DNA of 64,000 nucleotides from an uncultured Verrucomicrobiae bacterium. GTDB taxonomy: Bacteria; Verrucomicrobiota; Verrucomicrobiia; Chthoniobacterales; JAFAMB01. The notes beneath the pieces are model-generated. The model was not told where the DNA came from and did not search any database. It saw only the letters and a list, made by a program, of their open reading frames with translations. Location: contig CAWEXO010000015.1 of assembly GCA_963813025.1 (NCBI GenBank), positions 64,001-128,000 of the forward strand, in the 5' to 3' direction. Shown here one piece after another: positions 1-64,000 of this stretch. Positions within the stretch are counted from its first letter, which is position 1. The number at the start of each line of letters is the position of its first letter. Made by a program: the position numbers and the translations under genes.

Positions 1-2824
1 TTCCGAAGGTCAACGTCGTGCCGGCCAGCCACCGCCTCCAGCCCGCGGTGTTCCCCGTCGGAGCCGGTGCAATTGCCTTTTCCCCGACAATAGGCTTTCC
101 TTCCTTGTCGTAACCCGGCTTTGGCGTTTCCGGCGTCACTACTTCCGGTCTGCCGAACTCGTAGGAGATCTGCCAGTCAAAAGTCAGCCAGTTCCCGACA
201 GTCGGTGTTTGACTAACTCCCAATTGGGCTTCGATTTGACTGTTCGGAATTCCTTGCGCTTGGAAATCGTTTCCATCGTGTTCAGAATCCCAATAGTTGA
301 GCGTAACCCCTGTTCGAACGCGATCTATATTGAAGACTGTTTTCGAATAAAAGACGCTGGCGATCAGGTGGAAATCGGGACCTACTCCATTAGCCGGTGA
401 GGAGTCTGTAACATTAAAAACGGGACCATTCGGCAGGACTTGTTCGGCGATGTGATAAAAGTAGGTCGCGTCAACCTCAGACTCCAGCTTACCCCAATTG
501 AACTCCTTCGTGTTATAGGTGCCACCAAAAGAGACGCTATCCACGCGAATCGATCCAAGGTTCATAAAGGGGTCGTCAACTGAGAAGATCGTGCCATCCG
601 CACTGCGGGTCACGAAGCCCGGGAATAGCCCGGGATTGGAAACTATAAATTGCGCGGGCACCGTACCGATCACGTCTCTCTTAAGAATTTCGCTCCAGTC
701 AACGTATAAGCTCAATCCGTTTGCCCATCCCCACCAACTGTGATGTGGATCAGCGCTGCCCGGACTCCACACTGCTCCGGCATAATATCCATACGATATT
801 TCGGGTTTCAGATGGGGGTTTCCACCGCTGACAGTCTCGACTGCGGGAGAACCTGAAGTACCCGGGGGCGCAAAGGGGTCGCTCACAATTTCAAAACCTG
901 TAAGAGTTGCTGAGTACAGTTCGAAGAGTGACGGGGCTCTGAAGCCTTCGGAGTAGCTCGCGCGCAACGTCAAGTCATCGAATGGCTTGTAGCGAATCGA
1001 AAACTTCGGTTTCCATGCACTGCCAAAGCTGCTGTAGTCATCGTAACGTTCAGCCAGAATGACCTCCAGAAGCCGCATGCCAGGCCAGGACCATTTTTCT
1101 CCAAAGATTGGAAGGGTCAGTTGCCCATAGCCTGCGCGATCGTAGTCACGACCGCCTTGGTTTGGGCTGCCTCCCGCGGCAACGATGTCACCAAACCTCT
1201 GAGCATCGTCTTTCCGATCGACATAGGTCTGACTGCGGTACTCCAAGCCTGCGCCGGCTTGGATTGCGCCGGCCGGCACATAGACCACATCGCCACCCGT
1301 GGTCAACAGCCATTGGGTCAGGTCGGTTCGCGCGTCTTCCGTGGCCTGGTATTGACGCAAAGCGTTGAGGAGGCTGTTGTTGACCGGGTTTCCGCTCTGC
1401 GTATCGAAAAATGGATTAAAAAAAACACCCTCAAATCCAGGCAAAGTGCCGGACAGGGCCTCATTCAGTTCCGATTTCCTGACAAGGTTATATCGCTTTA
1501 TTGTCCCGTCCGTCTCCGCGTAATTAAAACTGCCGTCGACAAACCAGTTATTTGGCAGATTGATCAGACTGATGCCGACAATGTTCCGGAAATTTGTGAC
1601 GTCGGTGATTGTTTTCCGTTGACCAAGGTTCGCTAAGCGACCTCTATCCCAAAAAAGACTTTCACCAAAAGGATTAAATGGGTTATCCGCGGGAACATTG
1701 ATTCCATCGGTATTCGTGATTAGAGTCGGGGAATTCGAGGCCCTTTCTTCTGTCTTCGCAATGGTGAAGGTGTCGTAAAATCTCAGTTTTTCGAATGGTT
1801 GATAGTTGAGATTAACCAGGCCTCCAATCCGTTCTTCGCGAGGAACTAATTGAACGCCAGATACTGTATTAAACAGAAATGGCTCAAGTCCCTCGCCGAT
1901 CGTAACGTCGTTTGGACCAGGTATATTGCCGCCAAAGCCCAGACTAATACGATAATCCAGGCCAGTGTCATTTCCGACAAAAAAAGGAGCTGTATTCCGC
2001 GATGAGCGGTGATCTTTGTAATCGGAGGGACCTCTCAGCAGGTGGTCTACGTTCGAGGAAAACGCCCGGTCCACGGCATCGATCGGGCTGCTGCTGTAGT
2101 AGTCGAACGCTCCAGTAAGGTCAAACTTGGCGCCTTTGTCGTTCAATTGGGCGATTCCGAAGGTTGCTTGCTGGTGGTAGGTTTCATAGTCGCCGCGCTG
2201 GCTGATGCCAAAGTAGCTATTGATATCCCCGCCATTGTAGTCGCTCTTGAGGATTATGTTGATGACGCCCGCAATCGCGTCCGAACCGTAAACGGCACTT
2301 GCCCCATCCTTGAGATATTCAATTCGATCCACCGCCGCCAACGGAATTGAGTTGAGATCGACAAACGGCGTCGATCCGTTTTGCGGAAACGGATATTGAG
2401 TTTGGCGGTGGCCGTCGATCAGTACAAGAGTCGACTGGGACCCGAGGCCCTGCAGGCTTATAGCAGATCCGCCAGGTGCGAAGGACAAACCAGCGTTGAC
2501 GGTCGGCGTAAAGGCCCCAACGTTTTCGGGCAATCGCGCGAGCACGTCGGAAACGGTTTGGTCGCCCCTTTTTGCGATAAAATCGCGATCAAGAGTCGTC
2601 ACCGGCTGCGTGCCGACACCGACCCGCGGTACGATATAACCAGTAACGGTGATCTGTTGAAGCTGCCCGGGCGAGGTACCGCCCGCCGACGCCGTCTGCG
2701 CTGGTTGATCAGCTGCGGCGGCTCCCGGTGCAGGCTGTGGAACGGCCGGATCCGTACTCTGGCTCAGGGCAGCCGTCGCGAAAATGCACATCCCTGCAGG
2801 CACGGCCAAGTACTTGCAAACCAT
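1..2824 (-). CDS. TonB-dependent receptor, paralogue 1 (3' end runs off the window)
   Basis: Hand-translated from ATG at 2824: MVCKYLAVPAGMCIFATAALSQ...GQLQQITVTGYIVPRV...STLVLIDGHRQ. The frame at the window edge is consistent (GWRRWLAGTTLTFG). Colinear and highly similar to 3076-6033. Absent from the ORF track, presumably because it has no stop in the window. Confidence 0.92.
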   Translation of the reverse strand, partial: MVCKYLAVPAGMCIFATAALSQSTDPAVPQPAPGAAAADQPAQTASAGGTSPGQLQQITVTGYIVPRVGVGTQPVTTLDRDFIAKRGDQTVSDVLARLPENVGAFTPTVNAGLSFAPGGSAISLQGLGSQSTLVLIDGHRQTQYPFPQNGSTPFVDLNSIPLAAVDRIEYLKDGASAVYGSDAIAGVINIILKSDYNGGDINSYFGISQRGDYETYHQQATFGIAQLNDKGAKFDLTGAFDYYSSSPIDAVDRAFSSNVDHLLRGPSDYKDHRSSRNTAPFFVGNDTGLDYRISLGFGGNIPGPNDVTIGEGLEPFLFNTVSGVQLVPREERIGGLVNLNYQPFEKLRFYDTFTIAKTEERASNSPTLITNTDGINVPADNPFNPFGESLFWDRGRLANLGQRKTITDVTNFRNIVGISLINLPNNWFVDGSFNYAETDGTIKRYNLVRKSELNEALSGTLPGFEGVFFNPFFDTQSGNPVNNSLLNALRQYQATEDARTDLTQWLLTTGGDVVYVPAGAIQAGAGLEYRSQTYVDRKDDAQRFGDIVAAGGSPNQGGRDYDRAGYGQLTLPIFGEKWSWPGMRLLEVILAERYDDYSSFGSAWKPKFSIRYKPFDDLTLRASYSEGFRAPSLFELYSATLTGFEIVSDPFAPPGTSGSPAVETVSGGNPHLKPEISYGYYAGAVWSPGSADPHHSWWGWANGLSLYVDWSEILKRDVIGTVPAQFIVSNPGLFPGFVTRSADGTIFSVDDPFMNLGSIRVDSVSFGGTYNTKEFNWGKLESEVDATYFYHIAEQVLPNGPVFNVTDSSPANGVGPDFHLIASVFYSKTVFNIDRVRTGVTLNYWDSEHDGNDFQAQGIPNSQIEAQLGVSQTPTVGNWLTFDWQISYEFGRPEVVTPETPKPGYDKEGKPIVGEKAIAPAPTGNTAGWRRWLAGTTLTFG

Positions 2825-2859
2825 TAAAGACTTCCTGGTTAACAAAAGATCTAAATAAA

Positions 2860-2889
2860 TTTGAACGATTTTGGCGAAAGATTGCCAAC
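2860..2889 (-). promoter_or_regulatory. Conserved 30-bp motif upstream of receptor 1
   Basis: Sense sequence GTTGGCAATCTTTCGCCAAAATCGTTCAAA. One mismatch to 6068-6097 and similar to 7135-7164. Confidence 0.6.
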
Positions 2890-3075
2890 CTCGAAACTTG
2901 AGGCCGGCGGATTAAAGTTGTCCGAGACGGCATCCACCCATCCACCGAACAATTCTCCAAGATTTCTCCTCGTCAGCGATCTTGGCGACCTTCTGTTCAA
3001 AACCGTCACCGCTGCCCACCCGGAAGCGCGATTACGCCGAACTGCGGCGCAGTTCCGCGTACTTTTAATTTTCGG

Positions 3076-6033
3076 TTAGAATTTCTTCTCTACCGAAACG
3101 TAGAAGAATCGCTGGATGTAATTTGCGTATGACGGGTCATACCCCTCCGTTCCGGCAGCGGTCGCCTGATCGGCAAAAGGCGGACGGGTATCACCGATGT
3201 TATTGATTCCGAAGGTGAACGCCGTACCGGCTAGCCACCGCCTCCAGCCCGCACTGCTCCCGGCCGGAGCCGGTGCAATTGCCTGTTGTCCGACGATCGG
3301 CTTGCCTTCTTTGTCGTAGCCCGGCTTCGGTGTTTCGGGCGTGACAACCTCCGGCTGGCCGAACTCGTAAGAGATCTGCCAGTCAAAAGTGAGCCAGTTC
3401 CCGACGGTTGGTGTTTGACTCACTCCCAATTGGGCTTCGATTTGACTGTTCGGAATCCCTTCCGCCTGGAAATCGTTACCATCGTGCTCAGAATCGTAAA
3501 AATTAAGGGTTACTCCTGTTCGAATGCGATCTACCCCAAATACTGTTTTCGAATAAAAGAGGCTGGCGATCAGGTGGAAATCAGGGCCCACTCCATTGAA
3601 TGGAGAAGAATCGGTAATGTTCAGGACATTGCCATTCGGCACGATCTGTTCGGCAATATGATAGAAGTAGGTCGCATCAGCCTCAAACTCCAGCTTACCC
3701 CAGTCGTACTCCTTTGTGTTGTAGGTGCCACCAAAGGAGACACTATCGACCCGAATTGATCCAAGGTTCAAAAACGGGTCGTTAACCGAGAAGATCGTGC
3801 CGTCCGCACTGCGTGTCACCGCGCCTGGGAAGAGCCCGGGATTGGAAACCACAAATTGCGCGGGCACGGTGCCGATCACGCTTCTCTTATAAATTTCGCT
3901 CCAGTCAACGTATAAGCTCAATCCGTTAGCCCATCCCCACCAACTGTGTTCCGGATCAGTACTGCCCGGACTCCACACTGCACCGGCATAATACCCGTAA
4001 GATATTTCGGGCTTCAGATGAGGGTTTCCACCGCTGACAACCTGGACTTCGGGAGAAGACGAAGTACCCGGAGGCGCAAAGGGGTCGTTGACCACCGTAA
4101 ACGCTGTGAGGTTAGCGGAGAAAAGTTCGAAGAGTGAGGGCGCCCTGAACCCTTCCGAATAGCTCGCGCGGAACGTCAAATCATCGAATGGCTTGTAGCG
4201 AACCGAAAACTTAGGCTTCCAGGCACTGCCAAAACTGCTGTAGTCGTCGTAGCGTTCAGCCAGAATGAATTCCAAAAGCCGCATGCCTGGCCAGGACCAT
4301 TTTTCTCCGAAGACCGGAATGGTTAGTTGTCCATAGCCTGCACGATCATAGTCTCGACCACCTTGGTTTGGGCTACCTCCCTGCGCAACGACATCTCCAA
4401 ACCTTTGAGCATCGTCTTTCCGATCGACGTAGGTCTGACTGCGGTACTCAAAGCCTGCGCCAGCTTGGAGTGCACCGCCCGGCAGATAGACCACATCACC
4501 ACCCGTTGTCACCAGCCATTGGGTCAGGTCGGTTCGCGCGTCTTGTGTGCCCTGATACTGACGCAACGCGTTGAGAAGACCGTTGTTGACCGGGTTTCCG
4601 CTCTGCGTATCGAAAAATGGATTGAAAAAAACACCCTCAAATCCAGGCAAAGTGCCGGAGAGGGCCGCATTCAGTTGCGATCTCCTGACAAAGTTATTTA
4701 ACCTTATCGTTCCGTCCGTCTCTGCATAGTTGAAGCTGGCATCGACAAACCAGTTATTTGGCAGATTTATCAGACTAACTCCCACGATGTTGCGAAAATT
4801 GGTGAGGTCAGTGGTAGTTTTCCGTTGGCCGAGATTTGCTAAGCGCCCTCTGTCCCAGAAAAGGCTTTCACCAAATGGATTGAACGGATTGTCCGCAGGC
4901 ACATTGATACCGTCGGTATTCGTAATTGGCGTGGGCGTAAACGAGGCAATTTCTTTCGAGTGTGCAATGGTGAACGTGTCGTAAAACTTCAGTTTCTCAA
5001 ATGGCTGATAAATGACATTAACCAAGCCTCCAATCCGCTCTTCCCGAGGAACTAATTGAACTCCGGATACAGTATTAAAGAGGAATGGCTCAAGCCCGGT
5101 GCCGATCGTAACGTCGTTCGGGCCAGGTATATTTCCGCCGAAACCCAAATTGATTCGATATTCGAGGCCAGTGTCATTCCCGACAAAAAAAGGAGCGGTG
5201 TTTCGCGATGAGCGGTGATCGGTGTAGTCGGAAGGGCCTCTCGGTACGTGGTTAACGTTCGAGGAAAACCCGCGATCGATAGCATCGATCGGGCTGCTGC
5301 TGAAGTAGTCAAACGATCCTACCAGATCAAACTTAGCGCCATTCTCATTCAGTTGATGGGCAATTCCAAAGGTTGCTTGCTGATGGAACGTTTCATAGTC
5401 ACCGCGTTGGCTGATACCAAAATAGCTGTTGATATCACCCCCACTGTACTCGCTCTTGAGGATTACGTTGATGACGCCCGCGATTGCGTCTGAGCCGTAC
5501 ACGGCGCTTGCCCCGTCTTTGAGAAATTCAATCCGGTCGACGGCAGCCAGTGGAATTGTATTGAGATCGACAAACGGCTGAAATCCGTTTTGCGGAAAGG
5601 GAAAGATGGCTTGGCGGTGGCCATCGATCAGCACAAGAGTCGACTGCGGCCCGAGGCCCTGCAGGCTTATGGACGATCCCGCAGGGGAAAAGGACGCACC
5701 AGCATTGACAGTAGGAGTAAAGTTCCCAACGTTCTCGGGCAACCGTTGCAGCACATCAGAAACGGTTTGATCGCCCCTTTTTGAGATAAAATCCCGATCA
5801 AGGGTGGTCACCGGCTGCGTGCCGGCGCCGACACGTGGTATGATATAACCAGTAACCGTGATCTGTTGAAGCTGCCCGGGCGAGGTACCGCCCGGCTGCC
5901 CGGTCGGTGCGGGGGGAGGAGCCGAAGCGGGCTCAGTTCCCGAAGGTGGAGCGGCCGGATCCGTATTCTGGCTTAGGGCTGCCGCCGCGAAAATGCACAG
6001 GCATGCAGGCAAGGCCAAGTATTTGCAAATCAT
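3076..6033 (-). CDS. TonB-dependent receptor, paralogue 2
   Basis: Signal peptide MICKYLAL..., TonB box LQQITVTG, plug motifs LVLIDG and IEFLKDGASAVYGSDAIAGVINVI, C-terminal Phe (VEKKF). Start taken at ATG 6033 by homology to paralogue 1. Confidence 0.95.
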   Translation of the reverse strand: MICKYLALPACLCIFAAAALSQNTDPAAPPSGTEPASAPPPAPTGQPGGTSPGQLQQITVTGYIIPRVGAGTQPVTTLDRDFISKRGDQTVSDVLQRLPENVGNFTPTVNAGASFSPAGSSISLQGLGPQSTLVLIDGHRQAIFPFPQNGFQPFVDLNTIPLAAVDRIEFLKDGASAVYGSDAIAGVINVILKSEYSGGDINSYFGISQRGDYETFHQQATFGIAHQLNENGAKFDLVGSFDYFSSSPIDAIDRGFSSNVNHVPRGPSDYTDHRSSRNTAPFFVGNDTGLEYRINLGFGGNIPGPNDVTIGTGLEPFLFNTVSGVQLVPREERIGGLVNVIYQPFEKLKFYDTFTIAHSKEIASFTPTPITNTDGINVPADNPFNPFGESLFWDRGRLANLGQRKTTTDLTNFRNIVGVSLINLPNNWFVDASFNYAETDGTIRLNNFVRRSQLNAALSGTLPGFEGVFFNPFFDTQSGNPVNNGLLNALRQYQGTQDARTDLTQWLVTTGGDVVYLPGGALQAGAGFEYRSQTYVDRKDDAQRFGDVVAQGGSPNQGGRDYDRAGYGQLTIPVFGEKWSWPGMRLLEFILAERYDDYSSFGSAWKPKFSVRYKPFDDLTFRASYSEGFRAPSLFELFSANLTAFTVVNDPFAPPGTSSSPEVQVVSGGNPHLKPEISYGYYAGAVWSPGSTDPEHSWWGWANGLSLYVDWSEIYKRSVIGTVPAQFVVSNPGLFPGAVTRSADGTIFSVNDPFLNLGSIRVDSVSFGGTYNTKEYDWGKLEFEADATYFYHIAEQIVPNGNVLNITDSSPFNGVGPDFHLIASLFYSKTVFGVDRIRTGVTLNFYDSEHDGNDFQAEGIPNSQIEAQLGVSQTPTVGNWLTFDWQISYEFGQPEVVTPETPKPGYDKEGKPIVGQQAIAPAPAGSSAGWRRWLAGTAFTFGINNIGDTRPPFADQATAAGTEGYDPSYANYIQRFFYVSVEKKF

Positions 6034-6067
6034 TAAAGTCTCCCCGGTAATAAAAAATGTAAATAAA

Positions 6068-6097
6068 TTTGAACGATTTTGGCGAAAGATTGTCAAC
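6068..6097 (-). promoter_or_regulatory. Conserved 30-bp motif upstream of receptor 2
   Basis: Sense sequence GTTGACAATCTTTCGCCAAAATCGTTCAAA, about 35 bp upstream of the ATG. Confidence 0.6.
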
Positions 6098-6230
6098 CCG
6101 TAAACTCGTGCCTGCTGTAGTAAAGGTGCTTTGTTGGAATCCCGCAGCGCTTTTTCGGTGGCAGGCCATCGAATTTTCTTTCCAACGGGTCTCGTGTTCG
6201 GCATCCTGCAGGGTCGTATTGGAGGTAAGA

Positions 6231-6626
6231 ATGGACCACTGGGGCGTTGTTCAAACCAAGTTGTTGCTTCCGTTTTTGTTTTTGCAGGCTATTGCGGGCG
6301 CTGCCTGTCTTGCCGGTCCAACTGTCGCTTCGGACCAAACGGGGAAGATCGTCCCAAAATCCGTGCTGATTGTATCCGAGCCGACGGGCGCAGCGGTTTC
6401 CATCAATGGTCAACGGGTCGGCACGACGCCCTGCGTCGTTGATCTCGCGGTAAAGGCAAACGGCCAGTGCGTCCGGCCATTGCTGATCCGTGCGGAAAAG
6501 CTCCCGGCATTTGCCTATGAAGCTGAGCGGCTCTTTCCCGGCAAAGAAAAGGACGGTGCATCGAACTACGTTCCGCCGGTGCTGCGGTTCGATCTGAATG
6601 TGCAACGAGTCGTGACGTTTCGTTAG
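6231..6626 (+). CDS. Secreted PEGA-domain protein
   Basis: GGAGGT Shine-Dalgarno before ATG 6231. Signal peptide, then the PEGA pattern VLIVSEPTGAAVSINGQRVGTTP. Confidence 0.8.
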   Translation: MDHWGVVQTKLLLPFLFLQAIAGAACLAGPTVASDQTGKIVPKSVLIVSEPTGAAVSINGQRVGTTPCVVDLAVKANGQCVRPLLIRAEKLPAFAYEAERLFPGKEKDGASNYVPPVLRFDLNVQRVVTFR

Positions 6627-6629
6627 CCC

Positions 6630-6720
6630 GCCTTGCTCACGAATCCTTAGGGATTTGCGAGCAAGGCAGGCTATGGCAGCAGAATTGTCCGGCTACGTCG
6701 GAGAATTCTGCTGCTTTTTC
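6630..6720 (+). terminator. Two tandem hairpins; the second ends in a T-tract
   Basis: GCCTTGCTC...GAGCAAGGC and GCAGCAGAATT...AATTCTGCTGC followed by a T run, directly after the PEGA stop codon. Confidence 0.65.
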
Positions 6721-7134
6721 AAAGAAGAGTCGGAAATCAGTTTGTTCGGATTCATTTATTTTGGATAGGCGCGCAGCATCTATTAAGAGACCTCTAGCCC
6801 GCAAACGGCTGCTCATTTCGGATCGGCAGGCTGATAGTAACGCAAATGCCTAGCCGAGCGTTCGCTGAAGCCGCGATTCCTTGCAGCCGCCGAATCAAGG
6901 AATTTTGGACTGACCGTTATAAGCGAAATCGATCAGAAACTGTCCCACTGCGCGCCGATTCCATTCGCCAAAGCAGGCGTTTGCTGGCTCGCGCGATATT
7001 GTCCAAAGTTGTGCATTCGGGGCGGGCACATCCAAATTTAAAGTGACTATTTAGGCGGATTGCGAAGGTTCTTTTTCTCAGTTTTCGCGCCTAAACCGTG
7101 GTATTTCATACGTTTCTCCCGCACGCTCGTCCGC

Positions 7135-7208
7135 GGTGACAAGTTCGTGACAAAATTGTTCAAAAATCGTGGCAAATACTTGACAGTGAATCTCAAATTT
7201 TTTAGAAA
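7135..7208 (+). promoter_or_regulatory. 11-bp periodic GTGACAA repeats and a sigma70-like promoter upstream of receptor 3
   Basis: GTGACAA at 7136 and 7147, GTGGCAA at 7169, TTGACA at 7180, then a 17-nt spacer and TAGAAA at 7203. Confidence 0.5.
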
Positions 7209-7422
7209 AACGGCGCATTCGGGTGAAATAACTAACCATAACTCGTTTGAAAACACAGAGAGAGCTCCCGGCACACATGGTGCCGATTCATCGTTGGCAG
7301 CCCCTCAAATGCAGATCCCTTAACCAGAACTGCGAACACTGTTGCGAATTGTCCATGGCGCTCGGCCTCCCGCCGGGGCTTTGGCGTTTTTTTCTGGAAT
7401 AAACCAAGGAGTACAACTAAGA

Positions 7423-10400
7423 ATGATACAGAAAACATTGGCCGCCGGCATCGGCCTTCTGACCTTAGCGGGAGTTGCCTTAGCACAGGCTCCCGCAGCG
7501 GCCCCTTCCGCATCTGCGGGTCCCACACCCCTGGACCAGCCCGCGGCGGCCGCACCTGCCGGAGGCGCAGAGCTGCAACGGATCACCTTGGGGCAGGCTC
7601 CCGTAGCCGCCGCCGACCAGCCCGCGGCTGGACCTGGCGGAGGTGGGGAGCTGCAACGGATCACAGTCACCGGCTATATCATCCCGCGCCTGGGCGAAGG
7701 CACGCAGCCGGTTTTCAACCTGGACAGGGACTGGTGGCAAAGGCGCGGACAGCAAAACACCGCTTCGGTATTGGAAACCCTTCCTTTCGCTAATGGCAAT
7801 TTTAACCAGAACTTTGCGCCGGGGAACAATACTTCGCCAGGCGGCGACGCCGTCAATCTGCGTAACCTCGGGGTGAACGCCACGTTGGTTCTGGTCGATG
7901 GCCTGCGTTTCCCCTTGTTTCCATTACCCCTGAACTTTACCCAAACCTTTGTCGACCTGAACTCAATTCCGATCGCCGCGATCGAACGGATTGAAATCCT
8001 GAAGGACAACGGTACGGCCACTTATGGTGACGATGCGGTTGCCGGTGTGATCAACATCATCCTCAGGGATAATTACAACGGCGCCCAGTTTAACAACTAT
8101 TTAGGCTTCAGTCAGCGGGGGGATGACGTAACCTACCATTCCCAACTTGTAGCTGGTATCGCCGATGATCTGGGCAAGTTTGGGAAATTCAGCCTTGTAG
8201 CCGCCTTCAACTATGAAGTGAGCACTCCGATTGATGCCTTGGATCGCCCCTTGACGACTGGCGACTATCATGAACTCAGCCCAAAATATCCCAGCCCGCC
8301 AACCTCATTTGTCCCCTACCTTAGTTCGTTTCTTGGTGTAGATTCCGGCAACTTTTATACAGTAATTCCCGGCACCAAAACCGGGCCGACCACGAGTCTT
8401 ACGACGGAACCGATTTCGTCCCCGATTCTTATTCCCCAAAACGCTCAACTGCAGCCAAGAGAAGAGCGTTACGGCGGGCTGGTGAAGTTGAATTATTCAC
8501 CGACCGATTGGTTTAAGCTCTACGATACCTTCATTATCCAAGACAATCACGAGAAGGCTTCGACCCTCAACCAGGGATACGACTTCGGTGGCGCCGACAA
8601 GATCTTTGGACAGCCTATCGTGATTCCGGCCACAAATCCTTTCAATACTACCGGGGAGCCACTCATTCCGCAGGGTGGTTGGGGAGGCGATTTTCCGCCC
8701 TGGACTCAGGACACCTGGATCCGCACCATACGCAATAACGTGGGAGCGCTGTTGCAGCTGCCCCACAATTGGACGGTTGAGGGCATCTTCAACTACGGAG
8801 AATCGGACGGGACCGAAACGGTTCACAATGGCGTCAATCTGTTAGCTTTGCAGCAAGGTCTGAATGGAACGTTACCGGGCCATATCGGGCAATTCTACAA
8901 TCCGTTTTTGGACTGGCGAGCCGTCCAGGGCTTCAATAAAGCGTTAGTACCCGCGCTCCTCGTCGACCAAACCTTGGACGCCCGCACCGAGGTCGTGCAG
9001 TGGATACTGAAAGCCGGTGGTACTGTGCTTGATCTCGACAGCGGGCCGGTCAACGTGGCCGCGGGATTGGAGTATCGCAGTGAATCCTTGATTCAGGCAA
9101 ACGACCAACTCAGTGAGCTGCGTTTAATTGGTAACGGCGACTTCCTGGGCAAGCAAACCGTTGGACGCCGCTACATCAGAAGCGCCTATTGGGAGGTTGA
9201 CATTCCGCTCGCCGGCGACAAATGGTCCTGGCCCGGGCTACGCAATCTAGACTTCACCTACTCGGAGAGGTACGACGATTACACCGTGTTCGGCAGCGCC
9301 GCCAAACCAAAGTTTGCCATACGCTACAAACCCTTTAATGATTTGACCGTTCGGGCAACGTATTCGGAGGGCTTCGTTGTCCCTTCCTTGTCGCAACTTT
9401 TCTCTACGCCGCTCGAGTTTCAGCAGTCGATCATTGACCCTAATTTCCCGGCCGGAAATCCGAATCACGCCTACAGTACGCTCTTGATCCAAGGATCCAA
9501 TCCGAATTTGAAACCCCAGAACGCGTACTCTTATTACTTGGAGGGCGTCTGGACGCCGGACTCCCTGAATGATCCCAATGGCTGGTTCCATTGGTTACAT
9601 GGCCTCACGGCTTACGTTGATTGGTTCCAGATCGAGCTACGGAACCAGATCGGCACGATTACGCCGCAATTCGTCGTGGATGCTCCAACGGCCTTTCCTG
9701 GCAATAGCATTGTCAGAGGTGCTAATGGATTGATCACGCAAATAAATAACCCGTTTATTAATATTGGTACCATTAACACCCGCGGCTTCGATTTTGGTGG
9801 AAGCTATATTACCAAAGAATATGATTGGGGTAAGCTCGATTTTGAACTCAACGCCACGTACGTTTACGGTTGGTCGCAGAAGATTCCTTACCCGCCCGTT
9901 AACGGCAGGCCGACATTCCAGGTAATCACCCTCGACGACCAGGCCGGCTCACCGGGTGGAGTCGTTACCGGCGGCGGACCGGACCTCAAATTGATTACCA
10001 GTTTGTTTTATTCTAAAACGATGTACGGCATTGACACGTTCAGCACGGGTCTCACACTGAATTATCGCGATTCAGAGGCCGATTTTAACAACAACGCGAA
10101 GGGCTCAAATCCCCTGGCGAACCCTGGTCTGGATGCGCCCGGTTATGTTCATGAAATTGGCAGCTTCACCACGGTGGACTACCAGATCAGCTATGAATTT
10201 GGCAAGCCGGAGGAGATCGCGCCGGAAACCGCTAAACCTGGATACGACAAGGAAGGGCATAGGCTGGTCGGTGAAAAGGCAATCGCGCCTAAGCCCGAGG
10301 GATCCCGGCGGGGATGGAGACAATGGCTCGCTAATACCAAACTTATCTTTGGCATCAATAACATCTTTGATACGCACCCACCGCTCTCCGTGGATTCCAA

Positions 10401-10476
10401 CTATCTCGGCCGCGATTACTTCAACGACAATTCGGTCCAGCGCTTCTTCTATTTCGAAGTAGACAAGCATTTCTGA
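7423..10476 (+). CDS. TonB-dependent receptor, paralogue 3
   Basis: AAGGAG Shine-Dalgarno before ATG 7423. Signal peptide, LQRITVTG TonB box, plug motif IEILKDNGTATYGDDAVAGVINII, C-terminal VDKHF. Confidence 0.95.
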   Translation: MIQKTLAAGIGLLTLAGVALAQAPAAAPSASAGPTPLDQPAAAAPAGGAELQRITLGQAPVAAADQPAAGPGGGGELQRITVTGYIIPRLGEGTQPVFNLDRDWWQRRGQQNTASVLETLPFANGNFNQNFAPGNNTSPGGDAVNLRNLGVNATLVLVDGLRFPLFPLPLNFTQTFVDLNSIPIAAIERIEILKDNGTATYGDDAVAGVINIILRDNYNGAQFNNYLGFSQRGDDVTYHSQLVAGIADDLGKFGKFSLVAAFNYEVSTPIDALDRPLTTGDYHELSPKYPSPPTSFVPYLSSFLGVDSGNFYTVIPGTKTGPTTSLTTEPISSPILIPQNAQLQPREERYGGLVKLNYSPTDWFKLYDTFIIQDNHEKASTLNQGYDFGGADKIFGQPIVIPATNPFNTTGEPLIPQGGWGGDFPPWTQDTWIRTIRNNVGALLQLPHNWTVEGIFNYGESDGTETVHNGVNLLALQQGLNGTLPGHIGQFYNPFLDWRAVQGFNKALVPALLVDQTLDARTEVVQWILKAGGTVLDLDSGPVNVAAGLEYRSESLIQANDQLSELRLIGNGDFLGKQTVGRRYIRSAYWEVDIPLAGDKWSWPGLRNLDFTYSERYDDYTVFGSAAKPKFAIRYKPFNDLTVRATYSEGFVVPSLSQLFSTPLEFQQSIIDPNFPAGNPNHAYSTLLIQGSNPNLKPQNAYSYYLEGVWTPDSLNDPNGWFHWLHGLTAYVDWFQIELRNQIGTITPQFVVDAPTAFPGNSIVRGANGLITQINNPFINIGTINTRGFDFGGSYITKEYDWGKLDFELNATYVYGWSQKIPYPPVNGRPTFQVITLDDQAGSPGGVVTGGGPDLKLITSLFYSKTMYGIDTFSTGLTLNYRDSEADFNNNAKGSNPLANPGLDAPGYVHEIGSFTTVDYQISYEFGKPEEIAPETAKPGYDKEGHRLVGEKAIAPKPEGSRRGWRQWLANTKLIFGINNIFDTHPPLSVDSNYLGRDYFNDNSVQRFFYFEVDKHF

Positions 10477-10522
10477 TTTGTTGGGCTCACAGACCACCGC
10501 AACGCAATCTGACTTTTCCAGC

Positions 10523-10921
10523 TCAGCGGACGACAAGGACCGGAAGAATATTGAGATCGAACTCGAGCAGAGACGGGATGAAACTCGCGCTCCCATCCGA
10601 TCCCGGGAACCGCCTTACCTCGTCAAGTGCTCCTGGTGCCCGCGCGATCGCTCTGACTTCAATATCGCTGATAGCGCGGCCGAAACTGTCGACGGCGAAA
10701 TCTACCACCAGCGGGGTGTTCCCGACGTATCGCCCGTTGATCTGCACCCTGGCGCCAATCGGCTTAGAAACAATCAAGACAGGGCGCAGTTCAGCTGCCA
10801 CGACCCGATTGTGAGCCCGCAAAGGGCTTCCCCGAGCTGAATCACCGCCAGCCAAACAGGCGGGCGCGACAAGAAGCATCGCTAATCCAGCCAACACACA
10901 GCAACGAGTGGTCCGGCTCAT
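10523..10921 (-). CDS. Secreted PEGA-domain protein, paralogue of 6231-6626
   Basis: VLIVSKPIGARVQINGRYVGNTP. Shares the C-terminal FDLN motif with the first PEGA protein. Confidence 0.8.
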   Translation of the reverse strand: MSRTTRCCVLAGLAMLLVAPACLAGGDSARGSPLRAHNRVVAAELRPVLIVSKPIGARVQINGRYVGNTPLVVDFAVDSFGRAISDIEVRAIARAPGALDEVRRFPGSDGSASFIPSLLEFDLNILPVLVVR

Positions 10922-11021
10922 ATCGAAAGGTTTAACCCCCTTTGTTGTTCTTGCTAGCCAATCGCTAAAAAAACCGCTGTTTTTAACAGATCATGCGTTC
11001 AAAAGGAAGGCAATTTTAAAC

Positions 11022-11567
11022 TCACTTTTCGGCCACTCTGGCAGTAGCAGGGGTCAGCGAGTTCAGCCAGCGCTCGAGGGCCGCTTTCTCGTAGAATAAG
11101 GTATCGGCCCTCTGTTCATTGGAAACATAGAAGTACCGATGGAGGTAGTCTACTTCGACGAGGCTCGCGGAGCCGTTGGCCAGGACCCGACCCTTCGGAT
11201 CACTCAGGGTGTAGTCAAAATAAAGGCGGAGCGGCAACTGCATGTTGCGAGCGAATCGCACGCCAATGTTTTTGGGGAACCTGCTAATGCGCCACGGCTC
11301 CAATCGTCCGGCCAGATCGATATCGGTGAATTTTAAGGTCAGCGTCGCTCCGGGGAAGCGTCTGGACACTTTCGGTGAAAGGTAACTTGAGACCTCATCC
11401 CGAAAAATTGGGGCGGACGCAATCTCCTGGCGATCTTGGATCCGAAAATCCGAAAATCGTTCAGGATGAACGAATTCGATACGGACATTGTTGGCGCCGA
11501 GCGCGTTGCCAGCGCCAAAACTCAGGAGAACCAGCGGGAGCCAGCGATAAAATTGGTTGATTTTCAT
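11022..11567 (-). CDS. DUF3016-family secreted protein
   Basis: Signal peptide followed by V.IEF..PE.FSD and TL.L.FTDIDLAG, which I recognise as DUF3016. Confidence 0.75.
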   Translation of the reverse strand: MKINQFYRWLPLVLLSFGAGNALGANNVRIEFVHPERFSDFRIQDRQEIASAPIFRDEVSSYLSPKVSRRFPGATLTLKFTDIDLAGRLEPWRISRFPKNIGVRFARNMQLPLRLYFDYTLSDPKGRVLANGSASLVEVDYLHRYFYVSNEQRADTLFYEKAALERWLNSLTPATARVAEK

Positions 11568-11624
11568 AGGGGCCTGTTTGGTTACGAAATACACCCGTTG
11601 CGGGCTTCGTGCACCTGTTGGCTG

Positions 11625-11656
11625 AGGAAAGTAGGAAAGTAGGAAAGTAGGAAAGT
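11625..11656. repeat. Tandem octamer (AGGAAAGT)x4
   Basis: Read directly from the sequence. Confidence 0.9.
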
Positions 11657-11828
11657 AGCAAGTGGACAGTTGCCGGTAGACCGTCAGTCGTCCTCGGAGG
11701 CGTCGCCTTTTTCTGGGTTCGGGTTACTATCGCGGACGAGAAAGAACTCCACCTTTTCGATCATCGCGTGCAACGCGGGAAACGTCGGGAAAGTGGACAG
11801 TAGAAAGTGGGCAGTCAAGGCATGCCGT

Positions 11829-13658
11829 TTAAACCTTGAATAGCGGCGGATGCCGGCGATGAAAATCGGTCATCTGCTGGTAAGCATGGGCAAACGCCAG
11901 GAGTTTGCTGTCCTCATACAAATTACCCAGAAAGGTCAGACTGACTGGCGTGCCGGGTCCCCCAACGCGATCATCCTCACCGTTGTCGGTTACCGGCGGG
12001 GCTGGCGCGTCAGCGCCGCGCAATCCGTTTGGCACAATCACGGCCGGGTGTCCAGTAAGGTTCGTAATCATCAGCTGCGGGTCGGTCGTCGGCGTGACGA
12101 TGAGATCTACCTGCTGGAAGACACGGTTCATGTCGTGCATCAACAAAGTCCGGGCCCGATTCGCCTGAACATATTCGACTGCGGAATAGAATCGCGCCGC
12201 CCGGAACAGGTTCGGCCAGTCATCGGGCCCCTGCTCCGTCAATAGTTTATCACGCCCGCTTAAGGTTAGATCATCGAAGGCAGCCGCCGCCTCCGCATTC
12301 AGCAGCAGAGCCAATGCCTCGAGCGGATACGAGGGCAGCGTGATTGGAATGAGATCGACTCTGTGCTTTCGCAAAGTTTCTAAGGCGGCTTGATCATAAC
12401 GGCGGTCATAATCGCGACGCGCAGCGCCAGCCGCTTTTTCGGAGGCATCCGGCGACTGCGGGTTGATCGGGGGCACGGTCTTCGCTTTGCTCGTGAATTC
12501 CTCCTCAACAAACCCAATGCGGAGCTTTTTCCAATCGGACGCGGAATCCCAGGCAAAGGGAACCTCGCGCACCGATCGGTCGGAACCATCCGGTCCATAG
12601 ACGGCCTGCATGACCAGCGCGCAGTCCTCGGCGGATCGAGCAATCGGGCCCAATTTATCCATGCTCCAGGACAAGGCCATTGCCCCGGTGCGCGGCACAT
12701 AGCCAAAGGTTGGGCGGTAGCCGGTCACACCGCAGCGGCTCGAAGGCGAGGAAATCGAGCCAAGGGTTTCCGAACCGACGGCAAATGCTACGCAACCCGC
12801 GGCGGTGGCAGCGGCGGAGCCGGCAGAGGAACCGCTCGACCCTTGAGCCAAAATCCAAGGGTTGCGGGTTCGTCCGCCGAACCATTTGTCGCCCATGGCG
12901 AGGGCACCGAGGGTCAACTTGGCGATCAGGACAGCACCGGCTTCGTCCAACCGGCGGACCACGGTCGCCGTGGTGTCAAGGGTCTGGTCCTGGAACCCTC
13001 CGGCACCCCATGTGGTTCGATAACCGGCAACACTGAGCAAATCCTTGGCTCCCCAAGGAATACCATGCAGCGGACCACGATAGTGACCCTGCGCAATTTC
13101 CGCATCGGCCGCTTTGGCCTGGGTCCGGGCCCGATCCTCGAGCAGCGCAATCACACAATGCAACCGCGCGTCGGACTGCTTCAGGCGTTCCAAGTACATC
13201 TCAGTGAGGGCCAACGCCGAGATTTTCTGTGTTTGAATCAATTCAGAAAGTTCCCGAACCGTGGCAAACGCGAGTTTATCGTGGCTCGACGGCACCGCGA
13301 TTTTGGCCGTTGAATCCGAGATTTTGGCCGGGGTCCGCGATAGCGCTCCAGAGATTGGCCGGTCAACCAAAGGCACAAAGATCAAGGCGGGTGCAACATT
13401 ATTTTTGAGCGGCAGACGGCGGACCTGGCCAATCAGATCCCGTTGTTCGTTCAGCTTCTTGAGCAACTGATCCTTTTGCTCATTGCTGATCGGAATATCG
13501 GCCAGTTGAGCCGCCTCGTCGATCATATCGGCGGTTATCCCCTGCTCCTTCGGTCCCGCGCTGGCCAAGGCAGACAGGGCACCCGCAAAAAAGGCAGACG
13601 TAACGCCGACTGCGGAGCAAATTTTCAGGAACTGACGTCGATCTCGATGGAATTCCAT
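11829..13658 (-). CDS. Amidase-signature family enzyme with Tat signal
   Basis: RRQFLK twin-arginine motif, GPLHGIPWGAKD, GSSGSSAGS and GSETLGSI motifs. Confidence 0.9.
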   Translation of the reverse strand: MEFHRDRRQFLKICSAVGVTSAFFAGALSALASAGPKEQGITADMIDEAAQLADIPISNEQKDQLLKKLNEQRDLIGQVRRLPLKNNVAPALIFVPLVDRPISGALSRTPAKISDSTAKIAVPSSHDKLAFATVRELSELIQTQKISALALTEMYLERLKQSDARLHCVIALLEDRARTQAKAADAEIAQGHYRGPLHGIPWGAKDLLSVAGYRTTWGAGGFQDQTLDTTATVVRRLDEAGAVLIAKLTLGALAMGDKWFGGRTRNPWILAQGSSGSSAGSAAATAAGCVAFAVGSETLGSISSPSSRCGVTGYRPTFGYVPRTGAMALSWSMDKLGPIARSAEDCALVMQAVYGPDGSDRSVREVPFAWDSASDWKKLRIGFVEEEFTSKAKTVPPINPQSPDASEKAAGAARRDYDRRYDQAALETLRKHRVDLIPITLPSYPLEALALLLNAEAAAAFDDLTLSGRDKLLTEQGPDDWPNLFRAARFYSAVEYVQANRARTLLMHDMNRVFQQVDLIVTPTTDPQLMITNLTGHPAVIVPNGLRGADAPAPPVTDNGEDDRVGGPGTPVSLTFLGNLYEDSKLLAFAHAYQQMTDFHRRHPPLFKV

Positions 13659-13902
13659 TATCCGCTTTCTTTTCTGAAAGAACTTTGTCAAGATAGACAA
13701 CGGTCTAAACGAAAAAAGCCACAGCATCTCTACAGGGTAGTGTCCGCTCGTGGATGCTTTGCTCATCTGATTGACTTTTCTTCAGGCTAGCGCGCACGAC
13801 CTCGTCCGCAATTCTTCGAGAGGGGTTGCAAGCTCTGCGAAGGCAGTGACATCACAGAGTTTGTTGTCGGCCATCGATCATCGGCCATTGACCGTCGGCC
13901 GG

Positions 13903-14619
13903 TCAATGGATCACGAACGTCACCGGCAGCGTGCAGACGCCGCTAACGTCCGGAGCGAATTTCCAGTGGTCGCGAACCCACCGGGCCGCGGCACTGGCCA
14001 GCATAGGCGGTCCGCTCCCCTCTGCGTCTGTCACCGTGCCGTTCGATACGTGAATTGTCACGCGAACATTCCCGGTGATGTGCATCGCTAGCGCTTGCGG
14101 CGGATAGGGAGGACTGGGCGAACGAAGCAAGTTAGTCGAACGCGGGCCCCCGTTGCCAGTTCCTCCTACAACCCCGTTCGGGCTGGCGTTAGGCGGATTC
14201 GGCCCGTGATGTGCCGTAGACGGCACGGTAGGAGCCGGCTTTTTTACCTCTGTCTTTGGCTTCGGTCGAGGTGTAGCGACCGGTTCCGGAGCCGGAGGCG
14301 GTGTCGGCGTCGGTGTAGGTTCAGGCACCTCGAACTCCGGCGGCTTGTCTAATGGTGGTGGCGTCGGCTCTGGCTCCGGTGGTGGAGTCGGCTCCGGATC
14401 AGGCGGCGTTTCCGGCTCATCCTCGGGCTGCAGCAACGGAGGCGCGTCGTTGATATTCGTCAGGTCAATCACCGGTTCTTTTTGCGGAGTCGGCGCCGGA
14501 AATCTGACCCAGTAACCACTGACGGCAGCAGCCGCATTGAGCACAAGCGAGATCAGAAGAAACCAGACGATTCGGGATCCCCCCGGGCCACGCGGGTACT
14601 TTTCGGAAGCAGCAGCCAT
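13903..14619 (-). CDS. tonB: Energy transducer TonB
   Basis: N-terminal transmembrane helix, Pro/Glu-rich linker, C-terminal YP..A....ITG.V domain; downstream of exbBD. Confidence 0.85.
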   Translation of the reverse strand: MAAASEKYPRGPGGSRIVWFLLISLVLNAAAAVSGYWVRFPAPTPQKEPVIDLTNINDAPPLLQPEDEPETPPDPEPTPPPEPEPTPPPLDKPPEFEVPEPTPTPTPPPAPEPVATPRPKPKTEVKKPAPTVPSTAHHGPNPPNASPNGVVGGTGNGGPRSTNLLRSPSPPYPPQALAMHITGNVRVTIHVSNGTVTDAEGSGPPMLASAAARWVRDHWKFAPDVSGVCTLPVTFVIH

Positions 14620-14628
14620 TGTCGATTC

Positions 14629-15114
14629 TTAGGATCCAGGCGGCTTCGCCGCAGGCGCGGGCGCCGCTCCTGGTGCACGTGCCGGTCCCTGCACGCCTTC
14701 GCTCGGCTTGATTTCCAGACCTACCTTTTGCACGCCAGCAGTACGGGCTTTATCCAGGACAAACACAACCTCTTCGTAGGTTGCAACCTTGTCTGCACGA
14801 ATAAATATGCGCACGTTGTGGTTTTTATTGTAGAGCGTCTGGAACCGCGACAGGACGTCATCTCGTGCAACTTTCTCTTTCTCGAAGTAGATGTCGCCCA
14901 AGGCATCGACACTTACGATAATGAAGTCCGGGTTCGTGTTCTGCACGGCGCTGGTGCCGGTTGGCAGATTCACGTCCATCCCCTTCATATTGATCATGGT
15001 CAAGCTCACCAGCATGAACGAGGCGAGCAGAAAGAACATGATGTCGATCAGGGGGATGATCTCAATCCGAGCCTTCTTAATTGGTACTGGCGAACTGCTG
15101 TGACTGCCGTGCAT
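14629..15114 (-). CDS. exbD: ExbD/TolR biopolymer transport protein
   Basis: IIPLIDIMFFLLASFM and IRADK motifs. Confidence 0.92.
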   Translation of the reverse strand: MHGSHSSSPVPIKKARIEIIPLIDIMFFLLASFMLVSLTMINMKGMDVNLPTGTSAVQNTNPDFIIVSVDALGDIYFEKEKVARDDVLSRFQTLYNKNHNVRIFIRADKVATYEEVVFVLDKARTAGVQKVGLEIKPSEGVQGPARAPGAAPAPAAKPPGS

Positions 15115-15838
15115 CGTTTTCTACGTCTACGGTGTGAGAGGCCTTCTGACGGAGCGCGTTGAGCATGAGAATGAGATTGTGTGAAGTCGTCTCGAGCTCG
15201 AACTGCAGTTTGGCCAATTTGGAGTTGAAGAAGTTGAAAAAAACGAGAGCCAGAATGGCGATGCCCAAGCCGCAAGCTGTGGCAATGAGCGCCTCACCGA
15301 TACCGCCCGAAACGGCGGCCGGACTCAGGCCACCTTCGTTGACGGCGTTGAAGGCCGACATGATACCGGTAACGGTACCGAGCAATCCAAGCAGGGGCGC
15401 CAGTGTAATAGTCGTATCCATCACGGACATAAAGCGGCCGGCTCGCTGAATTTCGACTCCGGAGGCGATCTCCAGAGCTCCTTCAACCGAGGAGTGGGCA
15501 TGGCTCAGCCCATGCCAGAGAACACGAACGCTGGAATCTTTGGAACCACGGGCCAGGTTGGATGCCGCGGTGAGATCTCCCTCTTCGATTGCGGCATAGA
15601 CCCGGTCAAGCTTGTTGGGATCGCGACGGGCACGCTCAATTGTCCACCAGACGATTCGTTCGAGGATGACGGCAATCGCTACGACTAATACCGCAACGAT
15701 CGCGTACATCACTGGACCGCCCTTGAAGAACCATTCCAAAAAAATGTTGCCTTTCGCCCAAGTCGGAACGGGGCGCAACGTGACCACTTGCCCTTCCGCG
15801 GCCAGCATTGGTGCGAGCCAAGCTAACAGAGTGAACAT
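15077..15838 (-). CDS. exbB: ExbB (MotA/TolQ/ExbB) proton channel
   Basis: APLLGLLGTVTGIM and GIGEALIATACGL. Confidence 0.92.
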   Translation of the reverse strand: MFTLLAWLAPMLAAEGQVVTLRPVPTWAKGNIFLEWFFKGGPVMYAIVAVLVVAIAVILERIVWWTIERARRDPNKLDRVYAAIEEGDLTAASNLARGSKDSSVRVLWHGLSHAHSSVEGALEIASGVEIQRAGRFMSVMDTTITLAPLLGLLGTVTGIMSAFNAVNEGGLSPAAVSGGIGEALIATACGLGIAILALVFFNFFNSKLAKLQFELETTSHNLILMLNALRQKASHTVDVENDARQSQQFASTN

Positions 15839-16044
15839 ATATATTTAAGATTTTGAGTAACGGTTTAAGGCGTTTACTTCCTGTTTTTGACTACTACACA
15901 ACACAGGCATCAAGCTGCGGGCAGACATCGCTACCCCACTCGACCCTCGCCCACCTTTGCAACTCACTCGGAAAGCCGGAGCAAAGTCGCCTTGTTCCTG
16001 GGGGACCATCGCATAGCGCAGGCATTAATTTCAGAATACCGTTC

Positions 16045-16072
16045 ATGGTACCCTGAAAATATAGGCAGTCAA
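16045..16072 (-). promoter_or_regulatory. Putative sigma70 promoter of exbB-exbD-tonB
   Basis: TTGACT-N16-TACCAT on the minus strand, about 200 nt upstream of exbB. Confidence 0.45.
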
Positions 16073-16312
16073 AGAAACCGTTTTTCTTAAAACTGCAACC
16101 GATTTGTTACGTAGATTTTTCAAGGCGAATTCCCTAATTAAAGATGGGTAAAATGCCTGTAGGAGGGCAGTTTTTCTGCCAGGTGGTTCCTTTTTGGATT
16201 CGACGGTTGCGCCAAGGGCGAGAAAATTATCGGAGCTCGGCGAGGTCAAGCAGAAGCTTGACCCTACCGATTTTTTGCAGAGCTGGACGCAGACGATTCT
16301 CGCCTGTCGTTG

Positions 16313-17620
16313 TCAGAGCGTGATCGGTTGTCGACGTACGTCCTGCTTCGCGAGGCGGGATTCGATCCTGTCGTGAAGATAAGCCACCACCGGCGATGCC
16401 GGCAACCGGTCCACGACCTCATTCAAAAAGCCGCGGACAATCAAGGCTTTTGCTTCGTTTTCAGGAATACCGCGGCTGTTCAGATAGAAAAGCTCCTCGG
16501 GCTCGACTTGCCCGGAAGTGGCACCGTGGGTGCATCGGACGTCATCAGCCAGAATTTCCAGGCCAGGCATCGAATTTGCCTCGGCCTCATCGCTGAGCAA
16601 CAAATTGCGTACTTTTTGGTAGGCATCGGTCTGGTGCGCTCCCCTCTCGACCCTGATTAAACCGGAGAAAACTGTCCGCGCGCGATCGCTTAACGAATTC
16701 TTGTAAAGCAGGTCGCTAGTGGTGTGAGCAGTCAAATGATCCTGCAAAGTGCGTTGATCAAATTCCTGGTCGTCCTTGGCAATCGTTACCGCTAACATAT
16801 CGCTGCGCGCTCCCTCTCCGACCATCCGGCTGACACTTTCCAGGCGCGAATATCTGCCACCAAAGTTCAGTGAAAGGTTTAACGCGGCGGCGTCGCGCTC
16901 CACCTGGGTGGAGTTAACCTGGACTGAGGCAAAATTTCTGCTCCACTCCTGGTCCATAATATAGGTCAGCTTCGCTCCGGGCCCGACAACGAGATCATTC
17001 ACGCCGCAGGCAAACCCGGGCTCCTCGTCTGACGCGGAAACGAAATGGTCGATAAAGGTCGCTGAGCCGCCCTCCTCCACAATAACCAGCGTGTGCGGAA
17101 AAACCGCCGACCGATCGCCGTCAACGATGTGGAACGCTTCAAAAGGAGGCTCCACTTGCACTCCGGCCGGCACATAAAGGAAGCCACCGGAGCACACTAG
17201 GGCTTGATGCAAAGCCGCGAATTTCTGGGACCCGAGGCGGCTGGGCTGAGCCATGAAATGCTTGCGCAAAAGCTCGGGATATTCAGATAACGCTTCCTCC
17301 AACCCAACGAAAACGAGTCCAGTGGACTTGGCGGCGGAAAACTCGACCAGTTGTTCGTTTACGAAAACCAGCCGGCCGGCCGGTTCACTGTATCCCCTGC
17401 GCGCAACTGCTGCGGAATGGTCAACGCATGACTCACCGGCAAAAACCCAATCGTCCAAACTCAACAGCTTCACTGGCGAGAAGCGCCAAAGCTCGTCAGT
17501 TCTGGACGGCGCGGCTGTTCGAATGAACTCATCCCACGCCGCAGCTTGTTTCTCCCGAAACCAGTTCGGGAAACGGTTGTCGCGCAATCCAGAGAGGATG
17601 GGTTCAGTTGTCGTCATCAT
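16313..17620 (-). CDS. sufD: Fe-S cluster assembly protein SufD
   Basis: LEILADDVRCTHGATSG and LFYLNSRGI; operon context. Confidence 0.95.
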   Translation of the reverse strand: MMTTTEPILSGLRDNRFPNWFREKQAAAWDEFIRTAAPSRTDELWRFSPVKLLSLDDWVFAGESCVDHSAAVARRGYSEPAGRLVFVNEQLVEFSAAKSTGLVFVGLEEALSEYPELLRKHFMAQPSRLGSQKFAALHQALVCSGGFLYVPAGVQVEPPFEAFHIVDGDRSAVFPHTLVIVEEGGSATFIDHFVSASDEEPGFACGVNDLVVGPGAKLTYIMDQEWSRNFASVQVNSTQVERDAAALNLSLNFGGRYSRLESVSRMVGEGARSDMLAVTIAKDDQEFDQRTLQDHLTAHTTSDLLYKNSLSDRARTVFSGLIRVERGAHQTDAYQKVRNLLLSDEAEANSMPGLEILADDVRCTHGATSGQVEPEELFYLNSRGIPENEAKALIVRGFLNEVVDRLPASPVVAYLHDRIESRLAKQDVRRQPITL

Positions 17621-17679
17621 GCTTTATTGAAAAAAACAAAAACGTCTTCAGTGTCCGTGCAGCAACGGCGTAAGGGCTT

Positions 17680-17806
17680 CGGTAGGGCGAAAATTCATTC
17701 GAGCTTTAGCGAGAACTTGTTTGAGCCGTCTGGAATGCGCGGCCTGGCCCAATGTCCGGCTCAAACAAGTTCTCGCCCGAGGCTCGAATGAATTTCGCCC
17801 TACCGG
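17680..17806. repeat. REPIN (nested inverted REPs) of the RAYT-associated family, between sufB and sufD
   Basis: CGGTAGGGCGAAAATTCATTCGAGC...GCTCGAATGAATTTCGCCCTACCG, homologous to the REPs at 60628-60724 and 61299-61325. Confidence 0.85.
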
Positions 17807-17833
17807 CACCTCGTCAAAGGCGCCCTGCCTCGG

Positions 17834-19243
17834 CTAGCCGACCGAGCCTTCCATCTCAAGGTCGATCAGGCGCTTCAGCTCAACGCTATACTCCATCGGG
17901 AACTGCCGGACCAGATCGTTCACGAAACCGTTCACCGCCAGACTCATGGCCTGTCCTTCGGTTAAGCCGCGCTGTTGCATATAAAAGATCTGCTCAGCAC
18001 TGATTTGACTGACCGACGCCTCATGCTGGGTAGAATTGCCGGTCCCGCGGACCGTGATCGCCGGATAAGTGTCGGTCCGGCTGCTCGAATTGATCAGCAA
18101 AGCATCGCACTCGGTATTGTTCTTACATTTCCGCAAATGCTTCGGCACATGGACAAGGCCGCGGTAAGTCGCCCTGCCTTTTCCCACGCTGATGCTCTTG
18201 GAGATAATGTTGCTCGTGGTTTCGTCGGCCGCATGGATCATCTTGGCGCCGGTATCCTGATGCTGCCCATCATTGGCCAGTGCGATGCTGATCACTTCCC
18301 CGCGCGCCTTGCGCCCTTTCAGCACCACGCCCGGATATTTCATCGTCAAGCGAGACCCGATATTGCAATCGATCCACTTGATCTCGGCTTCTTCCATGGC
18401 CAGACCACGCTTGGTCACGAGGTTGAAAACGTTGGGCGCCCAGTTCTGGACGGTGATGTACTGGATCTTCGCTCCGGGCATCGCCACGAGCTCGACCACT
18501 GCCGAATGGAGAGTCGCAGTCGTAAATTTCGGTGCCGTGCAGCCTTCCATGTACATCACTTCCGAACCTTCATCCGCGATGATCAAAGTTCGCTCAAACT
18601 GACCAAAATTTTCCGCATTGATCCGGAAGTAGGCCTGGAGCGGATGCTTGACCTTCACTCCCGGCGGCACATAAATGAAACTGCCTCCACTGAAGACAGC
18701 GCTATTCAGTGCGCTGAATTTGTTGTCACCGGTGGGAATCACTTTCCCAAACCATTTCCGGAAAATTTCCGGATGCTGTTTCAGGCCTTCGGTGCTCCCG
18801 ATAAAAATCACGCCTTGATCGGAGACCGCTTTCTTGATATTGGAGTAAACCGCTTCACTATCGAACTGCGCTTCCACCCCAGCCAGAAATTTCCGCTCGC
18901 TTTCCGGAATCCCGAGCCGCTCGAAAGTGCGTTTGATATCATCGGGAACATCCTCCCAATTTCGCTTGGGGGCATCCCCGGAAGCCAGATAGTAACGGAT
19001 CTTGTCGAAATCGATTGCCTCAAGATCTTTGCTCGCCCAGTGGGTCGGCAACGGTTTGCTCAGGAAGATACGATAAGCGTTCCGCCGAAATTCCCGGATC
19101 CATTCCGGCTCTTGTTTCGCTTCGACGATGTAATCGATCGTGTTTTCCGTCAGGCCGACACCCGCATCGCGGGCGGCCTCAACATTGTAAAAGAAGTTCC
19201 CGATATCGCGATCGATATCGAGGGTTGTCGTTGATTCGCTCAT
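17834..19243 (-). CDS. sufB: Fe-S cluster assembly protein SufB
   Basis: Canonical SufB sequence ([18 protein letters not shown]-terminal MEGSVG). Confidence 0.97.
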
Positions 19244-19261
19244 GGTGCCTCCTTGTTCAAT

Positions 19262-20032
19262 TTAAGTCGCGGCGGAGACCGGTTCACCCACCTCAGTCTT
19301 CAGCCAATCGTATCCTTTCGCCTCGAGTTCGAGAGCCAGTTCCTTTCCACCAGTTCGGACAATCCGGCCCTCGTACATCACGTGAACCAGATCAGGGGTA
19401 ATATAGTTCAAAAGTCGCTGGTAATGCGTGATCAACAGAATGCCGATGGCCGGTCCGCTCAGCTTGTTGACTCCGTGCGCCACCACCTTGAGGGCATCGA
19501 TGTCCAGCCCGCTATCGGTCTCGTCCAACACCGCAAAAGAAGGCTCCAGAACGGCCAATTGCAGGATTTCGTTCCGTTTCTTTTCGCCACCGGAAAATCC
19601 TTCGTTTACCGAACGTGCGGTGAACTCGCGTTTGATCTCCAGTTCATCCATTTTTTCGTAAAGCCGTTCATAAAAATCCACCGCATCGAGTTCTTCACCT
19701 TCGGGGAGCCGGGCCTGGACAGCTGCGCGCAGGAAATTGGCGTTGCTGACACCGGGGATCTCCATCGGATATTGAAAAGCCATGAAGATACCTTTGCGGG
19801 CGCGCTCATCGGGTTCGAGCTCCAGGATACTTTGGCCATCTAACAGGATATCGCCGGAGAAAACCTGATAATCCGGATGACCGGCAATTACCTTGGCCAA
19901 AGTGCTTTTGCCCGACCCATTCGGGCCCATCACCGCATGCACTTCCCCTTGGCTGAACTCCAGGTTCAGTCCGCGAATTATTTCCTGCTGATTGATCCCG
20001 GCACGCAGTTCTTTAATAACGATTGAACTCAT
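19262..20032 (-). CDS. sufC: Fe-S cluster assembly ATPase SufC
   Basis: GPNGSGKST and [17 protein letters not shown] overlap with the upstream regulator stop. Confidence 0.97.
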
Positions 20033-20529
20033 AATTGATTCTCCGGCGAGGCTGTGCGTGAGGCCGCGGAGGCTAGGGTGGTAAGCATAGCGCTGCGCAC
20101 CGGTGCTCCCTCGTCTAGTCGCCTCTCTGAGCATTCCGGACAAACCCCCTTGAAAGTTACTTCCGCGTGGGAAACCACGAAACCCGTTCCGAGCTTCCAG
20201 CTGGACGCGGCTGGCGCTTCCACATCAAAAACTGAACCGCAACGTTCGCAGAAAAAATGGCTGTGTTCCAGCAGGTTCGGACAGTAGCGCGTCGGTGCGC
20301 GCTGCAAGTTCACCTGCTTCACCAAACCATTCTGCACCAACGCTTCCAAACAGTTGTAAATGGTCGCCAACGAAATCGAGGGCATATGCCGTTTTGCGCG
20401 CAGAAAAACCTCCGCCGCGGTCGGATGATCGCGTTTTTGCAGAAGAATCCCCAACACCTCTTCACGTTGGCGCGTGAGACGGATTCCGCTGGCGGCGAGC
20501 CGCTGGCTTATGTGCGCTGAGAGTCTCAA
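20029..20529 (-). CDS. Fur-family (PerR/Irr-like) transcriptional regulator; start uncertain
   Basis: [36 protein letters not shown] and GVCPEC. TTG 20529 or GTG 20538 are possible starts. Confidence 0.88.
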
Positions 20530-20560
20530 ACACCTCACGATGCCACAATCGATAACGATA

Positions 20561-20577
20561 TCAAGAATCATTCTAAA
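20561..20577 (-). promoter_or_regulatory. Fur-family operator-like palindrome
   Basis: TTTAGAA-TGA-TTCTTGA, resembling the Irr ICE motif TTTRGAA-N3-TTCYAAA, upstream of the regulator-suf operon. Confidence 0.55.
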
Positions 20578-20689
20578 AAGGGGCGTGTGGGCGTGTCGGC
20601 GGTACGCAGAACGCAGTACGCCGACACGCAGTACGCCATTGACCGGCGCTCCGATCCTGCGCAAGTTGCCACCGGCTTTCTCCCCCCAA

Positions 20690-21871
20690 ATGAGACGTTG
20701 TGTTCTTACGCTCCTGTTTTTTGTTCTAAGCGAAGCGCATCTATTGGCCTGGACCGATAACGAGCTCACCATCTGGATGGATGCCGATCGGGTCAACGCC
20801 ATGCGCCAGATCGCGCAACGGTTCGAAGACCGTTTCGGAATCAAGGTGGTGCTCGAGACCCCCGAGAAAATCACGAATAACTTTCCGATGGCCGCCCAGG
20901 TCGGCAAAGGGCCAGACGTGGTGATCTGGGCCCATGATAAGGTCGGAGAGTGGGCTGACTCCGGCTTGATCGCGCCGCTGGATCTAACGGCGGAATATAA
21001 GAAAAGAATATTCCCGAAAGCTTGGGACGCGGTGACACATGCCAGGCAGATCTGGGGCTATCCGATCAGCTTCGAAGTAGTCGGGCTGATCTACAATAAG
21101 AAGCTCATCGACGGACCGCCGCCGGCGCAGCTCTCCGATCTGATCGCTTTGCACCAGCAGATTCAGAAAAAACATCCCGGCGTGATGACGATTCTCTGGG
21201 ATTACAGCAGCCCATATTATTCCTGGGGCGTACTGGCGAGCGGCGGAGCCTACATTTTCGGCCGAACAGACGAAGGTTACAATTTCGGCGATATCGGTGT
21301 CGACTGCGCTGGGGCGGTCGAGGCGCTGGACAAGATAATCCATCTCATTCAGATGGGTGTTCTGCCAAAAACCGCTTCAAGCAGCAGTATGCCAAAAGAG
21401 CTGATGGCGCAGGGCAAGCTGGCCATGATGATCTCCGGCCCATGGGACTGGCTGGACTTGATGAAACACGGTATCGATTTCGGCATGGCCCCTATCCCAG
21501 GAATTAACGGGCGACCTGGGAGAGCATTTATTGGGGTTTCGGCTGCTTATATCAACCGCATCTCACCCAATCGCGATCTGGCGAAGGAATTTTTGGAAAA
21601 CTATGTGATTACGGACGAGGGACTTCAGCTGCTGGATCAGGCAAAACCGATCGGTCTTCCCGCCCTCATTTCTTCCTATGAAAAACTATCGCAGAACAAT
21701 GACCTCCTGCGACAGATGAAGATATGCGCTGATTACGGCCAGGTGATGCCAAATATTCCGCAGATGGGACGTTTTTGGACATCGATGGGTTCCGCGCTGC
21801 AGCTTGCAACTAACGGTCAACAGGCTTCCCAGGCAGCTCTGAGCGAAGCGAAACGAGGAATGAGCCAATGA
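20690..21871 (+). CDS. malE: Maltose/maltodextrin-binding periplasmic protein
   Basis: GPDVVIWAHDKVG, LIYNKKL, AMMISGPW and MPNIPQMGRFW, all MalE-like. Confidence 0.85.
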   Translation: MRRCVLTLLFFVLSEAHLLAWTDNELTIWMDADRVNAMRQIAQRFEDRFGIKVVLETPEKITNNFPMAAQVGKGPDVVIWAHDKVGEWADSGLIAPLDLTAEYKKRIFPKAWDAVTHARQIWGYPISFEVVGLIYNKKLIDGPPPAQLSDLIALHQQIQKKHPGVMTILWDYSSPYYSWGVLASGGAYIFGRTDEGYNFGDIGVDCAGAVEALDKIIHLIQMGVLPKTASSSSMPKELMAQGKLAMMISGPWDWLDLMKHGIDFGMAPIPGINGRPGRAFIGVSAAYINRISPNRDLAKEFLENYVITDEGLQLLDQAKPIGLPALISSYEKLSQNNDLLRQMKICADYGQVMPNIPQMGRFWTSMGSALQLATNGQQASQAALSEAKRGMSQ

Positions 21872-22887
21872 AAGCCATTGTATATGATGCCCCGCGCGAT
21901 TTCCGCTATCGCGATGAACCTGAACCGAAGATTGAACCGGATGATGTTCTGATCGAAGTGGCGGCCTGCGGATTGTGCGGCACCGACCTGCACATCCATG
22001 AGGGCGAATTCGCGCCCGGCTTTCCATTAATTCCAGGGCATGAATTTACCGGACGGCTTGCTGAGCTGGGTTCGGCCGTCAGCGGACTTGCGTTGGGTCA
22101 GCGTGTCGTGGCCAACAGCAACGAGGCGTGCGGTAAGTGTTTTTACTGTCGTCGCGGCGATTTTCTGCTGTGCGAAAACCTGGCGGCCTACGGCGTGACG
22201 AAGAATGGCGGATTCGCGCAGTTGATGAAGATCAGCGCGAGCCAGGTGTTTCCAATCAGCCATCTGACCGACCGCGAGGCCGTCATGGTAGAACCGACCG
22301 CGTGCGCGCTCCACGGCATGGAAGTTCTCGCGCTGAAGCCGGGGAGCGAGGTGCTCTTGCTTGGCGCCGGACCCACCGGGCAGGTTCTCGCGCAGCTCCT
22401 GAAACTAAACGGAGCAGCCCACCTGGTAGTGGCCGCCCCAGCGGGGCCGAAACTCGATCTGGTCGAACGGTTGGCCGCGGACGCGGTTGTTCCGCTCGAT
22501 CGCAAGGATCCCGCGCCTCACCGAAGGCGGCTGTGCGAGTTGAGTCCAAACGGCTTTGATTATGTTATTGAGGCGACCGGAGCGGCCAAACTCTGCGAGG
22601 AGGCGCTGCGCTTCGTCCGGCGTCGCGGAACGATTTTGATTTACGGCGTTTATCCGGAAAAGGCGTTGGCGAGCTTTCGTCCATTCGATCTGTTCCGCAA
22701 AGAGGTGACAATCAAGGGCTCCTTTGCCCAAATTGATTCATTTGCTCGGGCGCTGGCCTACCTGGAGGACGGAAAGATTCGCGTGAACGAGATTGTCACT
22801 CATCAAATTCCTTTGCCGGAATACCAGAAAGCACTGGAACTGGCCTGGGCGAGGCAGGGGATCAAGACCGCGATCATTCCTGGTTGA
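21868..22887 (+). CDS. Zinc-dependent (MDR) alcohol/polyol dehydrogenase
   Basis: CGTDLH, GHEFTG, CGKCFYC and GAGPTG. ATGA overlap with malE. Confidence 0.92.
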   Translation: MKAIVYDAPRDFRYRDEPEPKIEPDDVLIEVAACGLCGTDLHIHEGEFAPGFPLIPGHEFTGRLAELGSAVSGLALGQRVVANSNEACGKCFYCRRGDFLLCENLAAYGVTKNGGFAQLMKISASQVFPISHLTDREAVMVEPTACALHGMEVLALKPGSEVLLLGAGPTGQVLAQLLKLNGAAHLVVAAPAGPKLDLVERLAADAVVPLDRKDPAPHRRRLCELSPNGFDYVIEATGAAKLCEEALRFVRRRGTILIYGVYPEKALASFRPFDLFRKEVTIKGSFAQIDSFARALAYLEDGKIRVNEIVTHQIPLPEYQKALELAWARQGIKTAIIPG

Positions 22888-22908
22888 TACTGGCGTCGCT
22901 CACCTCAC

Positions 22909-23383
22909 GTAGCGCCGACGGCCTCGTCGGTACTCCGGTAAACACGCCCAAGACGTCGCGCGATCCTCTCGATCCGGTGACGCTCAAGGCCGGGCTATGC
23001 AGAACTCCAGAGCGTGTATTCATCTGAACTAAGACCGGCTTTGCTTGGATTCCTTCGCAGGTAATCGCGAAAACTTTCCAGCCGGACAGCATCACGAACG
23101 ATGTGATCAAAGTATTCCCGCATCCACAGAGTTCCCAAACCTCGGCGAAATGTATTGATACCCGCAATGTACCGACGAGGCCGTTGGCGTTACATATCAC
23201 ACTCACAGCCTGCTGCGCCGTCGAGATCAAGAGATTGCGCAACGTGCTGGGCATCTCCCCCCGGTGTACCGACGAGGCCGTCGGCGCTACGTAGCGTTCC
23301 TACGCGGAGCCTGACGCGTCCTCGATGAACCGAGCGATCGCGCAAACTTCAAAGTCCGAGACGCTCGAGGCCGTCCGCGCTAC
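22909..23383. repeat. REP cluster of a second family (GTAGCGCCGACGGCCTCGTCGGTAC)
   Basis: Copies at 22909-22933 (+), 23169-23193 (-) and 23266-23290 (-), then a further GTAGCG...CGCTAC pair to 23383. Confidence 0.75.
22995..23160 (-). pseudogene. C-terminal remnant of a RAYT (Y1 HUH) transposase
   Basis: Hand translation: LWMREYFDHIVRDAVRLESFRDYLRRNPSKAGLSSDEYTLWSSA*. Flanked by REPs. Confidence 0.75.
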
Positions 23384-23608
23384 ATAACCTGGACTTGCGT
23401 TCAGATCCTCATTCCGGCCCTACCGGGACGGATCCCCTGGATGGAATTTATACCGGCAATCAATTGCCGGCCTATTCTCTTTTTGCTCCTCCGGAGCGGA
23501 AGCCAAAGTCCGACAGAGGCGGTCTGCGCCAAGTAAAGTGAGCGATGCACAGATTCACTTGCGACCGGTACCTGCCATGTTAAATATTCGATTCCCTCAA
23601 GGGCTCGC

Positions 23609-23689
23609 GCTCGGGTGGTGAAATGGCAGACACGTACGTTTGAGGGGCGTATGCCGTAAGGCGTGGGGGTTCAAGTCCCCCCCCGAGCA
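23609..23689 (+). tRNA. tRNA-Leu(GAG)
   Basis: Acceptor stem GCTCGGG/CCCGAGC, D-loop TGGCAGAC, anticodon arm TACGT-TTGAGGG-GCGTA, long variable arm, GGTTCAAGTCC. No CCA here; the CCA is at the far att copy (51687-51689). Confidence 0.96.
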
Positions 23690-23835
23690 GAGATTCCCAC
23701 CTTTAAGTGGTTGTTTTTGAAGAACTTACGTTTTAAGACGCTTGGACAGATTCAGAATCTCGACCCCCACCGCCTGATGCCCCGATCAAAATCCAAGACC
23801 ACTCCAGGCAAAACTCTTTGAACTCGGCCATACTC

Positions 23836-24010
23836 CTATCGACGTCTGGATCCAAACGATGAATATCGATGGTGATGGCGGACGACGAGAATTCGGACTT
23901 AGCGGCCAATGCCGCGGAACAGAAAGTGACAAGGAACCGCCGCAAATTCGCTTTGCGGATATCACGCTCCCGGATTGAAAAGGATTGTGGCTTGTCTGCG
24001 GCCTTTATTC
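23836..24010 (-). pseudogene. RelE/ParE-family toxin C-terminal remnant
   Basis: RDIRKANLRRF..HFLFRGIG.*VRILVVRHHHR, frameshifted; best preserved in the copy near 46860. Confidence 0.6.
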
Positions 24011-24115
24011 TCAGGGATAGCAGCGAGAATTCGCGAGAACTTCCCTTCGCGCGCTCGGGCGAGTTCAATAGCTGTTTCTCGACCCTGTCTGGTTAGCCGA
24101 ATCAAGACTTTCTTC

Positions 24116-24215
24116 GACTAACGGACCGACGTTCAGCGGCTGGGCGGGCGCTCGACCACTTCTCGAATCAAGAGGACCGCGACGCCCGCCGGCCCGCTGG
24201 AACGGCTGGTTATAC
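24116..24215 (-). other. Integron attC site
   Basis: Minus strand GTATAAC-CAGCCGTTCCAGCGG...CCGCTGAACGTCGGTCC-GTTAGTC; imperfect palindrome. Confidence 0.75.
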
Positions 24216-24343
24216 CGCCTCTAGTGAGGGCGAGAATATGTTCTCCCCTTGGGTCGAAAACCGCAGGCGCGGGACCGAGCGGGTTTTGGTCCGCCCGTGG
24301 TGTCCCCTTGCGCTTCCGAGATGCACGCTTCGAAGATGCAACC

Positions 24344-24829
24344 TCAACCGCGGCGCGCCGTCTCGATTGCAGCGATGTCGATCTTTTTCATCTGCATCAT
24401 CGCATCGAACGCGCGCTTGGCGGCAGCGGAATCGGGACCGGTTACCGCTTTGGTCAGAGCGATCGGCGTGATCTGCCAGGACAATCCCCATTTGTCCTTG
24501 CACCAGCCGCACTCACTCTCTTCGCCGTCGTTGCCGACGATCGCGTTCCAATAACGATCAGTTTCGGCCTGGTCAGCGGTTGCGACCTGAAAGGAGAACG
24601 CTTCGTTGTGCTTGAATGCGGGTCCGCCATTGAGCCCGAGGCAGGGAATCCCCATCACGGTAAACTCTACCGTCAACACATTCCCTTTCTTCCCGGACGG
24701 AAAGTCTCCCGGTGCGCGATGCACCGCGCCGACGGATGAATCGGGAAAGGTCTTGGCGTAGAATCGCGCCGCGTCCTCGGCGTCACCATCGTACCAAAGG
24801 CAAATCGTGTTCTTTGCTGGCTTCGTCAT
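24344..24829 (-). CDS. VOC/PhnB-like protein (3-demethylubiquinone-9 3-methyltransferase-like family), gene cassette
   Basis: CLWYDGDAEDAARFY, LNGGPAF and CGWCKDKWGLSWQI. Confidence 0.92.
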   Translation of the reverse strand: MTKPAKNTICLWYDGDAEDAARFYAKTFPDSSVGAVHRAPGDFPSGKKGNVLTVEFTVMGIPCLGLNGGPAFKHNEAFSFQVATADQAETDRYWNAIVGNDGEESECGWCKDKWGLSWQITPIALTKAVTGPDSAAAKRAFDAMMQMKKIDIAAIETARRG

Positions 24830-24849
24830 GTCACTTCTCCATCGTGGCG

Positions 24850-24910
24850 GGATAACGCCCGCGCTCAGGGGCGCCGCGATTGCGGCGTCCCTTGGAGCGC
24901 GTTGTTAGCG
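24850..24910 (-). other. Integron attC site
   Basis: Minus strand CGCTAAC-AACGCGCTCCAAGGGACG...CGCCCCTGAGCGCGGGC-GTTATCC. Confidence 0.8.
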
Positions 24911-24933
24911 CGCACAGTTTGTAGACAGCCTAT

Positions 24934-25228
24934 TCACGTCGCATCTGTAGCCATCTTGGCGCGCTGGGTCAATTCTTTCGCGCTTGGCTCGGCCTGGCTA
25001 AGCGAGCCAAACGGAATATCTCCGGCTGGAACATAGGTGCTCATCACAACGCCAGTTGTTGAAACCTTCGAAGCCACGAGCCGCAGTGCACATGGCCTTG
25101 CACCATTTTCGAACAATCGCTTTCCACGGCCAAGAACTACCGGGTACGTCCATACGTTGTATTCGCCAATGAGCGATGCGGCTTGTAACGTCTGAATCAG
25201 ATTGCCGCTGCCAATGATTTGAAGGTTG
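24934..25228 (-). pseudogene. Dihydrofolate reductase-like (RibD C-terminal family) protein, N-terminally truncated
   Basis: LQIIGSGNLIQTL...YPVVLGRGKRLF. Confidence 0.8.
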
Positions 25229-25611
25229 AACCACGCGCCAAGCCGAACCATTCACGATGAATAAGGTGGCGAGACACTCTGGCAGGCGGCCGCCCATGGT
25301 CCACGAATATACAGTTTTCCCTCTGCAGACGCACGATTCGATTGAAAACCTCAAGTCCGTTCTGTGTACCAGGTATACCAGCTGACGAATGGCCCCTGTT
25401 TTGCTCCCCGCCGCCAGGGGTAGGACGGGTCGTCGGCAGCGAAGAGAACCATTTCGAATCGCCCCATACAATTAAACCACCGGAGACAAATGTTCGAAGA
25501 ACAGCCGCTAGAATTAATGCGAGGCAAAGAAGGCAAAGTATCTTGAACGTCTTCCAGATCGTTTGCGACTATAAATCCGTAACCTTTCTGCTCGCATCAG
25601 CTTACATTCTA

Positions 25612-25653
25612 AGCCGACAATCGGGTTCGAACCGATGATCTGCTGATTACAAA
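25612..25653 (-). other. 3' half of a tRNA-Thr(TGT), likely an att remnant
   Basis: Minus strand TTTGTAATCAGCAGATCATCGGTTCGAACCCGATTGTCGGCT: anticodon loop, T-arm and acceptor 3' strand, with no 5' half. Confidence 0.7.
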
Positions 25654-26040
25654 CGCCACAGTCATTTGGGCGTTTGACATACTTACCTATGTAAATAGCG
25701 GCTTCGACGACCCTCCGCAACCTTCAAAATCCGCCGAAATCCCCTCGCAGTGGCAGTATTTGGCAGTGAAGTTCAACGCATGTTTTACGCGTAAAGAACG
25801 AATTGTTGTTTATCTTGTTGTGCGTACCAGCAACTAATCTCTAACGCAAACCGATAAAGACCACCTCTGCGCGGAGCGAGCATCGTCAAGGTGGAGCGCA
25901 GCGAGAGCGAGCAATACCTTGACGGCGCACAGCGAGCGATACAATCGAACGCTCGTTTTGGTTGCGGCTCTGCATATGTGCCCCGGCCTGGTGCACAATT
26001 ATTTTGCCGATTTGCTGAAACGTTATCACGGCAGAACTAC

Positions 26041-26905
26041 TCACACACGGTTGAAAGTGGATAACCAGCCGTCAAGAATCGGTAGAACCTGTTTAAGTTC
26101 CGGCGGTTTGTCGAAAAACATTTCGCGCATTGATTCCAGGTCTTTCGAGAGGTCCGCGACACGATCTTAGGGCGGAAGAAGTCGCAGCGTCCCTCTCACA
26201 GCAGTCGGATAATTAGCCCACGCTGACCGATAAAACGTCTGCTTATGCTCCACTACGGCTTTGAGCAATTTCTCGTCATTCGCGGCTTTGTCCGCTACTT
26301 TCGACGTGATCATTTCGGCAACGTCGCAGTAATGCCGGGAATAGCGCGCTGGAAAAGGCTTGTCAGCCGGTAAGTGCGCCAACTGATGGAGAATCGTAGC
26401 TTTTTCCCAAAATGTGCGCCTAACGTCCATCACTTTGACCTCGATCCTTGATTCCTGCATGGCATCGCGGATTGCCTCCGCCAAGTAAGGCTGCACTTTT
26501 TTAATCTCTGCAGGCCAATGATCGGAGCGCGCGCCAAACTCGATCTTTACGGATGGCCGAAGGTATGCGGTCGCATCCTGTGTCAACCCTGTTCGAGGAT
26601 AAGCGAAAGCAAGCGACTGTTGATCAGGATCGGTATCATCCTTCCTTAGTGTGCCATTCTCCTTGAGTCTCTGATCTCTAATCATCTGGTCTAGCTCCGG
26701 CAAAACTCTTTCGAAAATTCGCAATTTCGCGGCATCAGCTAACGCATCGACCCGACGTGTCCGGGCCTTGTTAGACAGTTTTGGATTGGCTCGATCGTTC
26801 TCTCCGCCAAATCCAAGGCTATCCCGCTGGATAGAAATATCGATGTCTTCGGAAAAGCGGCGGATCAGTCGGTAGGCCTTCGACAAAGATGTGCCACCTT
26901 TGAAA
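26041..26905 (-). pseudogene. AbiEii-family nucleotidyltransferase toxin (type IV TA)
   Basis: FKGGTSLSKAYRLIRRFSEDIDI. N-terminus lost; in-frame TAA at 26167-26169 followed by a conserved-looking tail DRVADLSKDLESMREMFF. Confidence 0.85.
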
Positions 26906-27010
26906 TCGAGTTTCGACCAACTGAGATCGAATATTACGTCGAGGCTAAGGAACTGGAGGGCTCTGCTCCCGCCAGTGCGGCAAGGACGTTGCAGCACAAC
27001 TCGCGGCTTG

Positions 27011-27391
27011 ATGCCGATCGCGCCTAACGAGGACATCGTCCGCGCGATTTTGACGGACAAGTGGGATGGCCAACGTGTCTCTCCAAGTTTATTCCGCGGG
27101 CAGAACGTCTTCGTTAGTCGTCTGTCAGTATTCCCGCTTGCCGACCACTGGGATATTTTTCGGGCGCGCCTGGAAAATCCGCCGGAACGCCGGCTGGAAC
27201 GAATCGGCGAAATCAACGTCGGTCAGCTCCAGCAGATTGGTCGCGACTACAAAGATCCCGTCGAATTAACGGTCGAGGCTAAACCGGAAGATTGGAATCA
27301 AGCACACGCGGAAGTTCCGGAGAAGATCACGAAGGGATTGTCGAGAAGAATCGTTAACGCGCTCACGCTTCACAGTCCACCCGACGATTAG
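27011..27391 (+). CDS. Hypothetical protein, possibly toxin-like
   Basis: Intact 126-aa ORF with an R...VSRL...HAEV pattern; no confident family. Confidence 0.55.
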   Translation: MPIAPNEDIVRAILTDKWDGQRVSPSLFRGQNVFVSRLSVFPLADHWDIFRARLENPPERRLERIGEINVGQLQQIGRDYKDPVELTVEAKPEDWNQAHAEVPEKITKGLSRRIVNALTLHSPPDD

Positions 27392-27413
27392 TCACGACGG
27401 GGCAAAGATTCAA

Positions 27414-28055
27414 TTAAACCCGATGGTTAGTTCCTAGGTTCTTCAACGAAGAGCACAGCGGACATTTCGGAAAATCTTGTGATCCGTCGAACTTCGAATC
27501 TCTCGCTTCGGTGCGGCAAGGACCTAACGATGCCAGCGCACGAATCTGCTCGGCTAGCGTGTAAAACACATTAGCACTGTACTTGCCGGTGATGATCTCG
27601 GCAGCAGCCTTGGGCACATGAGGGAGAGTACCCGCCAGCGGCTCCCGAAGGTAATGAAAACCGAAATTATCTCGGATAGTTCTGGCGAGGTTAGGTTGGG
27701 CAAAATATTTCCCTAAAAACTCCAGCGCCGTCCGGGCGGGATCGCTTAGCCGTGCGTGCCAGTTCTTGCCGAGTGCTTGGCCGTTCCATTCGGAATCGAT
27801 TACCTTCCAGCCTTCGAGCAAAATGCTGTAGATCAACCGAACGCCGAAAAGCCGCTGATGCGTGGCGAGCTTTCGTCCGTCTGCGGAGGTCGAATGTGTT
27901 CCTTTTTCTGCGCCCACGCACAGGTGGAACACGTGTCGTAGGTCATCCATTGCGTTTGCGAGCCTGACGAAAAAGAGTTGTTCTGGTTCTGACAGCTTCA
28001 AAAATTCTGCATAATCGAAGGTCAATCGGTAAAGCTGAAGACTATCTGCGGGCAT
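27414..28055 (-). CDS. Hypothetical protein with HEPN-like RX5H motif, probably C-terminally truncated
   Basis: Probably helical protein containing IRDNFGFHY. Confidence 0.55.
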   Translation of the reverse strand: MPADSLQLYRLTFDYAEFLKLSEPEQLFFVRLANAMDDLRHVFHLCVGAEKGTHSTSADGRKLATHQRLFGVRLIYSILLEGWKVIDSEWNGQALGKNWHARLSDPARTALEFLGKYFAQPNLARTIRDNFGFHYLREPLAGTLPHVPKAAAEIITGKYSANVFYTLAEQIRALASLGPCRTEARDSKFDGSQDFPKCPLCSSLKNLGTNHRV

Positions 28056-29111
28056 TGTTCTGCATCTCTGACTTCGCTCCGTTTGCAACCATTTGGGTAC
28101 AAAAAAACGCGCGCTGGTTTCAACAGCGCGCGTTTCCTGGCTGCTCTCGGGAAGACAGCGTTAGCGGGTTGGGGTGTCGGTGGCGGCACGTTCGACGTTT
28201 GGGTGAGTCCGCTCCGGCGCTGCGATTTGCGGACGTATCCCATGGCGCCGTACAGATCCGAGTCTGAGCCGTATTCCGGATTTCCGATCACGCCGGCAAC
28301 GACGAGCGCGGCAACTTTCTCGTCGCGCGTGACGCGTTTGGTCTCGCGCTGCGCTTCAGCTTCGGCAATCGCTGTCTCGGCATCGAGCGCATCCTGGATC
28401 GCAGTCTCGTAGGTGGGATCTCGTCGCGACGCCGCCGAATTCGAACGCGGGCGCAAGCTGCGTCCACGCTGCATCGGAATCGAATCACTAACGTTGTCGT
28501 GCTGGTGTTGAAGTATCAGTGGAGCAAGTGGAAACTTGTTCGCAGACCATCTTTTCAAACGACTGCAAATGGCTGAACAAAGAAGAATCGATGCGGGATG
28601 GGAGGTGTATGAGCACCATTGTCGACCCGGCCACCGGTATACGCTGAAATTGCCGGATGGCAGCTCGATGCGTATGCTGTTTAAGGGAACGGTACCAACC
28701 AAGGAGGACCTCCCAAAAGTTGGCAATCAAATCGGTGACTTCTGGGGTATCGCGGGTGATCCGCATTTCTGAGTGTGGACTTCGGAGGCGGTGCTATCGC
28801 CACTTGGATCGATCCCTAATGCAGAAAAGAGGCAGTCTTCATCGCTAAACAGAAACGACATCCAATCGCTGACCAGTTTAGCGATTGCGTGATTGTTAAG
28901 ATTAAACGGTTCGGTCAGGTCCTGAGTGCGGTTACTTCTAGTGAGGTGACCCCCACGACCTTCCCCGCGAATCGCAAGCGTTACCATTCGTGAATCTTAA
29001 TGGTTAAATAAACATTACATTCTGGCCGCACCCTTCCGAAAGCAACGCCCAGGTTTGACTCCGGGGTGACAAAAACGAGGCCGGAACAGGCTCGCGAACG
29101 GAGAGAAAACC

Positions 29112-30562
29112 ATGTCTTTAGCTCAAGCGGCCTCTGTCACTGCACGCCTCGATCGGCTACCATCGTCGCCCTATCTGTGGCGGCTTCTGGTTCTGCTGTC
29201 GCTTGGCGGCTTCTTCGAGGTCTACGACCTCTTCCTGACCGCCTATGTCACGCCTGGCCTCATTCGCGACAATATTTTCCTTGAATCGAATAAAGGGCTG
29301 TTCGGCCTGACCGACCAGGCGACCTTCGCCGCCGCAATGTTCGCTGGACTATTCGTCGGAACCATCCTGTTCGGCTGGGTTGCCGACAAATATGGGCGGC
29401 GTAACATCTTCACTTTCGCGCTTCTGTGGTACGCCGCCGCAACCGCCATCATGGCCTTCCAGAGTACGCGCCTCGGCGTCAATCTGTGGCGCTTCGTCAC
29501 CGGTGTCGGGGTGGCGTCGAATTCATCACCATCGACGCCTATGTGAGCGAACTTATGCCGAAGGCGCTGCGCGGCCGAGCCTTCGCCATCAGTCAGGCGA
29601 TCGCGTTCCTTGCAGCGCCCGTCGGGACGTTCCTCGCCTGGCAACGCGTGCCGCTCCATCCATTTGGCATCTCGGGCTGGCGCATTGTGGTGCTGGTGCC
29701 GGTGATCGGCGCGCTTCTCGTCTGGTGGATCCGCCGCGAAGTGCCCGAATCGCCGCGCTGGCTCGCCCAGCATGGCAAGGTGGACGAAGCCGAAAAGGTG
29801 ATGGCCGGGATCGAAACGCGCATCGCTGCTGAGACAGGGAAGCCCTTGCCTGGGCCGGGACGCCCGGTGGAGGAAATCGGCAGCGCAAGCTTCTCGGAAA
29901 TCTGGAAGCCGCCCTACGCGCAGCGGGCGATCATGCTGGCGATCTTCAACTTCTTTCAGACGATCGGCTTTTACGGCTTTGCTAACTGGGTGCCGCAGCT
30001 CCTCGCCTCCCAGGGTGCAAGTTTCACCAAGAGCCTGCAATATGGCTTCATCATCGCGCTCGTCTATCCCTTGGGGCCCTTCATCTGCAGCCTGTTCGCC
30101 GACAAGATCGAGCGGAAATGGCAGATCGTCAGTGCCGCGCTCGGCACGGCGACATTCGGCCTGATCTTCGCGCGCATGTCCGAGCCCCTACTGATGGTGA
30201 TCCTCGGGAGCTTGATCACGACGACCAACAACTTGCTGTCCGTTGCCTATCACGCCTATCAGGCAGAGCTGTTCCCCACCCGCATCCGAGCCCGAGCGGT
30301 CGGCTTCGTCTATTCGTTCAGCCGCGTCTCGACCGTGTTCACGAGCTTCATGATCGCCTTCTTCCTGCAAAATTTCGGCACGAGCGGGGTGTTCGCCTTC
30401 ATCGCCTTCGCCATGGTGGTCGTCATGATCTCGATCGGCGTCTTCGGGCCGCGCACCAATAATCTCGCGCTCGAAGAGATCTCGCAACCTAGATCCATGT
30501 CCCATCCGCTGTCCGGCATTCGCGTTGTCGAGTTCCGGATTTTCTTACCAAAGGGAAAATAA
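29112..30562 (+). pseudogene. MFS transporter split by a frameshift near 29510
   Basis: ORF 29112-29546 (ADKYGRR motif) and ORF 29426-30562 (PESPRWL, ELFPTRIRA) join into one MFS. Could be a sequencing error. Confidence 0.85.
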
Positions 30563-30796
30563 AGCACGGTAAGGACTCCCTTACCCTCGGGAACGATGAG
30601 CGGAGTGTCAGGCCATTAGACAAAGTGAGCACACGGAAAAAAAGAAGGTATTCGGACCCGGATTGTGCGTGAAACGGGCTTAAATCAAATCCTGATGCGT
30701 TTTCTTTTGGCCAAATCGCCCACAAGAAGCCTTAACGTGCTAAAATTCCTTTTAGTAGACGCGACCCTTTTGGCCTTTTCCGTTGTCTCCCTATCG

Positions 30797-31477
30797 CTAT
30801 AACTGCCCTTGGTCTGTTCGCGGGAGTCGCTTGCGGCCAGCCCCGAAAGCTTTCGGGGCCAGTTGACAAGAACTAGCAGGCTGCAAAGCGGCTCCCCTCC
30901 AACCGGATCTTTCCTCTATTGGCTCCCCACGCGTAGAGACAGCCATTAACCACGCGTCGAGCCCGAATTCAAGGCCGCTTGCAGGTTTGCTCTCGCCGAA
31001 CACTTGAGCGGCTTCTAACGCCACGGCTCCATGGAGGAACGCCCAAAGCGCGACAGACGCCTGCGCAGCTCGGCCCGACCCGGCAATTCGTTGCACCTGC
31101 TCGACGGTGAACGTCCAGAGGCTTTGGCGGAAGGTCGCATCGTGCTCCGGCGCGTGGAGACTCATCATCACCTCATAGAGGTGACGGTTGTCCCTTGCGA
31201 ACTTTATGTAAGCAGATGACATCTCGCGGATTGTGGAAACCGGTTCGCACCCCTCGGCTGCCTTCCTCAGCACCAGTTCCAGTTGCCGGGCAGCTTCGTT
31301 TGCTAGCGCAGCTTCCAGTGCTGAGCGATCGGAAAAGTAACGGTAGATTGCATTGGGCGCGAGGCCGAGGGAAGCCGCGAGATTCCGTAACGACAAGTCG
31401 CGGATACCCCCGTGCGCCAGATCCTTCACCGCGGCCGAAAGGATGGTCTGGCGGTCTGTTTTCGACGGATAAGGCAT
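30797..31477 (-). CDS. TetR/AcrR-family regulator (WHG-type C-terminal domain)
   Basis: LSLRNLAASLGLAPNAIYRYF helix-turn-helix; WAFLHG. Confidence 0.9.
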   Translation of the reverse strand: MPYPSKTDRQTILSAAVKDLAHGGIRDLSLRNLAASLGLAPNAIYRYFSDRSALEAALANEAARQLELVLRKAAEGCEPVSTIREMSSAYIKFARDNRHLYEVMMSLHAPEHDATFRQSLWTFTVEQVQRIAGSGRAAQASVALWAFLHGAVALEAAQVFGESKPASGLEFGLDAWLMAVSTRGEPIEERSGWRGAALQPASSCQLAPKAFGAGRKRLPRTDQGQL

Positions 31478-31486
31478 GAGAAATAC

Positions 31487-31543
31487 TACACCTTGACAAG
31501 CGAAGGTGTACAGCGAACATGTTGAAGATGAACAGTGATCATC
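31487..31543. promoter_or_regulatory. Palindromes in the divergent tetR/SDR promoter
   Basis: TACACCTT-N8-AAGGTGTA (31487-31510, containing TTGACA) and GATGAACAGTGATCATC. Confidence 0.55.
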
Positions 31544-31557
31544 TTAGGAGAAATGCG

Positions 31558-32421
31558 ATGGCGAACAGCAAAGATGTCGTGGTCACCGGGGTCTCCACCG
31601 GAATTGGTTGGGGAACCACAAAGGTGCTTATTTCAAAGGGATTTCGCGTGTTCGGCTCTGTTCGCAAGCAGGCTGACGCCGATCGTTTGCAAAGAGAGTT
31701 CGGTAACGTTTTCGTGCCTCTCATGATGGACGTTACGGACGCCGACGCTGTACATCAAGCTGCCCAGAAGGTCGGCTCCATGATAGGCGACAGGAATCTG
31801 ATTGGCCTGGTTAACAATGCAGGCATTGTGGTGAGTGGGCCACTTCTTTATCTGAGGCCCAGCGAGTACAGGCGGCAGTTGGATGTCAACATGATCTCCC
31901 CGCTTGTCGTAATCCAAGCCTTCGCTTCTCTTTTGGGAACGGATAAGAAGAGGCAGGGTCCCACCGGCCGCATCGTGAACATCAGCTCTACCGGCGCAAA
32001 AGTTGCTATTCCGCTTCTCGGTGCTTATAGCTCCTCCAAATCTGGTCTTGAAGGAATGTCGGACGCGCTGCGGCGAGAACTGATGTTATTTGGCATCGAA
32101 GTCGTGATCATTGAACCGGGCACCGTCAATACGGCGATGTACGACAAGGGCGAAAAAGAAGATCTGAGTGAGTTCAAGCAGACCGAGTATTGGGAGGCGG
32201 TACAGAACTTCCAGAAGTTCATCGTCGCCGAAGCCCGTAATAACGGCTTATCCCCTGAGCGTCTGGGCGAAGCCGTCCACGTGGCACTCAGCACGGCGAA
32301 ACCGAAGGCGCGCTACGCGGTCGTTCCGCAACGTTTCAAGAACTGGACTCTGCCCAGACTTCTTCCTGTGAGGATGCTCGACGCCGGGCTCGCAAAGGCG
32401 CTCGAACTCACAAAGCCGTAG
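31558..32421 (+). CDS. SDR-family oxidoreductase
   Basis: TGVSTGIG, NNAG and YSSSK; AGGAG Shine-Dalgarno. Confidence 0.92.
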   Translation: MANSKDVVVTGVSTGIGWGTTKVLISKGFRVFGSVRKQADADRLQREFGNVFVPLMMDVTDADAVHQAAQKVGSMIGDRNLIGLVNNAGIVVSGPLLYLRPSEYRRQLDVNMISPLVVIQAFASLLGTDKKRQGPTGRIVNISSTGAKVAIPLLGAYSSSKSGLEGMSDALRRELMLFGIEVVIIEPGTVNTAMYDKGEKEDLSEFKQTEYWEAVQNFQKFIVAEARNNGLSPERLGEAVHVALSTAKPKARYAVVPQRFKNWTLPRLLPVRMLDAGLAKALELTKP

Positions 32422-32639
32422 CCAGCCTCGAAACGGCGGGTTCTCACATGGGCAATTCTCACTTAAACGAAGAGGTCTTGTTGCGACCCTGGTTTTATAT
32501 GCAGTCTCAACCTACAACAAATAGATTTCCCTTATCCGAGTTCGCGCGCGTACGCCCGGTCGCGCGGATGAATGGATCATGCTCAAAGCAGCAACAACAG
32601 CCTAATGAACGCCGTGGAAGGAATTGCCGTAGTTCCTGG

Positions 32640-32861
32640 AAGCATGGCGCGAGCCAGACCTTTGAGCGAACCAAAATGACGAACCAGGGCAAGAGCGACG
32701 GACTCTTTGCCGACTAGCAAAGTGAGGTGTTCCAGGCCAGATAACGCGGAAGAACCATACCGAGCGAGTTTTTCAGAAACGCGGAAGCTCAGCGAGGCTT
32801 CGGGAGCAGCTTCGGGAATATTTTGAAGTTCGCTTTCGAGCCAAAAAATATGGTGTGCCAT
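32640..32861 (-). pseudogene. radC: RadC N-terminal remnant
   Basis: EKLARYGSSALSGLEHLTLL...RHFGSLKGLARA; the JAB domain is absent. Confidence 0.65.
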
Positions 32862-33451
32862 ATTTTTTGGCCGAAAGCGAAGCGAAGCAAAGCGGCCCAC
32901 GGAAAGAGGCCGCAGGAGCAAGAGCGTCCGGCCTCGGCCGGGCGGTCGAGAATTTAAATGGGCACCGACGCGTAGCCTTGGGCGTAGGCCGTTTAAGCCG
33001 TAGACGGCACTCTTGCCCTAAGGACGTCCGTGGGTTCGAAGTGAATCTGGCGTGAGCCAGACAAGATAAAGGAGTGATTTTAAGCCAACCTGGGTTTGCT
33101 TAGGAGAAAGAGGAAGGAGAGACCGCCTTGGGGCTCGACGGGGAGAGATAGTATCAGCTTTTTTGTGTGTGGGTCGGTTTTTCTTTAGTGATTTGTTAGC
33201 GGAATTTCTGCCTGTTTGTGCACGTTTGAGGTGGTTAGGAGAGGGCGTCCAGACTTATCCATAATCGCCCCGGACCGGGGTGCTGCGAGAATGCCTGGGA
33301 CAGGTCCGTTACGTCGCAGCAGCGCATCGGTCCGGATAAAGGCGATTGTGGATAAGTCGCGCATTGGAGCCGGGGCGCTACGAAGCCCAAGATTTGTTTT
33401 TCTACCCTTCTTTGGGATCGTTCCATTTTTTCAGATTTCAGATCTCCGGCG

Positions 33452-33837
33452 TCAGAATCGTTCCCCAAATTGTATGGCAAACTGGGCCGCCGTCGTCGTC
33501 CAGGTTATTGGCGGCCTTTGCCACTTTTTAGTGATGTTGCGCAGCACCAAGTAAATGAGCTTGGTGGCCGCTTCATCGCTTGGGAAGTGGCCTCTGGTTT
33601 TCAACACTTTACGCGGCTGCATATGCAAGCTCTCGATAGCGTTGGTGGTATAAATGATTTTTCGAATCTCCTGCGGAAAGGCGAAAAACGGAATCACCTG
33701 TTCCCACACTCTTCGCCAGCACTGGACGATAGCCGGTAATTTTTTACCCCACTCGCTGTTGGCAAATTCTTCCAGCCGTTTGGCGGCCAGCTCAGCGGTC
33801 TCAGCGTTGTAAATGCGCTTCAATTCCCGAGCCACCG
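33452..33837 (-). mobile_element. IS256-family transposase C-terminal fragment
   Basis: WEQVIPFFAFPQEIRKIIYTTNAIESLH...FPSDEAATKLIYL. Confidence 0.88.
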
Positions 33838-34200
33838 TTGGGCAGGCAAAGCGCTTTTGCAACAAACGGCACAACATTGCCAGCCGCTGTCTCCTGAAGT
33901 CGTTCGATGATGGCGTGCCACTCGGCCAGGAGCTGGGCGAGCGGATGATCACCGCCCGGACCCTCCCAACGCCCGGCGGTCGTAAGCTTCCTAAGGTCGC
34001 CGCCTTTAACCTCGAGCACAAGCACCCGCCGGTGGGTCCGAGAATTAAAAAGTCCCCTTCCCGATCTGTTTCGTAATAAAAACCCCAGCGGATTACCCAT
34101 TCATCCATTCATCCGACAAGCGTGCCAACCGCTTGGCGACGGCCAGTTCCGTGGGGTTACAACAATTGAGCGGTCTCTGGTAGATCCATCGCGTCATACT
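33838..34200 (-). pseudogene. NERD-domain nuclease fragment
   Basis: REGDFLILGP..VLVLEVKGG across a frameshift. Confidence 0.65.
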
Positions 34201-34668
34201 AAATTCCCTCAAAGAGATCAGGATTAAATCCTCTCAAATATCAGGATGAATCCAAGACTAACTGGCGATCCGGCGGTCCGCCCGCCGCCTCTTTTTATAT
34301 CATTCCCAAGCGAGCGTACCTAATCAAAATCTAGAGGTAGGCTTTTGGCAATTCATCACGCCGCCGTCTCTTATCGCAGCAAGCCGCCAGAACATCCCCT
34401 GAGCCAAGCAAGGTGAGCTTGGTTAGTCCGTCGTCTGCCGGTAGCTGTAAGAGACGCCGTAATGCAGGCAGAAACGGAAGAGTGCCGAAAAGTAGACGCC
34501 CGGCGGCACAGGTGTCGTTTGCCTCGTCGCATACTATAAGTGCGCAGTTTTTTATCGACGCATAGTTCTAGGGAACCGAGAAGATAATTGGCTCGAACCC
34601 ATAATATCGCTCATTTCCAAACCACTTATTCTCATTTATTTTGGTTCCGAAACCGCGGATATTATCGC

Positions 34669-35193
34669 ATGGACCTCCGCCGCGCCGTCATCCGATCGGC
34701 CAGTGACGCCGAAACCCTGCATGCTCAAGTGCTCAGTGGGGCCGAGCGCACGGGAACGTGGCTTCGTGGCTTCGCAGGCAGTCCGCTGGAGCTTCTCACC
34801 GCGCTGCGCTTCCAGACGGTGGGTCACGACCCCCTAACCGGGGATGCGCTAAACGTGATCGAGCAGCTCAATCAGAGCTTCACAATCCTGGTGTCCCTGC
34901 GGGCCGTTGAACGGCTGATCGAGATGCACCCAGAAGCGAACGGATTCCGCCTCGCGCTTGCGACCAGCAGCGGCCGCGACATCGAGAGTGTCGAGCCGGA
35001 TCTCGTAGCCGGCGAGGTCTTTTCGGCAACTCATCCAGGCAGCAACCAGAAACTCAAGAAGGACATTGCGCGCTTGGCGTCCGACCCAGCACGCCATCGT
35101 TACGTGTTCTTTGCAGCGCCGAAGTACACGACTGGCCGACAAACGCACCTAGAAACCGTGCCGGGGGTGGAGGTGCATTGTGTCGATCTCTGA
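34669..35193 (+). CDS. Hypothetical protein, possible PD-(D/E)XK-like fold
   Basis: Intact 174-aa ORF containing GRDIES...VAGEVF...QKLKKD. Confidence 0.65.
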   Translation: MDLRRAVIRSASDAETLHAQVLSGAERTGTWLRGFAGSPLELLTALRFQTVGHDPLTGDALNVIEQLNQSFTILVSLRAVERLIEMHPEANGFRLALATSSGRDIESVEPDLVAGEVFSATHPGSNQKLKKDIARLASDPARHRYVFFAAPKYTTGRQTHLETVPGVEVHCVDL

Positions 35194-35316
35194 TATTCGC
35201 GATGACCTTTCAGTTGATAACGGCGGAGCACTCATAAGTCCCGCCTTCATCGTCTCTGTTCCCCCCGCTGTGCTTCCCGCATTCAGTTCTCCTTTTTGAG
35301 CCAGACCACGCCGTCA

Positions 35317-37570
35317 TCATGCGATCCTTTTTTGCCGCTCTCTCAACAAATCGGCCCAATCCTTAAGCGTTTGAATATCTTGCATGATCTCGTTCGGCGG
35401 CGGCGCTTCGGCGTCCCTGCCTCTCGATGGGTCGTGAGCATCGACAACATCGCAACACTTTTGAAGCCCGCACGAAACGTGTCGCAATCGGACTCGTTCA
35501 GAACCGTCACCTTTTTAAGGTGTTTCGTGTCCATGTAGTCCCTGTGACGCTGAATGACCCGAAAAAATGCAACGTCCTCCAGCGCGCGTTCCCACGATGC
35601 GCGCAGGATATTATAGATGCTCGCCGCTTCTTTCCGATATTTCTCTTCCTCGTTGTTGTCGTAGAGCTTTTTCGCCTCTCGCGTTGCCTTCTCCAATTTG
35701 TCGATGCGATCCTCGATGCTTTGGGCTTTCCAGGGAAGTCCTTGGGTGACCATTCCGGCGCCCTCCGATCCCCGGCTGACCGTGAAAAACTGAATGGCCC
35801 GCTCCTCTTCATGGGCCATGTCATGCAGGTCGTTAACAAATATCAAATCGTGGGTGAAGACGACGGTCTGCCGGTGTTCCCCCTCTTCGACAAGACGCCT
35901 GGCAACCTGCTTCCGCCAACGATGGTCCAGAGAAGAGACAGGGTCATCGAAAACGAGAGTGGACCGGTGTGCCGCCGTGGCGAGTTCAGTCAGAAAGGCG
36001 GCCAGGGCCACACACGTCTTCTCGCCTTCACTCAGCACGTCCTGCACTTTCGCATCCGGCTTCGCCAACAGGCGCACCTGATATTGTGGAGACCCGTATT
36101 TCCCGCCGGAGCGGATTATCTCCACCCGGACCTTGTCGGCGGCCAGCTTTACGATTTCTTCGTGAAACCGGTCGCGCAATTTCGGCGTGATGACCGTGTC
36201 GGCAATGTGGTTGCCGACCCTCGTAATGGGGTTGGTTGCCGTGTCCCCGAGACACTGGTCAAGGAATTGAATTGTTTTCTGCCGGTTAACTTCCTCCCAG
36301 ACGGTTTGCATCATGCCGCCCAGGAGCGCTTACCGGGCAGATGGATTTCTTGCGCCGCGTCCAAAGCTTTCACGAGCGCATATCGCCGAAGCCGCGCCGC
36401 CGCGAGGAAGCGGCGTGTCTGCCGCGCCAGATCGGGGTTTTGAAGCGCGGTCTCTTGCAGATTCGCTTTTAGCGGCCGCGTGCCAATATTGGTGGAACTC
36501 AGGTCCTGACGCGCCGCCCGGCTGGCCTTTTCCGCCTCTTGCGCTTGCCGCTCCGTATCTTTCTGGATGAATTCCTCAAACCGCGCCATCCGGTCGCGGG
36601 CTTCTCCCTCCAGCGGCTGCTGGCAAAGAAGGCAACGGGCATCGTCCCGGGACGGCGGGAATGACTGGCCGGGATAGGCGATCTGTGTCGAATAGCGCCG
36701 GGCTGAATCCCAAAGCGCGCGCCAGACCTCGCCGCCAACCCCATCAAACGGTTCGCCGGAGAAGGCCTTCCCGGCGGCCAGGCGCGCCGCATCCCGTTTT
36801 AACCGGGCGTCCTGAACGGCGGAAGCAACACCGGTGAGCGCCTTGTCGTTGGTCTTCCCCTCAATGAGATTAACCTTGTCAATCAGGCGTTTGATGTTGC
36901 CGGCCTTCAGCTCTGCTCCGCCGCCGCCCTGGCCGGATTTCTGGACAGGTCTTCTCTAAGGCGGATCGACCGGGCGCTCTCTTCCTCTGTCAGCGCCGCC
37001 AGGGCTTGGATTTTCTGAAGATCGGTGTCATGCTTTAACGCGGCGAGCGCCTTTCCGGACAGCCGTCATCTCTTTCCAGCAGGGCCCGGAGAAAATCGGA
37101 TTGCGGGTTTCTTCGAGTTTCCTTTTCTCGGCGGAAAGAGCCTCCTTCACTTCCATACAGGCGCTCGCAAGCACATCCGGAACCTCGAGATCAAATGGAC
37201 GAAACGCGACCTCGTTTTCCTCCTCGATGTGAACGGAAGCGCAATCGCTATCGAAGACGCTGACAGCCGACAAGGTCGCGTGCGGATAAGCCGCATCCTG
37301 CCACTTTTCAGGCGATTGCGGCGCGCCCCCGATGCTGTACGCGATGGTTGCGGCCGCACGCGGCCGGAGGTTGTTCGGCGTAAATGTTCGGCTCTATCTC
37401 GCCGGGATGGCGCGCCCGGCAGGCACGTTTAAGAATGCGCGCATAGCCCGATTTTCCCATGCCATTGTCCCCATAGATTATCGTCATTCCATTCTGCTCG
37501 AAGGTCAGGGTCTGACCGGAGCAAGATTGTTGACGCCCTCCACATCCGCGATGGAGACCAATGATAGCCT
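35317..37570 (-). pseudogene. Rad50/RloC-like ABC ATPase, multiply frameshifted
   Basis: Walker A IYGDNGMGKS, zinc hook CLLCQQP, LSEGE, VFDDPVSSLD and FTHD, spread over several frames. Confidence 0.82.
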
Positions 37571-37579
37571 CAGGCTCGC

Positions 37580-37930
37580 AAGGGGAAGTCAAAGGGCTGG
37601 TGGCGGTAGAGCTAACCGATGGCGACGGGTTAGTCCGAGGCAGACCACAGGAGGGTTGCTGCGGATTAGAAGTGATTTTAGCCAAGGGGCGGCGAATCGA
37701 ACTGAGCCGGGATTTTGACGCGGTGCAACTGCGTCGTGCGGTCGAGGTGCTGGAAGGATTTTAAGCCTGTGTTCGGACTTGGACCGGCGACCCGGGTTTG
37801 CCTCGCCGTTGGAGCGACCGATCTGCGCAAGGGTTTTGAGGGGCTCTTCGGGCTGGTGAAGGATCGGCTGGGGCTTGAACCCTTGAGCGGGCATGTGGTG
37901 TGTTTTTGCAATCGGTCCCGAAGCCGGATG
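37580..37930 (+). mobile_element. IS66 tnpA (C-terminal) and tnpB (N-terminal) fragments
   Basis: LEVILAKGRRI...FDAVQLRRAVEVLE and GATDLRKGFEGLFGLV..LGLEPLSGHVVCFCNR. Confidence 0.85.
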
Positions 37931-38092
37931 ACGCCCGGTAACTCGAAAGCCTAGATTCGCCTGGCGAATATCTACATTACCGTGGAGAATGAGTTTATCG
38001 TTCTGAGTTCTGGCCAACTGCAGATAGATAAGCCAGCCACCAACGGCCAACACGGCTAGAGCAACGACTGCGATAATAATAGGTCGTTTCAT
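37931..38092 (-). pseudogene. HlyD/YbhG-like membrane fusion protein N-terminal fragment
   Basis: Transmembrane helix plus LHGNVDIRQANLGFRVTGR, cut off at the IS66 fragment. Confidence 0.7.
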
Positions 38093-38344
38093 TTCCCTCC
38101 CCTCCATTTCCGAATCGAAAGATCCGATCGGTCTTCCAACGCCCGCTAAATCTCGCTAACTTCATCCGTGTAGTCGGAGAGATTAGGACGTCTGCAGATG
38201 GTCTCTCATCCGGAAAGAAAAATGACCGCTTGGCCGACTACCATAGCAAGTCAGCGATTGCGTGAGCACCCACTTGAGATATTTCCTCTTCTCGGTTCCC
38301 GATCCCTCCAATTCGAATATTGTGGCGCGGGAACCGATCTCTTC

Positions 38345-38452
38345 CTCGTGGCTTCTGCTATAAATCTTGGTGCAGCCCGGCTTTTTTGAGAGCGTCTACC
38401 TGGAGGTCAATCGTTTGGTCCTTTGTACTAACGCGAGCGTAGCCTGCTACGT
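38345..38452 (-). pseudogene. Serine recombinase (resolvase) N-terminal fragment
   Basis: Hand translation: GYARVSTKDQTIDLQVDALKKAG. Confidence 0.75.
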
Positions 38453-38461
38453 GTTTGTAAC

Positions 38462-38824
38462 TCAGGGTCTACGATTGGTTGACGCTTCGGCGCGGCGAGT
38501 TGCCGCCGGTATCTCACAACTTGCGCCGCCACATCCGCTCAACTCACGGTCGATGTAGCGCCGGAAGGAAGAAAACCTGAGCAGAAGTCTGACGGGAGCG
38601 TAAAGTGGGATTTGCCGAGCAATCAAATCGAGAGCGGCAGCGCCACGATGGAAGTTCCCACTCGCGAATTCCTCGACGACTATCTCTCCGGGGCGCAGCG
38701 GCCCTGTCATTGGAGTCGCAGTAGAAGTCTCCAGTCGATCGCGCCAATCGAGCGCATGCCCCACTCGCGCAAACCTGGCGCATTTCCGGCAGTCCGGATT
38801 GCGATAAACACGAATCGTTTTCAT
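38462..38824 (-). CDS. DCC1/DUF393-like thiol-disulfide oxidoreductase
   Basis: N-terminal DCxxC motif (PDCRKC) and ALDW; 120 aa. Confidence 0.6.
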   Translation of the reverse strand: MKTIRVYRNPDCRKCARFARVGHALDWRDRLETSTATPMTGPLRPGEIVVEEFASGNFHRGAAALDLIARQIPLYAPVRLLLRFSSFRRYIDRELSGCGGASCEIPAATRRAEASTNRRP

Positions 38825-38981
38825 TTTGACAGATGATTTTAGGTTTCGTTAGTGGCCACCATCCGGTCGAAGGGACTAATCGTCCAACGACGTCTCGCTC
38901 GTCCCGGCTTGGGCGATCTTATTACAAGACAAAGCTTGCGCGCACTCACGATACTGTCAATACTGAAACAGTTTCCTTCGT

Positions 38982-39716
38982 ATGACGACAACCAAACCTC
39001 AACGAAAAAGCAGCGCTCGTTCGAAGACGCCGGAAGCGTTCCCGGAGGCCGCGCTTTCCCGGCGGGTCATCGCCGCGGCCCGGCGGCACTTCTTCGCGCA
39101 CGGGTTCCGCGCCATTACGACGGACGACCTCGCGGCCGAACTCGCTCTTAGCAAAAAGACGCTTTACGCGCTATTCCCAAGCAAGGAGGCGCTTCTAGAG
39201 GCGGTGGTGCTCGAAAAGTTCGGAAGCGTGGATGCCGAGCTCGCGCGGATCAGCGGCGATCGGTCGCTCGGCTGCGTGGAAAAACTGCACGAGCTTCTGG
39301 CCTGCTTGCAGCATGAAATGGAGGAAATCCAGCCGTCATTCGTGCGCGACATGCAGCGCGGGGCGCCGGAAGTCTTCGCGCTGATCGAGCGGCGCCGCGC
39401 CGGAATTATCCGCGAGCATTTCGGAGCGCTGTTCGAGCAAAGCCGCAAGGCGGGAATGATCCGCAAAGAGGTGTCCACTACATTGCTCATCGCGGTCATT
39501 CTCGGGGCGGTCAATGCGGTCTTGAATCCCGGCAAACTCGCGGAGCTGAGACTTCAGCCGAAAGAGGGGTTGCTCAGCATCCTACGGATTATTCTCGAGG
39601 GCGCAATGACGGAAAAAGGGCGCGCGAAGCATGTAATCGCTACCGCAGGGCGCGAGCGGAATGAGATAGAAGCAGTTGCCCAAGAAACGGGAAAATCACC
39701 GCTCAAGCACGAGTGA
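38982..39716 (+). CDS. TetR/AcrR-family regulator
   Basis: ITTDDLAAELALSKKTLYALFPSKEALL. Confidence 0.9.
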   Translation: MTTTKPQRKSSARSKTPEAFPEAALSRRVIAAARRHFFAHGFRAITTDDLAAELALSKKTLYALFPSKEALLEAVVLEKFGSVDAELARISGDRSLGCVEKLHELLACLQHEMEEIQPSFVRDMQRGAPEVFALIERRRAGIIREHFGALFEQSRKAGMIRKEVSTTLLIAVILGAVNAVLNPGKLAELRLQPKEGLLSILRIILEGAMTEKGRAKHVIATAGRERNEIEAVAQETGKSPLKHE

Positions 39717-39849
39717 TTCCTCTTGTCGCCGATGGAATGACTGCAAAATGGTCGTGGACGTGGCAGTGAAGAGATTTCTGACGGACCACTAAAAGTCTGA
39801 CCGGTCCGCCATTCCGGCACCGTGAGTTGGAGATCAGCTCGGATGAGCG

Positions 39850-40050
39850 TATTAGGCTGTTGGCGACAGTTGACGGTTCAGAGGGTACCGTGCCATCAGG
39901 GCGTGAACGCTCCCGACAGCCTCTGCCAGGCCATCTTCCGCGCGCATCTTTGCGCCGACGGCCGAAGCTCGCTCCCGCATCTCTGTGGATCGGGTGAGGG
40001 CGATCGCACGAGACAAGGTGGCGGCCGTAACCTTCTGGGCGCTCGCCGCG
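39850..40050 (-). pseudogene. GT1 glycosyltransferase C-terminal fragment
   Basis: Hand translation: VTAATLSRAI...MRERASAVGAKMRAEDGLAEAV. Confidence 0.5.
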
Positions 40051-40974
40051 GCGGGCGCTATCTGGCTTGTCTGCGGCCTTGGTCATGAAATAACGAAGCT
40101 CGGTGTAAAACTCCTCTGCGAGCGATGCGTGCGAGCGCCTGTGCTGTAGCAACGGCCTCGAAGGCAAGGACTCATCAGAAAACCGCAACCTAATTCGATC
40201 GCGGTCTGATGCCACATCTGCCGATTCTCAAAGTTCTCTCCGACGCGGAAGACGAACAACTAAATCTGTCCGTCTACCAGCATGAGAGTGTCGTCTCCGG
40301 CTTAAACAGGCTACGACCGTCCGTGACGACCATCGTTTCGCCCAGGTTTTGACTGCTCAACAAACGATCAGCGTTTTTCGCCAAGCGAAGACAGGCGGGC
40401 AATTTGTCCACATGACCCGAGAGCTTTCCGATCTGGACTTCACATGTTAATACCTGAAGAGTCTGTTGTTTGCTAAGGCGCGACCCTGGATTAAGGGCGA
40501 TTAAAGGTTGGTCTTGCCTGGATTGATACAGGGATCGGGGACTATTCGGCAACTGGCGCCACGCTGGGCATGCCGTCATGGCTCGGACTAAAAGCGGAAG
40601 CTTTACGCCTTGCCGATCGCACCGCGTTTCGCCAAAGCGGTTACGAAGCGCGGGTCGCCACCGAGCGGAAAGCCCGTTCGTGATTATAGCGTTGCCGGCG
40701 GATGGTTGCGCATACCCCCTTTCTATTGAGCCATAATCCACCCGATTCGCGACTATCTGGGTTCGGTCCTGCCGGGGCTGACTGGACCAACTCGAGTGGA
40801 CTAGGGTTGTGATCTCGGTGTAGGTGGGGAGGAAAATGATTTAATTTGGGTTTCTGCCCCTGGGGCCAGAAACGACTGGAGAGAGGAGTAACTTTCAAGA
40901 GACCGGGCCGATCCTTGGCTCAATAACAGAACGCCAAGCGTCGCGAGAAAGATGCTTCAATTCAACTTCCTGAC

Positions 40975-41130
40975 GGCAAGAGTGCCAAGTCGCCAAGCCG
41001 CTGGCCGGTGTAGAGGCCGAACTTGATCAGGCTTTGCCACTAAAATTCTTTGGATCTCAGGAAGCGTAAACGGCCGGCGAGTCCTGCTCGGTTCGCCCCT
41101 GACTAGGCGGATGCTTTCGAGCGGTGATTC
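40975..41130 (-). pseudogene. Tyrosine integrase fragment
   Basis: RRPFTLPEIQRIL then (frameshift) WQSLIKFGLYTGQRLGDLA, containing the box I arginine. Confidence 0.7.
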
Positions 41131-41217
41131 GTAAATGTATGGCTTGCACCCTTCCCCTTGGTTGCGCCCAGACCGGACTATAGTAAGATCTGACTTCCTT
41201 CGACTTCCCTCAGGAAA

Positions 41218-41772
41218 ATGACAAAGACCGCTTCCAAGATCCGTTTCAAAGCGAAACTCTGCCGGCCGGCCGAGAGCGCTGAGACCCGCTCCTGGAGCTT
41301 TCTTGTTCTGCCTAAGAGCGCGAGTGCGAAGCTCCCGTCGCGCGGCATGACGGCGATCGAAGGCACCCTCAATGGCTTTCCTTTTCAAGCCACTCTCGAG
41401 CCAGACGGCCAAAAAAGCCACTGGCTCAAAGTGGACCGGAAGCTGAGCGAAGCCGCGGGTGCAGAGGCGGGCGATGTTGTCACGCTGGACATCGCGCCTG
41501 CGGCAGAGGAACCGGAGCCCGCGGTGCCGTCAGATTTGAGAAAAGCTCTCGCCGCCTCGGCCCCGAAGGCGCGGGCGTTGTGGTCGGACATCACACCCAT
41601 TGCGCGCAGAGATTGGATCCACTGGATCACCTCCGCTAGGCAGCCAGAAACACGCGCGCGCCGGATCAAAAATGCCTGCTCGATGCTAGCTGCCGGGAAG
41701 CGGCGCGTCTGCTGCTTCGACCGGTCTGGGTTCTACAGCAAAAGCTTGAGCGCTCCTAAAGAGGCGATTTAG
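41218..41772 (+). CDS. DUF1905 plus YdeI/OmpD-associated family protein
   Basis: IEGTLNGFPF and VPSDLRKAL...RRDWIHWITSARQPETRARRI. Confidence 0.85.
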   Translation: MTKTASKIRFKAKLCRPAESAETRSWSFLVLPKSASAKLPSRGMTAIEGTLNGFPFQATLEPDGQKSHWLKVDRKLSEAAGAEAGDVVTLDIAPAAEEPEPAVPSDLRKALAASAPKARALWSDITPIARRDWIHWITSARQPETRARRIKNACSMLAAGKRRVCCFDRSGFYSKSLSAPKEAI

Positions 41773-41811
41773 TTGGATACGAGTTTCCCATTTTGGGGAA
41801 AACTCGGCAAG

Positions 41812-42303
41812 CTATTGTGGATAGAAGCCCACAACCACAAGCCCAGCAGTTCCATCAATATTCACGGCCTTTACATAGCTCCATTTCTGAGAAGGTTGGC
41901 TCTGTCCTGGTTTGGGAAACATGTAGTCGACCCATCCCGATCCCTTGGACTGAACAACCTTCACAAACTCCACCTGGAATAACTTACCGTTTGAATCCTT
42001 CAGGCTACTTGAATTGCTCCCCTCTCGTTCTGGGAAACCTCCATTGAACAGGACTACTTCTTTTAAGTCGTCAATGAATAAATAGGTGTCACCGATCCGC
42101 CATTTCGCTGCCGGTTTTCCTGAACTCAGGAAGATTGACTTTCCCTTACTGTCGATCAACGTCGACGCTTTTTCGACCAACGCCACGATTTGTTTTGCTT
42201 GTTCAGACTCCGGCGGCACGGTGGTGTCTTTTTGTTGGGCGAAGCTCGGCACGGTAAAGACGATTGCCAACCCTACGAAGGCAAATAGTAAGCGGATCTT
42301 CAT
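41812..42303 (-). CDS. Secreted single Cache-domain protein
   Basis: Signal peptide; DTYLFIDD, KDSNGK and GSGWVDYMFPKPG...KWSYV. Confidence 0.75.
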   Translation of the reverse strand: MKIRLLFAFVGLAIVFTVPSFAQQKDTTVPPESEQAKQIVALVEKASTLIDSKGKSIFLSSGKPAAKWRIGDTYLFIDDLKEVVLFNGGFPEREGSNSSSLKDSNGKLFQVEFVKVVQSKGSGWVDYMFPKPGQSQPSQKWSYVKAVNIDGTAGLVVVGFYPQ

Positions 42304-42847
42304 CGTTGACTCTGGGGTTAGCCGGGCGGTTTTCACGTCCGCCAGGATGTTGGACCGATCGTAACCAAAGGCGCGGAGAAATCGAGACCAAACTCTGCAA
42401 TACTAATCATGGCTTTGGCAGGTGTGGGTGGGTCAACGTCGACCCCCCTTGAAGAACTCAGAGATCTCCCTCCCGGTAGCGATCAAGGGCGGCCTGGTCG
42501 TATTTGTGGTCTGCAAATGGCCGCGTCCATTTTGCGTCTCTTTCTCGAAGTGGCTAGAGGGCGCTTAACCTAATGATTCCGCCAATCCGCTTATCGAACT
42601 ATCGAACGTCTGCGTTGAACCATGGCGTCCCAAGGGTGACTGCACGAATCGCCATTTTTTTGCCGGCCTATTGGCGAGAGTGTTCAGCATTTTACGGCTT
42701 CAGTGGATATAACTACCAAAAAACTCGTACGTAGACTTGCAGCAGTTTGCAGCAGTTTTGCTTCCACTGCCTTCCATTTTTTTCACCCAATTAGCGCTTG
42801 TCCAAGGCAATACCAGGGAAGATAGTGGAAAAGAATACCCTGAAAGC

Positions 42848-44262
42848 GGGTTCAAGTCCCCCCCGAGCAGAGATTCCCACCTTTAAGTGGTTGTTTTTGA
42901 AGAACTTACGTTCTAAGACGCTTGGACAGATTCAAAATCTCGACCCCACCGCCTGATGTCCCGATTAAAATCCAAGACGACTCCAGGCGACATTCTTCGA
43001 ACTCGGCCATACTTCTATCGACGTCTGGATCCAGAAGATGGATATGGATGGTGATGGCGGACGACGAGAATTCGGACTTAGCGGCCAACGCCGCGGAACA
43101 GAAAGTGACAAGGAACCGCCGCAAATTCGCTTTGCGGATATCACGCTCCCGGATTGAAAAGGATTGTGGCTTGTCTGCGGCCTTTATTCTCAGGGATAGC
43201 AGCGAGAATTCGCGAGAACTTCTCTTCGCGCGCTCGGGCGAGTTCAATAGCTGTTTCTCGACCCTGTCTGGTTAGCCGAATCAAGACTTTCTTCGACTAA
43301 CGGACCGACGTTCAGCGGCTGGGCGGGCGCTCGACCACTTCTCGAATCAAGAGGACCGCGACGCCCGCCGGCCCGCTGGAACGGCTGGTTATACCGCCTC
43401 TAGTGAGGGCGAGAATATGTTCTCCCCTTGGGTCGAAAACCGCAGGCGCGGGACCGAGCGGGTTTTGGTCCGCCCGTGGTGTCCCCTTGCGCTTCCGAGA
43501 TGCACGCTTCGAAGATGCAACCTCAACCGCGGCGCGCCGCCTCGATTGCAGCGATGTCGATCTTTTTCATCTGCATCATCGCATCGAACGCGCGCTTGGC
43601 GGCAGCGGGATCGGGATCGGTGATCGCTTTCGTCAGGGCGATCGGCGTGATCTGCCAGGACAATCCCCATTTGTCCTTGCACCAGCCGCACGCGCTCTCC
43701 TGGCCGCCGTTGCCGACGATCGCGTTCCAGTAGCGATCCGTTTCGGCCTGGTCGGCGGTTGCGACCTGAAACGAGAACGCTTCGTTGTGCTTGAACGCGG
43801 GTCCGCCGTTGAGCCCGAGGCACGGAATGCCCATCACGGTAAACTCGACGGTCAACACGTCCCCTTTCTTCCCCGACGGAAAGTCTCCCGGTGCGCGGTG
43901 CACCGCGCCGACGGACGAATCGGGAAAGGTCTTGGCGTAAAACCGCGCCGCGTCCTCGGCGTCGCCGTCGTACCAAAGGCAAATCGTGTTCTTTGCTGGC
44001 TTCACCATGTCACTTCTCCATCGTGGCGGGATAACGCCCGCGCTCAGGGGCGCCGCAATGGCGGCCCCTTGAGCGCGTTGTTAGCGCGCACAGTTTGTAG
44101 ACAGCCTATTCACGTCGCATCTGTAGCCATGTTGGCGCGCCGGGTCAATTCTTTCGCGCTTGGCTCGACCTGGCTAAGCGAGGTAAGCGGAATATCTCCG
44201 GCTGGAACATAGGTGCTCATCACAACGCTAGTTGTTGAAACCTTCGAAGCCACGAGTCGCAG
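42848..44262. repeat. ~1.4 kb duplication, copy 2, starting at an internal att core
   Basis: Colinear with 23667-25085; attC copies at 43295-43394 and 44029-44086. Confidence 0.92.
43523..44008 (-). CDS. VOC/PhnB-like protein, second cassette copy
   Basis: 161 aa, nearly identical to 24344-24829. Confidence 0.92.
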   Translation of the reverse strand: MVKPAKNTICLWYDGDAEDAARFYAKTFPDSSVGAVHRAPGDFPSGKKGDVLTVEFTVMGIPCLGLNGGPAFKHNEAFSFQVATADQAETDRYWNAIVGNGGQESACGWCKDKWGLSWQITPIALTKAITDPDPAAAKRAFDAMMQMKKIDIAAIEAARRG

Positions 44263-44438
44263 TCTCTCGATCTTTACCATCGAAACCTGCCGCAGAGAGA
44301 TCCATCCCTGCGTCGTCCCCGAAAGCGAACAACCAACCACCTAACGTGAAATTTCCGGTTGGATCTTCGGTCGGTCCTCCGGGTGCCTGCATGACACCGT
44401 CCAGTGATGTAAATGTGGACGCAATGAGGTTTCCTCAT
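44110..44438 (-). pseudogene. DHFR-like cassette gene with an internal deletion
   Basis: N-terminal TSLDGVMQAPGGPTEDPTG fused to C-terminal LRLVASKVSTT; the middle is missing. Confidence 0.78.
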
Positions 44439-45917
44439 ATCACTATCCTACGATTGCATGACATTGTGCGTGCTAACAAGTGATTGAACCAACCTGCTCA
44501 TCTCCGGGATTTGCGTGGTTAGCAGTTAGCGAATGTTTTCATGGTTGATTGGTGGGGTTGGCACCCCAAAATCGAGATGAAAGCAGTTTGGGTTCAGAGT
44601 GAAAAGAGTTGTTTACGCATAAAAGGAGCTTGACACGCGCAGGGCACTTTGTGTCGGCAGCTCAAGCTCGGTTGAGCGGCTATCCGTGATGAGGAAAATG
44701 GATCCGTCCGCGGCCGGCGAGTCGGCGCCGGTTGTCGGAAGGACTTCGGAGCTCTTCTTTCGGGAGGCCTGATTTTGTCTTACACCCGCAATTAGATTTT
44801 AGGAAGCGACTTCGCGCGGGAGCTATTCTTGTCTGTCGGAATGATGATCCGTTCGCTCTTGAGCAGATGCGCGAAGCCCAAGACCGATCGCTGTTTGTTT
44901 TCCACGTAATGGCCGGCCGTCATCCGATGTCCGCATGGCGCAGCATTTCCTGAGCGGCCGTTAGCCCGTAGCGGGCATTATCTGCGAGCCGTATTCTTTG
45001 CGCAAGCTGGGCACGACGCGGATTATTCAGTTCTGTAACCGCCGCAATATCGGTATACTGTATCCGTAACTCACTGGGAACCATGAAACTCGATGACTGG
45101 CTCACGCGGTTAGTGGCCGTCCCACCCGGTCGTTCCCCGCTTGCAAACGGCTTAGCGATTGGCATGCGCATCGCGCTTTTCATCCTTATCCCTTTAGGCA
45201 TTATCGCCGCTATCGCAATCGTTCTTCTGCACGGATAAGCGTAACCACGCGCCAAGCCGAACCACTCACGATGAATAAGGTGGCGAGACACTCTGGCAGG
45301 CGGCCGCCCATGGTCGACGAATATACAGTTTTTTACCCTGATAGAAATTTCCCAGGGAAACACCGTGGAAAATAGCGCAAAATAGAACCCTGAAATCGGG
45401 TTCAAGTCCCCCCGAGGAAAGGGGGAAAATTGGTGCATTCCATCGGCAAGGCTTCAGCGTCTTTTGTATAGACGCGACCCCAGCGACCCCCCCTTCATCC
45501 CGAGGCCGACGAGCTTGGGCGCTAAGGCGCGCTGTAACCCCTTCTTTTTTTGGCGTTTTAATCTTTCGCGCCTAGGCCAAGTCTCGGTGCCGGAGCCGAC
45601 GTATCGATCGCGAACACCGGGTCGTCTATCGAGTCGACCGAGTTACGATCACCTTTCTTCAGTGCCGGAAACATTACTGAGTGTGAGAGCGAGCTCGGGC
45701 GACATCCAGATAAAACTTACCGGGGGTATTCCGATAAACTCGCTAGGACGGGCGCGCGAAGGGGCCTAGCGATCGATTCCAGGACGCACCTTGTCGTTGA
45801 CCTCAAATAGCTTGAGCTGTCCATTTGTATTGCCGCCCAGCTGTCTACAGCAACTGTGATAAATCCCGTAACAGATCGGCGGGTGACAAAGCATCCTAAA
45901 TTCCCTCGGGGAAGACT

Positions 45918-46724
45918 ATGAAGACGCGGCTTGAGAATCAAATTGCCATTGTAACTGGATCAAGTTCCGGTAACGGACGGGCGATTGCACTCGCCCTGTC
46001 GTCGGCAGGCGCGACGGTCGTCTGCGCCGATTTAAACAAAAACGCTCGGAAGGAAGGCTATGAAGAGGACGCCGAAATCGATACGGATAATGTTATCCAG
46101 CGCCGGGGGGGCAAAGCCGTCTACGTTCAGGCCGACGTTCGATGCGCCTCAGAAATCGAAAACATAATGACACGTACCATCTCGGAGTTTGGGCGCCTCG
46201 ACATCATTGTTAACAACGCCGGCGTGGGCACGGGACTTAACACCATACTTGAAGAAGCTGAAGAGGGGTATGATTTTGTGATGGCTGTAAACACTAAGGG
46301 CGTCTGGCTGTGTTGCAAGTCTGCGATCGCGCAGATGCTAAAACAGGAACCGCTTGAATCCGGTTCGCGAGGGAAGATCGTAAACATCGCCTCAACCGCC
46401 GCGCTCATCGGACGAGCCAGGCATCATGCCTACAGCGCTTCGAAAGCTGCGGTGGTCAACCTGACCCGCAATTTAGCGGTCATGTATGGCCCTCAGCGAA
46501 TCAATGTCAACGCCGTTTGTCCGGGACTAATACCAACAGCACTGACTCGACCGACCACCCCGGAAATGGAACAATGGCACGGGGCTGCTTTGCAAGACAC
46601 GCCTTGGCCACGATTGGGAACTCCCCAAGACGTAGCCCATTGCGTGTTGTTTCTCGCTTCTCCAGAAGCAGAGTGGGTCACGGGAGTCGCCTTGGCGGTA
46701 GACGGAGGAGCGAGCGCCAAATGA
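45918..46724 (+). CDS. SDR-family oxidoreductase
   Basis: TGSSSGNG, NNAG, YSASK and VDGG. Confidence 0.93.
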   Translation: MKTRLENQIAIVTGSSSGNGRAIALALSSAGATVVCADLNKNARKEGYEEDAEIDTDNVIQRRGGKAVYVQADVRCASEIENIMTRTISEFGRLDIIVNNAGVGTGLNTILEEAEEGYDFVMAVNTKGVWLCCKSAIAQMLKQEPLESGSRGKIVNIASTAALIGRARHHAYSASKAAVVNLTRNLAVMYGPQRINVNAVCPGLIPTALTRPTTPEMEQWHGAALQDTPWPRLGTPQDVAHCVLFLASPEAEWVTGVALAVDGGASAK

Positions 46725-46857
46725 ATCGATAGGATCATCATTTTTCACGGTCCTATCGGATTCATTGGACAGATTCAGAATCTCGACCCCGACCACCTGA
46801 TGCTCGGATTGAAATCCAAGACCACTCCAGGCGACACTCTTCCAGCTCGGCCATACT

Positions 46858-47211
46858 CCTATCGACGCCTGGATCCAAAAGATGGATGTCGATAGTGATG
46901 GCGGACGACGAGAATCCGGACTTCGTGGCCAACGCCGCGGAACAGGAAGTGATAAGGGAACCGCCGCACATTCGCTCTCCGGATATCACGCTCCCGGATT
47001 GAAAAATTGGTCGAGTTCCTCTAATGACATGCCAAGGGATGGATTCGCCTCAAATTCTCAAATTCCGCATCGCGACGCAGAGCTTCTGCTATCCCTTCAT
47101 CTTCGTCGTGCAGGACCGATGGAAGCGATCCCAGTAGGTGTGCCGCCAGGACAGCTCTCTCGGTCTCTGGTAAATCCAGTGCCAGTTTCTCGACTTCTGC
47201 TATGGCGCCAT
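46858..47211 (-). pseudogene. Degraded addiction-module antitoxin plus ParE/RelE toxin
   Basis: IAEVEKLALDLPETERAVLAAHLLGSL... followed by RRFPYHFLFRGVGHEVRILVVRHHYRHPSFG. Confidence 0.72.
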
Positions 47212-47329
47212 CGGAGCAAGTCTAGTTTCAACGGCCTCGAAGGCTAGGACTCATCGGAAAACCGCAACCTAATTCGATCGCGGTCTGATGCCACATCTGC
47301 CGATTCTCAAAGTTCTCGATCGTCGGGTC

Positions 47330-47690
47330 GGTTCCTCTTTCATGGCGAGGTTCGCATCCAGGTTAATCTGCGTCGACTGGAGGGATTCATGTGCAAGCCA
47401 GATCGCGATCAACGAGCGATCGACGCCAGCCTGCAGTAACTCCATTGCTGCCGCGTGTCGAAGAAACATGCGGACTTACCCGTTTGTTGATCAGAGAAGG
47501 CACTTTTGTCGAGCGAGTGCTACGTGCTTAGCGACCATGCGTTGCACAGCGTCAGCGCTGAGCCGGTCACCCCGCGCATTCGGGAACAGGAACTTCGATG
47601 GCTCTCTTCCCAATTCTTCTATTCAAGCACTCAACACCGACACCGCCCGCTTTGCCAAAGGAGTGCGGCGCTCCTTGCGCCCTTTTCCTG
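47330..47690 (-). pseudogene. Tyrosine recombinase C-terminal fragment (RIT-like)
   Basis: GKGRKERRTPL and LRHAAAMELLQAGVDRSLIAIWLAHES. Confidence 0.78.
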
Positions 47691-47700
47691 GCGTCCTTGA

Positions 47701-48864
47701 CTATTCTGAGCGCAGAGGTCTGAATAACTCACGGATCTCCTGGGCCAAAGCCTCCGGCTGCTCCATCGCAGCGAAGTGTCCCCCTCGTGGCATCACACTC
47801 CAGCGACGGATGTCCCTGAAGACTCGTTCTGCTAAAGAACGGGGCGGCCGTACTATCTCATGAGGGAATTCACAATAGCCGGTGGGAACGGTGACGATTT
47901 TGGTCTCCTCGATCTGCCATGAGCTATGCCTACGCGAATAATAGGGCCAGAAGGACGAACCGATCGCGCCCGTGAACCAATACAACCCAATATTCGCGAG
48001 AAGCTGGTCCCGCGTGAAGACAGTTTCGATGTCTCCTGCGCAGTCAGACCACGTACGAAATTTCTCTACGATCCAGGCCGCAAGACCCGCCGGGGAGTCC
48101 GTCAGAGCAAAGGCGAGCGTCTGGGGCCGAGTACCTTGAATCCAGCCATAACCGGATTCCTCCTTCATCCAGGCCCGGAGCTCCTCAAGGTAGCGGCTCT
48201 CCTCCGGCGTGCGAGCGGAGAACCCCTCCGCGTTATGGCCCACCGGCATCATGTTAAGGTGCAATCCCGACATACGCTCCGGGTACGCGAGGCCAAGGCG
48301 CGCCGTGATCCTCGAGCCCCAATCTCCGCCCTGCGCACCAAAACGCCTGTAGCCCAGAACGTCTGTCATCAACTCGGCGAAACAGTCGGCAATTGCTTCG
48401 ATCCCAAAGCGCGCCTGACCTGAAGTGAAGGACAGACCATAGCCTGGAAGTGAAGGCACGACGACCGTGAACGCATCTGCAGGATCTGCTCCGAACCGAC
48501 CTGGATCAGTCAGCCTTGGAATCAGCTCAAGGAACTCAAAGACCGAACCGGGCCAGCCGTGGGACAGAAGCAACGGATGAGGATCAGGGCCCTTCCCAGG
48601 CACGTGCATAAAATGCAGGTCGATGCCTTGCAAGTTAACCTTGTATTGAGGAAAGGAATTCAGCCGCGCCTCTTGAGCGCGCCAGTCGAAGTCATGTCGC
48701 CAATAGTCGACAAATCCTGCCATCCAATTGAGATCCGTGCCATAAGCCCATGGCTCACCGGGCGCTTGATCAGGGAATCGCGTCCGTGACAGGCGCTCTC
48801 GCAAGTCGGCAAGAGCCGCATCTGGAACGTGTAGGTTGAAAGTTTCGGGTTGTTTGCTTGTCAT
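47701..48864 (-). CDS. Epoxide hydrolase (EHN plus alpha/beta hydrolase)
   Basis: HGWPGS, QGGDWGS and GGHFAAMEQP. Confidence 0.93.
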   Translation of the reverse strand: MTSKQPETFNLHVPDAALADLRERLSRTRFPDQAPGEPWAYGTDLNWMAGFVDYWRHDFDWRAQEARLNSFPQYKVNLQGIDLHFMHVPGKGPDPHPLLLSHGWPGSVFEFLELIPRLTDPGRFGADPADAFTVVVPSLPGYGLSFTSGQARFGIEAIADCFAELMTDVLGYRRFGAQGGDWGSRITARLGLAYPERMSGLHLNMMPVGHNAEGFSARTPEESRYLEELRAWMKEESGYGWIQGTRPQTLAFALTDSPAGLAAWIVEKFRTWSDCAGDIETVFTRDQLLANIGLYWFTGAIGSSFWPYYSRRHSSWQIEETKIVTVPTGYCEFPHEIVRPPRSLAERVFRDIRRWSVMPRGGHFAAMEQPEALAQEIRELFRPLRSE

Positions 48865-49222
48865 TGTGTTTCTCCAGAGAGTTGTGGATTCAGAGCAAAG
48901 AGGGTGACTAAAAGGCCGGAGGAGCGGCTGATCTCGCGGAAATTTACCAAGGATACATTGCGTGCTTGAATGCACGCGACCTAAGTCGCCTCGACGATTC
49001 AAGTCAACAACCTGGTACAAGTACAAACTGGTCACCTCACTGACCTTTTACATATACCTGCTCAACGCGCGGGTCGAGGAACTCCGGCGTCACAAGCGCT
49101 GGCAATGAGCCGCGTGAACGCTCTTAAACTCGCCGCGCTCGAAACGTTCGAGAATCTGGGCGCGCGACCCGCCAGAGGCCTCTGGCACATGAACGAGACG
49201 TCGCACGACAGAGTCCAGCAGC

Positions 49223-49572
49223 TCAGGGTAGTTTGTCGAAAAAGAGATAAAGGGCGGCAATCCGGCCGTCTCGGGCAATGATGAAATCAGTCCCGGCGTA
49301 AGCTGGCGCCTCACCGGGGCGGCCCGATACCCATTGGATCCGCCCGCCATTGCCCAATTCCTCGGGCTCGGCAATTGGCTGATATCGAAAGTCAGGGTGA
49401 GCCGCCTTGATCGCGCCTGCGACGCGATCGATCTCGTCGCGGCCATGGGGTCGTAGAACACGCAATCTTCGGTGAAGATCTCGTCGATGGCCGCACGCCG
49501 ACGCGTGGGGTCGTTTTCACCGAAGACCTTGTGAAGATTGCGGATCAGCAAGGTCGATATGGTGTAGGACAT
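49223..49572 (-). pseudogene. SnoaL/NTF2-like protein, frameshifted
   Basis: VFGENDPTRRRAAIDEIFTED and GTDFIIARDGRIAALYLF in different frames. Confidence 0.75.
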
Positions 49573-49672
49573 GATCGCCTGATTCTGGTCGGCGAAGTCA
49601 TTGTGGAACGAGATGTTGTCGAAATCAAGGGAGGTAAGGAAGTGACCGTTTACGAGACATGGCCTTCGGCCG

Positions 49673-49927
49673 ATGGACAGCACGATTTTCAAGGCAAAAG
49701 CCGGGCGGACGAATAGGTGGAATAGCGGCACCGGTGCACGCCAGACCGCTCTTTTCATCGGCAGAATCCGCGGTAGACTGAGCCTCAAAGAACTTGGGCG
49801 ACTGGCAGGCGGGATTCATCACAACGCTGTGGGGATCGCCATTCGTCGTTTCACTCAACGCCTCCAGAGCGATCGCACCCTCCTTGAAAAGGTCTCGCTT
49901 GTTCTAAAGGAACTAGAGCCTCGGTAA
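49673..49927 (+). pseudogene. C-terminal helix-turn-helix remnant, probably of a Y1 transposase
   Basis: LSLKELGRLAGGIHHNAVGIAIRRF, resembling the DnaA-C-like tail of such transposases. Confidence 0.45.
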
Positions 49928-50125
49928 CAACCGCTCCTTTGTTGTATAGGAAGCCGCATGCATCACTTCCGATTCCGCACATGAGAAAGTCGGCTCGCAT
50001 CGTGCCGAATGCTTCCAATCTTTTAGTCGTTGGGCTGAATACTAGTTTCTTTTGTCTTTTGTATAGACGCGACCCCTCCCTGCACTTCTGGCTTTCTTTT
50101 TCGGCATCATGTATAGGTTTTTCCG

Positions 50126-50555
50126 ATGCCTCCTGTTACCTTGAGCGCAGTATTGAACCCTGAGGACTCCGGATACGTCGCTCTTTGCCCTGAGTTGGAC
50201 ATAGCCAGCCAAGGCGAGTCACTGGATGAGGCCTTAGCCAACTTGAAAGAAGCGGTCGAAGGCTTTTGAGGCGGCGAGCTCCACCGAAATCGAAACTCGG
50301 CTTAAGCGTCGTGCGCTTTTCACTCACTTCGAAGTAACCCGTGCCTAAGCTGGGCATTTTCTCGGGAGACGAAGTTTGTCTCATCTTGGAAGCGCACGGC
50401 TTTCGTCGGGTGCGCCGTAAAGGCAGTCATGCAGTAGCAGACCGCAGACACCACTATCACCGTTCCTGTCCCGCTCCATCGGGAACTTGAGGATCGGTAC
50501 GCTTCAATCGATTATCCGGCAATCTGGACTCGGCCGTGAGCCTTTTCTCGTTTAA
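50126..50555 (+). pseudogene. hicBA: hicB-hicA toxin-antitoxin pair, both frameshifted
   Basis: GYVALCPELDIASQGESLDEALANLKEAVEG and LEAHGFRRVRRKGSH...VPVPLH...GTLQSIIRQSGL. Confidence 0.8.
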
Positions 50556-51753
50556 TCCTGCAACAGTTCTCCGCCTTGGCGCGACGCTTCCGAAAGAAAC
50601 CAGGTCCAACGACGGTGGAATCGATGCCTAACGGCGCCAGTTCCCGAATTTTCCCGAGCGAGTAGCGGAGTTGCAGTAAGCAGACAGATATCAGGATTAA
50701 ATGAGGGTCGGGAGCGATTTTTAACGCGCTTCGATAACTCGACAAAACTCATTTATCCGGCGCCGCACCAGCCGCTGCCGTCTCCGGCCGCTGGAACTGC
50801 GATTCCAGTGCGCTGCCGCCGGATTGGCTTGTGAAAAGCAGCGGACGCTCGTGCGAGACACGTTGTGGAACTTCCTCATAGGCATAAGCAAGCGAGGTAC
50901 CTTGGATTTCGGAGAATCGCTGACGGATTGCGCTATCAGGGAAGTGCGCGGTTTCCGGAACGGCGGTTGCTGTGCACGACACAGCCGCGACATGGATGAT
51001 GAATTTGGTGTCGCATTCTCGCTTTTTCATCTCTCTGATGACAAGCTTGGCCTCACTGCCGTTCTTTCTCTTAACGCTTCCAGCTGAAGCTCTTGCCGAT
51101 ACGCGATTCCCAATCTCTCGAAAACTAGCCGGGACTCGAGCCGGACTCTGAAGGAATTTGCTAGCTCAATTTCGAGTGCCTTTCGTTACGTCGGGCAGAC
51201 CGAAGGCCTTCAAAAGATCCTTCTTCGATATGCGAGGTTCAGTTCTTTCGTCGCTGTTGTTCCGGCGTTGATGCCGGTTTTGCTCCTGAAAGAGCTGCGA
51301 TTAGACGGGTCGTCCCTTTGAGATGCGAATCCAAACGGTTAGCACTGATTGCGTCGTCCCAAGGCCGGCAACCAACGCCCGGGAAATTGATCGGCGAGGG
51401 TGCGCGGCCAGTGTTGGGCCGGCCCCAGGGGGACCGACCCCCGAACCCCCAAATAAATATGCCCTGACTCAAAAACGCGTTACACTGGGGATTCCCATAT
51501 TTACGTGGAGAGGCAGCCGATGATCCAAACACATAGAGAATTTGTACATAGATTGACCACAAAAGACCACACTTTTGCTTCCGCCCACTTCCATGGGTTT
51601 CTAGGCTGATTGAATTCCCTAGGGAAACACTAGGAACACAGCGGAAAACAGAACCGTAAAATCGGGTTCAAGTCCCCCCCCGAGCACCAGAACTAAGGGG
51701 CTTCCGGTGAAAACTCGTCGTTAAGGCGGGCTTGTTAGCTTCCTACTAATACG

Positions 51754-52842
51754 ATGGCATCGCTCGAACCGCAGCTTACTCTCCAATTCGGCGCCCGTTC
51801 CTATCCTGTTTACATCGGCGCTGGTATTCTGCCGGAGATCGGACGGCTCGCTCGCCGGGCCGGCTTGAACGCGCCTTGCGCGATAGTGTCGGATGCGACT
51901 GTGGACCAGCTTTACGGTTCAGCCGTCAGGGGGTCTCTCCGCCAGGCCGGACTCCAGCATTCGACTCACCTGATTGCTCCTGGAGAAGCGTCGAAATCCT
52001 TTGAAGCCCTGCAACGCCTGGCTGAAAGCGTGGCCGCGACTGGCCTCGATCGACAGGGATTCGTCATCGCGCTCGGTGGCGGTGTGGTTGGCGATCTGGC
52101 CGGCTTTTTTGCTTCCATTTACCGGCGCGGACTGCCCTACCTACAGGTCCCAACTACGGTCATGGCGCAAGTCGATAGCGCCGTTGGCGGCAAAACCGGG
52201 ATTAATCTTTCCGCCGGAAAAAACCTGCTTGGCACGTTTCATCAGCCACGGTTCGTCCTCGCAGACCCGGCCACGTTGATCACGCTGCCTCCGCGGGAAC
52301 GGAATGAAGGCTTTGCCGAGATTATCAAGTACGGCATCATTCGCCAGCCGGATCTTTTGGAGGACCTGGAGCGCGGATCTTTCACTATGCCTGAACTGGT
52401 CCGGCGGTGTCTCGCGATTAAAGCCGATTTCGTGACGAAAGACGAGGAGGAACGCTCGGGAGAACGCGCTCTGCTGAACTTCGGCCACACGATCGGACAC
52501 GGCATCGAAGCCGCCGCGGGGTATGGTACCCTCCTCCACGGCGAAGCGATCAGCCTTGGAATCCGGGCGGCTATTCTGGTCTCAATGCGGGTTGCCGGGC
52601 TCTCCGCAGCCGAAGGGCAGCGCGTAATCGGTCTGCTCGATCGTTTTGATCTGCCCACCCGACTCAGTCCGGATCTTTCGAAGGCCGAAATCCTGGAGAA
52701 GATTTTTTCCGATAAAAAGTTCGTTAGCCGCCGCATTCGCTTTGTCGTGGCGCCCCGCCTGGGCTTTGCCGAGTTGACTGATCGAGTAAGCGAAGAAGAT
52801 CTGGAGTGGAGCATCGACGCTCTGGCAGACTCCGGGGTGTGA
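51754..52842 (+). CDS. aroB: 3-dehydroquinate synthase
   Basis: GGGVVGDLAGF, DSAVGGKTGIN and LNFGHTIGH. Confidence 0.97.
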   Translation: MASLEPQLTLQFGARSYPVYIGAGILPEIGRLARRAGLNAPCAIVSDATVDQLYGSAVRGSLRQAGLQHSTHLIAPGEASKSFEALQRLAESVAATGLDRQGFVIALGGGVVGDLAGFFASIYRRGLPYLQVPTTVMAQVDSAVGGKTGINLSAGKNLLGTFHQPRFVLADPATLITLPPRERNEGFAEIIKYGIIRQPDLLEDLERGSFTMPELVRRCLAIKADFVTKDEEERSGERALLNFGHTIGHGIEAAAGYGTLLHGEAISLGIRAAILVSMRVAGLSAAEGQRVIGLLDRFDLPTRLSPDLSKAEILEKIFSDKKFVSRRIRFVVAPRLGFAELTDRVSEEDLEWSIDALADSGV

Positions 52843-53927
52843 CCCGCATCGAAGCGCTGATCGTGCTCAATATGCTCCCGAACCTCGGTCCAGTGCGGCT
52901 TCGCCGCCTCCTCGAGCGGTTCGGGTCGCCTGAAGCAGTTCTGCGCGCGAATTCTTCCCAACTCGAGCAGGTTGATGGGCTCACTCGGCCGCTGATCGCA
53001 TCTTTGCGTGAGTGGGAATCGACCCTCGATCTCCAAGCCGAACTCCGACGCATTCAGGAATTCGGAGCGAGTATAGTCACCCAGGATTCCTCAGAGTATC
53101 CGCGGCTCCTGCGGGAAATCCATGACCCCCCAATGGTTCTGTACGTCTGGGGCAAGCTCACCGAGAGAGATCAGCACGGCATCGGCGTTGTCGGCTCCCG
53201 CCGGACAAGCCACTACGGCCTCGAATGCGCGAAGCGCTTGTCTTACCAGATAGCCTACTCCGGGCTGACCGTGGTCAGCGGTTTGGCTCGTGGGATTGAC
53301 ACGGCAGCGCATCAGGGAGCGTTGGCGGCCAAAGGGCGAACAATCGCTGTTCTCGGAACCGGCCTGACGCACCTCTATCCGGCCGAGAACCGCGCGTTAG
53401 CAGAGAAAATAGCGGAGTCAGGGGCTGTGATCAGCGAATTTCCGATGGAAACGACGCCCGACCGGCAAACCTTTCCGATGCGGAACCGCATTATCAGTGG
53501 ATGGGGATTCGGTCTGCTGGTGGTTGAGGCGGGCATCAACAGCGGTGCGCTCATCAGCGCCTCGCAGGCAGCGGAGCAGGGTCGCTCGCTTTATGCCGTT
53601 CCCGGACAAATCGATCGACCCACCTCCCATGGCACGAATCGATTGATTCAGCAAGGGGCAAAGCTGGTGATGTCGGTAGACGATATTCTGCAGGATCTGC
53701 AAACATTTTTTCCGACTCCACCGACACTTGAGCGAAGCCGGCCGCCGAACCTGTCCGAAAACATGCAAAAAGTATACGAGGCCATTTCCACGGACTCCAC
53801 GTCGATCGACGAGATTATCGACCGTTCGGGCTTGCCCGCCGGCGCGGCAGCTGCGGCTCTGCTTCAGCTTGAAATGAAACGCCTGGTGAAACAGTTACCG
53901 GGAAAGTTTTTCGTTCGGCTGCTGTGA
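52839..53927 (+). CDS. dprA: DNA-processing protein DprA
   Basis: VVGSR, SGLARGIDTAAH and FPMRNRIISG; the GTG start overlaps the aroB stop. Confidence 0.96.
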   Translation: MTRIEALIVLNMLPNLGPVRLRRLLERFGSPEAVLRANSSQLEQVDGLTRPLIASLREWESTLDLQAELRRIQEFGASIVTQDSSEYPRLLREIHDPPMVLYVWGKLTERDQHGIGVVGSRRTSHYGLECAKRLSYQIAYSGLTVVSGLARGIDTAAHQGALAAKGRTIAVLGTGLTHLYPAENRALAEKIAESGAVISEFPMETTPDRQTFPMRNRIISGWGFGLLVVEAGINSGALISASQAAEQGRSLYAVPGQIDRPTSHGTNRLIQQGAKLVMSVDDILQDLQTFFPTPPTLERSRPPNLSENMQKVYEAISTDSTSIDEIIDRSGLPAGAAAAALLQLEMKRLVKQLPGKFFVRLL

Positions 53928-53930
53928 GGA

Positions 53931-54104
53931 AGTGCCAGTGCCAGTGCTAGTGCTAGTGCCACTCAGTGTCGGCGCTGCTCAGAACGGGCAAGAGCACACA
54001 GATCGAAATACCTGGTTCTGTGACAAGCCCTTATGGATGGGTCCCGTAGGTCGATGGGCCCTATGGGTTCTATGGGCGCGGACACTAGCACTAGCACTGA
54101 CACT
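53931..54104. repeat. Element bounded by inverted AGTGC(C/T) hexamer arrays
   Basis: Array at 53931-53960 and its inverse at 54081-54104. Same architecture at 56655-57065. Confidence 0.75.
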
Positions 54105-54179
54105 CCCTTAAATTGATTTGCCAGCCAGCCGGATGACCTCTACTGTCCCGCCTCGTCAAAAGGATGCACGTATCAGCAC

Positions 54180-56654
54180 ATGGGAAAGGCGCTTGTCATT
54201 GCAGAAAAACCGAGTGTTGCCTCCGATCTCAGTCGAGCCCTCGGCGGTCTCGAAAAGAAAGGTGATTATTTCGAAAACGAGGAGTTTATCGTCTCCTCGA
54301 CCATTGGCCATTTGGTCGAACTGGCGAGACCAGGCGACCTCGATAACGGCAAGGGCAAATGGAGCTTGCAGAATCTGCCGATCATTCCCGACCCCTTCGA
54401 GCTGAAGCCGATCCCGAAGACTGAAGCCCGCTACAAACTCCTCAAACGCCTGTTAAAGCGCGACGATGTCGACTTGGTGATTAACGCCTGCGATGCCGGC
54501 CGGGAAGGCGAGCTGATCTTTCGGTACCTCATTCAGCTGGCCAACATCAAGAAACCAATTCGCCGCCTCTGGCTGCAATCCATGACCGGGCAGGCCATTC
54601 GCGAGGCGTTTACTCACTTGCGCACGAACGAAGAGATGTTGCCATTGGCCGACGCGGCAGTTTGCCGGTCGGAAAGCGATTGGTTGATCGGCATTAACGC
54701 AACGCGCGCTCTAACCGCGCTCCAAAATAAAGCGGGTGGATTCCAACTAACTCCGGCCGGCCGGGTACAGACGCCCACTTTGGCCATTCTGGTCGAACGG
54801 GAACAGAAGATCCGCCTGTTCGAGCCGCGTACGTACTGGGAAGTGTTTGCCGAGTTCCAAGTGACACACGGTACCTACCGCGGTCGCTGGTTCGACGAGC
54901 ATTTCCGGCGAGAACAGGATGAAGACGCTCGCGCCGAACGTATTTGGGAACGAGCCCGGGCAGAAGCGATCAAGAGCAAAGTCCTCGGACAAAGCGGCAG
55001 CGTCACTGAAGAACGCAAGCCAACGAGCCAGATCGCTCCGCTGCTCTACGACCTCACATCGCTGCAGAGAGAAGCAAATTCACGGTTCGGTTTCTCAGCC
55101 AAGTCGACCCTGCAGATCGCGCAACAACTTTACGAACGTTACAAGCTGATCACTTATCCCCGCACCGATTCACGCCATTTGCCGGGCGACTATCTTGGCA
55201 CAACGCGACGCATACTCGAGACGATCGCCGATCCCTCTTTGCGGACCCACGCGCAAACGGTTTTGAGCAACGGTTGGGTCCGGCCAAACAAACGCATCTT
55301 CGATGATTCCAAAATCAGCGACCATTTCGCCATCATTCCGACGGGCCAGAATCCGCGCCCACTCGAGGACGCTCCGCGGAAGATTTTTGACCTGGTGCTG
55401 CGCCGTTTCGTAGCCGCTTTCTTTCCGCCCGCTCAATTTGAAGTCACGACGAGGATAACGCGGGTCGCGGAAGAAGCTTTCAAAACCGAGGGCCGGATTC
55501 TCAAAGATCCGGGCTGGCTGATCGTTTACGGACGCCAGCTCGATGAAGAGGGCGACGGGGAACTGGTCGAGGTTGTCGCGGGCGAAAACGCTAAGGCAAC
55601 CGAAGTCGAGGTCCGGGAGAGCGTCACCAAACCTCCGGCGCGCTACCAGGAAGGCACACTCCTCTCGGCGATGGAAGGAGCGGGCAAACTGGTCGAAGAT
55701 GAAGATTTGCGCGATGCGATGTCGGAAAAAGGCTTGGGAACGCCGGCCACTCGGGCCCAAATCATCGAGGGCCTGATCCAGGATGGTTACGTTTTTCGCG
55801 AAGGAAGAGATCTGGTGGTTGCGGCCAAAGGGCTGTCTCTCCTGACCCTGCTCGGCGCCATCGGCATCGACGCTTTGCGTTCCCCCGCGTTGACCGGCGA
55901 TTGGGAATATCGCCTGAACCAGATGGAGCGCGGCCGCTTGCAGCGCGCGCGCTTCATGAATGATATCCGGTCGCTCGCCAAGCAGATCGTCGCCAAAGTC
56001 CAGTATTTCGCCAATGACAATCTCTCGATCGACAACATCGCCGGGACATATGTCACGCTCGATGTCCGTTGTCCCAACTGCGAGGCCAGCAATCTCAAGG
56101 AGAACTACCGCACTTACTACTGCGAAAACTGCGGGTTCCGCTTTTTTAAGAACATGGCCAGCCGCGAATTGAGCGCGACGGAAGTCACGAATCTGTACCG
56201 AGAGGGCCGGATCGGTCCGTTGGAAGGCTTTCGCAGTCGTCTGGGCCGGCCATTCTCGGCCGTCGTTGTCCTAAATGATGAACGCAAGCCAGCCTTGGAT
56301 TTTGAGCAGAACGGCGATCTCAAATCGCTAACGGTCGATCCGGCGGTTCACGGCAAGATTGGCCCCTGCCAGGTATGCGGCAAGGGCATGGTCTATGATG
56401 TGGGTCCGGCCTACGTTTGTGAAAATCTTGCGTCGGGCACCTGCACGTTCAAACTAGCTAAGCGGATTCTTGGCCGGGAAATTGCCCCGGATGAAATGCG
56501 CAAGATGCTGGTGGAAGGGAAAAGTGGCGTTCTCAAAGGATTTGTCTCCAAGAAGAACAAGCGGTCGTTCGACGCGATTCTGATCCTCGACAAGGGCAAA
56601 ATGAGGTTTGAATTTCCGGAACGAAAAAAGCGGACAAAGAAACGGCAGGGATAA
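54180..56654 (+). CDS. topB: Type IA DNA topoisomerase III
   Basis: IAEKPSVA, ACDAGREGELIF, GRVQTPTL and ITYPRTDS; C-terminal zinc-ribbon repeats. Confidence 0.93.
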   Translation: MGKALVIAEKPSVASDLSRALGGLEKKGDYFENEEFIVSSTIGHLVELARPGDLDNGKGKWSLQNLPIIPDPFELKPIPKTEARYKLLKRLLKRDDVDLVINACDAGREGELIFRYLIQLANIKKPIRRLWLQSMTGQAIREAFTHLRTNEEMLPLADAAVCRSESDWLIGINATRALTALQNKAGGFQLTPAGRVQTPTLAILVEREQKIRLFEPRTYWEVFAEFQVTHGTYRGRWFDEHFRREQDEDARAERIWERARAEAIKSKVLGQSGSVTEERKPTSQIAPLLYDLTSLQREANSRFGFSAKSTLQIAQQLYERYKLITYPRTDSRHLPGDYLGTTRRILETIADPSLRTHAQTVLSNGWVRPNKRIFDDSKISDHFAIIPTGQNPRPLEDAPRKIFDLVLRRFVAAFFPPAQFEVTTRITRVAEEAFKTEGRILKDPGWLIVYGRQLDEEGDGELVEVVAGENAKATEVEVRESVTKPPARYQEGTLLSAMEGAGKLVEDEDLRDAMSEKGLGTPATRAQIIEGLIQDGYVFREGRDLVVAAKGLSLLTLLGAIGIDALRSPALTGDWEYRLNQMERGRLQRARFMNDIRSLAKQIVAKVQYFANDNLSIDNIAGTYVTLDVRCPNCEASNLKENYRTYYCENCGFRFFKNMASRELSATEVTNLYREGRIGPLEGFRSRLGRPFSAVVVLNDERKPALDFEQNGDLKSLTVDPAVHGKIGPCQVCGKGMVYDVGPAYVCENLASGTCTFKLAKRILGREIAPDEMRKMLVEGKSGVLKGFVSKKNKRSFDAILILDKGKMRFEFPERKKRTKKRQG

Positions 56655-57065
56655 TGTCAGTGCTAGTGCTAGTGCTAGTGGAACCGCGCCGGAAACTGCC
56701 TTCCCAGTACCGCCAACGTTGTCTACGCTGGCTGATGAGCTCGCAATTTTCACGGGAGTCAGTGGCGTTCACTGTTGGCCCGGCAATTCCTGAAGAGCGG
56801 CTTTAGCTGGGGCGAGAATTCAGAGAACGTCTCGCAAGACCCAAGCTCGGTAGGGTCAAGCTCCCGCTTGACCATTGGAGCGAAAGTCATCTCGCGATTC
56901 GGACGAGCAGGAGCTCATCCCTACCGCGCAGAAGTTGATCCCCAGCCATCAGGAGCCCATCGCTCCTCGTGCTTGATCCCACTTCGAAAGCGGGTCAGAT
57001 AATTTTTTTGCCGGCCGCCGCAGAGCAAGTTGAACGTTCCAGGTACAGCACACTGGCACTAGCAC
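56655..57065. repeat. Hexamer-bounded element containing a GTAG-type REPIN (56848-56926)
   Basis: (AGTGCT)n...CACTGGCACTAGCAC; inner CGGTAGGGTCAAGCTCC...GGAGCTCATCCCTACCG. Confidence 0.7.
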
Positions 57066-57071
57066 CAACCC

Positions 57072-59261
57072 CTACGCTGGCTGGTGGACTCGCGGGACGG
57101 CATCTCTCATCTTGCCAACCGCTTTCGCCACGACCGGTTGTGTTTCAACCTGGGTTCGCTTCTTTTTGCCGGCTTCTTCCAAAAACGTCGCTTGTGCGTC
57201 GACTCGCTCGCCTTCGATCGGCAATCGCGCATAAGTCGGTTCGGAACTTTGTTGACGTCCTTTCACATTATCCCGCCAGTAAATTTCGAGAATGCGAGCG
57301 ACCTCGTTCCGCAGGTCCGGGTGTTCAATGGGAAAGCAAGACTCAACGCGCCGAAAGAAGTTGCGCGGCATCCAATCCGCCGAGGCCAGATAAGTTTCCG
57401 GGCTGCCGTCGTTTTCAAAACAAAAGACCCGGCTATGCTCGAGAAATCGGCCAACAATACTGCGGACAGCAATATTCTCGCTGATCCCCGGGATACCCGA
57501 TCGGAGACAGCAGATCCCTCGCACGAGCAATCGAATTTTTACCCCAGCCTGAGATGCCCGGTAAAGCGCATGGATCGTGTCGGTGTCCACCAATGCATTG
57601 AGCTTCACGAAAATTCCCGCTGGCCTCCCCGCTGCCGCATGTTCGGTCTCGCGCTCGATCATTTCGAGGACAAAATCGTGCAAAACCTTCGGCGCTGCCT
57701 TCATCTTGCGGAGGTCCGGGAACACCGAGACACCCGTCAGCCAATTGAACAGTTCTGCGCAATCATTGGTCAGAATGGGATCACAGGTGAGCAGGCTGAG
57801 GTCAGTGTAGAGGCGAGCGGTTGAGGGATGATAGTTGCCCGTTCCCAAATGGAGGTACCGCCTGATAGCGTCCTCCTCCTTGCGCACCACCAAAGTGAGT
57901 TTGGCGTGCGTCTTCAAACCCACGATGCCGTACACCACGTGAACGCCGGCTTCCTGCAAGGTGCGAGACCACTTGATGTTCGCTGCCTCGTCGAAGCGCG
58001 CTTTCAGTTCCATGACCACCGTCACCTGTTTCCCGCTCTCCGCCGCCTCGGCCAGAGAGGCGATAATCGGCGAGTCCCCACTGGTACGATAGAGCGTCTG
58101 TTTGATTGCCAGCACGTTCGGGTCTTCGGCCGCCTGCTCCACAAAGTCGAGCACCGTCTGGAAGCTGTCGTAGGGATGATGCAGCAGAATGGGACGTCGC
58201 CGGATCTGGGTGAAAATGTCCTCGTGATCCGCGGAAGGCGTGACCACGTTGGGAACAAACGGTTTGAACTTCAGATCGGGACGATCGACCTCTGCGATCA
58301 CCGGCATCAACCGAAGAAAGTTGATCGGACCATTTACCACATACAGATCGTCTGGAATCAATCCAAAGGTCTGGAGCAGCTGTGTGGAAATATGCGGCGG
58401 ACAATCGGATTGCACCTCCAGGCGAACGGCTGCCCCGCGGTTTCGCTTTCGCAGCTCCAGCTCGATTGCCTTCAGCAGATTGTCCGATTCTTCCTCGTCG
58501 AGATACAGGTCGCTGTTTCGCGTAACCCGGAATTGATAAGCGCCCTTGACGGTGATCCCATGAAAAAGAGAGCCCACATGTGCCTGGATCAGATTGCCGA
58601 TAAAGATGTAACGATACATCCCATTCTGGCCGGCTTTGTAGGGGAGCAACCGAGGTAAAATGCGCGGCACCTGAACCACGGCTAGGCTGGTGCTTAAATC
58701 CTTGCCAGCCAACTCCACGGCAACATTCAAGCTCTTATTCAGGAGTTGAGGAAAAGGGTGAACCGGATCAACTGCCAAAGGGGTCAGGACCGGGTAGACC
58801 GACTGATCGTAGTACTTCGAATAGTATTGCTTCTCTTCTTTGCTCAACTCGTCATACCGAAGAAAAAAAATGTTCTGTTCTTCCAGCGCGGGCACCAAGC
58901 CGTCGCTCCACAGGCGATATTGGTCGTCCAGCATGCGCCGAGCGCGCTCCGAAACAGCCGCGAGTTGCTCGCTTGGACTCATCCCATCCGGGCCGGTATC
59001 GCTCAGGTTACTTTCGCGCTGCTGTTTCAGACCGGCGACCCTGACCTCAAAAAACTCGTCGAGATTCGAGCTGACGATACAAAGGAACTTCACTCGTTCG
59101 AGCAGCGGGTTGGTCGGATCATAGCCTTCCTCCAGCACTCGCTGGTTAAACTCGAGCCAGCTCAACTCGCGATTAACGTAGAGAGATCGGTCATTGAAAG
59201 CATCGGCCTTCTGCATAGATCCTTTCCTGGAAACAAATCGCTTGACTCTCTGCCTGGGCAT
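57072..59261 (-). CDS. ppk1: Polyphosphate kinase 1 (alternative start 59216)
   Basis: NRELSWLEFNQRVL, LKARFDE, KTHAK and GRFLEHSR. Confidence 0.97.
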   Translation of the reverse strand: MPRQRVKRFVSRKGSMQKADAFNDRSLYVNRELSWLEFNQRVLEEGYDPTNPLLERVKFLCIVSSNLDEFFEVRVAGLKQQRESNLSDTGPDGMSPSEQLAAVSERARRMLDDQYRLWSDGLVPALEEQNIFFLRYDELSKEEKQYYSKYYDQSVYPVLTPLAVDPVHPFPQLLNKSLNVAVELAGKDLSTSLAVVQVPRILPRLLPYKAGQNGMYRYIFIGNLIQAHVGSLFHGITVKGAYQFRVTRNSDLYLDEEESDNLLKAIELELRKRNRGAAVRLEVQSDCPPHISTQLLQTFGLIPDDLYVVNGPINFLRLMPVIAEVDRPDLKFKPFVPNVVTPSADHEDIFTQIRRRPILLHHPYDSFQTVLDFVEQAAEDPNVLAIKQTLYRTSGDSPIIASLAEAAESGKQVTVVMELKARFDEAANIKWSRTLQEAGVHVVYGIVGLKTHAKLTLVVRKEEDAIRRYLHLGTGNYHPSTARLYTDLSLLTCDPILTNDCAELFNWLTGVSVFPDLRKMKAAPKVLHDFVLEMIERETEHAAAGRPAGIFVKLNALVDTDTIHALYRASQAGVKIRLLVRGICCLRSGIPGISENIAVRSIVGRFLEHSRVFCFENDGSPETYLASADWMPRNFFRRVESCFPIEHPDLRNEVARILEIYWRDNVKGRQQSSEPTYARLPIEGERVDAQATFLEEAGKKKRTQVETQPVVAKAVGKMRDAVPRVHQPA

Positions 59262-59297
59262 CCTCTCCTCCACTCTCACGGCGCGCCACTGACCTTT

Positions 59298-59316
59298 TGT
59301 GACGATGTCGTGACAT
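59298..59316 (-). promoter_or_regulatory. Pho-box-like direct repeat upstream of ppk1
   Basis: ATGTCAC-GACA-TCGTCAC with 11-bp period, oriented toward ppk1. Confidence 0.55.
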
Positions 59317-59639
59317 TATCGTTATCTCAAGCCCGGTCGACGAATAAAATCGCCATCTTTTCGCCAGCAAAGTCCACCACCTCGCGGGTACTTCCTTCTA
59401 ATTTGATGTTTTGCGGCGAAGATAGGTCAGGAAGTAAGCTAGAGACTGCCTCAACGCGTCTTCGGACCTGCAGAGGTCTTTGCGTAGCGTGCCGGTTCTC
59501 AATTCAGACAGGCTGGAAGCGCCTGTCGGACTTTGGGCAATCTGTGCACGCGCAATCGAGCTATGGTTCGGAAGAGAGATCGAGGATGTCCCAAGCCGTC
59601 TCTGCCCCTGCGCCGGTAGATACGGTCTTGAATGTCAAG

Positions 59640-60332
59640 TCATTTGAGGATGGCAGCCAAGCGGGGATTGTAGGGTTGTTGGTGGCGAAGAACGCCGAAA
59701 ACAATGTGGAGGAGTTTGCGCATGATCGCGCCACGGATGGCCAGGGAGTGTAGTTTGCGCGACTCAAGCTCTGCAGCCCATTGTCGGATGGGTTTGCACC
59801 AACGACGGGCCACGGCGGCAGGCAGATAGAGGGCTTTACGCAGGAAGGCGTCGCCGATTTTGCACAGCACGGTTTTGCCGTAGCGCGAGAAACCCGAGCG
59901 GCATTCGGCGGGAGTGAGTCCGGCATAAGCGGCCAGTTGGCGAGCCGATTGGAACTCTTTACCGGCCAATTCGGCCAGCAACTTGGCGGCGGTAAGCTGG
60001 GCAATACCGGGAATGGAGCACAGCAGCTTGCTTTGGCGGCTTAAAGACTCATCGGCGGCGATCAGCTCCAAGAAGACTGACTCGATGACCGCAACGCCTG
60101 CCTGGTGCAGGGCGGCGACCAACTGCTTGCCGTAGACGCCAGTGGCTTCCAAGGCGAAGTGGATTTGGCGGAGCGGCCAACCGCGGGCTTGGAGTTGGGC
60201 TAAAAATGCTCCGATGCCCGCCGCATCATTGCTGAACTTCCCCCGCCAGAGGCTGGTGCCGGTTTTGGAAAGCGCGCAAAAGTCAAAGGTTGCTTTTGCC
60301 AGGTCAATACCGATGCAGTAAGGTTTTTTCAT
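59640..60332 (-). pseudogene. IS110 recombinase with an in-frame internal deletion (230 aa)
   Basis: IGIDLAK, LEATGVY, SIPGI and YAGLTP...SG are present. The KTD..D segment and most of the coiled coil are missing. Confidence 0.88.
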
Positions 60333-60399
60333 CAGACAGGAATTCGCGTTGAATTGGTTCTTTGTTTGATGAAGCGCTTGGGCGCGCACCTTTCCGACA

Positions 60400-60600
60400 G
60401 AGCCTTGTCCACACAGGCTCATGTTCCAACCCTGTTTGGAACGGCCTAAGATACGGTTCGGTCTTTTGCAAGGTGCGGCACGAGGAGGGTGGACTAATCT
60501 ACCGGACAGGTTCTACCGACCTTTGGGCGAAGCAGTTTTCCACCCCCCTCGGCCAAGTTCTTCACCTCCAGAGTTCCGCCCTTGCGGGCGGCTTTAAAAG
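60400..60600 (-). ncRNA. Putative IS110 bridge RNA
   Basis: 5' hairpin CCGCCC-GCAA-GGGCGG; target loop closed by GAGGGGGGTGGA/TCCACCCTCCTC; guide segments match the REP target and the donor junction. Confidence 0.78.
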
Positions 60601-60627
60601 GGAAAAAAGTTGGTGGGGCAAGGTACA

Positions 60628-60724
60628 AGGGCGAGAATTTATTTGAGCCGTCTTGGGAGGTGGCAACCTCTCCGTCCGGCTCAAATAAATTCTCGCCCTA
60701 CCGCCACCAGGGCTCGCCCTACCG
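60628..60724. repeat. REPIN downstream of the RAYT gene (left REP interrupted by IS110)
   Basis: AGGGCGAGAATTTATTTGAGCCG...CGGCTCAAATAAATTCTCGCCCTACCG, plus a partial GGCTCGCCCTACCG. Confidence 0.88.
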
Positions 60725-60760
60725 AAACAGGGCCGATAAGGTTGCGAGTGCTTAGAGCCG

Positions 60761-61225
60761 TCACCACCAATCAGCAAATCGGGTCATCTCACCTTGGAAT
60801 CGCCAGCGCGCTGGCTCGTCCGTCAAGCCCGCCCTAATCGGATTCATGAGTATATACCGGTACCTTGCTTCAGCGCTGTCGTGGGCGCGAATCCGATGAT
60901 GGAATGACCCGGACTGCCATCTGCAGCCTGGCTGATCGAATCGTAGTGAGATCCGCGATTTCCAAATCTTGATCCAAAGATCCAGTCCGGCTTGGCCTGA
61001 GCCCGGCCAAGCAAAGAAATGCAGGTGATCAGGCATGATCATGTAGCGCCCGACGTGCCAGTCCGTTGCTTCTCCCCACGCTGCAACGAGCAATGTCTGT
61101 ACCGTATCGTTAGCCAGCCATCTGATTCGCTTTCGGGTGCACACGGTGACAAGCACCAAAGTGGGCTGTTCGTCGATAAAAAGAACACCTTTTGCCGGGT
61201 ACTTCCGCTGTGGTCGGTAGTACAT
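60761..61225 (-). CDS. REP-associated tyrosine transposase (RAYT, Y1 HUH)
   Basis: VTVCT, IMPDHLH (HUH), WQSGSFHHRIR and YILMNPIRAGL; flanked by REPs. Confidence 0.92.
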   Translation of the reverse strand: MYYRPQRKYPAKGVLFIDEQPTLVLVTVCTRKRIRWLANDTVQTLLVAAWGEATDWHVGRYMIMPDHLHFFAWPGSGQAGLDLWIKIWKSRISLRFDQPGCRWQSGSFHHRIRAHDSAEARYRYILMNPIRAGLTDEPARWRFQGEMTRFADWW

Positions 61226-61298
61226 AAAACAGAATTACTAGTTGTGTTTTAACCCGACAATTTAAAAATACTCTTAATGTTGAGCTCTGGCCCTGCGC

Positions 61299-61355
61299 CG
61301 GTAGGGCGAGAATTTATTCGAGCCGGACGAGAGGTTGCCACATCCCAAAGACGGC
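61299..61355 (+). repeat. REP plus spacer upstream of the RAYT gene
   Basis: CGGTAGGGCGAGAATTTATTCGAGCCG; the spacer closely matches the reverse complement of 60647-60677. Confidence 0.88.
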
Positions 61356-61493
61356 CTCGCAACATGGCCTCGCCCCTGCGCCGGTATTCTGAGACGATCT
61401 CTAGCGCTCGCGCGACCAATCGCTTGATGGCGTATAGATTTCCAAAGTCCGACACCCCTGGAAGCCTGTGCCACCTTCCAGTGATCAAGCTGC

Positions 61494-62180
61494 TCAGTTG
61501 CGTCGGCCGCCGAGTAACGGAAGCAGGTAAAACAGCAGAAAGCTGAACGAAGTCACAAAAGCGGCTACGTAAGTCAAAGCAGCCGCATCGAGCACCCGGT
61601 TCACGGCCGTAACTTCGGCGGGTCCCCTGATAAGACCCATCTGCGCCAGGATCCGTTTGGCCCGAGCGCTCGCGTCGAACTCCACTGGCAGCGTGATCAG
61701 ATTGAATAGCATGATAATTCCCCAGCCCAGGCAAAGAATGATCAGCATCGGGCGGAGCAAACCGGTCAAGAGCCCAAAAAGCGGCAGAATGCCAACCGAC
61801 ATGTTCGCAAACCCGACCAAGCCAGTAGCGGCCATCCGCCAGTTCAGCGGTGCGTAAGCCATTTTGTGCTGGACAGCGTGACCGCACTCGTGTGCGGCGA
61901 TCCCCACAGCGGCGGTCGACGTGCCGTTGAAGTTGTCCGGCGAGAGCACCAAACGTTTATGAATCGGATCGTAATGATCGCCTAAGGGCTGATTGCCTTC
62001 GTAGATCTGGACATCATAAATGCCAGAGGCCGTTAAAATTTGTTGGGCGGTTTCGGCTCCCGTCAATCCAGACGATGCCGGGACCTGGCTGTACTTCGCG
62101 TACGCGGCCTTCACTCTCCCTGTCGCCCAGAGGGACAAGGCCAGTGTGCCGAAGAATACAAGAAAGCTGAAAGATGTCAT
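61494..62180 (-). CDS. Zinc metallopeptidase (YugP-like)
   Basis: DHYDP, AAHECGHAVQH, TLPVEFDASARA and AAALTYVA. Confidence 0.92.
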   Translation of the reverse strand: MTSFSFLVFFGTLALSLWATGRVKAAYAKYSQVPASSGLTGAETAQQILTASGIYDVQIYEGNQPLGDHYDPIHKRLVLSPDNFNGTSTAAVGIAAHECGHAVQHKMAYAPLNWRMAATGLVGFANMSVGILPLFGLLTGLLRPMLIILCLGWGIIMLFNLITLPVEFDASARAKRILAQMGLIRGPAEVTAVNRVLDAAALTYVAAFVTSFSFLLFYLLPLLGGRRN

Positions 62181-62298
62181 TGTACGAAGATACGCTTGTT
62201 CTGAGCGGACATCAAAAACCGGTACTCACTAAGGCCGGCGGAGTCTGGCGTCAATTTTGCTTTTCCTGCCCCGGCGACTGGATACTTTTCTACAGTCT

Positions 62299-63741
62299 AT
62301 GCGTGATTTGTTCGGCGGATACGACCCGGAGACCTATTTTGACGAGATGTTTGAGTCTGCCGGTCAGGTTCGCCCGCATTATCGCCGGCTGTTTCAGCGT
62401 TACCGGGAGATGACCCGCGAAGAGTTCGACCGCAAACGCAGCGTCGCCGATACGTCATTTCTTACCCAGGGGATCACCTTCACCGTCTACAACGCCGACG
62501 AAGGTACCGAAAGAATCTTTCCCTTTGATTTGGTCCCCAGGATCATTCCCGCCGCCGAGTGGCAGTACATCGAGAAGGGTCTTACTCAGCGCATTACCGC
62601 GCTCAACCTCTTCCTGCACGACATTTACCACGATCAGAAGATCATCAAAGACGGCGTGATCCCAGCCGACATCATCAAAAGCGCCGTTCATTTCCGGCCT
62701 GAGTTCATGGGATTTAATGTGCCCCGTGACATTTACATTCACATCTGCGGTACGGATCTGATCCGCGATAGTTCGGGGGCGTACCTGGTGCTGGAGGACA
62801 ACGCTCGATGCCCTTCCGGAGTGTCTTATCTGCTCGAGAACCGGCAGGCGATGAAGCGGGTGTTTCCGAACCTGTTCGGCAAATATGCTGTGCGGCCGGT
62901 TGACACTTACTGCCAGGAGCTGCTCGGAGTGTTGCGCTGGATTTCGCCACGAAATGAAGCCGATCCAACGGTCGTTTTGCTTAGCCCGGGAATATACAAT
63001 TCAGCCTATTTCGAGCACTCCTATCTCGCTAAGACCATGGGGATCGACATCGTTGTAGGCGCTGATCTGGTGGTAAAAGACCAGGCGATTTTCATGAAGA
63101 CCACCCACGGATTGCGGCGGGTTGATGTCGTCTACCGAAGAATTGACGATGATTTCCTCGATCCACAGGTCTTTCGACCCGACTCTTTGCTCGGGGTGCC
63201 GGGATTGGTTGATTGCTATCGGCACGGGAATGTCAGCCTAGCCAATAGCATTGGCACGGGAGTCGCTGACGACAAAGTGGTCTACTATTTCGTTCCGCGG
63301 ATGATCCAGTACTACCTGGATCAAGATCCGATCCTGCCCAATGTCGAGACTTATCTTTCCCACTTTGAAAAAGATCGAAACTATATCCTGTCCAATCTGT
63401 CGAAGCTGGTCGTCAAGTCGGCCAATGAAAGCGGTGGCTACGGCATGCTGATGGGTCCGGCATCCACCGAAGAGGAGCGCGAGAAATTCCGCGCTCAGAT
63501 CCTGGCCAATCCCCGGAACTTCGTGGCGCAACATGTGGTGCAACTGTCGCGTTCCCCCTCCTTTTGCGATGGTCATCTCTGCGGCCGCCACATTGACCTC
63601 CGTCCGTACATTCTTTACGGCGAGAAAACCACGATTATTCCCGGAGGCTTGACGCGGGTCGCTCTGCGGGAAGGCTCTCTGGTCGTGAACTCGTCCCAGG
63701 GCGGCGGAAGCAAGGATACCTGGGTACTGAATGATAACTAG
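62299..63741 (+). CDS. Circularly permuted type 2 ATP-grasp protein
   Basis: [22 protein letters not shown] and [15 protein letters not shown]. Confidence 0.93.
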
Positions 63742-63772
63742 CGAGGCTTAATTCCAGTCTTCAAAGACTCTT

Positions 63773-64000
63773 ATGCTATGCCGGGTTGCTGACGCGCTTT
63801 TCTGGTTGAGTCGCTACATTGAGCGCGCGGAGAACAACGCGCGCATGCTCGATGTCAACCTGCAACTCATGCTGGATGCACAGATCGACAATCGAAACAC
63901 CCAGCAACATTGGGAGTCGATCATCTATTCGCTCGAAGATACCAAGGTTTTCCAGGAGCTCTATTCCGCGATCACAAATGAATCGGTGGTGGAGTACGTT
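63773..64000 (+). CDS. Alpha-E domain protein (runs off the window)
   Basis: MLCRVADALFWLSRYIERAENNARMLDV, in its usual position after the ATP-grasp gene. Confidence 0.88.
   Translation, partial: MLCRVADALFWLSRYIERAENNARMLDVNLQLMLDAQIDNRNTQQHWESIIYSLEDTKVFQELYSAITNESVVEYV

What the first reader, a model, noticed from the sequence alone, without database searches (positions are those of the whole stretch)
59618..60629. IS110 bridge-RNA element programmed against the host RAYT REPs and inserted in its own target
Seen in sequence (minus strand): the element is bounded by CT cores at 59618-19 and 60628-29. The empty site reads TCTCGCC-CT-ACCGG, the end of the REP family flanking the adjacent RAYT gene. 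The circle junction (donor) reads ACCGTAT-CT-TGTAC. The non-coding left end holds two loops. The target loop has CTTCGCCCA (60524-32), resembling the left target, and TGTCCGGTAG (60499-508), the reverse complement of CTACCGG. The donor loop has ACCGTATCT (60449-57), identical to the left donor plus core, and GGACAAG (60404-10), complementary to CTTGT. Established knowledge: this is the layout of the IS621 bridge RNA, which targets E. coli REPs; from memory its donor is ACAGTATCTTGTAT. Inference: this is a naturally reprogrammed bridge recombinase, probably verrucomicrobial, that keeps a near-IS621 donor but has a different target guide.
Basis: partly seen in the sequence, partly recalled or inferred. 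Interest (0 to 1): 0.88.

Follow-up and report, generated by a model that had tools for sequence, protein, structure and literature searches.

The report
Broken RNA-guided jumping gene in repeat
This is a broken copy of an RNA-guided jumping gene whose small guide RNA very probably steers it into the host's commonest short palindromic repeats, a known arrangement seen here in a bacterial group where I found no description of it.

Summary
Window 59618-60629 (-) is an IS621-like IS110 element with CT cores and four guide segments at the stated places. The bridge RNA is inferred; no RNA data were available. The genome has 14 related places, 7 with intact 336-aa recombinases. All 12 copies with both ends sit in the same REP end, followed by ACCGG, against 96 of 240 empty ends (p about 3e-5), as a 7-nt right guide predicts. 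Across 19 guide types from this genome and relatives, guides track insertion sites (0 of 20,000 shuffles). A covariance model built from them recovers the IS621 bridge RNA.

Three corrections. This copy has a 306-bp deletion that removes two catalytic aspartates, and probably moved in trans. Lying next to the RAYT gene is not beyond chance (p about 0.1). The left guide mismatches target positions 1, 2 and 9.

A second, unrelated IS110 family uses the same REP end 5 bp away. REP targeting by bridge-RNA IS110 elements is in print (IS621, ISPpu9, ISPpu10), and this scan noted similar cases on other DNA. Verdict: a new member of a known kind.

The parts
59618..60629 (-). IS110 element, 1012 bp, internally deleted copy of a family with 7 intact 1324-1325 bp copies elsewhere in the genome
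60628..60629 (-). Left CT core
59618..59619 (-). Right CT core
60630..60636 (-). Left target half TCTCGCC (REP end)
   Evidence: same kind of flank in 12 of 12 two-ended copies
59613..59617 (-). Right target half ACCGG
   Evidence: 12 of 12 two-ended copies against 96 of 240 empty REP ends
60623..60627 (-). Right donor half TGTAC (start of the element's left end)
59620..59626 (-). Left donor half ACCGTAT (end of the element's right end)
59633..59638 (-). -35-like hexamer TTGACA; 17 nt from the -10-like hexamer once the ends are joined in a circle (inferred junction promoter)
   Evidence: no promoter-like site in the linear form
60620..60625 (-). -10-like hexamer TACCTT
60385..60614 (-). Inferred bridge RNA, about 230 nt; ends inferred by analogy to IS621, not mapped
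60576..60592 (-). Short GC-rich 5' hairpin
60476..60555 (-). Target-binding stem-loop
   Evidence: consensus fold; pair counts
60524..60532 (-). Left target guide CTTCGCCCA (positions 3-8 match this site; 1, 2 and 9 do not)
60499..60505 (-). Right target guide CCGGTAG, 7 nt, complementary to core plus ACCGG
60497..60498 (-). Handshake dinucleotide AT, as in IS621; complementary to donor positions 6-7
   Evidence: IS621 numbering from PMC11208158 passages
60389..60473 (-). Donor-binding stem-loop
60449..60457 (-). Left donor guide ACCGTATCT
60404..60412 (-). Right donor guide GTGGACAAG, discontinuous (2 nt, 2-nt bulge, 5 nt)
   Evidence: pairing scheme from PMC11208158 section 8
60402..60403 (-). 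Handshake dinucleotide GC (G complementary to target position 7)
59640..60332 (-). Recombinase gene, 230 aa; a 306-bp in-frame deletion joined near 60086 removes D104, D107 and most of the coiled coil
60630..60701 (-). REPIN (inverted pair of GTAG-type REP arms) whose distal arm is split by the element
60761..61225 (-). RAYT-like tyrosine transposase gene, 154 aa
   Evidence: NF047646 E 8.5e-19, 67.9 bits, below the 80-bit cut-off; no Pfam hit
61298..61311 (-). Empty target site of the same kind in the REP upstream of the RAYT gene

Best explanation
A non-autonomous copy of an IS621-like IS110 insertion sequence. The family works by bridge-RNA-guided recombination. An element is excised or copied out as a circle. 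The joined ends form a promoter (-35 from the right end, -10 from the left end) that drives an RNA of about 230 nt. The RNA's donor loop reads the circle junction and its target loop reads the CTAC end of the host's GTAG-type REP. The DEDD/Ser recombinase exchanges strands at the CT cores. Specificity here comes from target positions 3-8 (left guide) and from a natural 7-nt right guide, which selects the ACCGG subset of REP ends. This copy lost 102 codons of its recombinase but kept its ends and RNA, and was probably moved by recombinase from intact copies. It lies next to the RAYT gene because REPs flank that gene. Shown from sequence: ends, copies, sites, deletion, guide-target covariation. 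Inferred: RNA expression, circle, promoter, catalysis, trans mobilisation.
For: 12 of 12 two-ended copies lie in the REP end followed by ACCGG, against 96 of 240 empty ends, p 2.7e-5. The unrelated second IS110 family in the same REP end shows ACCGG in 4 of 10, the background rate. Guides match observed sites across 19 guide types: left 106 of 133 against 82.8 shuffled, right 89 of 95 against 56.5, 0 of 20,000 shuffles each. Donor changes are compensated: donor position 14 is C with G in the guide here, and T with A in IS621, L016 and L062; position 4 G to C changes with the guide in L033 and L040; position 3 differs from IS621 together with the guide. The IS621-like structure has 13 of 40 pairs with two-sided changes against 4.6 in shuffles. 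Model R1 hits the IS621 bridge RNA, E about 2e-4. The intact protein keeps all five catalytic positions and is 113 of 324 identical to IS621. The same 306-bp deletion occurs at a different REP site, G000:C9:218159, 99.4% identical. Intact copies are 99.1-99.7% alike.
Against: The RNA itself is not shown. The left guide mismatches core position 9 and positions 1-2, although core pairing on both strands was strongly preferred in the IS621 screen (PMC11208160 section 8). No empty site in the genome matches this copy's two guides perfectly. In the single-sequence fold the guides pair partly with each other; forcing them open costs 11.4 kcal/mol, though the same test costs 12.0 for IS621. RNAalifold did not give a clean donor loop, and the tested structure was partly drawn from the same sequences. 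Plain DNA alignment to the IS621 RNA is not significant (score 71; shuffles 62.8 +/- 6.2). One degraded copy without a right end (C14:421125) has a left flank that does not look like the REP. Three guide types carry a mismatch at target position 11, one of them in a copy in this genome. Relatives are kin, so the shuffle tests overstate significance.
Confidence: 0.9

Rival explanations
1. The RNA guides are only part of the specificity: the recombinase also needs a REP-encoded structure (hairpin or REPIN context), as reported for ISPpu10.
For: All 12 two-ended copies sit at REP arm ends, and the left guide is loose at 3 of 9 positions. A target stem-loop requirement is reported for ISPpu10 (10.64898/2026.03.19.712850, abstract and section 7).
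Against: Almost all guide-matching sites in this genome are REP ends anyway: 95 copies of the 12-mer against 0.7 expected. Sequence alone therefore explains the pattern. Relatives target several unrelated repeat ends, one without GTAG.
Confidence: 0.25
2. The element is functionally tied to the RAYT locus: co-mobilised with it, or tracking the RAYT's REP as a partner.
For: 2 of 3 near-identical RAYT genes in the genome have a family copy in the downstream REP, and a RAYT fragment abuts a copy of the second family. The closest RAYT in another genus is flanked by the same REP.
Against: 2 of 12 copies lie near a RAYT against 10 of 240 empty ends, Fisher p 0.105; both families together give 3 of 22, p 0.085. 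0 of 28 RAYT loci of relatives hold an IS110 gene or this RNA within the roughly 1.5 kb fetched on each side, and 0 of 74 element loci hold a RAYT match (many are short contigs). The two RAYT-adjacent copies are different subtypes in different REP contexts.
Confidence: 0.07
3. The second copy with the same deletion arose by duplication or gene conversion rather than by transposition in trans; the window copy is an inert relic.
For: Only two copies share this deletion, and one has a further frameshift. The assembly is 80% complete, so an intact copy of this subtype may be missing.
Against: The flanks of the two copies differ outside the target motif, and both junctions are exact. A third copy of the subtype with a larger deletion also has exact ends at its own REP.
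Confidence: 0.12
4. The guide-like matches are chance or remnants, and target choice is by protein alone.
For: Two of the four matches are short and common by chance, 11% and 31%.
Against: Guides and sites covary in relatives only 72-79% identical in protein. The guides occupy the same positions as the IS621 guides.
Confidence: 0.02

Closest known systems
IS621 of E. coli and its bridge RNA (PMC11208160, PMC11208158; PDB 8WT6)
   Same: CT cores; RNA in the left end upstream of the recombinase; order and spacing of four guides and handshake bases; discontinuous right donor guide; DEDD plus Ser; insertion at the CT of the CTAC end of a GTAG-type REP; donor differs at 2 of 14 positions.
   Different: 35% protein identity; different left target; natural 7-nt right target guide where IS621 is credited with 4 nt; left guide does not pair core position 9; separate clade of verrucomicrobial elements; this copy is deleted.
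ISCro4 / IS622 (10.1101/2025.05.14.653916; PDB 9T56)
   Same: Second-best solved relative, E 5.5e-44; same 14-bp target and donor model (passages).
   Different: 88% identical to IS621 by that paper, so equally distant from this element; activity here is untested.
ISPpu9 and ISPpu10 of Pseudomonas putida (PMC1525189, PMC12288879, 10.64898/2026.03.19.712850)
   Same: All copies in REPs; two dissimilar IS110 elements share one REP family; transposase-free modules are proposed to move in trans (passages).
   Different: Those two insert at the same base; here the two families insert 5 bp apart. The derivatives here keep the bridge RNA and part of the gene.
RAYT and GTAG-type REP/REPIN systems (PMC2817692, PMC3733652)
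   Same: RAYT-like gene flanked by inverted GTAG repeats; GTAG repeats are reported in a verrucomicrobium, O. terrae (passages).
   Different: Score is below the NCBIfam cut-off; three near-identical copies in one genome, whereas RAYTs are described as typically single-copy (10.1101/119735, abstract start).

Membership tests
IS110 family, IS110 (IS621-like) group | N-terminal DEDD domain (PF01548) and C-terminal Ser domain (PF02371) | tested here: met
   Both hit the window protein, E 2.3e-13 and 8.2e-21; NF033542 137.9 bits against cut-off 140 for the deleted protein.
IS110 family, IS110 (IS621-like) group | Catalytic D11/E60/D102/D105/S241 equivalents, in intact family copies | tested here: met
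   D10, E62, D104, D107, S248 in the 336-aa copy.
Active (autonomous) IS110 element | All catalytic residues present in this copy | tested here: not met
   D104 and D107 are deleted; mutation of the IS621 equivalents abolished recombination (PMC11208158 passage).
IS110 family, IS110 (IS621-like) group | Short core (CT) at both ends, long non-coding left end | tested here: met
   12 of 12 two-ended copies; about 295 nt before the start codon.
IS621-type bridge RNA | Two stem-loops with guides in internal loops | tested here: met
   Target guides unpaired in the consensus fold of 26 sequences; IS621-like structure 93.5% paired, 13 of 40 pairs with two-sided change. The single-sequence fold and the unconstrained donor loop are less clean.
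IS621-type bridge RNA | Guides covary with target and donor | tested here: met
IS621-type bridge RNA | Structural homology to the IS621 RNA | tested here: met
   Model R1, built without IS621, hits it at 20.6 bits, E about 2e-4, rough calibration. A published IS621 model was not available; Rfam gave only a chance-level hit.
IS621-type bridge RNA | Left target guide pairs both core bases | tested here: not met
   Position 9 is A, not T, in all 13 copies with a left guide in this genome; it is T in only 3 of 19 guide types. A variant feature; core T9 is also read by the protein.
IS621-type bridge RNA | Promoter formed at the circle junction | tested here: inconclusive
   Consensus-like hexamers 17 nt apart across the joined ends; function not tested.
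IS621-type bridge RNA | RNA expressed, bound by the recombinase, directs recombination | not testable with these tools
   Needs RNA-seq and recombination assays.
RAYT (neighbouring gene) | Match to the REP-associated tyrosine transposase model and flanking inverted GTAG REPs | tested here: inconclusive
   E 8.5e-19 but 67.9 bits against cut-off 80; REPs on both sides, and the same REP around the closest relative.

The most novel reading that the evidence does not exclude
The verrucomicrobial clade is a natural variant of the bridge system in which target reading has shifted rightward: a full 7-nt right guide, no RNA pairing at core position 9, loose positions 1-2 and a one-base register shift in some members. 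It retargets quickly between repeat families. The deleted copies form a non-autonomous, guide-carrying lineage that supplies a second guide in trans to intact recombinase, one better matched to the commonest REP variant, while an unrelated IS110 family competes for the same REP end. That would be a natural split bridge system with in-genome guide diversification and different core rules from IS621.
Probability: 0.15. Interest if true: 0.55.

Novelty: new member of a known kind. Interest (0 to 1): 0.3.

Why it matters
It extends REP-targeting bridge recombinases to a verrucomicrobial clade not found in my literature searches. It gives a clean natural test of an engineering result: the 7-nt right guide picks the ACCGG subset of REP ends 12 times out of 12. 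Seven intact, 99%-identical copies are candidates for an orthologue at 35% identity to IS621, with a possibly different core rule. The mechanism and the REP preference are already known, so this adds breadth rather than a new principle.

Tried and rejected
RAYT-specific association: not significant in the genome and not seen in relatives. Matching of guide subtype to REP variant: rejected. Copies with the CC-starting guide sit at both TCTCGCC and TTTCGCC, and so do copies with the CT-starting guide. A rule that exactly one of the two left guides pairs core position 9: suggested by close relatives and IS621, dropped because distant relatives and L040, L044 break it. Right-guide pairing beyond position 14: flanks vary there. 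Rfam: one chance-level hit on the REP hairpin. Promoter scan of the linear locus: none. Sequencing runs: none was listed, which is no evidence either way. DNA search of E. coli genomes with the intact element: no match. Two plasmid hits fetched as possible IS621 were other IS110 elements. A faulty pattern gave an empty table, redone, where the left donor guide of the nine copies of the intact subtype was mis-anchored on a nearby near-repeat; the alignment shows the true guide. No structure prediction or protein-database search was run; family and solved-structure hits were sufficient. Host marker genes were not classified.

Full report
Observation. The minus strand of 59618-60629 is a 1012-bp element bounded by CT dinucleotides. 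In 20,000 Markov resamples of the 295-nt left end, the left-donor 9-mer arose in 0.015%, the right-target 7-mer in 1.2%, the left-target 6-mer in 11% and the right-donor 5-mer in 31%; all four together never. The ORF hits PF01548 and PF02371 and NF033542 just under its cut-off.

The family in this genome. The assembly is 4.42 Mb and 80% complete. BLAST and an RNA model each find 14 related places. Seven copies have a 336-aa recombinase and are 99.1-99.7% alike. The others are one 309-aa copy, one interrupted by another element, the window copy, a 99.4% identical twin at C9:218159, a 632-bp copy, a degraded copy without a right end (C14:421125) and an RNA-only fragment (C4). The window copy belongs to a second subtype: 193 of 230 residues are identical to the intact type, with 65 synonymous and 37 non-synonymous codon differences. 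It lacks 306 bp in frame, including D104 and D107, the equivalents of IS621 D102 and D105. Mutating those abolished IS621 recombination (PMC11208158, passage), so this protein is inferred to be inactive. The twin has the same deletion at another REP with different flanks, which points to movement in trans after the deletion (inference).

Target. All 12 copies with both ends lie in the CTAC end of a GTAG-type REP. Left flanks are TCTCGCC (5), TTTCGCC (5), TTTCGCT (1) and GTTCGCC (1); the right flank is ACCGG in all 12. Of 302 pattern matches in the genome, 240 passed a REP-arm filter, and 96 of these end in ACCGG, so 12 of 12 has p 2.7e-5. A second, unrelated IS110 family (424 aa from the first ATG, 24% identity over part of the length) has 10 complete copies in the same REP end, 5 bp upstream; one further row without a located right end was dropped. 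Only 4 of those 10 are followed by ACCGG, the background rate. This internal control ties the ACCGG preference to the 7-nt right guide. Longer natural right guides, and better specificity with 7 nt, are described for IS110 elements (PMC11208160, passages). The copy at C14:421125 is the one place whose left flank does not look like the REP.

Relatives. Searches returned 22 loci from genomes and 52 from metagenomes. Named close hits (46-77% identity) are Verrucomicrobiota MAGs. In a sample of 150 other genomes of the host's order, 3 had a match at E 1e-40, all in the host's family. In a tree of 38 proteins, 26 rows including both subtypes form a clade at 100/99, apart from IS621 (midpoint root, long-branch warnings). 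Of 88 elements and loci examined (13 own, 75 fetched), 46 had both junctions and both target guides. L046 was dropped by hand because its left-end call looked spurious, and L044 and L045 because their right core reads CG. The 46 collapse to 19 guide types, 4 of them from this genome. Left guides match 106 of 133 target bases (best of two registers, also allowed in the null) against 82.8 +/- 4.2 shuffled. Right guides match 89 of 95 against 56.5 +/- 3.9. No shuffle of 20,000 reached either value. Kinship inflates these tests, but the guides follow quite different sites such as TTGTG, TCGGG, CCGGG and ACAAG. Donor changes are also compensated, at positions 3, 4 and 14; L049 and L057 carry a wobble-type exception. 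The targets are host repeats. G047, which holds 75%-identical copies, has 137 copies of the REP-end motif against 7 of the control. G035 has 2 against 12, but has 16 copies of another motif (0 control); that motif is the target of the L016 group, whose donor loop a G035 locus shares.

RNA. The left end folds with z -2.78. The consensus fold of 26 sequences leaves both target guides in an internal loop but gives small helices inside the donor guides. An IS621-like structure that I wrote on the alignment is 93.5% paired, with 13 of 40 pairs changed on both sides against 4.6 in shuffles and at most 4 in slid controls; it was partly derived from these sequences. In the single-sequence fold the guides are partly paired; opening them costs 11.4 kcal/mol, and 12.0 for IS621. 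IS621 copies from E. coli HS reproduce the published guide numbering. Model R1, built without them, finds the IS621 RNA at E about 2e-4, although plain DNA alignment is not significant. Joining the ends places TTGACA 17 nt from TACCTT. One departure: left-guide position 9 is T in only 3 of 19 guide types, whereas core pairing on both strands was strongly preferred in the IS621 screen (PMC11208160 section 8). Core T9 is also read by the protein (PMC11208158 section 8), which may explain the tolerance (inference).

The RAYT neighbour. The gene at 60761-61225 matches the RAYT model below cut-off, has REPs on both sides, and its closest relative in another genus is flanked by the same REP. So 'RAYT REPs' is reasonable. 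The adjacency is not special: 2 of 12 copies against 10 of 240 empty ends lie within 600 bp of a close RAYT (p 0.105). 0 of 28 RAYT loci of relatives hold an IS110, and 0 of 74 element loci hold a RAYT match, within the flanks fetched.

Mechanism. Best explanation (0.9): bridge-RNA-guided insertion into REP ends as for IS621, with this copy moved in trans. Low-level read-through expression and excision from linear IS621 are described (PMC13626964, passages); a copy-out route is proposed in a preprint (10.64898/2026.08.31.748434, abstract and section 8). An added requirement for REP structure is compatible and untested (0.25). A functional RAYT link is unlikely (0.07).

Literature. IS621 inserts mostly in REPs, and natural orthologues have guides concordant with their targets (PMC11208160, passages and section 8). 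ISPpu9 and ISPpu10 share one REP and insertion point (PMC1525189, passages). Transposase-free ISPpu9 modules may move in trans (PMC12288879, passages). ISPpu10 needs a target stem-loop (10.64898/2026.03.19.712850, abstract and section 7). GTAG repeats occur in Verrucomicrobia (PMC3733652, passages). Also seen as passages only: PMC2817692, 10.1101/119735, 10.1101/2025.05.14.653916. A search for IS110, bridge RNA and Verrucomicrobi found 0 papers; REPIN, Verrucomicrobi and RAYT found 1; RAYT and IS110 found 16, most seen as a listing only. No supplements were read; the orthologue tables of the bridge-RNA papers may already hold this clade. Notes of this scan describe like arrangements in this and other genomes; they are unchecked leads.

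Verdict. Real and well supported. A new member of a known kind, interest 0.3.

Noticed in passing
G000:C4:2772, C8:159951, C11:77978, C11:84531, C13:92656, C13:131625, C14:436339, C16:85354, C1:108864, C5:143356: A second, unrelated IS110 family (10 complete copies, about 1686 bp) inserts in the same REP end 5 bp upstream of this family's core; its two junctions seem to share only one base. Two of these copies, and a truncated one at C1:207999, carry a 13-bp tandem duplication of the left end.
   Followed up: partly
L003:553-729 (G000:C4:5752-5928, -): RNA-only relic: a REP-internal CTTCGCC is fused to the CTTCGCC that encodes the left guide, removing the 5' strand of the target stem. It could be a microhomology deletion or a half-match event.
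   Followed up: partly
window 60761-61225; G000:C14:454612-455073; C11:605010-605458; C11:78014-78177: Three near-identical RAYT-like genes (100, 95 and 93%; the third frameshifted) plus a fragment in one genome, although RAYTs are usually single-copy.
   Followed up: partly
G000:C9:218159; L003; L006; L037: The same G-to-C change in the right target guide (mismatch at target position 11) occurs in this genome and in two groups of relatives.
   Followed up: no
L028, L030, L033, L035, L054: In these relatives the left guide pairs in a register shifted by one base relative to the conserved flanking anchors; one insertion (L012) has an extra C at the left junction.
   Followed up: partly
G000:C2:76040, C9:94115, C11:437512 and others: A third multi-copy IS110 family (467-aa frame, 12 matches) inserts at short TAG-containing sites, only sometimes in REPs.
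   Followed up: no
L004 (G000:C9:67089-69147): A family copy is interrupted by an element whose 345-aa frame looks like an IS3-type DDE transposase (by eye, not scanned).
   Followed up: no
L015-L024: A relative at 49% identity targets a repeat without GTAG (site TCTGCGC, core, TTGTG), with matching guides.
   Followed up: partly
L082 and L149: In a relative, a REP arm replaces the target loop of the RNA while the donor loop and gene start remain, like the C4 relic.
   Followed up: no
L131: A RAYT gene in G047 is followed by a long tandem array of about 14 REP-like units of 26 bp.
   Followed up: no
window 57072-59279 (-), 61494-62180 (-), 62257-63741 (+): Neighbouring genes are ordinary: polyphosphate kinase, a putative zinc metallopeptidase and a circularly permuted ATP-grasp protein.
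   Followed up: no
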